NCBI GenBank assembly: GCA_048013815.1
Contig: CM106586.1
Span: 11,160,001 to 11,224,000 of the forward strand
DNA from: Setoptus koraiensis
Taxonomy: Eukaryota > Animalia > Arthropoda
Direction of reading: 5' to 3'
DNA: 64,000 nt
In this document: positions 1 through 64,000 of the stretch, one piece after another
How positions within the stretch are numbered: the stretch's first letter is position 1
Layout of the letters: every line of letters starts with the position of its first letter
Program-made: the position numbers and the translations under genes
Notes under the pieces: generated by a model
The model's database searches: none
What the model was told of the DNA's origin: nothing
The model's input: the letters and a program-made list of their open reading frames with translations, nothing else

Positions 1-600
1 GTTGATACACCTTTGGCACAATTCTTTTCTGATTCTGTCGCCGAAGAGGATCTAGATGAGTTAAATATTGAAATTATTCGAAATACTCTATACAAGTCAT
101 ATCTTGAATCATTTTATGACTTTTGTAAAAACAAAATTGGCGGACGAACGGGCGAAGTTATGTGCGAGATACTCGCCTTTGAGGCCGATCGTCGCTGTTT
201 CATCATAACAATCAATTCATTTGGAACAGAACTCACAAAAGACGACAGAGCAAAGCTCTATCCAAGATGTGGTCACTTGTTCCCGTATGGACTAACATCC
301 TTGGCGCGTGCAGACGAATATGAGCAAGTGAGGCAAGTGGCTGACTTCATAAACGAATATCGCATTCTATTTGAGGGTTCCAGTGATGGTAGCTTAAACG
401 ATGACAAAACTCTAGAAGACAGGTTCTTCGAGCACGAAGTCAGGCTTAATGTCAACGCATTCATGCAACAGTTTCACTTTGGAGTCTTTTATTCCTACAT
501 CAAATTGAAAGAACAAGAGATACGTAATATTGTCTGGATAGCCGAATGTGTTGCTCAGAAACACAGAGCCAAAATTGATAATTACATACCAATATATTGA
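1..600 (+). CDS. ATP6V0D1: V-type proton ATPase V0 subunit d, 3' part (5' end outside window)
   Basis: Frame +1 is open from base 1 (VDTPLAQFF...) with hallmark segments [43 protein letters not shown] and [29 protein letters not shown]-stop. No intron in this stretch. Confidence 0.96.
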
Positions 601-3600
601 TCATTTACAATAATATTGCACTGTATACAAGACACGGCTCTACACAAGCTAAGTTATTGGAATAGGGCCGTTTCATCAACGCACATTTCATTTTCGTACA
701 ATTCCTCGACATGTCATAGAACTGTCTTTTCGTAGAACGAGTATTTCACAATCGTGCATTTCATACAGATGTAATTTAATGCTAGAGATACCTTTGTTCA
801 TTACTGTGAGAGAAGATGCAAATTTTTCAGGCCCTCTCTTTAGTGTCGCCAATAATCGTATAGGTGAAAAGAAAGCTGTATTAAAACAATGGCGAGAGGA
901 AGGGTCAGCAACGAGTTTTGGAACATTCGAAGATAGCTTTGAACAAGCGAAAATCATACTTGGATTATCGTTGAACAACCAGTTTTAGACAACAATGACC
1001 CAGCTAGTCTTATTGGTGTGGCCACATTAAAAAGGCTGGAACGCGAGTCACATTTCGCCAGTTACAATAGATATCACTAAACACAATGAATGGTCAAAAT
1101 GTGACTCAATCCATGCAGTCTGGTCCAGCTATGTGTAGCAATCATGATTAGAACGACTCTCGATTGGCATAGTCCATCAGCATTATCGTTGATAAACACT
1201 GCTTCTTACTCGCATTACTCCCCTTCGGGCCCCCAGGCTCATTAGATGGAAACTCCAGTTATTGTAGCTCATTTCAGCTTTCATCACGCGATCGCGTTAA
1301 TAGCCACCCGAAGACCAAAGTGACGTTCATTGAGTCTAGGCCATATCGGTCTTTTAAATCTAATTATGTGCCATGAGCGAGGACCTAGCTTGATGGCTTA
1401 ATCGTTTGGCGACCCGGATATTAATGTTGACAATTTCAGGCCAAAACTACAGACTGGCCTTGTTTTATGTCCAGGAAAATAAGTTGACTGTCTTGGAAGA
1501 AGTACCATTATTGGGCCCCAGAAAATTAAGACGGCTACACATTCAGGAATGAAATTATCTCCATGTGACTCAGCGACTGCATTTTAATTGAGTTAATTCT
1601 TAGGAACCTTTTCAGTTGAAATTATCTATTTATTTATCTATTATGTCACTATCATTTAACTTAAAACTATCGGCGAATCACGGAAGGTTTGAAAATCGCG
1701 ACATCAATTGAAAAATGTTAGCGAGAAGTAAACTCAGAATTGGGTTAAAACAATTAAGTCACCATGGAACACCAGATCGAATTAACTAAATGCATTTATA
1801 ATGCAAAAAAATGGAAGATATTTCCAATAAATTGAACGCGGATAGCGGAATGTTGCACTGTATCAGTTTGTTTATTTTCACTTAGAGAACTCTTCTAATG
1901 TTAATGACACCTACATCCACCCTGTTTCGTCAATGCTGCGAGAATGAGGTCCTCAAGTTTATTAATCTATGATGGTCAAATCATTCTGAGCCTTGGGTTG
2001 CTAGATAAAGATCAATACGGATTCTTTGCATCGGCTTAAGTGCGACTTGTTGGTGCTTAATAGAAGTTGTTGTAAACTAGATTACTTTCTTGAAATCAGC
2101 AACCAAATGCCAATCCGGAAGGGATCTTTGATCGTCATCCTAGCGAACTTATTTTTAAGCGGTTCTGACGGTTCTTTTTTAGAGAATATAGGATGGACAA
2201 TATATACAGACAATTACGAACACGTATTGTACCAAAACTAAACTTAATCAGTCTATAAATGACAAACTAACTAAGATGAGTCCTATTCCTTTTATAGATG
2301 ATGCCACTTTAGGTGTGCATCGACAAGTCGCTTAAGGTCTTGCCACAAAGATTCGGGTACTCCGTGTGATTTTATCGTATTAATATAGAAACAATTTACT
2401 CAAAGTGCCTCAGAATTGCTTATAAGAATAAGTTGGTGTTGATTTCTGATCTTGCTTGGTAATAATTTGCAATGATATGATGAAATACGAGCCTTAGTTT
2501 TTGTTTGAAATGTATATGGATCATTGAAATCATTGATTAATAGCTTCAATCTTGAATGAGAGTATCGGAGTTTGGTTGTTCGTATTTCAGTTGGCTAGCA
2601 ATCTATTGATTGACTAGCAAGAGTAAACATTCTATCAGTACAGGCAAACAAAACAAGGCTGCTTAATCTCAAGCACCAAGGTGCTTGTTTTATGCCCGGA
2701 AGGTATCTGGTGATAACAATGTTAACTCATTGCAATAATAGTAATATAAGAGTCACGTTTCTTCAATTCAGATGTTTTAACGACTATATAATGGAGCCTG
2801 ATTTTCAACGTTCTGGGGTACGTTGGGATGTTCCTCGAGACGCTCAAAATGATAATTGATTGAGTCCATATGGATATACTTATCGATATTATGATTAAAG
2901 TCTATATCTTCGACTAAATTCTATATCTAAATTCCAAATCAGATGAGGGGATATTTAGTGTATAGGTGCCCATTTGGTGCAAATGTAGGAATATTTTGTC
3001 TATTTTGAGTGGCATTAGACGGTGTTATCGACAATTCCAATAAGTGGTGTGATCATTCCAGTTAGATGAATCCATGTACTGCTGAGCAGTTATCTAAAAC
3101 ATCACTAGATGATTACACATCCTAACTATTTTTTTTGTGATTGCAGGTAAGTGGTCTTTAAAACTTATATAATATTATTTTGCAATCATAGGTGCATATA
3201 AATGTACATTTTCTCGGAGAAAATAGATGCTGGCCATAGTATATTTTTGGCTTGAACATACTATTGATATAGGCGGTCGGTAGGATTAGATCTTAAATAT
3301 TGGGACCATTTGTAATATTGTCCATTGCTACATGTTCCATGTATTGATTTTAATCCACTAACTTGTAGTTATGTGGATTTGTTAAAGGGTGTGTGACATT
3401 TTATTGTTTTCACTTAACAAGAATAATTTCAATTGCACTAGTTCTGTAATGAGATTAATGAGGTCCATTACAGGTGTTTCCATAGCATGAGAATCAATAC
3501 AGCTTGATACGGGATATATAACACAATTTATACACAGATTGACCTGATAATGAATTGTGATGACATCCTATACAACCTGGAAGGTATCTCCGATGCAATC

Positions 3601-4118
3601 ATGCCATGATATGCGATTTCTTTTTGGGTTTTCAAGCCCTGCGATTCCATATTGACGTGTTTTTCCAGTGATCCATATGACTGATGAATGATGCTGTGTG
3701 TTTGTCTCTCGCGTTATACGACCGCTGCCACAACTACCTGCTAACAATCTAATTGGCACATGTTTGCATTAAATGCATTATATCATTATAATATGCTAAT
3801 TAGGCTCTCGCAAAATAATGTTCGGTGCCGGAATCTCGTTAGAGGAGCCTTGTAGGCTTGATGTCATTGACGACTCTTGATCTATTCCATTGGCCTCGAG
3901 GTGACTATGGTTGTATAAACGACAGCAACTATCAGACATCGTTACCATCTAGGTACTTGGCTAAGTTACTTGCCAGTGTGTGTTTGTGGTGAACACAAAC
4001 TAAATACAGTCGCTATTGGCTGCTTTAACTACATCTAATATTATAATATTAATATGATGATCGATCGATTGTTGTTTCTGTGGTTATGTACACTCTGTGT
4101 AGATATAAATAATAAGTG

Positions 4119-4618
4119 NNNNNNNNNNNNNNNNNNNNNNNNNNNNNNNNNNNNNNNNNNNNNNNNNNNNNNNNNNNNNNNNNNNNNNNNNNNNNNNNNN
4201 NNNNNNNNNNNNNNNNNNNNNNNNNNNNNNNNNNNNNNNNNNNNNNNNNNNNNNNNNNNNNNNNNNNNNNNNNNNNNNNNNNNNNNNNNNNNNNNNNNNN
4301 NNNNNNNNNNNNNNNNNNNNNNNNNNNNNNNNNNNNNNNNNNNNNNNNNNNNNNNNNNNNNNNNNNNNNNNNNNNNNNNNNNNNNNNNNNNNNNNNNNNN
4401 NNNNNNNNNNNNNNNNNNNNNNNNNNNNNNNNNNNNNNNNNNNNNNNNNNNNNNNNNNNNNNNNNNNNNNNNNNNNNNNNNNNNNNNNNNNNNNNNNNNN
4501 NNNNNNNNNNNNNNNNNNNNNNNNNNNNNNNNNNNNNNNNNNNNNNNNNNNNNNNNNNNNNNNNNNNNNNNNNNNNNNNNNNNNNNNNNNNNNNNNNNNN
4601 NNNNNNNNNNNNNNNNNN
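4119..4618. other. Assembly gap (500 N)
   Basis: Run of exactly 500 N. True length and left/right contiguity are unknown. Confidence 1.
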
Positions 4619-4739
4619 TCCTCATCCATATCATTATTAAATATAGTTGATGTAAATGATAACAAAGAAAGAGGGAAAAAACAAAATAATAATAGGTGTT
4701 GATGTAATTATAGAATAATTAGGCTACTGGATGTACCTG

Positions 4740-4978
4740 ATGGGAACCCCGGAGGGCTCCCATTGGTGGGCTCGCCGATATGGGCGAAAAGAATTAAACT
4801 CGACCGCTTCGGAACGCTGCAAAGCGAGAAATGCAACGCTCAATTCTACAAAATAAAATTAGCGCTCGATTTGAACGTCTTTTATTTTCCAGTGATCGGG
4901 GGAGGCGGGAGGAAGACCTTCACACCTTTCCGTTCACATTTGGGAGGCGGGAGGGGGAGGCATATCTCCCCCAATCAC
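4740..4978. other. GC-rich island with several predicted hairpins (candidate structured RNA or element terminus)
   Basis: Stems read by eye: ATGGGAACCC-CGGA-GGGCTCCCAT (4740-4763); TCGCC-GATATG-GGCGA; CGCT-GCAA-AGCG GNRA tetraloop (4815-4826); long-range GTGATCGGGGGAG (4892-4904) pairing with CTCCCCCAATCAC (4966-4978); duplicated GGGAGGCGGGAGG motif. Flanks are AT-rich. Confidence 0.35.
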
Positions 4979-5358
4979 TATTATTTTCGATTCACCGCGT
5001 CGGATTTTGCCTAGACCTACATAATCAATCACAATTAGCAATGGCACTCATGATCGAGCTATCTATCTGTGAAGCATTTAGAAAAACTTTGAAATGGCTC
5101 CGTTATCATCTGCAGATAATGAATATAGATTGAATTATTTTGGAAGAGAACAGGTGCTATTCTGCAAACTCGCCAGCATCTCACAAAATGGGCGGAAATG
5201 TGGAAAAAGTTGCAAAAACTACACTACTAGTTGTGTAACGTGTCACTGTTGATATAAATTGAAAACACTGAAATGTTGGGGGTTGAGTTAAAACATCGAT
5301 TCTGTTAATTATTAATTCAGTTGTTTGAAACATTTATTTTTACGATAGCGCCATCATC

Positions 5359-5400
5359 TTTATCATCATGTACATCATTTTTATCATCATGTACATCGTT
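5359..5400. repeat. 21-bp tandem duplication
   Basis: TTTATCATCATGTACATC occurs twice with 21-nt spacing. On the minus strand it reads KNDVHDD-KNDVHDD in a short open frame. Confidence 0.8.
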
Positions 5401-6048
5401 TTTATGAATCTTGTTGAATTGGTCCTCTCAATGTAGAATTTTCATAGAACATCCTTGATCATATAATGTGACCAAATTCGATTATTTCTAGATTGGAAGA
5501 TGTAACCAACTTCAATTACTAGTTATATTGTCAATTTATATGTGTCACTTTCAATTTAATATCATTTGATTTTTGTTTGTATCTTTATCTGTCGCGAATC
5601 TGTCCCGATCATTCTGTGTGCCATCCCTTTTGTTGGCTCCGTTGTTGCATCATTCTTAGCTACTAATGTCTCGGCTGTGAATATATCCGACCTTTTTCTT
5701 TTGCACAGAGATAGTTCTTTCAGAAATGCTTGTCTTAGCTACATTTTGTAATGTTTCGATATTGTGTATGCATGATAATGACAATTTTTTAGCTGAAATT
5801 AGAAATTCAATGGCTCCTCAAAACAATGTGTGTCCCAATGGATCGAGTTAGGCTAAACTCGTCGAACGGATACCATCTGATATTGGCGGTCATATCGTGT
5901 GTCCATCATGAATGCTCTCATTATTGTAATGCCTCCTTGGTTGTGTAACATTGTACTGTTCATCAGTGAGGACCCCAAGCAAAATCAAAAATTTACATGT
6001 AATAATAAGTGTGGGTGTTCGTACCTGTCTCATTCTCTCCCCATGTGC

Positions 6049-7775
6049 CTACATGACCAATGCACGAGCAATGTCCGTGTGTGATGGTGATGTTTGTTGT
6101 TTTTTCGTGACTCTACTCGGACCATAATCCAACATTCGTTTGTCTTTCGATGACCTTTTGAAGGCTAGGTCTTGGAAACGTAGATTTTCTATCTTATTAT
6201 TATTATTGTTATAATTGAGGTGCTTGAGAATGTTCCACTTGTCATTGATAACTCTCTGAATGTAATCGTTACTTGATTTATCCGTCAATGGTGCTTTGTT
6301 ATTACTACCAACTGAATCGTTGCCATTTGTATCCTCATTGATTCGTTGTTCATATATGGAATCAATGGACTGTGGTATTGTTGTCAAATCATTACTATTC
6401 TCTCTGCCTTCCTGTTCAGGGTTGAAATATTTCGATTCTCTTACTTTGGTTTGGTCGCTGTTGGGGTCATCATTGAATTTCGATGATGGCATTTGTGATG
6501 ACTGACCAGATCCCAATGGCGTCTTCAATAGATAGCGAGTCCATGCTTGAGCTGATTCCGCTCGTTGCTCTTGATTATGGTCTCGATCATCATCCAGCCC
6601 GCGCTTGTCGCTATCGTGATTGCTTGCTGAAGCGTGATGAGCTTGGCTCCTTTTGTAAGCTGCCTCGCTCATTAAGCCAACTGTTCGCTTTCTAGCGATA
6701 TTAAGCGACGATCTAACACCAGCACTACTCAATTCATTTTTCTTGTCTGGTCCCCCAAACAACCGATACATATTATATCTAGAATCGCTCGTTGGATCAG
6801 CCGACACAGAAGATGGTATAACAACCGTATCTTCGCCACTATCTGGCGACCATGTACCTTGAATGTTTGTATCAGTAATAGTTTCCGTTGGACCACCATA
6901 ATTGGCGTTTACCAGATCACGCTCTTGCTTGTCTTGTCGTTGTTGTTGAAGCGCTTGTGCGTACAACATCGGAGCCAATAGATGACCCGACGTAGATTTT
7001 AAATATTTTGCCAATTTTGCCAATTTAGCCAAACGTAGACGCCTCATCATATCATCATCTACTACTTGTGGTTCCACCACATTCGTCAATTCAATTCTAT
7101 TTTGTTGTTCGCGCTCCATTAGCGACGGGTCAGGCTTTATGAACTGAATTTGTGGCAATGAAGACGATTTTTGTTGTTTCAATAATGATGATTCACTTGG
7201 CCCCAAACTGTTAATGGCCTCCATTAAACTTCCAGAATCCGTAGATTGGTCAACATCAGGGTCTTGTTGTTGTTGTATTTGTTGAAGCGAATTAATTTTG
7301 TCTCTGTTGTCGTAGTACAGTGGCCGTTGCTGTCCAGTTGATTGCTTGTCCATCAGTTCCACGGACGAATGGGGATCGCGATTCTTTAGATTGGCCAACA
7401 TGGAACGATAATAGTCGATCAAAGTTTGTTCGCTTGTTGATTTACCATTGTCTATTTGAGCGGTCTTTGTTTGCTCAAAAGTTTGCGACAATGATGGGTT
7501 TCTAGTTGAGCGGGTATCGTGATCGCCGACAACTATTTTGTGCAAAATTCGTTGGTGTTCAATAGCGACCAATAGGTGGACACGGATAAAATGAAATGGA
7601 ATTATCAGCGATGACATTATTTTTTGTGTTGTTATTGTGTGTCCCTCGGGCACACTTAGCTGAACTTACCTAATTGCAAGCCTAAGCCCACAATCATCAT
7701 TGATGACAGTAATACAATGGGCGACATGATTAACAGCCCTTGTGGGGCTGGTTGCGCTTGAATTTTTGGTAACAT
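6049..7775 (-). CDS. Secreted Q/S/N/D-rich protein with multiple dibasic sites (prohormone/granin-like), 2 exons
   Basis: Exon 1 7775-7670 encodes MLPKIQAQPAPQGLLIMSPIVLLSSMMIVGLGLQL and ends G|GTAAGT. Acceptor AAATAG| at 7532 rejoins in phase 1 with the long open frame to the stop at 6049. KR/KK/RKR sites cluster in the C-terminal half. Confidence 0.7.
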
Positions 7776-10526
7776 GTCGTTGGTTGTTTCGTGTAGTTTT
7801 AGGGAAAATCTACAGCCATACAGTAGATATTGTAGTCAGTAGTTTGTCGTATATGTTGTGTTTGTGTATGTGAATTACTTGTTGTTGGCGGGCAAAGCAA
7901 GCCCTACTTTGGTAACAATAATACTACTAACTAGGAATTGGATGACAATTTATATGGTACAGTTAACAATGACCACACTATCTTGAGTAATCTCGTTTTG
8001 AACAGAGACTATAATAATTCATCTTATCTGCACCGGTGGCACCCTCTGTAACTGTGCGCTAAATTGGTATATGGGCTCGGATCGATTTTGAGTCTCGTCA
8101 TGGTCGATAGATAAATTAATAAATCGAATCAACATTAGACTCGCACACATACACACATCAAATGCCAAGCTACTTCATGTCAATAGATAAGCTGAGCATG
8201 CGCCCCCGATCAGCAAGGTACGGTTATGTAAGCGTAAACAATATTATTAGAACTTTAATATGGCTATAGGTGGAAAGACATGTCAGAACCTCACTTGGGC
8301 GCATACATCACTCTCACATGAGTGTGCAAGCAAACTGGCACCAGCAACTTGGCATAAGGGCCCTATTAGTTTCTTATCTATCAACAATGCTCCACCAGTT
8401 CGCCAGGTCTCTAGGTGCATATGTCCAGAGGGAGAGAAAGCGAGAGAGACCAAAGGGTAATGCGCGCCATATTATTCCCCCATGCACACTTGCAAGGACA
8501 CACATATCTATTTATTCTGCTGTCTGTCTGATAAAGAAGCTTAAGTGGCCGATAGGCACACTTGATTGGCTGGACTGGCGAAACGATAAGCGAGAATCAT
8601 GAAATAGATCAATCATTTGGTCTCACTGTCAGCTCGTTTGTTATGTCGTGAGCGCACTTGATATGTCCGTCCGGGTTATAGTGAACACATCAGAGGAAGT
8701 GCGCGAGTAACCTAAAGTGGACAAAGAGATACGAATTAGGCGCACTAGCTACGACACGAGAAATCCATCTAGACGCTACTGACCAAAAATTTGCATGCAA
8801 TATCACCGCCCGTATCGCCACTATGCTCATGTGTGGTGTATGTTCGACGCCTATAGTATGCTAATATTTTTTGTTCTCACAACAACTGCTAACATCATAC
8901 TCATTCTGATATAGATCGACATGCTGCTTAGGAGGATCTCATTTTTATGCAGATATCGCACGATGATACAGTTCTCTCGATGTGTTAACTAGAGTTGCTG
9001 ATATCCGCGTAATCAAGTTCGAGTCGACGCCGCCACAAGCACAACTTGCCATGTTTGAAATTTATGAAAGTCATCCAAAATGGGCAATTGGCGAGCCACA
9101 TAGGGAATCTGAATGTTTAATGTGAGAATAAGTGTCTTATCTGCACTTTGCGAGCTTCAAGTGCTATCACTATGCTCGGTGCATGGTTAATACAATGAGT
9201 ATGTAAGGGACTGTAGGCGGCTAGCAGCGAAATTATTCCGAATATCCTCAGAGAGAGAGAGAGAGAGAGAGAGGGAGATGCGATCAAATAAAATAGTGAA
9301 ATTATGAATATTCTTTCATTCAATAGTTGTTGTCGCTGTTGTTGTATGCATGCAACAATAATGAAAAGTAATTTATTCCATCAAGGCTTAAACAGTGGTT
9401 CGATGGAACGGCTCTCGAAACTTATTGATCGGCTCAAGTTTTGACATTATAATTTCTCTCCCTAATAACTGGTTCGAACATGCCAGCGTCGATGGGCGTA
9501 AAAAGACATTTATTTTTTATCATCGACAGATCAGCGGCCTTGAAAGCCTATCACAAAGCGGACCAAAAATGGCCTAGCGCAATCGCATTCTTCGTTACAA
9601 TACTCATGCAAACATTCTCTAGCCAACGAGTCCAAATTGAAGCGATAACGAATAGAGAACTGGTGTGGCGCTCTCCAATAGATGGGGGCCCCGAAAATTG
9701 TATACCATTCACAACGAGCTTGTATAGTACATATTAATCCTCATTGCTGGAATTGTCTGGCCCGTTGGTGATGGACGTACCTCTCATGGCAACAACTGAC
9801 TACTCGTGCGTGTTGATCTATTTTCCTTATTCAATTACGATCAAACTAGCCTTTAGCAAGTTGTTTTTTTGTTGTTGTTGTTCGCTTGTATTCTATACCA
9901 ACTAGCCCAATCTATATGTGAACATTGCACGAGCGAAAGAGGGAGAATTTTTTCGCCACAATGTGTTGGTCGAACAATCAAAGAAAAACCTTTGATCGGT
10001 TCAGTTAATTTGCAAGTTGAGTGCCCTCCGAGGGAGTCATTTCAAGGTCTGCCAATGAAAGCCAGCCAAATGAGATAGAATCTGCCAAAAAGAGAGGCTA
10101 GCACGCCCTGTAAAACGCACACCCTTTCAAATCGATAAAGATCGCTGGAATTTTATAATGGTTTATACAATATAAGTATGTAGGCAACATTCGTTGTGCA
10201 TATAAGCTAACAGCGACAATTTTTTGTTGTTGATATTTTTTCTGATTACACAATATTTCTATCGAAAGATTGTGTTCGAGATGGGCACGAAAACTCATTG
10301 ATCGACAGTCAACTTTGTTGTAAAAAACACCATTATGTTTATTATTCGCTCTAAATTATAGTTTTTCGTTGATAAATATCAGTCAGTGGAATTTGAGATG
10401 TTCTTGACCATTACATAAATGTGAGTCATGATTTTCGTTGAGATGGTGATATTTATTTATCATTTGTACACAAAGTATTATCAGTACATAAATAACTTAT
10501 TTCTATATATCCTATACCTGACCAAC

Positions 10527-10585
10527 TTACCATTCCCGGCCATTGACCATTGACAAAGCGATGACAGCAGCACCAGACATGACCA
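10527..10585 (-). CDS. Candidate short terminal exon after Ig cassette 3 (VVMSGAAVIALSMVNGREW-stop)
   Basis: A 56-nt GT..AG intron follows the cassette-3 donor and the phase-1 join is in frame. Hydrophobic 14-aa stretch; AATAAA at 10457-10452. A further GTAAGT at 10530 means it could instead be an internal exon. Confidence 0.35.
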
Positions 10586-10641
10586 CTATATACATGGAGG
10601 GCGCTTGTGGGCGCGATTATAGTATATGAAATATCACTTAC

Positions 10642-11888
10642 CTTGAACGTTAACTTTGAATACCTTTCTAAGTTCTTGATCTGCGCCATTGTTGGCAATA
10701 CACTCATAGATGCCCGAATCTCTGAGAGTAGCCGAGGTTATCCTTAGCGATTGTTGTTGTCCGTTGTTGTTGTTGTCGCCATCTAGATTGTTGTTGTTGC
10801 TTGATTGTAATGCGTTGCTGCCAAAACTAGCATTGCTATATGTGTGATCAGACAGTTTTGACCATCGCACGACCGGGCTTGGCTGGCCTTGAGCCTCACA
10901 ATTGACAATTAAATTCTTGCCCATGCCAACATCATACGAATCGTTTGGTTGCTTGGTCCATTTGAGGTCCGCTACACAGGCACAGAATTGTTTCGAGGGG
11001 GGAAAAATGATTATTGGAATTATTGTTATCGATATCGAATATCAGCAATCGTTATTGTTATGGCGCGATTGCATCGTAAGCATGAATGAGTCGTATGATT
11101 TCATTCCAGCTAAATTTCTCTCATTTCTATGGTGTGCTCCAGCATAGTGAATGTATGTGTGTGTGTGCTTGGCCCGGGGGACCTCATAATGCAATTTGCC
11201 GATTGAAATAAACTCACCTTTGACGCGTAACTGCACTGTGACACTGTCTTTGCCGTATCGATTTTTAACCAGGCACGAATAATTGCCTGCGTCGCTGGCC
11301 TGGACATTGGCCACCTTCAATATGGATTTGTCCGAGTCTTGTTCGCAGCTCAATCTTGGATTGTGATGCGAGTCCAGTCTTAGCCTCTGATTGTCCTTGA
11401 GCCATTCGTAATTTATGGGCGCTTGGCGATCGCCCTCGGCCAGTGAGCAAAATAAATTTACATTGCTTCCTTCCTTGTAGAATTTCGCCAGCACTATCGG
11501 CAGCAATTGCGGTGGCAGCTCTGTAATTATTGTATTATTTGGGATATTAATTCATACAATGGAAGTGTTTTTATGTAATAATCAGTCAATCATATTTGTT
11601 TCTATTGTTCTGTTGTGGCGATGTAATATTCTGAGAATATCATCATTGTTGATAACACAGTTGTATACAGTAAATATGCATACAGCAAATGTATCGGACA
11701 TGTGAAAGGGGAAAAAAGGGAAAAAATATTCGCTAATAAATATATAGGTTAGGTCCATTTATGTAGTCTTTGCACCTACCTTTATCCGTTGGCGCCGATG
11801 TAGTGTAGGCCAATGTCCACGTGTAAGGCCGCACTAAAGCACATGTGACGCTTATTAGCATAACCATTAGCCTCTTGTTTTGGCCCAT
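10642..11888 (-). CDS. Dscam: Dscam-family two-Ig cassette 3 (leader + Ig7-like + Ig8-like; sDscam-beta variable-cassette architecture)
   Basis: Exons 11888-11780 (MGQNKRLMVMLISVTCALVRP... leader), 11520-11218 (LPPQLLPIVLAKFYKEGSNVNLFCSLAEGD...WLKD...DAGNYSC) and 10971-10642 (LKWTKQPND...CEAQGQPSPVVRW...DSGIYECIANNGADQELRKVFKVNVQG). All junctions are GT/AG phase 1. Confidence 0.85.
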
Positions 11889-12963
11889 GATTTTGTTAGG
11901 TCGGCCTTAGTATAGAAATAGTACACACATTAAACTACCAATGGCCAGTTGTGGACCTCTTTTGCTACTTGTGCCTATGAGTTTTGGCCCTAAAACAAAG
12001 CAGCAGTCTCGGTCAGTCTGCTGTGCACATAGCGAGCCACCGTTCGTTCGTATATATGTGTGTGTGTGCGTTCGCGCGCACAAACATTGGTCATATATTA
12101 GTATATTGACTCACATATCGAGGCGCACAGCCAAACACAAATACGCTCACAACTAGCTTCACGAACTTGCCAAGGCAGCAGCCCTTCCCCCTACCCCTTC
12201 AAATTGCACGCGAATCGAGAGGACCTTCATGGGGGCCAAACTCAAGCACTGGAACGGCAGCTACAACAGGCGCCAAATTCGAACGTCCTTTTTTCTTTCG
12301 GTGGGCCCCATCGGGGCCAGCGCGTATCTAGTTCTTCGCAAGTTTTTCGACTAGCAATTAAAACAAAAACTTTCCATAAAGTGATAGCACTCCGAGATGA
12401 CGGCAAGCCGACAAGCCGAGAGAACCGATAAGGATAAGAGTCTCTCCCTCTCTTGTAATAGACAGCATCGCTGCTTCACCGCCTCTCCGCTCTTCCTTTC
12501 TGCCATCCGGTGTCCCCCGCTACACGCCATCGCACTATTTAAAGCAAAAAACCAGGCTCAACTAGAGTCTATAGAGTAGATATATGAGATGAGCATACGA
12601 AGCGTGCTCTATTTGAGACAGGAATAATGGATCGACCCCAGTTACTCAATAGCGATATATCAAATAGAGTCGCGTTCAGTGAACTGTCAGGTTGATTTAG
12701 AGATAATCACTGAGTCTGGCAGGGAACACATTTTTTTACTTATTTCCTGAAACACGACTTATTAGTTTTATTTTATTTTTGTCTTTGCTCAATGTTAATC
12801 AATATCAAGGCTTATCTATCACACGCGTCTAGCTGAATTTGAAGTAGTGACCTATAAAGCCAACCAAGCTACCTACCTGACCGGTGCGCCTAGAGCGACC
12901 CGTTGCCCCTGTGATCGTAATTTAATGCACTATCAATTAGACCCTATAATCAATTATTCTTAC

Positions 12964-24222: not shown

Positions 24223-24771
24223 CCATAGAATATTCAGAATAGAATGGAGTTTAACTAATAAAAAGTAGTTTTTCTTTAGCTTACATAAATTCGAATCTGC
24301 TTGAAAAAAAAACAGTTAGAGATAACAGGTGAAGCGTCTTCTTGTCCTGCCTATGTATCTTTCGTATCGATATACCTCATATCTCTTCAGTTCAGTCTAT
24401 CAGTCCTCTAAAATCTTACAGATATACCGGCGCTGGCAAAGCTAGAGAGAGAGAGAGAGAGAGTCCCGGAAACGATTGCAACATTGGATGGACATATTGG
24501 ATGTCTTTGGCTTGATTTGGTTATTGCTTAAGACTGTTTATTGAAAAGAATATGATGACATAGTACTCCAATGATCAAGTTAGATTTACACGCGCGATTC
24601 ATTCGATCAGAAATCTTGATGGCGTTTTGACTTAGTTAGCCAGTTCCTTTCCCATCTTGCTAAACATGCTGGCCAAATCTGTAAGTGTTTTGAGAAAAAA
24701 ACAAGTTATTTGTGATACTTATATCGTATGTCTGCAATATAAGTCTTACAGTCTTGTTAGAGAAAAGGTTT

Positions 24772-25336
24772 TCACTCACTTTGGGGTGTGTTCAGGGTGG
24801 CGCTTAGTGGGTTGTTCAGCATATCTTGAGCCATTTTGATCTCATCTTGAAGCATAGATAATTCAGCTCGCATTAATTTATCTGGTATACTGGTCACGTT
24901 CGATAAATTTTTTGCCATATCGCCCAATTCAGACATCATGTTTGCGCGATATTCTTCCATTTTTGCTATTTCGTTGTCGAGAATGGTCATCAGTTAGTAA
25001 GCTGTATCTTTTTCTTCAAAGTCTCTCAGTTTTACCTGCAATCAATCGATCAACTTTGGATGGACCAAAAAACTTACACATCATTCCAGAAACCATCTCA
25101 CGCATCGACTTGAGAGTGTCTCGACTCACTGAAGGAGTGCTAGGCACAGTAACCTGGCATTCTAAAGTATCAAGTTGCAAAGTGAGTAAAGAGGGCAACA
25201 AAGACGATCTGGAGGATAAGTTTCTGTTCGATTATGGATGACAGTATTTTTGTTGCAAGAAAAAACACTTACCCGATATTATTGTGCCCAAAACAGCAAT
25301 GAGAGCTAGAGTTACTAATTGTTTTGATACCGTCAT
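24772..25336 (-). CDS. Small secreted helical protein of unknown family, 3 predicted exons
   Basis: Exon 1 encodes MTVSKQLVTLALIAVLGTIISG with donor G|GTAAGT. Exon 2 is ECQVTVPSTP...KVDRLIA and exon 3 is AKMEEYRANMMSELG...TPQSE-stop. Phase-1 joins; a CTAAC branch-like motif sits in intron 2. Confidence 0.55.
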
Positions 25337-25852
25337 TTTGTCTACACTTGATTTTAGATCACTTGATAACTCGAATATTGATAGAGATTATTCAATTAAT
25401 ATTACTTTTCGTTGGTAGTTACCCTAGCTTATTTATATCATTCTTTGGTCTACATGAACTTCGTCAAGCTTTGTCAGAGGAACTGACGTAATCTAATATT
25501 ACGTTTTATATACAGATTGCATCGTCAACTGCAGCGCATTGTCGATTTATGTGCCCACATAGCGAAATTGTGAACTTAAGCAAATAAGTCTTTGGTAAAT
25601 TATTTGTTCAACGTCATACGTCAGTTAGGCAAACAACAGGTACTTTATTAGTCCACAGTTTTGAATCTGTCAATCAAGTTAGCTAGCTCATCTCTGTCGA
25701 ATGCAACAACTTAATTGGTATCATGCAATTGAGCGCAATAGAACGGATCTCAATAACAAAGAGTTGAGTCATCAGGAGTTACCTTGTCTGGAAATCCAAA
25801 GGGGATCAGTCGAAAAACACTGGAGGTTTACATTCTTGTCAACTTTGGTTGT

Positions 25853-27958
25853 TCAATATCTTTCACAATAGAGTCTAGCTATGCCTGGTATTATTTCAAT
25901 ATCAATAGGTCCGCTCTGCCAGTTTGACTTTTCGCCGTCGACGTAGACGCTTCCTCGTTGCTCTAACGGCTCCAATTTCAATTGTGTCACAAGTATCTCT
26001 TTGATGTTCGGCATCTGATTCAGTTTTCCATTTGCTGTACACGCTCTACACAAGTGTACGCGTCGCAGAAAAGAAGAATCCTCCTCGACAATATACACTA
26101 GAGAGATATATTTGTCAGTTTTAATACTATCCAATTTAGATCGTTCCTCAGGTGGGACCGAACAACGAACATCTTGCGATAGATAGCTGATATTTGTCGC
26201 CAGAACTCCGAAAAATTTACCCTCCACAAAGACCCAGTCAGAAGTATCTTTCGAGAGACCAATTGACTCGCTGTTGCTACCCTGGGGCGTTCGTTGAAGC
26301 GCCCTTCTGAAAGATAACCGACCCCTGTAACTTGGCATAGTGACACCTTTGTGCAAGCTCCATAGAATTGATTTTGTTATCGACAATAGATTTGTTGATC
26401 GCTTGAATATCAGTTGCTTTTGATCCTCGGTGGGAAATGCCCAGCTCAGAGATAAATGTGACCATGTCACGCTGTTGTTATTGTAGGTAATCTTGAGTAA
26501 ATCGAAATCGTTTGTAAAAGAGCGCAATACGTTCCTCGTAGATATTTCAACAAGTTTTGTTAATCTAGCCTCCGATTGAATTGAGTTGATGTTGTGGTTG
26601 ACCTGTCCGATAGCTGGTGATATCAATAGAAAAGAAGTGAAATTGATGTGAAATTATTCTTGCTTGGTAATGATGTATAATGGTTCAAACTTATCAAATG
26701 ATACAATCTGCTCACCCTCAAGTGATCCTGGCACTAGACCCAATGGCACTGAAATGGCCAATGGCCAATCTTTACGATTCATCAAACCATTGATAACATG
26801 ATGCAACAGGGCATTATCTGAGATCATGACGAATCCTCTCCATCTAACGGGTTTAATTGATTGTTGATTGAGGAAATCTCTAATTGGCTTCCATGATTCT
26901 TTGCCATCAGTGTAAGTGTTGAATATGTCAAACTCTATTTGTGAATCTAGAAGTATCGGCAGTACTTTATTCTTGAAAATCTTGAAACTGTAGCTCCTTC
27001 CATTCGCCCCTAAATTGATCTGATGAGACAGGTTGATTCAGGATCCATGTTAATATTTGACATTTATTTACATATAAGATGAACATATACGATAGTCGCA
27101 CTAACTTACCATTATGAGTAGCCGCTTCTTTTTCTGCATCTTCAAGGCTGAACGATCAATTGTGATATGCTGTTGATCAGTTGATGGTTGTTGCTGTATC
27201 AATGCCAGAATGTGATTGACCCATTTATCGGCTAGCAAAATGTTGAATTCTTGTAAACGTAATCTGTCTATCAGGAATATATAGACATCTCTCTCATCGC
27301 TATCAGTGAGAATTCTCGACTCGATTGATGCCTTAATTTTGTTTGCATCATCCAGATTTGATTTAATGCTCTTCGTTACATCAAGTGTCCGATAGACACT
27401 AATATACAAATAGCTACCTGTTAACGCTGTTTTTGGTGACAGATTGCACACGCTATCGTCAGGTTTTTGGATTATTTTGTCAAATTCAATTAATGCTGAC
27501 GATCTTGCCGATGGTTGTTCTTGCAAAACTTTCACTACGTCACTAAAATGTTGATTGGTTCGCGTATTAAGCTTATCTTTTCGATAGACATTCGTTATGT
27601 CATTCAGAGAGATTGAAATGAAATCCTCGATGGTAGATTCAGAAGCGAAAGTGTCATCGTGGATCACGTTCTTTTGCGTCAATTGGCTACTGTCCAGGAA
27701 TGTTCGTCTATTTAAACTCAATATCAAGCAAGATTTTGTCAGTTTTAATGAGCACTTGTAAAACCTGGCATCTTTGCGTGAGTAAATCTTAAATGTATCA
27801 CGCAACATTATTTGTGACTTCTGATGCGAATAGGGCGAAGAGAATCTATTTTCATGATGTATCAATTCAATGAGTGGATTTGTCAGTTTATTGCCATCTT
27901 GGTATAGATACGAATGATCTAGGTGATGATTCTTTTTCGAGTTCCAAATGTAACGCAT
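25853..27958 (-). CDS. SPHK: Sphingosine kinase-like protein (DAGKc fold) with long N-terminal extension and degenerate catalytic motifs
   Basis: Exons 27958-27110, 27019-26716 and 26613-25853 join in frame. Segments align by eye to SphK: KRLLIMINLGANG..FKNKVLPIL, HHVINGLMNRKDW..AISVPLGLVPGS, LSLSWAF, YRGRLSF, KLEP...VYVDGE. The SGDG motif reads SDNA. Confidence 0.85.
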
Positions 27959-29763
27959 TTTGCGATCGGATGAGGTTATGATATGAGGTCCGCTGATATA
28001 TTAAAATGAGGTCTCCAGATACGTGGTTGGTTAACATCAGTTTTTATCGACCAACTGATTTTTTGTTTGTAAGTACGGAGATTCTCTGAAATCTCAGATA
28101 GACTAAGCATCATTGTTGTATTTTGTGAAGGTAACACCTGTCATTTCGAAAGAAAAAATCAAAAGTACTACGCTTTGCCACTTGCACATTTCAGCTATAT
28201 TCAATGATTGATTGATCCATGCAAATCATGGCGTCTACAACCTGCAAATATTAACATCCTTATATTGTCTGGCTTATCATTCCTAACTACATAATTGAAA
28301 TATACATGTAGGCTGATTATTGGCAGTAACAAACGGATATCTTTCATTCATGGATAACTAATTGGCAAACATTGTTCGGGCAACCAGTAGTTGCACCTGC
28401 TACCGCAACCACTGGCTATATCAATTCTATCTGTGATGAGATATGAAGATGCTGCTGTCGAACAAAAATAGATTTATAATTATCCATGTTCGTTGTATGT
28501 TCAACATTGCCAACACGCTCGCAACAGTTGAAATCAAGCTCTACTAACGTATCTGGTTGTCCAAGCAACACAATAACAAACAATCTGAATGAGATAATTC
28601 TTATACAGATCATGGAGATTGTAGTGATGAAATACAGTATTCGTATAACTTTGTCCAACATGGTCCAATTGATCGAATTGGGTCTCTTACAAATGTACTC
28701 TATCAAACTCAACAAATCATTATCGTCCAGTATAATTAACAAAGTATAATACAAGTCATCATCAAAACGGAAACTATGGGGCAGGTGGAGAGTTATTATC
28801 AATTATTCTTGATGTCGATTGAGACACAATGACAAACTCTGTTTGCAAGATTCCCTCCGCAAGTCTAACGAGCTACTCAAAGCTAATAAAATCTGCGCGA
28901 AATTGCGTTTCTGTTTCAAACAATGTCTGCCGACGTGCCAATTTAGCATTTTTGCTTTCAACTTACTGAAATTTGTTATTGTGCAAACTATACAGTCTCA
29001 TAGGTGAAAAAAATGGTTTTTCTATTCTAGATAAAGCATAATACATGCACGAAAACAATCGGCCAGTGCATGAATAATTTTTTCACAATCATGGCGATTT
29101 TAGCTTGCATTTATCACCAAGCCGCAAATCTAACTCGTCTGGTCAAAAGCTGGTCACAACTTTTCGGAAGAAAACAGGCAAAAACACAACTTTCTAACTG
29201 GGATCTGTTGTTGTTGTACAGGAGCACACCCGATAAGATATAATTTTATAGCGTGTGTTTCGCTAATCGATAAGTAGCGTCACCATCAATTGGTTGATAT
29301 TTTGCAGAGCTGTGTCTGCTTCCGATTGTGTTTACATCCATCAAGGTGTGAGTATATATGCTGAAATTTAGAATCGAAAGACCCGATCTCTGTGAATATT
29401 GTTGTCATGGGAAATTCCGAAAACAGTTTGTTGCAGCAGATAGCATGCATTACATGTATTGATCTTTTGATATCTGAACAAGATAATATCTTCTGTTTTT
29501 GATCAGCAACAAACTATGTCAAAAAAACAAAAACAAAATATTTGACCAGAATTGATGACGACCTGAGCTATCTATTTGATTGTCAAATCTAGATATGTGC
29601 AAATCGTCTGATGTTTGTGTTTCTAGAACCCCGCAGACATCTAATTGTTGTGGTGATCATTCACTGATTGGCATTTGAGATTTGAAAACTATCACAAAAT
29701 ACTTTACTGTTTTACCTTACTTTGCAAATACTTACAACTAATTCAATTATTCACTCATATATT

Positions 29764-31288
29764 ATGGTGGACCAAAAAGATATTCTTCGCAAAAACCTCA
29801 GGTATCACACTGGTTTTGGTAACGAGTTTGAGTCGGAATCTCGTGGATTTGATGGTGTTTTGCCTCAGGGTTGCGTCAATCCTCAAGTGAAACCGCTGGG
29901 ACTTTACGACGAACAATTGTCGGGCAGTGCTTTCACAGCGCCTCGGGGTGCAAATAAGCGCAGGTGAGGATACTCAAAAATAATTCAATAATCCGGATAG
30001 ATGCTTGTTCGCATCGGTCGGTAGTTGATTGATACAGTTGATAGATTATATGAATTATTTATAATTTTGATTTTATGATATACTATATGATTTACATCGT
30101 AGCTGGCTATATCGCAAGCGGCCATCGGTCTGCCACAAACCGTTCCGGCCATCGTCGCGATTCCTAGACGAGGATATTTCTGCTGGTCATTGTGATCCTA
30201 ACCAGCGACGGTGGTTTCCATTTAATTGTACGAGATGGGGTGACATCTCCACTGCAAACAAACAAATCGATTTTGTGGATGGCATGCACACTTTGTGCAA
30301 ATCGGCCAATTTACCAACGTCAGCCGGACAACCTGCTCTAGCCATTCATATGTATTTGGCCAACGCGGATATGATCGGCAGCTGTCTACAAAATGCTGAC
30401 GGGGACCTGTTGATTGTACCCCAATTAGGCTCGCTGCTCATTCAAACAGAATTTGGCCGAATGCTAGTGGAACCAGAGGAGATTTGTGTGATACAGCAAG
30501 GAATGAATTTTACCGTAACTATTCCCGATCTCCAACAAGGTGACTTCATCAGGGGCTACATCCTAGAGGTGATTGGCAGCCACTTCGAGCTTCCCACATT
30601 GGGCTTGATCGGAGCCAACTGTCTAGCCAACCCGAGAGATTTTCAGATTCCGCAAGCGGAATTTGTTGAGCGAGATGACGAAGAGGAGTTTACAATAATT
30701 AAAAAGTTTCAGCATAGGCTCTTCGAGGCGAAACAACAGCATTCGCCCTACGACGTGGTGGCCTGGTTCGGCAATTACGTTCCCTTCAAGTACGATTGCC
30801 GCAAATTTATAGCCGTGAACTCTGTCACCAAAGATCACCCTGATCCATCGATATTCACCGTGCTGACATGCCCGATGCCCGGCAAACCGGGCACTGCCCT
30901 CGCCGATTTTGTCATATTTCCGCCTCGATGGGAGGCGGCAGGCGAAACCTTCAGGCCCCCCTATTTTCATCGGAATATCATGACAGAGTTCATGGGCCTG
31001 ATCAAGGGCAATTATCAGGCCAAGAGCGCCGCTTTTGCGCCCGGCGGCGCCACGCTGCATCCGTCCATGACAGCTCACGGGCCAGACAAGCAATGTTTCG
31101 ATGAGGCCATTCGACGATCGACAGATAAGCCGGCCAGAGTTGCCGACAACACCTTGGCCTTCATGTTTGAGACATCGCTTGCACTGATGTTGACAACTTT
31201 CGCAAACGAAAGGACTAATTGCAACGATTTAGATTATTATAAATGCTGGCAGTCGCTCGAGTGTAACTTCAACAGAATCCGTGATTAA
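29764..31288 (+). CDS. HGD: Homogentisate 1,2-dioxygenase, 2 exons
   Basis: Exon 1 29764-29963 ([14 protein letters not shown]...[15 protein letters not shown]) and exon 2 30103-31288 ([40 protein letters not shown], iron-ligand region [17 protein letters not shown] and AHGPD). Confidence 0.97.
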
Positions 31289-31816
31289 GTGAGAAAATGT
31301 TAGTTACATGCAGCTGGCAAAATGATTAATAATTAACAATGACACTAGTCCGCCTGGATATTTCTCAGTGCATTGTTATTCAGTTTTTCAGATTAGGGTA
31401 AAATTCTATCACGAGACTTGAACCTCTATGGACGTAGCATTCAACTTGAGACTGATCGAAAAAAAAATGGGAATCACAAAATCATTTTCAATAACAGTAA
31501 GCAGTCAATAAACGAAAGAAAAAGCTAATTAGATTGGAGAACGCTTAGTAATGAGTTTATATGGCACATATTCTTTGTAGATCAATCTTTATTATGTGGC
31601 GGAAGTGTGTTACAGCTTCACAAACTGGTTGCTCACTGGGTATCACAGTGTCGCGAAAGAGATATGAGAGGAGTGAAGCCGACAGATCATTATGAATCAC
31701 TGAGAGTAAGCTATCTCTTCCTCTCCTTCCATGACACAGGTGTACGATCGCGTGACTAGTATGCACTGAAATGAGTAAGATCAGAAATGTTTTTCTCTCA
31801 ACAGGCCCCTTAATAA

Positions 31817-33877
31817 CTACTTCGGAAAGAAGGTCTGCTTTTCATTCATGATCTCATCAACTTTCAGGGAGAATTGAGCAAATTCTTTGTAACATTTGTA
31901 TTTCTTCTCGTGATATGTGAGTTGTTTAGGGTCCGGGCAATAGTTCGTAACAATAAGGTGATTAAATTTCAGACCTTTTAGATTTTCGTCAACTAGAACG
32001 GCATCTTTACAGGCATTACGAGCAATCAAGGCTGCTCCAACTAGCATTAAGTCGACATTAGGAAGGCACACTTTCACAACGTTACAATTTAAAACGTCAG
32101 ACATCGTTTGCATGTAGATTGGGTTATTCATGAGACCACCACTGACGAGAATTCTCTTTACATCAGTCCTGCGTTATGTAGAGGTTAAGAGATTAACATG
32201 ATTAGAATTTTCAGGCAAAGCGTCGAAATCGAAATGTAGATAGTGGATTCTATGTGTCATGACGAAAATGAATCCTTCGTGATATGCTTACCTTAAGGTT
32301 TCCTTTATCAATCGGGTCTCATAAGCCAAAGCTTCTATAGTGGCCAAATATAGTTCTTCTAGGGTTGGTTGACTATCCAGACACAAACCGTAAATTCCAC
32401 CTCTGAGATTTGGATTAGCCAATGGGCTTCGATTTCCATGGAACGAGGGGACCATATGTAGAGAGTTCTGATAACCACCATCCTGTAATTTTTTATTGAT
32501 GTGTTCTATTACAGACTTCATATCCATAGTTTTGAGCAAATCTTTACCATCAGGATGGGTTTCAATTGTATGCTCAATCAATTTTCCAGTTGACTGTTAT
32601 ACATTTGGAATAAGGAATGAAAGTGTTGAGAATTGTGTTACAAGTTGATAGATTGGTCAGATATATTTCCATCTGAGAATATATCTACTTACGCTTTGTC
32701 CAGCCTCTCGCAAATAATAATTGTCTAGAACAGCTCCTGGATATGGCCCCCATATCCCCTTTGTACAAATGCGTTCTTTAGATAATAACATCTGACAAGT
32801 AGAGGTCCCGGCCAAAAAACAAAAAGTTGACTGAATATCAAGACTACCATTGCCAACTTCGAGTGGTATAGATAGCATAGCTAGCATACCAGAGTGAGCA
32901 TCTATGAGGCTTGTACCTATGGATATTTCAGGGAGTTGAATACGCTCCTTGTAACCGTTAACAGCTTTTTTCTTATATAAACCCATTTGAATAGCTGCCT
33001 CCAAACAAACATAGCCAGCTCTTTGTCCAGGTTTAGAAATAACCTTGCCTATTCTCGAGTAGTCATTACTAGCAAGATCTTTCATATCGAAATCTTTGAA
33101 AAGTTTTTCGGGCCATTTAGAGTTGATAGGATCATATCCCCATTTACAGGCGACGCTGCAAAGTGACCTCGGACATGTTTCTAGATCAAGTCCTGAGCAC
33201 TTGTACACAAGCCAGTCGGGCAATTCCATGAATCCAACAGCATTAGAGAATCTGGATGGTTCATGCCGATGAAGCCAAAGTAGTTTAGACAAGCTAAACT
33301 CTGGCGATGCGGTACCACCGAATTGTTCGCAAAGATCACTGTAATTGTTAGTTATCTCCGCAGCTTCTTCGACAGCCCTATGATCCATCCACATGATGAT
33401 ATCGGGATTTCCGGTGGATCCAGATTTGGCATCCAACTTGACAGAGTTCGACGTAAAAGTATTTTCATCGAGCTCACCAATAATAACCATCGAACAAGTG
33501 GCCGAGAAAGCTATGCTATGGATACTTTCTCCAGATAAATTAGACGTTTCGAGACATTTTTGACAACAGTCACATATAGCTTGCCAGATCTCGTGTGAAT
33601 ATTGCTCATAACAGTTGCCATCTTTACGAATACTAATAGGCTTTGTTTGACTGGCTAGAACGCTGACATTGTTCAGATGTGGTCCCTCGAAAGAAATTAT
33701 CGCCAAACGGACACTAAAGTGATGATTATGGAATGAATGAGAATTAACAAATAAGAGGAAGAGAGACAGAATTAACAAAGCTTGTTTTGAATAGATTTAA
33801 GCAGATAGTGACAAGAATATGATTATATACGAGCATAATTACCTTGATGTGCCAACGTCTACAGCAACAACATTCAT
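31817..33877 (-). CDS. FGGY: FGGY carbohydrate kinase domain-containing protein (ribulokinase-like), 4 predicted exons
   Basis: Spliced N-terminus MNVVAVDVGTSSVR; FSATCSMV, IIMWMDHRA, SPEFSLSKLLWL, ELPDWL, SLIDAHSG, LAGTSTC, GIWGPY, PSFHGNRSPLA, LVSGGL. Canonical GT/AG sites. Confidence 0.93.
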
Positions 33878-36800
33878 GTTGACCTTTGAGAAAGAAAACT
33901 GAAATGATTCAATTTCAATGAATCAGTTCATATATAAGTTGATATTTAGCCCTGGTGCATTCGTAGACTGAGTTCATGATGTAGCTTGGCTAAACCTTGA
34001 GAAACTGATTGCAATTATTAAAACTGATGGAGTTGGATTGTTTTGGTGTACGGATGTGATCATCTGGCGAGAGCATGATTTGTCTCTATTTCTAGCATGT
34101 TGTATCTTATCTCATTCTACTGTCTACTCGTGATAGTTGTAAGTGTATCTATAACTCGGTTTAAATGCCAATTGATTTATAATAATCATAACAACCTGAA
34201 GGAGGTGCCACGGTGTTTATCTATTCTAGAAGAGAGATTTATAATCAATATCGATGGCGCCTACGAGTGATGGTTGTGGCATCGATGGTCGTAATTTCAT
34301 TGTGCTTGCCAATAAGTCAATACTGTATACGTTGTGAGAATAGTATCAATTCATGCTACGGGGTTCCAATGTAGATCTAAGACTGGGATGGCTGTTGTTG
34401 TGCATTTCCTGGTGTCCTGATATCGTGGATGAGTGCTGGTTGGCCTATTATTGTTAATATTAGTCTAGTTGAGCTTTGTTGCTATTGTTAATAATAACCA
34501 TTCGCAACTAGTCGAGTGTATAGACTCTTATTTGTTGTTGTTCTATTGGTATAGCAACGATTCTTGATAGTATTGTTGCGACCAAGGAGCTATCAATAGA
34601 AAAAGTTATCAATGATGGTGATAATAATAACAAAATTAACATAAGAAACAGAATAATAGTAACAATATAACTTTGATAATAGCAGCAATGAGATATCCAA
34701 GTAGAATAGTGTACATATACGCTCAAGATGGCACCATGTAGATAAAAGAAAACGAAGCAGTACCCAGCGCGCGCTGTTTCGCACGGTACATGGGCGTGTT
34801 GAGACGGTGCGGCCCGACAGTTCTCCGTCAAATCTAGGAATGAAATATAGACGCAAAATTGTTCAACAACGGAATCTTTTTCATTAGATAATACGTGCCC
34901 GTTGACTGATCTGTATGTTGGATACAAAAATTAATTTTGATTAATCTTCTTATAGCGATAATCAGAATAGAACCCGCAAATTTAAACCCGACTCACGCCC
35001 CTTTTAGCTGCTACTCCCACGGCGCGACAGAACGCGTGCTCTATGATCTCGTGAATATTGTTTGCGCAACTCATGCTTGTATCGTGAACATCACCACAGG
35101 GTGTGCTAGAGATGTCCTCATATACTGTGGAAATCGCTACACTTGCATGTTCACAGTCTCTAACCTGAATTAAAGCAAGAGATCTGGATTGCACTGGATC
35201 AAAAACGAGTTTATGTCTTACTAAGACAGTCTTGGCGAATCTCTCGGAAGAATATAATCCAAGCTATGAGCAAGACTGTTATAAGATGGTTAAATAGTGC
35301 CAATAATCGAATCCTTTATTTAATCAAAAATCAATACACCGAGAGAGTTGTTTACAAATCGGCCACCAGTGCCAATAGTTGGATCTGGATTGCATTACAA
35401 CAGTTACCCTGTAACTAACATTACGGTTTATATTGCTGTGCTTGCACGACGTATACATACAGCCCACCACCCATCATGATCGACCACATATTTGTTTCGA
35501 AGCGTGTACGCAAATGCCGTCTCGTTTTGTGCCAAGCTTGCTGAATATCCTGAACGAGCTTCTACACTGCCACGGAATTCGAAATCTATCCGCACCCTGT
35601 AAAACCAATAGCAAGTCGAGTTGTTTACATTCTTGTCGAGAGGGTGAACATAACGCGTGCGCACTCACAGTGACAAATAAGCCATAATAGAATATCTGTC
35701 TCGAACTTACATGGTAACTGTTTGACTTTGACAAACAATCACCTTGAAGCCTTATTCAAACTACCCGACTACGTGCAAACACACCGCCCGCTTCGCCTAA
35801 TCGCTCGCTGCCATCGAGACCCTCTTCCGGTGTGAGGCTTGCGTGGTAACAAGGGAAGACTTTAGTTTGACTTATAGATCGCAGGTTTACCATACCGATT
35901 GTATAACTCAAACCAGACGCAATCACTGCACTCATGAACCTTTGTTAGTGTGATATAATTATAGGGTGGCCGTATGGAAATGATCGCCAGATTGAAATAT
36001 TCTACGCTGTGTGTACTGCTTGAGAGAGCTGTTAATTTTTCCTGCAGAAGTCGCTTCGAAGATCGAACTAACAAGATGTACATTATTTATTGTATGACAG
36101 CTCCCCCAGCGTCTGAAGTAGCATTAGTGACTGTTTCCACGCAGCCAGTCAAAGAAAGACTAGCAAACATCTACGAATATGTTCAATTAGCATGATCAAC
36201 TCACTAATGAGATCAGGCGCCAAGTCTAGACTGTGAACTTTGACTGTCTTCGTGGGGGCGTCCAGGGAAACAAGAGTGTTCGGGGGGCAATTGTTTCCAA
36301 GAGAACCTTGGTGCGTCTAATTCGCTGAATGTATGGCTTGTGATGGCGAATAATATAATAGATCGAGCGATTGCAATTTATTTCAGCAACTTTTAGGCGG
36401 ACAATCATCAAGTTGCGTTGAACTGGACAAAATCAGCAGAGACGACAGCAGTTGTTTGTTGTGTGTGAAAGCATTTGACCTATTCTCGGGTGGAATGTCC
36501 GACAAACATCCGTTGTGCGATACGGATTTTCGTGAGGTAGTTGAATTCGAGGAATTCAAAACAAACAAAGAGGGTGAATTGAATAATTCAAGTGAATTTC
36601 TATCAGAGTCGGTCGTCAATTATCGATGAATTACTCACGCCAATCGACTTTCGATAAGAGACCCGAGATATCACTTCCTGAAAGAGACCTGAGTTGGTGT
36701 CGCGCGCTGCTACACTCAGGATCTGAACAATTGGCCCGAAGGGGGCGCACCGATCGAGGATGAGTAGTCAATCCGGGGCTATATTCGTGTAATACATATA

Positions 36801-36951
36801 CGATAGCAACGATAGAATATTGTGCGTTTTCGAATCGACAGCGCAGTGCATTGGCCATTGAAGCCACATATTGCTGACACTGTGGTGTATCATTTAGCCG
36901 AGGATTTGCGTGTGTTCATTATTGGACTGGAGTGCCACAAGACAGACGAAC

Positions 36952-37048
36952 AATCTTATGATAAGATTCTTATGGCCGGTGGTAGACTAGTGGCCACTAG
37001 TGTGTGTTACACATACTGATACACATCTTGTGTTACACAAGTTGTGTA
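36952..37048. repeat. Cluster of short perfect or near-perfect palindromes
   Basis: AATCTTAT-G-ATAAGATT (36952-36968); ACTAGTGGCCACTAGT (36986-37001); TGTGT-T-ACACA (37003-37013); TACACATCTTGTG-TTA-CACAAGTTGTGTA (37020-37048, one mismatch). Confidence 0.85.
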
Positions 37049-37353
37049 ATCGGATCGAGTCTCTCACTTTCTAGAGCTGGAGGCTGCGCTTGCTTTCACA
37101 GCTTTGCACTTTCTAAACTGGACACCAGGGGCAGGAGCGACAGGCGGCACGGTTCGCGCGCCATGAGAAAACTCTGAAGCAGTGAAAGGCTGCACACTGT
37201 GCAGCGTACGATTCACCCGACGGGGCCAGCAGAAGAGGCTCACAAGATGCAACGCTCACGCTCTGTGCCCGTGTGCACTGCACACGATATTTTCTCGATG
37301 TGATCTTGACACCCAATACACGACGGCGCCGTGCCCAACAGACACAACCAAAG

Positions 37354-37356
<3 letters not shown>

Positions 37357-37393
<37 letters not shown>

Positions 37394-37686
37394 CCTGTGT
37401 GTGTGTTGTTTCGACAAAATCCGCCAAAAATGCAAAGGCACGCACGCACAAACAGTTGTAGCCTGAGAGAACGGACAGACGTGCAAGCTGCTGCTGCTCA
37501 CTGGTCGTTTCGTTCGTTAGTAGTGCACAACGGTGGAACAGTTGATGATAAGTGTACCAGCAGCGGTGTAAGTAGCAGTGGCGGCACTTGCTTGTGAGCG
37601 GCAAATTTGGCAAGCAGGAACAGCAGATTTACACGTATATTGATGCCTGCCGCTTACACTGCTCACTGACACACATGCACTTACTT

Positions 37687-37719
<33 letters not shown>

Positions 37720-37730
37720 CACACACACAC
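37357..37730. repeat. (GT)n and (CA)n microsatellites
   Basis: (GT)n at about 37357-37389 and (CA)n at about 37687-37730. Confidence 0.9.
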
Positions 37731-38499
37731 TCAGTCTGTGTAACATTTATTCGTCGTGTCGATGGTGCATTCCTTAGAGAGACACGTATTTTATATTTGC
37801 CACTAATTCTCTACATCACCTCCAGACTAGTTAGTGTCGACTGCTGCTTCATCTCCGCTGGAATCGACACACTATGACTAATTAATTATTACGATTATTC
37901 TAACGCTGATTGGCAATTGTTGCATTTTTGATGGCCAAACAATTTTGCTATTATTTGCATAATTTCGCATGAGAACAAGATACACACACACGCACTCAGA
38001 CAGACACACACACACACATACGCGAAATCTTAATTGAGAATAGAGATTACATTGCTCGAATGTGATCACGACGAATATAAGACGACAATATATTTACATT
38101 TCATTCGTCACAAATCACAACCTATCATCACTTGAATCACCTTAAGTAGGAAAAGCCCAGGTTTGCCGATATTACATCGTTTGGACCACTCACTATATAC
38201 TATATATCACATCACAAGACAATTGTATTCCGCGCGTCTCCAGCGTATCCAATTATACCAAGCAAACAGTTTATTTATCACGTCAACTCCATCATATTGA
38301 TTGCATTGATCGATTTTTTCCAGGTTCATGTCTACAAATCTTTATAGCATCTTCCAGTACCAACGATATCCATTTATACATACATATATCGATTTGTCTT
38401 CACAACAATATTAATCACTGCTACCCCATCACCACATCAGCGCCATTATCAACCAGCTGACAGAGGAAGCCGACTAGCTATATTCATAGTATAGTTGTT

Positions 38500-39762
38500 G
38501 TGGATTTAAATCAAGCAGACATTCTCAACGCACCGACAACTATATTATCCAGATTACCAGGGATCAGCAACTATACAAACGATAACTCAAAAAATACACC
38601 CACACACATCCAGGAAAACATGGCGGCCATCATGACAGGCGACGAATTGACCAGTAACAAGACAATTAGTGATATCATTGAGGATATTATTGGGCAGATA
38701 TTGTCGGCACATCCTGAAACCCCCACCATTACACCCATCGCACCACCTACACCACCACCAGCCACTGCCGAAATACCTCCGCAACCGGCTACTACTACCA
38801 GCCCAACTGCAGCCATCACTTCAGACGACATTGTAACCGACACCACTGCAGGCACCACCGTAAACAACACTGTAGCTAACACCATCACAGACACCACTCT
38901 AAACAACACTGTAACCAACACCACTTCGGCCACCACTGTAGACAACACTATAACCAGCACCACCACGGTCACCTCTGTAAACAACACTATAACCAACACC
39001 GCCACCACCACGGCCACCTCTGTAAGCAACCCTGTAACCAAGACTACAGCCAACACTACCATCACCACTAGTACTGAACTAAATGGTCAACCTCAACCAG
39101 CGGTGGAACAAAATGGCGGATCATCTGTTGGATCATCGTCAGGAGAAAAACCCAAAAGGAAAAGAAAATCTAGCTCTTTACTATCTGATGTTGAGAGCAG
39201 TGAACCTAGTGAGAGTGGCGGTGGTAGAACAAAAAGAGCTCGCACCAAGACTCAGCTATTCCAGTCGCCGGGTCAAATTGCAACCAGGATGAATAGATCT
39301 GCCAGCCAATCCGATTTCGACGAGACTCTCAGTGAAAAGTCCAAAGAGGACAGTCAAAAGAAAAAAGTCGAATATGAAAAATATCAAATTCTAGCAGTTC
39401 GAAGCGAATCCGGTTTCTATTTATGCAGAACGGCTCAGGGCTCTCGTTCAAACAGTGATCTCAAAATAGAGTGGTTAGACAGTAAAGATGAAAAACATTA
39501 CACTCTCACAAAACATTTTGACAAAGTTACTCACGCATCAGTGCTAGCGGAGCTGTATCTAGATAAATTAAAATTGCCAGATCAAAGATCGCGCACCTAC
39601 ATTCTTGACGACGACAGTAGAAATATCATAGAGAAAGCCTTGAGGGATAGTCTGAAGCTTGGCAAAGATAAGGTTGAGCCGTGTCAGGCAGAAGTCAAAC
39701 TGAACGACTCTAAAGAAGAATCCCCATCTACCAGGAGAAGAAGATCTACTAGGAACTCTTAA
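38500..39762 (+). CDS. Uncharacterised protein: Pro/Thr-rich repeat region, basic NLS-like motifs and a compact C-terminal domain; start uncertain
   Basis: 420-codon open frame (first ATG near 38619). KPKRKRK, TKRARTK and RRRRS motifs; globular-looking block YQILAVRSESGFYLC...LKIEWL...RNIIEKAL. No signal peptide. Confidence 0.7.
   Translation: MDLNQADILNAPTTILSRLPGISNYTNDNSKNTPTHIQENMAAIMTGDELTSNKTISDIIEDIIGQILSAHPETPTITPIAPPTPPPATAEIPPQPATTTSPTAAITSDDIVTDTTAGTTVNNTVANTITDTTLNNTVTNTTSATTVDNTITSTTTVTSVNNTITNTATTTATSVSNPVTKTTANTTITTSTELNGQPQPAVEQNGGSSVGSSSGEKPKRKRKSSSLLSDVESSEPSESGGGRTKRARTKTQLFQSPGQIATRMNRSASQSDFDETLSEKSKEDSQKKKVEYEKYQILAVRSESGFYLCRTAQGSRSNSDLKIEWLDSKDEKHYTLTKHFDKVTHASVLAELYLDKLKLPDQRSRTYILDDDSRNIIEKALRDSLKLGKDKVEPCQAEVKLNDSKEESPSTRRRRSTRNS
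38854..39054 (+). repeat. Coding minisatellite: five copies of a 39-bp (13-aa) unit, one extended to 45 bp
   Basis: Units of the form ACCACTGTAAACAACACTGTAACCAACACC... encode T(T/S)VNNT(V/I)TNT. Confidence 0.9.
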
Positions 39763-40597
39763 TATACTAGAACATGCCCTTCTTTTTCACACATATTTTG
39801 TGATATCAAGTTGCACTGGGTCTCTCTTTTATTATTTGCTGAGATTCGAGCCTCGGCATGTTTTACCAATACATCAAGCATGACAATCGAATCGGGCAAA
39901 CTTTAATTATTGTTAGATGCACCTTCAAAAGAACCATAAAATTCGTCCAACTTAATTTCTACAAACCAAATTATCTCAACTTATATTGAAATTTATCTTG
40001 TTACTCATCACTAGAAAGGTTATCGTGTAATCGTTGTGAGAAGATTCTATATTTATAAATTAAAACCTTTGCTTCAACATGCGAACTTCAACAAATTATA
40101 TACTTCTTATATCCAGGCTCACTGTTCTAATTTTCAATGTTGTGGGGGCATGCACCGATAATCGATATGTCAGTGCACGAAACCTTTCGATTGCTGAAAG
40201 ATCACCCTCACATCTGGCCAAGGATTTTAATGTCTATGCTACTGATTAGACCAGTCCAACAGATTTTCTCTTGGGCCATGAATAGTTTCTACTTCTGATG
40301 TAGTATGGTTATTTAGTAGAGATACAAAAACTATATCTGCCACCTAACTAGAGAGAAAAGAATGATCAGAATATTTTTTTAACATAAAGCCCGAGCATGT
40401 GTTTGAATAATTAATATAGTTTTCAGATTTTGTCATATATATATATATTTCGATTTTATTAGAGTAGTAGTTGAACCAAACAAACATACAATCCATCCAG
40501 TTTTGCGGATAAGATAAGTTGGGAGAAAATGATAATTTTCCCAGCAAAGCCATCAAGTATTGTACAATAGAAGCAACAATCATCATCCTTCACGAGA

Positions 40598-42445
40598 ATG
40601 GCGCCAGCAAGAAATAGCATGATTAAGATTAATATCATTAGTAGTGTATTGTTTCTGCTAGCTTCTGCATCTTTAGCAGAATTAAGTCTATTGCCGGCAA
40701 AACATCGTCAAGATAAAGCCATGGACGTTGTTGACAAAACTCCTGTAAGTTATATCAGGAGTTGGATAACATTATGTACTGTTGTATTTATTTCAAACTA
40801 AATCACTAAATCAACTGAACATATCTCTCGATATATTGACGATAGGCACAATTGATAGAATTGAGAGGTTTCGTTGCCGAAGAGCACGCAGTAGTGACTG
40901 AAGATGGGTATATTTTACAGGTAGTCAGAATTATAAACCCGCTGGCGAAAAGAAGAAACTTGAAGCGTCCAGTATTGTTTAATCATGGATTGATAGAGAG
41001 CGCAACAATATGGTTAATCAATTCAAGGTCGATGAGGCCTAAGAGATATCCTTCGATTGTACCCGACTTTCAAAGTAGAAACGCCTCGATGATAAACGCT
41101 CCAATGTTGTTGTCGAATCAAGGTTACGATGTTTGGCTTTTATCGATGCGAGGCACCGACTTCTCTCAAGGACACATGAATGAAACCGTCAACGATTCTG
41201 TCTATTGGGACTACTGTCTGGATGATTTCGCCTTGAAAGATATACCAGCCACCATTGATTACATAAGGTTAGTTACGGGAGCGGAAAAAATTGGTTACGT
41301 TGGTCATTCTCAGGCAACGTTTAGTATATTTGCCTTATTGTCCACAAAACCCAAATATGCGGATATTGTAGAGCCAGTCGCAGCCTTTGCTCCGGTTGCT
41401 TTCATGCACCACACGACATCACTGGCAAGACCAGTGTTCAAAATAGCAGCCGATTTGCCCATCGTTGATAAATTGAATATTCCATCGCCATTATTCTGTC
41501 CGGAATTGAGAAAAGGACTGAAGGGTGCTTGTGATAAATCGAAATTTGTCGTTCTCAAGTCATTTTGCATGGCTGAAGAGCTGTTAATAGCTGGAATGGG
41601 CCAGAATTTTGTAAGTTGTTACACGAGCCATGTCCAGCCTCATTGTCATTTCATATCGAACAAATTTATATTAAGCATGCCTTCTCAAAATCATCCTATT
41701 GTCGGCCATTTTTCTTTAGAAACAAGGTTTCTTCAGCCATCTGCCGTTTTACTCTAGCTTGAAGGTGTTCAGACACTTTGGTCAATTGGTCAACAGCAAA
41801 AGATTTTGCCATTATAATTATGGCAAAGAAGGGAATCTGATTCATTACAAAAATGTAAGCCATCAATGATGAATGATAATCTCATCAATCGCTACTCAGA
41901 TTTTTATGCAGCTCTTAAATTATTTGTCTCCTGTTATTTGTCAAAAATGCCTAGGCAACGAACCCCGACTACGATATTGCGCGTATAAGATCAAGATCTA
42001 TAAGCTTGTTCTGGACTAAATTCGACTCATTGTCAACTCCCAAAGATGTCAAGAAATTCGTCAGTAAACTAAAAGGTAAGCAAGAGATTAGTAAAGTAAA
42101 TCATCCGGATTGTTCCATCAAATTATTAGATTGATTGATATATTCGATTTGTCACTTCTTTGCCGTCTCACTATTTTGTTAGTTCCTATATTCAGGAGCA
42201 TTTACACAGATGAAAAAATCAATCACATGGATTTGTTGCTCTCCGATAGAGCTCATCAATTTAACAAGCCCCTGCTGGAGATTCTCGAACATTTCGAAAA
42301 CGGTATCGATTTTGACTTCGAAAGAGCCAAACTAGAACTTGATAGACATTTGTTGGTTAGCGAAGAGATAGAAGATTATGATTCGGAAGTTAAGTCAATC
42401 GCTTGGGATTCACCCGGTCTGTCCATCAAAGTCAGCATGAGCTGA
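40598..42445 (+). CDS. Lysosomal acid/gastric lipase-like alpha/beta hydrolase, 5 predicted exons
   Basis: Signal-peptide exon (donor at 40745); VTEDGYIL, PVLFNHGLI, GYDVWL..RG, nucleophile GHSQA; later exons give FRHFGQLV..YNYG, catalytic Asp (KFDSLS) and His (NHMDLL). Confidence 0.93.
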
Positions 42446-43119
42446 TGATACGAGAACAAAAATATGCCAGTATGTCGCTTATGATTAATAAATACGCCGG
42501 TATATAACATGTGAGCTGTAAGTTCGTGCACAAATTGCGAGGCTTGGTAGAATCATAACTGATTGGATTTTTGAATGTTGTGACATTAACTTTTGACTCA
42601 ATTGTTATAAAGTGACGACCCTCATGCTGATGGAAAGCCTCATCAATTGTTATTAAATAAGAATCATTTCTATAATACTAAAAACTACAACTTGTGACAT
42701 GTTTTTAAGGCATTTTCTTTGCTCGAAATCGCTCGATCGGGACCAAGAGTGCCTTATTAGACGAATGAACATTACCCACCCGAAATGAAGATTTGAAAAA
42801 ACTTTACCCGCCTGCTCATGAAAGATGATCAAAGTACGATAAGAGTACTTCGGCCAGTTGAGCGGACTCTGTTTACTACATCACTCGGTATTCTAGAACA
42901 GTTTTGTATATTATAACCATGGTAACTATCGTTATGATTTTAGCTTGCGCACAAAGTAGTTGTAGCATTTGCATTGTATTGTTCAATTTGTTTCATTACT
43001 CCTGTACACTGGTAGTGGGCAATATTTAACACCCGAAATCAAACAATTTTTGGCATGCAACTTGAACAATTTCTATACTCAAACAAACAAAATTAGACAA
43101 TTTCCAGATAATAATCGTA

Positions 43120-45177
43120 ATGGAAAATGCCGAACAAGTAGAGAGCCTTTGGCACGATTTACACGACAAACAACTTCTTGCTATAGATTTGAGACGATTT
43201 CTTGAGGCTTGTCAACTAAATTACATAATGAGTGAGAACTTGATCAGATGGACAAAAATTTATTTCACCAATGAAACAAGCAAAAATAATGGTTCCTCGA
43301 ATAAATTATCCAAAGGTGTTGAGAGGATAGATCCAGAACAAAGTTCTGTAGTTGAGTCAGTAAAAACAATTGTAACGAGCCTGATAGAGTTACTTAGACT
43401 AAACTCCATAATTTACTACGCCTACGATGAAGTGAATAAGTTTGTTGAGGTCAGAATTACAATAATTATCTATTATAATACGCATATAATCTATATAGTC
43501 TTATCAACTACATGTTAATAATTTTCTCTTGAATTCAATTGGCGCAACTCTCAGGACCGGATGACTTGCTCGAATCTGAACAATTGGCCGCTTCATCAAC
43601 TGAAGATACTATTCAATAAGTGCCTCTACTTATTGCGAATGAGCAACTCACATTATGCTAATGATGATACCAAGTATGAGGTGCCAAAATTTTGCTTGCA
43701 AAGTCGCTCTCAATTGCCATCATTCATTTCATCTATTTTGGATCCCATCGGGAAAAAGGCAAACATAAGATATATCACAGATCTGGCAATCGCTAGAATT
43801 GGTAGAGGTGTTTCATTGGCGAACATCTATAGATGCTTAATTGAACTAAGCATTTTTGCAGGCCACAAGAATCTGAGCATTTTGTTGCATAGGATTGTTG
43901 TCAAATCCATTCATTTTGATTCGTGTGAATTCAAATCAAGACTGTTCAATGAAGACTCAATCATCTATAATCTAGAGGCGATGTTACATGAGGAAGAAGA
44001 ATCAGACGACGATAACGACGACGATGAGGAACCTTCCATTGGCGTAAATTCACAACTTGACAGTGATACTAATCCACAGGAATTACAGGAAAAACATTTG
44101 GCGTCATCCATCAGGAACCCTTCTGACAGCTTTAGTGTGAAACACAGAAAGAAGTGCTTGATGGAACACATCGAGCAAAGTTGTTTTAAATTCTTGTGTC
44201 GATTGTGTTCTCATTTGACAACTTTCAGCGTGAGCCTAAATGATAAATGTACTCATTGTCAACAGAATATATATTTTTGTTCGTTCTCATTTGAGCCCAT
44301 TGATATTGTCGATTTGAGTTTTGATTTCGAAATCAATCAAGTAAAAGATATTCTGAAACAGAATGTCAGACCTCATCTAAGAAACTTGACGAAATCATTA
44401 TCCGAGTCGATTAAGACAGAGGCGCTTACGTCTGATGGACCAGACCATGGATCACCAGATGGATCAGGCTATTCTTCATCTAATAGATCAAAAACTTTCA
44501 CTGAGACCACTATCAACGCTAAAAGTGGAAAACTGGTAGAAAAGATGACATTGACAATGAATTCTGATAGTAATAGCGACAATGACGGTGATGCGAATGA
44601 AACAAATGACTATCGTAGTATAACACAGTATGAATCTGCAGATTTTAACGAGATCCATCAATTGGAACCAGTCGATGAAATAGTGCGACAATACTATACC
44701 TCAGATTTCCAATATCAAGACGAACAAAAAGAGTTGACTGAGAGCTTCAAGCTTTTGAATTATTATCTCTTCGAGACATCAATAGCTAAGACGAACGCAT
44801 CTGAGCACATAGACAGGAAGACATATTTCAAATCTCTTCTCAAAGCGCCATTGAGCGTAAGAAAAGACAACTTGAATGTGATGAAACTGATCAACTACTG
44901 TGATCTAATTATCTTGGAGCCAACAGCTTTCGAGCATTCAATCAGAATCTTAGATTCTACTACTGCTCACCAAGAAAAGATATTTCTAAAAACAAGGAAC
45001 TTTGTTTCAATCTATTGGTGTAGTTTAGGTTGTCAGGCTATCTTTGATCGAAAAGTAGTGGAAGTATTGAGCGCTGACTTGAGATTGTCCATTTTGTCTA
45101 AGCCAAACGAGCAAGCTCATCAAAATGATCTAATACCCTGTCCAATCTGTAAGTCCAATCTTACAGTGCTAGAATGA
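43120..45177 (+). CDS. Uncharacterised ~650-aa protein with Cys clusters and an acidic tract, 2 predicted exons
   Basis: Exon 43120-43449, intron 43450-43554 (GT..CAG, phase 0), exon 43555-45177. CRLCSH...CTHC, CSLGC and CPIC motifs; EEEESDDDNDDDEE tract. Confidence 0.75.
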
Positions 45178-45731
45178 TAGTCTAAAATACCTCAAAGTCT
45201 ATTCAGATAGAACAAACAGTGGGTACAAAGGGCCTGCATTTACCCTGCATTGACAGTTGGAAGCTACATCATTTCTCAAATTCGTAAATCAGCATCAATA
45301 AAAGACATATTCTTAACTGTTGTTGATTTGATTAATCAACAAAGATTTAAGGTGAAAGTTGCACTTCTCATCTGAATCTCCAAGAAATGAACAGCTCAAC
45401 ATCGAAACTTTTTGAAGCTTTTTATACACGTAACGAGTCATTCGCGTGGACTTGATTACAAAAATCTATTTCAACTAATAATTTACCCAATAAATATTCT
45501 AAGTATACACAAGTTCTTAGGAGGTCTGCAATTGCTGTCTCAGGAGAGATCATTCACATATCTGTCTATTATAAATATTAAAAATTATACGTATCTTCAG
45601 GAAATCAACGATGACTTATAGTTAAGATTGGTTAGCGACTTGGTGAGGTATCCAGTAAGATGCATTGAGGGTAGAATGAATACCAGATAACAGAATCTTG
45701 TTTGCAGCAGTAAGTAATACCAAAATTATAT

Positions 45732-48352
45732 CTATATGATACGAAAAAAACTGCTCTTCTCATGACTCTGAGTAGCAGATTGCAACTTGTTTTGCTCTTC
45801 TGGACTCAGTTTTAGCATTGTCGACAATACCGGTATCAGTCTTTGTTTCTCCGCCTGGCCATCCAAAGACACAAATTTGATAACTATATTTTTGAGGTAC
45901 TCTAAGTTATCAGCAAGGTCTAGTCTGTCGTGTCCCCGCTGTATTCTTCTTATTTCTTCTTTGAGTGCGGTGACCTGATCAGATAGAAGCTTGTTGGTTT
46001 TCTCGCTTTCTAAATAAGCTTGCGTCAAATAGTCTATTTGAGCATGGGCATCATTCAATATAGACGATTTTCCACCGAGGATCTCAACTGGGGCGGCCTT
46101 GAATGGTAGGCCTACTATTATAAAGACAGTAATAAAAAAAGTAAAAGTCAAATGTTTCGTTCGAAAAATTAGACAGAGATTATTCAGCAACATTAAGAAG
46201 ATAAATAGTTCTAGTGATCTTACTGACCATTAGTATACAGCAATTCGCTGTGGCGTCCCACCCTAAGGGGAAGAACATCCTTATTCGATGGGTCAGGTGA
46301 ATCATCCATCAGTGTGAGGTCAAGGTTTGACCTACTCGGATTGTCACTGGATATCGATGGCTCATTATTATTTTCTGAGGATTCTTTTCTATCGCACAGT
46401 TGATCTCCACTCGACTGGATATAGCCATTTACATCATAATAGTTGATTTTATCCACTCGTGTCTCGATGTTGGCAGTAGATTCGGAAAGATTTTTTAGGG
46501 GATTCAATCCATTGAATTGCTCTAATGTAATTTTAAGTTCGGTATTCTCCGTCTGCATTTTGATCAATTTTTCTTCCAATTGAATTATTTCTTGCGAGGC
46601 TTTATTCTTAAACTCCACAAGGTTGTTCAATTCCAGAATCTTATCGTCAATTTCTTTCTTATTCGAAGAAGTCGCTTCTAGCAATTTTTGTCTAAAGGAA
46701 TTTAAATTTATGGAAAACGAAAGGAAATTAATCAGATGAATATTCAAGAATTGGACCAATCTTTTATATCGATATTAATGTCACTTACTCTAGAGTGGAA
46801 ATTTGACCCTTCAGACTTTCATTAGAGATCTTGAGTTGCTTCAATTTCTCTTGCTCAAAAGTTCGGATAGAATTCGCTTGGACTAAATTAGCGTCTTGCA
46901 TTAACTGTGAAACTTTGAGTTTATAGTTTTCAAATTCTAAATTCAAGGAATGAAGGTCATCTTCTGAAGATTTCAATTGCTGTTTCAATGATTGCACTTT
47001 TGTTTCAAATGATGCTCTTAGCTTTTCGTGGTTGATCCTCTCAGTATCTAAAGCCAATTGTAAAGTGGATAATTCTTCTCTAAGTTGTTTACACTCATTC
47101 TTAAAGGAAACAGAATCTGCCGAGATCTTAGAAGATTCAGATCTTAAAAGTTCTAGATCTCGCAATGTGATGTGGTATTTCTTTTCTGTGGCTTGGATAG
47201 TTTCGGTCATATCTTTAAGTTTAGCTTTAAGCTGATCTTTCTGTTCAACTTGCAACTTTATATCGGCCAGCTTACTTTCTAATTCAAAAATTATGTTCGA
47301 TTTTTTGTCTAGCTGAAGCTTGAGATCTTTGATATCCTCATCTGGTTTAAGCTGGGTATGTAACCTAAATTTCTTCTTTATAGTTTCATAGTCATCAAGG
47401 ATGCGGTCGTACTCAGTTTGGAGACTCTAAAAAAGGCAAATTTATACAAGTATATCTAAATTAGTATTGTGATCATTATAGATGATCGGAAGTGTATAGT
47501 AAAGAATATCCATTGAACATACATTGAAGTTTTTGACTTGCTGTGAGTAGAGTAAGGTCACTCGACTATTTTCTTTCTCGGCAACATCCAACTTTTCATT
47601 CGTTGCTTGAAGCTGATACAATAGGCAGGGTTAGAATAGTTTTGTTAGATCTCTATAATTAGTGAGAAATCATGGATGAGATCAATACCTATACTTACTT
47701 CGTTCCTGCTCTTTGCTAGATCTTTCTTTAATTTCACAGCTAGGGCTTTGAATTTGGAAAGTTTGTCGTCATCATCGGTCGGTGCTGGAGTTGGACTCAT
47801 CCCATAATTTGTGATTGCAATGGCACTTTGATTTACCTGTACGGTTTCGCCTTTGAAGCCTATATAGTAGATTCTGCATGGTTTGTTTTCGTTGTCCTCG
47901 ATGTTATTATTGGCGAAATATATTGATAGGTTACTGGCATTGAAAAATTTGGTTTGCTTGACACTGTACTCTACTAGTCCTTGTGGATCGTGGCTCATCT
48001 GGAATTCTTGATCCGGTTCGGAATTCGCATCATCGAAGGACATCCTGAGCCGATTTTTGAACAATTTCATTCGTGACAACTCCTCTGAGGCTATAACTAT
48101 CATACTCTTTATTTTAACATCACCAGTGAACGGTATGTTGAAAAGGAGTTCAGCATCTGTATCAGATTCAACATATCTGTCTTTGTCTAGTCGATCCGAG
48201 TACGGTTTGAATACTGTCCTAGCGGAGCCATCTATTTTTTCATTGAGGCATTCCACATTATTGAAATCGATTGCATCACGTAGGCAATTGCTATCCGAAC
48301 TGGTGTTTCCTTTATCGCTGGAACCATTGTAATCGTGGCTGATGTCGCACAT
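45732..48352 (-). CDS. Chimeric gene: N-terminal PITH domain (PITHD1 duplicate) fused to GCC2/GCC185-like coiled coil and C-terminal GRIP domain; 5 exons, about 741 aa
   Basis: Exons 48352-47699, 47612-47523, 47426-46789, 46691-46228 and 46111-45732 total 2226 nt with consistent phases. The PITH sequence runs without stop or intron into KFKALAVKLKKDL. The GRIP segment is NLEYLKNIVIKF...RLIPVLSTMLKLSPEE. Confidence 0.85.
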
Positions 48353-48991
48353 TATCCGTTTGTTTTTTATGATTAAACAAAAGGAATGATAATAGTATCC
48401 AACAATAATATGATTTTACCATAAATATTTGTTTAATAAGACAAAATTCTCGTTGTTCATACGAATGTTCATATGAAAAAATATATGCTCTTCTCACTTA
48501 TCGTTTTCTAAAATTATATCGTCATAGATAATGGTGCCCATCGAATTATTCTCTTTGGGGTTACATTGATGAAAATTTGTATTAGCATATATAGAAACGA
48601 TTAATATAATATCTGTTGAACCTAATTAGAAGAATATACCTGCCTCCCGTCGTTGGCCGGCAATCTATGTAAATACATTTTTTACTGTCAGCGGTGGTGT
48701 TTTGAATGACAACACGCTGTCGCGGGAATGCAGTTTGCATCACATATTCACACACCGCACACAAACGATAATGCATACACTTGAGGCACTTCAGATTATA
48801 TGATCCAAATAAACAAAAGCTGACAACCCATATGACTGCGAAAGGAGATTCTAGAGATTGTTTTCTTATGATAACATCATTATAATACCTATTCCATCTA
48901 CCAATAAAAGAATTCGAGGAAAATTAATCTTCCATTTCCATCGGAGCCACTGAAATATTTTTGCATTAAGACACTCATAAACAAGAAGAAA
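48353..48991. promoter_or_regulatory. Probable bidirectional promoter between PITH-GRIP chimera and PITHD1
   Basis: 639-bp AT-rich spacer between two divergent ATGs. Inferred from position only. Confidence 0.4.
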
Positions 48992-49621
48992 ATGTGCGAT
49001 CACAATCACGACCACGACGGTTGTTGCGACCACGGAGACAGCGTTGATAGCAACATGTCCATTGCCTACAGTCTTTATAATAAGATCGACACCAATAATT
49101 TGGAATGCCTCAACGAAAAGATAGACGGCTCGGGAAAGACAGTGTTTAAACCCTACTCAGAGCGACTAAACCTAGACAACTATGTTGAATCGGACACAGA
49201 CGCTGATCTCCTCTTCAACATACCATTCACTGGTGACGTTAAAATAAAGAGTATGATAGTAATAGCCTCGCAGGAGTTGTCACGCATGAAACTGTTCAAA
49301 AACCGTCTCAGGATGTCGTTCGATGACATACACAATGAACCGGATCAAGAATTTGAAATCAGCCACGACCCCCAAGGAGTAGTGGAGTACAGTGTCAAAC
49401 CAACTAAGTTCTTCAATGTTCATCATCTATCAATATATTTCCACAACACTGCCATTGATGACAATGAAAATCCTTGCCGAATCTACTATATTGGTTTAAA
49501 GGGAGAATTTACACAAGTGGATCGTAATGCTATTGTTATTGCCAATTATGAGATACGTCCAACAGCCGCACCGAATGATCCAGTCAATCTGACCGAAACT
49601 AATGTTCATCAAGTTCAGTAA
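48992..49621 (+). CDS. PITHD1: PITH domain-containing protein 1, intronless
   Basis: His/Cys-rich N-terminus; ECLNE...VFKP...YVESDTDADLLFNIPFTGDVKIKS, MKLFKNR..MSFDD, PDQEF, TKFFNVHHLSIYF, RIYYIGLKGEF, ANYE. Confidence 0.95.
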   Translation: MCDHNHDHDGCCDHGDSVDSNMSIAYSLYNKIDTNNLECLNEKIDGSGKTVFKPYSERLNLDNYVESDTDADLLFNIPFTGDVKIKSMIVIASQELSRMKLFKNRLRMSFDDIHNEPDQEFEISHDPQGVVEYSVKPTKFFNVHHLSIYFHNTAIDDNENPCRIYYIGLKGEFTQVDRNAIVIANYEIRPTAAPNDPVNLTETNVHQVQ

Positions 49622-50306
49622 AGAGATCCAACTACTACTTGTCTTATCTAACCATATCATAGTAGCTAAACTTCAAACCTATCCGCCTCAACAACCAGTA
49701 CATGCTCAAAGTCATTTCCTATCGCTTGTAAAGTTGCATAATAAAGTGTCACTCAAATCCTTCGAGGGGTAACCTCTTTTTTTGATGTTATAACCATCAA
49801 CTCACACTTTTAAAAAAATCTATTCAAGGTCAGATTTTTTTCATTATTATGATTGGCCTTTCTAGACTGGAGTGTAAAGGCCAGAGTAATTTCACCGGAA
49901 ATCTAGAACGATGCATTATGTTTAAATCAGTGGTGTTAGTGAGAGATGTGGCGTCCAAAGTTGCTGTCGAATTTGATTTATTATTATTATTAGTTAGTCA
50001 TTTGGTAATTTACAGTGTTGCTAATAACAAGTTGCTTGCGTGTTTTCTATTGTATTTATCATTCATCACAAGAGTTTTCATACATTTGTTTACTACTACA
50101 GCCCGATCAATTTTAGTATTATTTGTGTATCCGAAAGAGTGTGGGAGTTGTTAATTTTAAGAAAAAATACGTGTTGTTTAAAATTGAATGATGTATATTC
50201 ATCCTTGATTGCGAGTTCCAATTAATGCCAATTGAAGATCAACGTAAATAATTAATAAAAATTAATAAAGGCGATCTCATGTATTGTGAAGAGGAGATTA
50301 TTGCTG

Positions 50307-51573
50307 TCAGTAATTGGCGCTATGGTCGTAATTCACTCTTCTCGTTATAGTTCTTTTATGGGTTGTTGTGACAGGTGCATGATGATGGACGGGACAATCC
50401 CCTGAGTTAGCATAAAGATCTGGAGTTTTGGTGATACGTGTTACAACACTTGTGGTTGTTCGAGGATATTCTTTGTCCACTTTATGAGCTGGAACAAATA
50501 AACCGTGATTCCTTTGGCAAAAGAAATACCTGTTGCAAATTAAAAATTAAAATATAGAAATAAATTAAGATCTCGACCTGTGAATGAATAACATAAAAAA
50601 CGAACGTGATCGACTGTTCGTAACACTGGAACTTTTCACTCGAATTGAACGATTAAGATCCATTACGTACCTTCTTCCCTGCACCGCACCGTCGTTCTTT
50701 CCAAACGGACTATCCAATTCAACACCTGCCCATTGACCCGAACCAAAACTTGTTTCACCGAGAAATCTCAGCATACCAGTTAATGTGCCTTGCGTTGAAT
50801 TGACACAAACTCTTTCACCAACTCTGAGATTTGTTTGAAAATATTCCTCTCTTGAGACTCTACCGCTTGGAGTTGCCGATCTAGCTCGTGACGAGGATCG
50901 CTTTGATGGGCTGGGTGTTCGGGGAGGTACATAAGCCACACGAGAGGCATACACCCTATCTGGTCGTCTTGGTAAAGCATAATGGGGTATCGGCGAATGT
51001 GTGGTGCTAGTGATTGTCTTCGAAACTTGACGACGTCCATCGGGCGACCTATATTGAGAGCGGCGCACTATGACATCCTTGTTTAAGTCTGAATGCGATC
51101 GTGTTCGAACAAACTCGTCATCCTCTAAGATACCATCCGCCGAGGAAGAATTATGCAAAAGGCACTGTTCGAATCCGGGTGCCGGCGTGCGACTCAGACG
51201 ATGCAATCTGACAAAATCACCACGGTTGTTCTCACACTGGAAATATTCCTTTCCTCTAACGACACCATTGTGCTTACCAATTGGTTCGTCGTAAACTACT
51301 CCGGCAAGATCGCCAGTTGTGAATTTTGTCTCGCCAATAAATTGAACGAATGCAGGCTTATCTCCATCGACCCAAACACGATCGCCAACAATGAAATCGT
51401 CTTCAATATCTTCCAATGGAGTATCTGTATTCGAGACAGGAAGAAGAGAAAAACGAATGAGCAACTTACTGTTAGTCAGATGTTTCAAGTGCTCATTGAA
51501 CAGGATGTTTCTATTCTCTCGGCCGTGTTTTATTACCTCTGGGTAGGCTGGTATAACTTGTGGCAGAGTACAT
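50307..51573 (-). CDS. Short two-CAP-Gly-domain protein (CLIP-170/restin N-terminal-like), 3 predicted exons
   Basis: CAP-Gly 1 is FIVGDRVWV..G....FIGET...GDLAGV..DEPIGKHNG...YFQC. CAP-Gly 2 is LRVGERVCV...RFLGETSFGSGQWAGVELDSPFGKNDG, then intron, then RYFFC..NHGLFVP, with a stop at 50307. A CTGACTAAC branch site lies in intron 1. Confidence 0.85.
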
Positions 51574-52835
51574 TGTGCCACCAAAATCAAGATGTATTGG
51601 TCACTTGTTGAATATTTGTCTTATTTCGAAAATGATGATGCTTGATAACACTGCAGAACTCTGGTGCGAACTGTAATTGAATTAGACTTATTAGGTAAAT
51701 GTGCGACTTTAAAACAAAGGAAAATTGTAATGTCTCGAGAAACTTTATGCTGGATATTCTATTGAAAGAACCAACATGATCTTGTACTTTCACTTATTTG
51801 TTGTTGTTGGTTTTTTTTTGAATTGATAGTACCTGTGGAGGTGGGTTTTAGAATATTATGAACCGTTTTCGTTCAATGCTATTCTAATTTGAGCACTCAG
51901 TATTAACAATTCTATTTTAACTACCATCAGGAGTGGCTTACAACAACCATTACAACAAAGGTAATGAAGCAAGCTTGTTAATTTACCTTGCAGATGAAAA
52001 GGTAGATATTTTGATGCCTGATACTTGGGCAATCTTTATGCCAATCTTTCATTATCTTTACTAACATCGTAATCGAAAATTCAATTTAGACTAAGTTACT
52101 TATACATGCTGTCGTTTACTAGATCGCGTAGGCCCTATACAACAATACTATAAATTGATACAGCATACAATTTACAGGTGGGTAGTAATGGTGAGTTGAT
52201 TGAAGTTAACACTCTCCAACTAACACCTACACAAAAATTTATTCTTTGATTATATCCACGACAATACAGTCCCTCTCAAATATGATTCTTGACAAACAAA
52301 CAACAAAAGTAGAAAGTCAACTCGCATTAGTATTTCATAGCGCGTCTAATTCATAATCATTTCGTAAATGATTTGCTCATTCGCAAATTTAGCAAACAAC
52401 AACAACAGTCGTAGCAGTAGATACAAGTGTACATTAATAGTTTCATTGATTAGAAAGTGTTTCAACGTTTTGTTTAATCTATATTTGTTTGTATATCATA
52501 TGAAAAACTTGTTCCTATTCATTATTGTGCATAGTTAATGACCTTGATTGATTTTGTAATCTTGTTAACACGTCATCGATATATGGCTTTCCACAAAAGT
52601 TTTCAGGAACTACTGATGCACACATTCAACAAGTCAACAATTATCTGGACTTTGCATAACAAACAATATGCTATAAGACCAAACACAACAAGTCCTGCTG
52701 TGGAGAGTAATACAAGCTCCAGTCTCATGCTTGTGGTTCTCGATGGCACCAAGATAAACACTAAGGATGGATGCATCACACCGCATAGATGAATATCTTC
52801 TCAAAGATCCATTGAAAGAATGTCGATTTCCTTTA

Positions 52836-54185
52836 TCAACTTCGACTTAGGATACTTTCAAGTGCAATATTTCTCGTCTTTTTCCTGAGAAGAGGAGCTA
52901 GATCGTCAAGCTTCCATCGAATTCTATCAATGAGCTTGAGTAGTATGCTCAGTCCAGTGGCTCCTTCCGCCAGCAATGTGATGTAATTGGCATCCTCGTG
53001 AAGTTTGTTGTTAGGAGAGCTTGTAAATATAAGATTATTATGGATTGGCTCTAGCGGTGTGTAGCCCCTCAAGATATAGTCATGAAACATAGCGGGCTGA
53101 ACTTGATGTTTGATAGAGCCAAGACTGAAGTCGCTAGAATGTGATGAATTCGACATCATTGATGTGGGTGACGAATATCTGGATTGATTCAAATCTATTA
53201 CAGTTGATGCTGACGTTGATAGGCTCGTGTTTGGTGTCCCGCTCGTGTTTGCCTGAGAAGACGCCGTGTCACTAATGACCTGTAACGCTGATTTAATTCT
53301 ACGCAGCTCGCCACCAATTAGATTACAAATAAGCTTTTTCTGTGAACCTAGCCTTATCCAATCGACCATAACGTCCAATGTGGCAAACAAAATTGGGTAT
53401 TGTTGCAACTGGGGAATCTGTAGTTGTTCAGTTGATTTGCAATTCTTTTGAGCGTGCCCATTCTGAGCGACATTGGTGTCAATGAGAGGCGTGATTAGAT
53501 CGTTATTCAAATAATTTAAAAAAGGTCGAGCAACGGGAAGTAAATTGTCCACATAAGTCGTTAGAACCATCAGAAAGAACCAATTGTAAGGCGTTTTGGG
53601 TAGGAGAGCCAATTGAGAGTCTTTCAATTCACTGGTCTCCTCGTTAATTATGTGACTTAAAAGTTCGTTTCCATATTGAGCAACAGCAATACGAAGATTG
53701 TTATCTGAAATTCTGTTTAGTGGTTTTTGGACGGATTTTGCGGCACGAGCGTAATAGTAGCAACATTTAAACTCATCGTTGGGCGATGTTAACAAGGCTA
53801 ATTGGTTATAAGCATGACCATAAAGTGGAAATAAATTTCTAGCATTACAATAATAGAATTTTGCTTGGTCTGACCTGACCATGTACCGACTTAAATCCCC
53901 CAATCTAATCAGAATGTGATAATAGAACAGATCATCTTGGCGTTTGGGTGGGCCCAATTGATATAGTAGAGTGTGATAGAAGCCAATGAGATACTCGAAT
54001 AAATTTTCGTCATTTAATGAGCGTATCTTCTTGATTTCATTCCATAGTTGTTGCTCCGAATTCAATCGTTCCTGTTGCGAGTTATTTACCTTGTCTAAGA
54101 CAACACTCGATAATCTGTTACATAGACCATAAATCTGAGTCAATGGTAAATTGGCTGTATTGGTCAATGTTATTGGAGGGTGCAT
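52836..54185 (-). CDS. SMG7: EST1/SMG5-6-7 family protein lacking a PIN domain (SMG7-like), intronless
   Basis: EQQLWN, GFYHTLL, ILIRLGDLSRY...QAKFYY..A..LFPLYGHAYNQLALL...YYYARA match the 14-3-3-like EST1 domain; the later DYILRGYTPL matches as well. No PIN domain before the stop. Confidence 0.7.
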   Translation of the reverse strand: MHPPITLTNTANLPLTQIYGLCNRLSSVVLDKVNNSQQERLNSEQQLWNEIKKIRSLNDENLFEYLIGFYHTLLYQLGPPKRQDDLFYYHILIRLGDLSRYMVRSDQAKFYYCNARNLFPLYGHAYNQLALLTSPNDEFKCCYYYARAAKSVQKPLNRISDNNLRIAVAQYGNELLSHIINEETSELKDSQLALLPKTPYNWFFLMVLTTYVDNLLPVARPFLNYLNNDLITPLIDTNVAQNGHAQKNCKSTEQLQIPQLQQYPILFATLDVMVDWIRLGSQKKLICNLIGGELRRIKSALQVISDTASSQANTSGTPNTSLSTSASTVIDLNQSRYSSPTSMMSNSSHSSDFSLGSIKHQVQPAMFHDYILRGYTPLEPIHNNLIFTSSPNNKLHEDANYITLLAEGATGLSILLKLIDRIRWKLDDLAPLLRKKTRNIALESILSRS

Positions 54186-57100
54186 AATTTGTTGTATGGC
54201 TTATATGACAATTGTGTTGTGCTGTTTCTACTAATACGAGATACGCTGTTCGTGCGGGTTCCTTATCATCCAGAAATGCTTAGCGAACAATCTGAATAGT
54301 GACTGACAATAATAATAATAAATACTAGAATGGACAAATTACTGACATCACGAATGTGTCTATCACTATGGCTTCCTGTTATCATACGGCTCAAGCAGGC
54401 AGGTGTACCTCTCGGTTGGATTCTTCGCTGCTGGATCTATTCGGATTGGACAGTTGAGTTTCTCTGGGTGATTTGTAGCACACAAATAATATGATAAGAT
54501 CTAATTACTGATAGTAACGGCTATTTTATGCAGAGGACATGGCATAAAATAAATATGAACCGTCATCACGAATATCATATGTATCTGGGTTTTTTTCACC
54601 TGGCGAGCATATCTAGCATGGATGTGTCAACACATATTTACGCCATAGAGACACTACAACAAGCGGCGTTATAAACCGTGACACACCGGCTAAATGAAGT
54701 TTTGATGAGCGCTATCATGCCAGCACCGTCCGCCAGGCGGCTTTTTTTGTTTCATTATGTGTGCATCGGTCAGCCTGCAAGCGCTGAGGCAAATAATAGT
54801 TCACTTCGATAGCTGTAGCCAAACTTTTGCGATTTTCGCGTAGCGGATAAAACAGCCGTATGTCACAGTGTATCGCAGCGCCACTTGCGCACAAATCTGG
54901 CTTGAGGTCACTCATTGAGATTTATCAGCCAGCCCGGAGAGATGAACAAACGAAAGGATGCGCGCATGCTGTCATACATGTGCTGACAACAATTAACCGG
55001 TATCTTGTGCAACTGCCACTTTGGGGTACACGAAGAGATATCCGACTCGTTTACAGTGAGTTACGCCGGATTGCAAATCTTTGAAATACAAAAATTCTGC
55101 GGGATATTCAAATGTCCTCACATAAATCGCGTCATGCAGGCCCTCCATAAAACCCCCCAAAAAAGAGATGAAACAGTCCGGTCTCGGCGGCAGTATTGTA
55201 TTTAGTTAGATACAGGATCTAGGTGGCATGACGTGTGTAATATAAACAATAATAGCAACCACATCCTCTAGGAGCGCGATATTATTTATCATCGATCGTC
55301 ACACTTTAGTTTCCTGTCTCCACAATCCAAACGTATTGTAGGCAGGGATAGGCTTATCAACATATCAACATGTTGTTAACCAGGCGGCAAGTGCGTTGAT
55401 AGTACAGTTGTACTAGCAACGATCGGATCATTGAACAGATTTGTGGAGGTACTGACGAATTAGGATAGCGGCGACAAAAAATCAGATTTCCATCGCTTGT
55501 CATCGGTCTCATTCTTTGTGAACGGTTGCAGTTTGCTCACAGTTTGCTCAGTATAACTGTAATCTCCACCAGCGTGTCATGATCAACGAAATGCGAAGAT
55601 ATTCAAACATGACATGACGACAACGCAGTAATTTCCGAGTGATAAGATCCCGAAACAACGACATCTCAGCAATCCAAAATCCCAGCAAAACCGCATTCAA
55701 ACAATGTATCCACACGTAGGTGTTGCATCGAACAACTAACTGGACCAAAAAAAAACCAACCAACCAGCCCACCAGCCAAACCGTGCATCAGTAGTTGCCT
55801 ACTACGCTGATCTACTCGCAAGGTGAACCATTTTGGCACCCACAAAAACTTCCACAAAACTGTAGCCTAGATTTATTTCCTTGGTCGAACTGTGAAAGTA
55901 AAGGTCGGTCCAAAATCCGTCTGGAGAATACTTTTTGCAATAATCACATAAATTTTTCGATTTCAATTCAAATGTCTGTGTTCTGTTTCCGTGTAATGAT
56001 TGCAGTTGAAATTTAACGTATATTTCAACAATTATTTGATACCGAAAAATCAACGAAAAAATGGTGTTTGACTAGCCACACCGATCATGTATTAGCGCAA
56101 CCATCTCAAATCAGCGGTATAGTAACGTATTTACATGTTACATCCATGACTTGTCCATGACGAAATATGCCTCTTTCTCCATAGACGATATATATATCGC
56201 CGTACTAATTAGGCTAGAAATCGACAACCAACCAACCGAACAGTCAACGAGACTAGCGTTTTCTTGTTCCTGATACACAGGAGAGTTCAAAAAATCTATA
56301 GAGGCCGTATTCTGAGCGTCACATCAAGGAGGTTTACCTTGTCAGATCAGTTGAAAGTGAAGGTTAATTTTTCCCAAGAAGAAAACAAGAAGTTGGTCGA
56401 GATTCACAGAGAAGACAAACTGTAGATTCCAAGCCAGAAGAGGCAAACTACATGCCACCATCTGAAAGTGTTCCGACAGCAATGGGTACTCGTAGCCTAA
56501 ACCGTTGCAAGTTTTGTCCACCACCTTCCTCCGTTGTTTGTGGGAAAGACATGGGGCTGTCCATGGTTTACGATTTGGCGAACAGTGGCAGAACTTTCGA
56601 GCTTCCACTTTTGAGGCTCTTGGCAAAAATCCATGCAGTTGCAAGCTAGCCATAGTGAGTTCCAAGATATGAGTATTGTTAGCTGCGTTCGGTCTAAACT
56701 AAAATTGACAAATTGTCGACTAATCAATTTTAAAGAATCATCCGCCTGCCAGACAATCGTCAAATCAAAATCTCAGGTGAGGAGCTGATACTTGAGCAAT
56801 AGGATCATTCTGTCACTGTAAGTGGAAGAATTGTCACTCAGTTGGACCCAACGTGCGCCATCTATACTTTTCGAGGGTTGATGAACTGTTATGTAGTAAT
56901 CAACGATTTAGTTTCTAGGCTGTTTCCTCTTATGTAATTGATTCAATTAGGTTGCCTATAGAGTTCCTGAAAAGCTTCCAGTAGCTTGTTGAAAGAACGC
57001 AAAATTGAATGATAGATGTTTTGTTTGTTCATGTTCAATGTTGCCATTGGCAACCACATATTTGATGGGATTGTTTTGTTTGTTTGTTTGTCAATTGCAG

Positions 57101-57952
57101 TTGTATTGTGAGTGCATCATTTACACAGTAGTAATTAGCGAAACATGTTAGCATTTATCCCTGCTTATTGTTCTTATTGCAAGCGCTGATGTTGCTGCGT
57201 TCACTTGTGTTATCTTTAAATATGTAATCCTCGGAACAGTTACCGGAGATGAACGATGCGATAATATATTTACATTTCTACATGCCAAAGAATGACATAT
57301 CCGACACTGATAGCATCATGAGCACCTATGTGCTGCTCCTACGGTGGTCTATACCGACTGACATTGCGTCGGTGGGCTTTTCATACTGTTGACATTGTAC
57401 GTTGAAGGGCTTGCCAGTTTGATGCAGCTACCGAGGATGGTAGTATGTCCATGTCATGTATTACTAGTTTCTGTTCTCGACAATCATCTCTATGGTTCGA
57501 TGCAGCATACATGATACAATAGAATTGAATTGAAAAGTGAGCTAATTACTACTATTTAACTACATAATGCGCATCACTGATTGTGCTTGCATTGTCACCA
57601 ATCGGATAGTATCATGATTAAACTGTTGATAAGCTTGTTAAAGCTCGACAACTGATATAGTATAATGATATATATTGTTGTTGTTGTTGTTGTTGCTGCT
57701 GCTGCTCTTAGAGGGCACACAGACGATAGAGCATGAGCAACCTTTGCCTCGGCAAAACTTTCTCAATAAGCTCGCTGTTTGAAAATATGGTGGCTCCATA
57801 ACAACCTTTGTTTGAGTGTATGAGTGTTCAAATGATTGTTTGTGTGGTATGTTCACAGTAGTTACACTCTGATCCTACATACTTACGCAACATTAAATCA
57901 TCAAGAATTTAATTTTTCAGCAACAACGGCCAGCTAGGCATTGAAAAGAAAG

Positions 57953-59356
57953 ATGAGTCATGACGGTCACAGGTACAATTCAAAATCAAACTTAGGCCAC
58001 TATCCCATCGAGGTGTTGCCAGTGTCGCCTGTGGAGGCGCCCAATAGGAAATCGCTGACAATAATGCTACTGTGCGACTTTGTTCCAGCAACAACAGGTG
58101 AGTATAGATAATAGGTGAGGTGAAACAACAACAGCAAGACAATGATGACAAACAACAATGAGTTCTGACAGTGTGTTCAATTCTCATACGTAATGTAATG
58201 CCAATGTCGTGGTACAATTAGTTGGCGTTCTGCTGTTGCTGCAAATAGCCTTTGCATCACCCGTTTGGCGCGGCTTCTATTGCGACGACGAATCCATCAG
58301 ATATCCCTACCGAGAAGAGACTATTCCCTCGTGGTCGCTGTATTCATTGGGAGCCCTGTTGAATTTTGCACTGGCCATCGTTCTGGAATATAGGCAATTT
58401 GTCAGAATGGATTTGATCGATTGGTCGCGATTGAGGGGCCTCAATTTTCGAACCAACAGAGCAAACAAGCAGCTAGAGTCGGCGGCAGCATCGACGGCGC
58501 CCCAATTCGGGCGCAGCGTCGAAATGAAACTGCTCATGAGCATCTACTGTCGTCTAATGTTGTACCTGTTGGGCCTGTTGGCCTCAACATCCATCACGGA
58601 AATATCCAAGTATGGCGTAGGTCGTCTTAGGCCAAACTTTTTCAGTGTGTGCCAGCCAATGATAGGCAACATGGCCAGCGGTCAGTATGTCAACGGCGAA
58701 TACTTTTGTTCGCAAACGCAACACAAATATTTGTATATAACGGATTATTATTGCGCCGCTAACAAGCGAGTGGACGCGCGCTTGTCCTTCATGTCCGGTC
58801 ACTCGTCTTACGCGGCCTATTGCGCCACCTTCGCCTCGGTGAGTTTGCTCATTAATTAATCATATGCAATTAAGCTTATGCATATCAAATGCAAATGCAA
58901 CGTGCAATGTATCACACAATCTTAATTCCGTTCATCTTTGGCCTCAATTGCCAGGTATACCTCCAATCGATGCTGGCCGACACACCCGTTTTCCGGGCAA
59001 CCATCCAATTGACGCTGCTGCTAATGGCCTATTACACGGGACTAACGCGCGTCACCGACCACCGGCACCACTGGTCCGACGTGCTGGCGGGCCTCGCTCA
59101 GGGCACCCTGATGGCGCTGCTCACCTGTCGGTACGTGTGGCCCGCGTACAGACGCAAATGGGCCAGCTATTTGGTGGCGACACAAGCCGAGCAGACCAGC
59201 TTGCTGCACGTGGTGCCGGTGGCCGACCACTCGACGGACCAATCGAGCGAGGGCCTGTCGCCGTCGCACGAGCGGCCGACCTCCGGCGAGCGCTACCGGC
59301 CGTCGACGCGGCTCGAGGAGCCGGTCAGGCTCAGCTACGACGAGTTTGTCGTCTGA
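57953..59356 (+). CDS. wun: Phospholipid phosphatase (PAP2; wunen/PLPP1-3-like), 3 predicted exons
   Basis: Exons about 57953-58097, 58226-58840 and 58956-59356. RGFYCDDESIRYPY; C1 KYGVGRLRPNF; C2 SFMSGHS; C3 TRVTDHRHHWSDVLAG; several TM segments. Confidence 0.93.
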
Positions 59357-59430
59357 CCGCCTCGTGTCTGGTCGCCAATCAACACAATAACAACGGGCGC
59401 TTGCGAGCCCAACAAAACCACCAAAATTGT

Positions 59431-62022
59431 CTTGTCGCCCCGTCCCTTCGCCTTGTCGCCCCGTCCCTTCGGCTCGTCGCATCTGATCGCTCGGCGACCG
59501 CACTTCTGCGGTGGCACTTGATTGACTGCCGGCCCGCATCGGCCGACGGGCCTCGCGATGCCAGAGCAGCCGCGGCGGCGAATCCGCGCCAGAGCTCGAG
59601 TCTCTGGTCGAGTCGTTGCCCCCGGGTCGGGTTGTTGTTGCCCGCTCGAGCGACGTTCACATACGATTTGCATAGGCATGCATGATGACGATGGCTCGTA
59701 AGCGAGAGTAAAAGTTTGCTCGACACTTTCGTTGGCCGGCTGCGTGCCGAGCAACCTGCTGGCTGCAAGCGGCAATCTGGCGGCGCTAATGTTGGCCTCA
59801 CGGTCCAGTTGAGCTCACTGTCGCTGTCGGCGACAGCAATAATCGGGCGCGAGCGCCCGCCGTGTTGTGTGCCACGGTCAGTTGCACTATCGACACAATC
59901 GCCAATCGCGAGCCATCGACACAATTGCCAGTCGCGAGCCATCGACTGGCCCCCGTGCCAATCAACAAGTTGGCGCAATCGTTCACGTTACAATTCATGT
60001 TACAATTATGCTGCTGGCGCGCTCATTGCAGCGCCAGCAGCCAGCCCCTCTGGCCGAACTCTGGCCGAACTGTGGCGCCAAGTGGCTGTCGGGCAGCTGC
60101 AATTGCTGATTGTTGCAGCAGCAGCGCCGGCGACAAAAGTTGCGGGTGTCAGCGATCGTGCCCACCACTTACACTGCTCGTATACTTGCTGGCCTCGCAA
60201 TTGCAACAACCAGTTGCTGTTGATCCGACAATCGCCGCGATGACCACCAGCCAGCATGCGCAAACACGAGCCATACGCAAACATGAGCCGTACACGAGCC
60301 ATAATGTGTCAGAGTTGCGCGTGCCCGCTGAACCATTCGGGCCAAATGATTCGGCGATGCGAGCTCGGGGGCTGGCGCGCGCCGCGTTCTTTCTCTGGCG
60401 CGTTTTGCCTCAAAATGCAGAATGCAAACTGCAAAATTGTTGCCCACACTGCAAACACTGTCTAACACTGTGCATGCAAATGGACCGTACCAATTGCGCC
60501 GAGTTGTACAACAACTCGCTGCGCTGGCCCAACATGGGCCGATGTGGTCATCGCAGCAATTGGAACGCGCCAATCATACCGCGTGCCAGTCATATGCAAC
60601 AGTGCGCTTGTACGTGCAGGTCACCGCCAACTCTGGCCACGAGCGTGGGCCCACAGCCTCATGCTACGATTATCGTGGTATGATTATCGTGGTATGACTG
60701 TCGTGGTGCGATAGCATCACGGTGTGGCCATCATGATCGCATTGTTACTGTTGCGACGGCCACAATGGTGCTGACCGCGGCATCGCCGATGCACTCGCAC
60801 GGTAATGAGTGGTCATGATCACTTTGCAGCAGCAGCAGCAGCCTGCCTGTACGTGTGATACGTGCACGTGCGCGTGACCATTAGCTAGTCTGTATATGCA
60901 TAGTTATATGGCACCGCGTCGCAGCACGCTATGCAAATGAGCCGGCCGGCCAGCGGCAGCAAACTACCGCTATACCAAACACCAACCACCAGTAGTTATC
61001 GCCACTAGTAGTTATAGCCGGCAGTGGCAGCTATAACTACCAGTGGCGAAGCGCCCGCAGGTCTTGGCAAGGGAGCGCCAAGTTGACCCGCCGATTCAAA
61101 TCTGTCTTGTTAGAATAACATTGTTAGAATAACAATGTTAGACTAACAATGTTACCTTGATCCCCGTTGGCCCGTTGGCAAAATATCGTATTGTCGCACA
61201 TTGCAACAGTTATCGGCGGCTTGTGTCCATCGTTACATAATCTCGTGCCGATACCCGCCACACAACCGAAACCAAATGCGCCACGACGGCGCGAGTAACA
61301 CTACGACGCCAAAGCAACGGCATTTGTGCGTTTTCCGGCCGACGAAACCGGCGTCGCCGTCGAGCTCAATTGATCCAAATAGTTCGATCGTCGCTATTTG
61401 CGCCCCATGACAACGGCAAACAGCAAAGCCGGCCATCAAGCGGATATCCTCTCGTGAGGTTTTTCGTTGCTCCATCTTTTTTGTATTCCCTCATTCCACT
61501 CGACAAATACAAAAATTCCTCTGCGTGCCAGAGAAAACACAAACGCACAAACTGTGTGTGTGTTTTCTCTGGGCGCCATTGTAGTTTTTCGCTTCTCCGG
61601 TTTCCCTTCGAAGTTCGAACAGCGAATTGCAGCAAACACACACACACACACACAGAATCAGTATTGGCGCTGGCAGAAATGTTGAAAGTAACGAATACAA
61701 CGAAAACAGCCAAGAAAAACGTTGGCAAACGACGTTGCGAGCCCAATCACCGATACCTCGGCCGACCGGCATAGCGTCGTTAGTGAGCGCTATTGAACGC
61801 GTACGCGCAGGTAACCATTGCAATTGAGAACTTTGCAACACCAGTGGCATTACATAACACACATAATTACATAATACATGCAGGCGAAGCTGTGGCCTGT
61901 TTGCGATAATGAAGCGGCCGTCTCATTACGCGACCGGCTGATTGTTGGAGGCTCTGCTGGCCAGATGAGGTCCAGTGGCCGATAGTTAGTCAGTGTGTAG
62001 TTAGTCAGTGTATAGTTAGTCA
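59431..62022. repeat. Region dense in short tandem duplications (11-26 bp units, 2-4 copies)
   Basis: 21-bp unit 59431-59480; 26-bp 59889-59946; 11-bp 60048-60069; 14-bp 60668-60709; 14-bp 61107-61154; 15-bp 61983-62022. Confidence 0.85.

Positions 62023-64000: not shown

What the first reader, a model, noticed from the sequence alone, without database searches (positions are those of the whole stretch)
45732..48352. New chimeric gene: PITH domain fused to a GCC2-like golgin (PITH-coiled coil-GRIP)
Seen: a diverged copy of the neighbouring PITHD1 (long identical blocks such as YVESDTD, LLFNIPFTGDVKIKSMIVIAS, ELSRMKLFKNRLRMSFDD, CRIYYIG) continues inside one exon, at about 47774, into coiled coil (KFKALAVKLKKDL). 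Four further phase-consistent exons end in a GCC2-type GRIP domain. The parent's His/Cys N-terminus (HNHDHDGCCDH) is eroded, but the PITH core has no stops or frameshifts. Known: GRIP domains target golgins to the trans-Golgi via Arl1, and PITH domains (TXNL1, PITHD1) associate with the 26S proteasome. I know of no PITH-GRIP protein. Inference: an inverted PITHD1 duplication replaced the golgin's N-terminus and supplied its promoter, possibly tethering proteasomes to the TGN.
Basis: partly seen in the sequence, partly recalled or inferred. Interest (0 to 1): 0.85.

Follow-up and report, generated by a model that had tools for sequence, protein, structure and literature searches.

The report
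Proteasome-binding domain fused to a Golgi tether
In this mite genome, a duplicated copy of the proteasome-binding protein PITHD1 is spliced in frame onto the rod and Golgi anchor of a GCC2-type golgin; the gene is transcribed and kept by selection, and I found this domain combination nowhere else, so it may dock proteasomes at the trans-Golgi.

Summary
A five-exon gene on the minus strand (48352..45732, 742 aa) encodes four parts:
- a PITH domain (Pfam 1.9e-47);
- a heptad-periodic rod of about 340 aa;
- a disordered linker;
- a GCC2-type Rab-binding domain plus GRIP domain (Pfam 6e-7 and 1e-16).

The PITH part is an inverted copy of the single-exon PITHD1 gene 639 bp upstream, head to head. 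It is 71% identical in protein and 79% in DNA. DNA homology stops at about 47779, inside exon 1, where the coiled coil begins.

Spliced contigs from two public runs confirm three of the four introns exactly. One of them is the intron that links the PITH exon to the golgin. An independent DNA contig with its own SNPs spans the junction, so this is not an assembly chimera.

The PITH copy is under purifying selection (dN/dS 0.16-0.20, dS about 1). In neutral simulation the frame stayed open in 0 of 2000 replicates. The copy evolves about four times faster than its parent.

It keeps the residues that in human PITHD1 contact RPN10, and the Asn-Tyr of the RPN11-binding segment. The fusion replaces the tail that plugs the ATPase pore.

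I found no PITH+GRIP protein in databases or papers, and the scan had not noted it before. The function, docking proteasomes at the trans-Golgi, is inferred and untested.

The parts
47699..48352 (-). Exon 1 (aa 1-218): start codon, PITH domain, RPN11-type segment and the first 25 residues of the coiled coil
   Evidence: ORF and sequence. Pfam PITH 161.5 bits. RNA-like contigs cover 47699-47891 and 47834-48059.
47810..48304 (-). PITH domain core (aa 17-181)
   Evidence: Pfam PF06201, E 1.9e-47. AF2 model has pLDDT above 94 over the core. Best Foldseek hits are the TXNL1 PITH domain on the human 26S proteasome, TM 0.81.
47775..47779 (-). Breakpoint of the duplication: homology to the parent PITHD1 ends and golgin-type sequence begins (about aa 192-193)
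   Evidence: blastn alignment ends at 47779. Protein alignment ends at ...PAPTD. Spanned by the independent DNA contig X5 record 7 and the spliced contig X8 record 16.
47613..47698 (-). Intron 1 (86 nt, GT..AG)
   Evidence: Joint 47612|47699 in X8 record 16, which reaches 193 nt into the PITH exon.
47523..47612 (-). Exon 2 (90 nt, aa 219-248), coiled coil
   Evidence: Model. Its 5' part, 47557-47612, lies in spliced contig X8 record 16.
47427..47522 (-). Intron 2 (96 nt, GT..AG), predicted only
   Evidence: Splice consensus and reading frame. Not covered by any spliced contig.
46789..47426 (-). Exon 3 (aa 249-460), coiled-coil rod
   Evidence: Model. Heptad periodicity z 2.3-4.0. RNA-like contigs cover 46984-47299 and 46789-46955.
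46692..46788 (-). Intron 3 (97 nt)
   Evidence: Joint 46691|46789 in X8 record 15.
46228..46691 (-). Exon 4 (aa 461-615): end of the rod, then a Ser/Asn/Pro/Asp-rich disordered linker
   Evidence: Model. Composition.
46115..46227 (-). Intron 4 (113 nt)
   Evidence: Joint 46114|46228 in X7 record 9.
45732..46114 (-). Exon 5 (aa 616-742 plus stop): Rab-binding coiled coil and GRIP domain
   Evidence: Pfam. RNA-like contigs cover it and the 3' UTR.
45924..46058 (-). GCC2-type Rab-binding domain (aa 635-679)
   Evidence: Pfam PF16704, 29.8 bits against a cut-off of 27. Best PDB sequence hit is 3BBP chain D, human GCC2 Rab6-binding domain, E 0.0013.
45783..45908 (-). GRIP domain (aa 685-726), including the EYLKN tyrosine
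   Evidence: Pfam PF01465, 60.9 bits against a cut-off of 24.4. 39-58% identity to GRIP exons of other mites and invertebrates.
48353..48991 (.). 639-bp spacer between the two divergent start codons; presumed bidirectional promoter region
   Evidence: RNA-like contigs at 48451-48658 and 48895-49263 leave about 236 bp uncovered. No homology between its two halves.
48992..49621 (+). Parent gene: single-exon PITHD1 (209 aa), with an intact Cys/His N-terminus and C-terminal tail
   Evidence: ORF. Pfam PITH 171 bits. Expressed: contigs cover 48895-49263 and 49305-49539.

Best explanation
This is a real, spliced, selectively maintained chimeric gene of an acariform mite.

Origin. An inverted local duplicate of the intronless PITHD1 gene became the first exon of a GCC2-type golgin. 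The duplicate lacks its last ~13 codons.

Predicted protein. It is 742 aa long and most likely forms a parallel coiled-coil dimer. The C-terminal Rab-binding and GRIP domains would anchor it on the trans-Golgi through Rab6/Arl1-type GTPases. A rod of about 340 residues (roughly 50 nm) and a flexible linker project away from the membrane. At the distal tip, where golgins normally carry their capture motif, sit two PITH domains.

Proposed function. The copy keeps the PITHD1 residues that contact RPN10 and the Asn-Tyr of the RPN11-binding segment. It lacks the pore-plugging tail. The most likely function is therefore to dock 26S proteasomes by their 19S lid near the TGN, possibly damping them locally. 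It would be a 'proteasome-capturing golgin'.

What is shown: the gene structure, transcription and splicing at three of four junctions, the paralogy, purifying selection, the domain identities and the conserved contact residues.

What is inferred: dimerisation, TGN localisation, proteasome binding, and that the ancestral golgin N-terminus was displaced.

My odds: real fusion protein about 0.9; the PITH part acts on proteasomes at the Golgi about 0.4.
For: Gene model and domains.

Splicing: spliced contigs match the model exactly at 47612|47699, 46691|46789 and 46114|46228, and no X7 or X8 piece lies in an intron.

Independent DNA: an 8.9-kb contig with its own SNPs, from another sample and study, spans 47486-49700.

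Paralogy and age:
- 71% protein and 79% DNA identity.
- Copy and parent are sister at 97/85 support, with branch lengths 0.51 against 0.13.
- dN/dS 0.16-0.20, dS 1.0-1.2.
- 0 of 2000 neutral replicates keep the frame open.
- 47 of 57 family-conserved columns are retained.
- SNPs seen in other samples: 3 synonymous, 1 non-synonymous.

Fold: AF2 gives pLDDT above 94 for the core and a helix from residue 196. The best structural matches are the TXNL1 PITH domain on the 26S proteasome.

Mechanistic basis, from the PITHD1-26S cryo-EM preprint 10.1101/2024.12.04.626795:
- The PITH core binds RPN10, RPN2 and RPN8.
- Residues 182-197 bind RPN11.
- Residues 199-211 plug the pore.
- The 1-198 truncation still inhibits.

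Mapping onto the copy: all seven RPN10 contacts are kept, two of them as Asp/Glu exchanges. N188 and Y189 are kept. The junction falls just after the residue aligned with human position 197.

Golgin logic: the N-terminal module decides what a golgin captures, and transplanting one onto GCC185 transfers that capture (PMC5267433).

Proteasomes do occur on Golgi membranes (PMC6972958).
Against: - No protein-level, localisation or binding data exist.
- The copy evolves four times faster than its parent. It has lost the N-terminal Cys/His cluster and the near-invariant Glu after the Tyr (E184G). It has changed four of the seven RPN11 contact positions.
- The helix starts only about 3 residues after the RPN11-type segment. 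A dimeric coiled coil there could clash with the mouth of the ATPase ring, so full PITHD1-like engagement is doubtful.
- Contact mapping used 211-aa Nematostella and Octopus orthologues as a numbering proxy for human PITHD1 (15 of 22 and 14 of 22 listed residues match). It did not use the human sequence itself.
- The exon 2-3 junction and the 5' end of the mRNA are not covered. Read depth is low (2.5-6), and the kind of runs X7 and X8 is not on record.
- Whether GCC185-type GRIP domains need Arl1 is debated in the literature (my knowledge, not checked here).
Confidence: 0.55

Rival explanations
1. Built-in delivery signal. The PITH domain docks the golgin itself onto the 19S lid. The polypeptide that follows the RPN11-type segment is fed into the ATPase pore. 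The fusion would then be a short-lived golgin degraded without ubiquitin, and PITH would act as a cis-degron that tunes golgin turnover.
For: In PITHD1 the chain just after residue ~197 enters the substrate channel, and that is where the golgin sequence starts here. TXNL1, the other PITH protein, is degraded by the proteasome without ubiquitin after binding it through PITH (PMC12700798 abstract).
Against: Neither PITHD1 nor PITHD1 with 10 extra C-terminal residues is degraded in vitro. The segment after the junction is predicted to be a stable helix or coiled coil, not a floppy initiation region. Long-term purifying selection on a whole 340-aa rod fits a structural role better.
Confidence: 0.13
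2. The golgin is the function and PITH has been repurposed or is merely tolerated. The gene would work as the species' GCC2-like TGN tether. The PITH domain would have drifted to a new partner or serve as an inert folded cap, with no link to the proteasome.
For: The copy's branch is four times longer than the parent's. There are 25 copy-unique changes against 3 parent-unique ones. Eight family-conserved positions are lost only in the copy, including the Cys/His cluster and E184.
Against: dN/dS of about 0.2 and an open frame over dS of about 1 show that the domain is constrained. The RPN10-contact residues specifically are all kept.
Confidence: 0.22
3. One transcript, two unlinked products, or no fusion protein. 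Intron-1 retention would give a 235-aa PITH-only protein that stops at 47645. Internal initiation, for example at Met184, would give a golgin without PITH. The 742-aa chimera would be minor or absent.
For: A stop lies 54 nt into intron 1. An in-frame ATG is at residue 184. The 5' end of the mRNA (48060-48352) and intron 2 have no read support.
Against: The only contig over intron 1 in the RNA-like runs is spliced and runs 193 nt into PITH-coding sequence. All exon phases are compatible. Selection keeps the PITH frame open and continuous with the rod.
Confidence: 0.08
4. Assembly chimera: PITH and golgin sequences were joined wrongly in the assembly.
For: None found. The 100%-identical contig of run X2 may be the window's own source, so it does not count as independent support.
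Against: Run X5 comes from another sample and study and has its own SNPs. Its 8.9-kb contig crosses 47779. A spliced contig with its own SNP (47812) also crosses it.
Confidence: 0.02

Closest known systems
PITHD1 (PITH domain-containing protein 1), endogenous 26S proteasome inhibitor
   Same: The PITH domain is a paralogue, 71% identical to the genome's own PITHD1. It has the same fold. It keeps the RPN10-contact acidic residues and the N-Y of the RPN11-binding segment (after 10.1101/2024.12.04.626795).
   Different: The N-terminal Cys/His cluster is lost. The pore-inserting C-terminal tail is replaced by about 550 aa of golgin. It evolves four times faster. It is part of a predicted membrane-anchored dimeric rod rather than a soluble 24-kDa protein.
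TXNL1 (thioredoxin-PITH)
   Same: It is the only well-studied natural fusion of a PITH domain to another module. Its PITH domain docks on RPN2, RPN10 and RPN11 (PMC12700798). It is also the best structural match to the model.
   Different: In TXNL1 the partner is N-terminal and enzymatic (thioredoxin). Here the partner is C-terminal and is a localisation rod. Sequence identity is only 26-30%.
GCC2 / GCC185, a GRIP-domain golgin of the trans-Golgi
   Same: The C-terminal Rab_bind (PF16704) + GRIP (PF01465) tandem comes after a disordered linker and a coiled-coil rod.
   Different: The rod is only about 340 aa. In its place a distant relative has about 900 aa of ORFs, and human GCC185 has more than 1535 aa (construct 1-Ser1535 in PMC5267433). 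The N-terminal region is a PITH domain instead of golgin sequence.
Engineered golgin chimeras (N-terminal capture motif transplanted onto GCC185; PMC5267433)
   Same: The modular logic is the same: an N-terminal capture module, an inert rod and a C-terminal address.
   Different: Those are laboratory constructs that capture vesicles. This is a natural gene whose tip is a proteasome-binding fold.
Golgi-associated proteasomes (GARD; PMC6972958)
   Same: [quoted passage not shown]
   Different: I know of no dedicated golgin-type proteasome tether in that pathway. A link to this gene is speculation.

Membership tests
PITH domain family (PF06201) / PITHD1 | Significant match to the PITH profile above the curated cut-off | tested here: met
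   161.5 bits against a cut-off of 23.7, aa 17-181.
PITH domain family (PF06201) / PITHD1 | PITH beta-sandwich fold | tested here: met
   AF2 mean pLDDT 85, core above 94. Foldseek best hits are the TXNL1 PITH domain (9e8o_u, E 4.7e-11, TM 0.81), 1XOY and 1WWY.
PITH domain family (PF06201) / PITHD1 | PITHD1-type N-terminal Cys/His-rich cluster | tested here: not met
   C12S and H14K. The parent and 85-90% of 48 homologues keep Cys/His.
PITH domain family (PF06201) / PITHD1 | Residues that contact RPN10, RPN2 and RPN8 in the human complex | tested here: met
   The seven RPN10 contacts are kept (E, D, D, D, E, S, D, with two Asp/Glu exchanges). The RPN2 pair is T/K, as in the parent and relatives. 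The RPN8 pair varies across phyla. Numbering is by proxy orthologues.
PITH domain family (PF06201) / PITHD1 | C-terminal segment that binds RPN11 (human 182-197) | tested here: inconclusive
   N188 and Y189 are kept. Positions 182, 185, 187 and 191 are changed, and they also differ in the parent. The near-invariant Glu after the Tyr is lost only in the copy.
PITH domain family (PF06201) / PITHD1 | Free C-terminal tail that enters the ATPase pore (human 199-211) | tested here: not met
   Homology ends at about aa 193, and a helix/coiled coil follows from aa 196.
PITH domain family (PF06201) / PITHD1 | Binds and inhibits the 26S proteasome | not testable with these tools
   Needs pull-down and degradation assays.
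GRIP-domain golgin, GCC2/GCC185 type | C-terminal GRIP domain with the conserved tyrosine | tested here: met
   PF01465 at 60.9 bits against a cut-off of 24.4, aa 685-726, 16 residues from the C-terminus. The EYLKN motif is present. The role of the Tyr is from my knowledge.
GRIP-domain golgin, GCC2/GCC185 type | GCC2-specific Rab-binding coiled coil just before the GRIP domain | tested here: met
   PF16704 at 29.8 bits against a cut-off of 27. 3BBP chain D, E 0.0013.
GRIP-domain golgin, GCC2/GCC185 type | Long coiled-coil rod | tested here: met
   aa 196-535: 58% E/K/Q/L/R/D, 2 Pro and 2 Gly, 3.5-residue periodicity z 2.3-4.0 in 7 of 12 windows, and none in the PITH domain or linker. The rod is shorter than in known GCC2 proteins.
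GRIP-domain golgin, GCC2/GCC185 type | Golgin-type N-terminal region collinear with GCC2 | tested here: inconclusive
   The N-terminus is a PITH domain. The rod is not alignable to relatives' upstream exons (E 6.3 for the KxKxLxVxxKKDL motif).
GRIP-domain golgin, GCC2/GCC185 type | Localises to the trans-Golgi through Arl1/Rab6 | not testable with these tools
   Needs imaging and GTPase binding assays.
Duplication-derived chimeric (fusion) gene | Identifiable parent paralogue and a breakpoint inside an exon | tested here: met
Duplication-derived chimeric (fusion) gene | Both parts on one mature transcript | tested here: met
   X8 record 16 joins PITH-coding 47699-47891 to exon 2. Introns 3 and 4 are also confirmed. 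Intron 2 and a single full-length molecule are not.
Duplication-derived chimeric (fusion) gene | Maintained by selection | tested here: met
   dN/dS 0.16-0.20. The neutral simulation gives 0 of 2000 open frames.

The most novel reading that the evidence does not exclude
A natural golgin that captures 26S proteasomes instead of vesicles. A dimeric rod of about 50 nm, anchored by Rab6/Arl1-type binding at the trans-Golgi, holds two PITH domains at its tip. These clamp the 19S lid at RPN10, RPN2, RPN8 and partly RPN11, without plugging the pore. The result would be a standing, perhaps reversibly silenced, pool of proteasomes at the TGN. It would be the first dedicated organelle-proteasome tether built from a dormancy factor.
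Probability: 0.3. Interest if true: 0.85.

Novelty: new variant of a known kind. Interest (0 to 1): 0.68.

Why it matters
PITHD1 has only recently been described as an endogenous 'triple-lock' inhibitor of the 26S proteasome. How proteasomes are positioned at organelles such as the Golgi is largely open.

Evolution has here done the experiment a cell biologist would design. It put the proteasome-docking part of PITHD1, cut just before the pore plug, on the tip of a TGN-addressed golgin rod. It then kept the result under purifying selection for a long time.

If the PITH tip still binds the 19S lid, several things follow:
- The gene is a ready-made tool and a precedent for targeted proteasome recruitment.
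- Golgin tips would be able to evolve non-vesicle cargo.
- It would be a natural separation-of-function allele of PITHD1: docking without plugging.

Even without the functional claim, it is a clean and well-supported case of birth of a chimeric gene. It arose by inverted tandem duplication with an in-exon breakpoint, and a divergent promoter region lies between parent and chimera.

Tried and rejected
1. Fusion orthologues elsewhere.
- Word-indexed protein search with exon 1: nothing closer than 58%, and no hit covers the coiled-coil tail.
- Exhaustive HMMER search of 1.84 billion representatives: the long PITH proteins among the best 150 are PITH+XPG_N, cyclin+PITH, ECSIT+PITH or carry unrelated tails. 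None has GRIP.
- JGI metagenome scan: no relative.
- These blanks are weak evidence. The species' own proteins and its near relatives are absent from those libraries. Gene calls on short contigs are single ORFs.

2. Synteny as a test of which locus is ancestral. PITHD1 loci of relatives (L001-L003) and GCC2-like loci (L004-L009) share nothing with the window's flanks. This is uninformative.

3. Remnants of upstream GCC2 exons in the window. None were found, but even collinear rod exons do not align between these taxa. This is uninformative.

4. The internal motif KLKQLLVVAKKDLAEAK in relative L004 resembles the first golgin residues here. That suggests the fusion starts mid-rod, but the match is not significant (E 6.3). 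I kept it as a lead only.

5. Human PITHD1 is not in the PDB copy by sequence. Contact mapping therefore used 211-aa proxy orthologues.

6. The sigma-70 promoter scan of the spacer is irrelevant for a eukaryote and I ignored it.

7. Pairwise dS against relatives is saturated, so no branch-specific dN/dS could be computed.

8. The full 742-aa spliced protein has no reference. It was therefore never sent to the search or fold tools. Exons were searched separately.

9. Read laying was given 4,101 letters.
Full report
**What is in the sequence**

On the minus strand an ORF starts at 48352. It encodes 193 residues that align end to end with the single-exon PITHD1 gene lying head to head at 48992-49621. 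The ORF then continues without a stop into ...DDDDKLSKFKALAVKLKKDLAKSRNE.

At DNA level the two copies align from 48271-47779 (copy) to 49085-49574 (parent) at 79% identity. Homology stops at about 47779. The 639-bp spacer shows none.

Following GT-AG sites and the reading frame gives five exons:
- 48352-47699
- 47612-47523
- 47426-46789
- 46691-46228
- 46114-45732

These make a 2,229-nt CDS and a 742-aa product.

**Domain content**

- Pfam places PITH (PF06201) on aa 17-181, E 1.9e-47.
- The last exon carries the GCC2-type Rab-binding domain (PF16704; 29.8 bits against a cut-off of 27) and GRIP (PF01465; 60.9 bits against 24.4).
- The best solved-structure sequence match of the last exon is the Rab6-binding domain of human GCC2, 3BBP chain D, E 0.0013.
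- Residues 196-535 have the make-up of a coiled coil. They are 58% E/K/Q/L/R/D, with two prolines and two glycines. Hydrophobic periodicity at 3.5 residues has z 2.3-4.0 in most windows. That periodicity is absent from the PITH domain and from the Ser/Asn/Pro/Asp-rich linker at 536-632.
- An AlphaFold2 model of exon 1, built on 50 aligned homologues, has pLDDT above 94 over the PITH core. It has a low-confidence extended segment at 172-195 and a helix from 196 to the exon end.
- Its best PDB matches are the PITH domain of TXNL1 bound to the human 26S proteasome (E 4.7e-11, TM 0.81).

**Is the junction real?**

I laid four public runs on 45600-49700.

- Run X2 holds the whole stretch in one 11-kb contig with no differences. 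It may be the window's own source, so I do not count it.
- Run X5 comes from another sample and study. Its 8.9-kb contig covers 47486-49700 and carries its own SNPs. It crosses the breakpoint, intron 1, the spacer and the parent gene.
- Runs X7 and X8 have no recorded kind. Their contigs lie only on exons and UTRs.
- Three of those contigs are spliced exactly as predicted, each skipping a GT..AG interval on the minus strand: 47612|47699, 46691|46789 and 46114|46228.
- The first of these contigs extends 193 nt into PITH-coding sequence (to 47891, residue 154). It crosses the PITH/coiled-coil breakpoint and then splices to exon 2. PITH and golgin sequence are therefore on one mature RNA.

Not covered are the exon 2-3 junction (exon 2 is 90 nt, so skipping it would also stay in frame) and the first 290 nt of the CDS. 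Depths are low (2.5-6). The parent gene is expressed too.

**Is the PITH part alive?**

- Copy against parent: dN 0.18-0.20, dS 1.0-1.2, dN/dS 0.16-0.20.
- I evolved the parent sequence neutrally by 0.5 substitutions per site, half of dS. This gave a mean of 7.4 stop codons. None of 2,000 replicates kept the frame open, and indels were not even modelled.
- In a maximum-likelihood tree of 50 PITHD1 proteins, copy and parent are sister (97/85). All 43 unnamed arthropod-like relatives fall outside that pair (99/96). The duplication is therefore specific to this lineage.
- The copy's branch is four times the parent's, 0.51 against 0.13.
- At sites where the other three sequences agree, the copy has 25 unique changes and the parent 3.
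- Of 57 columns at least 85% conserved among 48 other PITHD1 proteins, the copy keeps 47. Eight of its ten departures are its own: the Cys/His cluster (C12S, H14K), S23C, Y25R, G44A, H141N, L166F and E184G.
- SNPs seen in the other samples are three synonymous and one non-synonymous, T181P.

**What the literature adds**

A cryo-EM preprint on human PITHD1 (10.1101/2024.12.04.626795) reports the following:
- The PITH core binds RPN10 (E45, E48, D71, D73, E75, S115, D117), RPN2 (S144, R145) and RPN8.
- Residues 182-197 occupy the RPN11 active-site region, with Y189 buried.
- Residues 199-211 enter the ATPase pore.
- PITHD1 1-198 still inhibits almost fully. PITHD1 1-178 binds and inhibits weakly.
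- Neither PITHD1 nor a +10-residue version is degraded.

Human PITHD1 was not retrievable from the tools. I therefore used the 211-aa Nematostella and Octopus orthologues as numbering proxies. They carry 15 and 14 of the 22 listed residues at the same numbers.

Mapping onto the copy:
- All seven RPN10 contacts are kept, two as Asp/Glu exchanges.
- The RPN2 pair is T/K, as in the parent and relatives.
- N188 and Y189 are kept.
- Positions 182, 185, 187 and 191 differ.
- The alignment with the parent ends at ...PAPTD, which corresponds to about human position 197.

The fusion therefore removes the pore plug. It keeps the docking core and most of the RPN11-type segment, a natural analogue of the 1-198 truncation. 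The coiled-coil helix begins about three residues later.

**The golgin side**

Golgins are C-terminally anchored rods whose N-terminal motifs decide what they capture. Adding 38 residues of golgin-84 to the N-terminus of GCC185 transfers vesicle capture (PMC5267433).

- The best named match of the GRIP exon is the oribatid mite Medioppia subpectinata, at 55%.
- A conserved neighbour gene, pantothenate kinase at 23002-24222, has acariform mites as its best named hits. These are Leptotrombidium, Medioppia, Dinothrombium, Oppia and Tetranychus, at 64-68%. One unnamed Logan protein is 89% identical. The genome is therefore that of an acariform mite not represented in the annotated protein libraries.
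- In a distant relative's contig (L004), the Rab_bind+GRIP exon is preceded by five same-strand coiled-coil ORFs, about 900 aa in all. One of them holds an internal motif, KLKQLLVVAKKDLAEAK, resembling the first golgin residues here.
- This fits the idea that PITH displaced the N-terminal half of a longer GCC2. However, the rods are too diverged for a significant alignment.
- I could not search the rest of the genome for a second GCC2.

**Is the architecture known?**

I found no sign that it is.
- None of the best 150 of 985 PITH-containing representatives has GRIP. The long ones are PITH+XPG_N, cyclin+PITH, ECSIT+PITH or have unrelated tails, and are probably merged gene models.
- ESM Atlas clusters show PITH alone, thioredoxin+PITH and Ribosomal_L3+PITH.
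- The one paper that contains both domain names is an unrelated proteomics table.
- A metagenome scan found no relative.
- The scan's earlier notes on this genome hold no PITH or GCC2 entry.

These negatives are limited. Only the top 150 hits were visible, many gene calls are single ORFs, and close relatives are missing from the libraries.

**Interpretation**

Shown:
- a transcribed, correctly spliced chimeric gene under purifying selection;
- its origin in an inverted duplicate of the adjacent PITHD1, with a breakpoint inside exon 1;
- a GCC2-type C-terminus.

Inferred:
- It forms a dimer anchored at the trans-Golgi.
- Its distal PITH domains dock the 19S lid and so concentrate proteasomes near the TGN, perhaps restraining them. 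Proteasomes are known to act at that membrane (PMC6972958).

Rivals:
- PITH acts as a cis-acting, ubiquitin-independent delivery signal that shortens the golgin's life.
- PITH has been repurposed to another partner.
- The products are separate, through intron retention or internal initiation.
- It is an assembly chimera. This is excluded.

The faster evolution of the copy, the loss of E184 and the closeness of the helix to the RPN11-type segment argue against a simple PITHD1-like inhibitory mode. They fit docking through the core better.

**Verdict**

This is a new variant built from known parts. It is lineage-restricted but old and maintained by selection, and it suggests a clear, testable function.

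Noticed in passing
window 48451-48658 and 48895-49263: RNA-like contigs lie in the spacer between the two divergent genes. They leave only about 236 bp uncovered. This suggests that the chimera and its parent share a compact bidirectional promoter and may be co-regulated.
   Followed up: partly
window 47486-49700 (run X5, record 7): In run X5 this 8.9-kb contig has a mean word depth of 45. The neighbouring pieces over 45600-47451 have a depth of 3-4. Something on the far part of that contig, beyond 49700, is much more deeply covered: a repeat, a captured target or a highly represented region.
   Followed up: no
window 50565-51590 (-): An ORF with two CAP-Gly domains (Pfam 9.3e-38), probably a CLIP-170-like microtubule plus-end protein, lies next to PITHD1.
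   Followed up: partly
window 43561-45177 (+): A 538-aa intron-free ORF converges on the chimera's 3' end. It has no Pfam match, an acidic Asp/Glu run and a C-terminal CPICK motif. Its identity is unknown.
   Followed up: partly
window 47812 (T>G in run X8): The only non-synonymous polymorphism seen is T181P. It sits in the RPN11-type segment, two residues before the conserved Tyr, at the position aligned with human C187.
   Followed up: partly
L004:1250-5310 (+): A relative's GCC2-like gene is split into six same-strand ORFs of about 900 aa in all. Its rod contains a KxKxLxVxxKKDL motif like the first golgin residues of the chimera. This may be a recurring GCC2 rod motif that marks where the fusion cut in.
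   Followed up: partly
proteins P0134, P0132, P0222; Atlas row 2: Other long 'PITH fusions' exist in public predictions: PITH+XPG_N, cyclin+PITH and ECSIT_N+PITH. They look like merged neighbouring genes. A 62-member Ascomycota cluster with Ribosomal_L3+PITH may be a genuine second natural PITH fusion.
   Followed up: no
window 23002-24222 (+): An intron-free pantothenate kinase (Fumble, E 1.4e-120) is present. An unnamed Logan protein (P0292) is 89% identical, which points to a sequenced close relative. That relative would be the place to look for the chimera's orthologue.
   Followed up: partly
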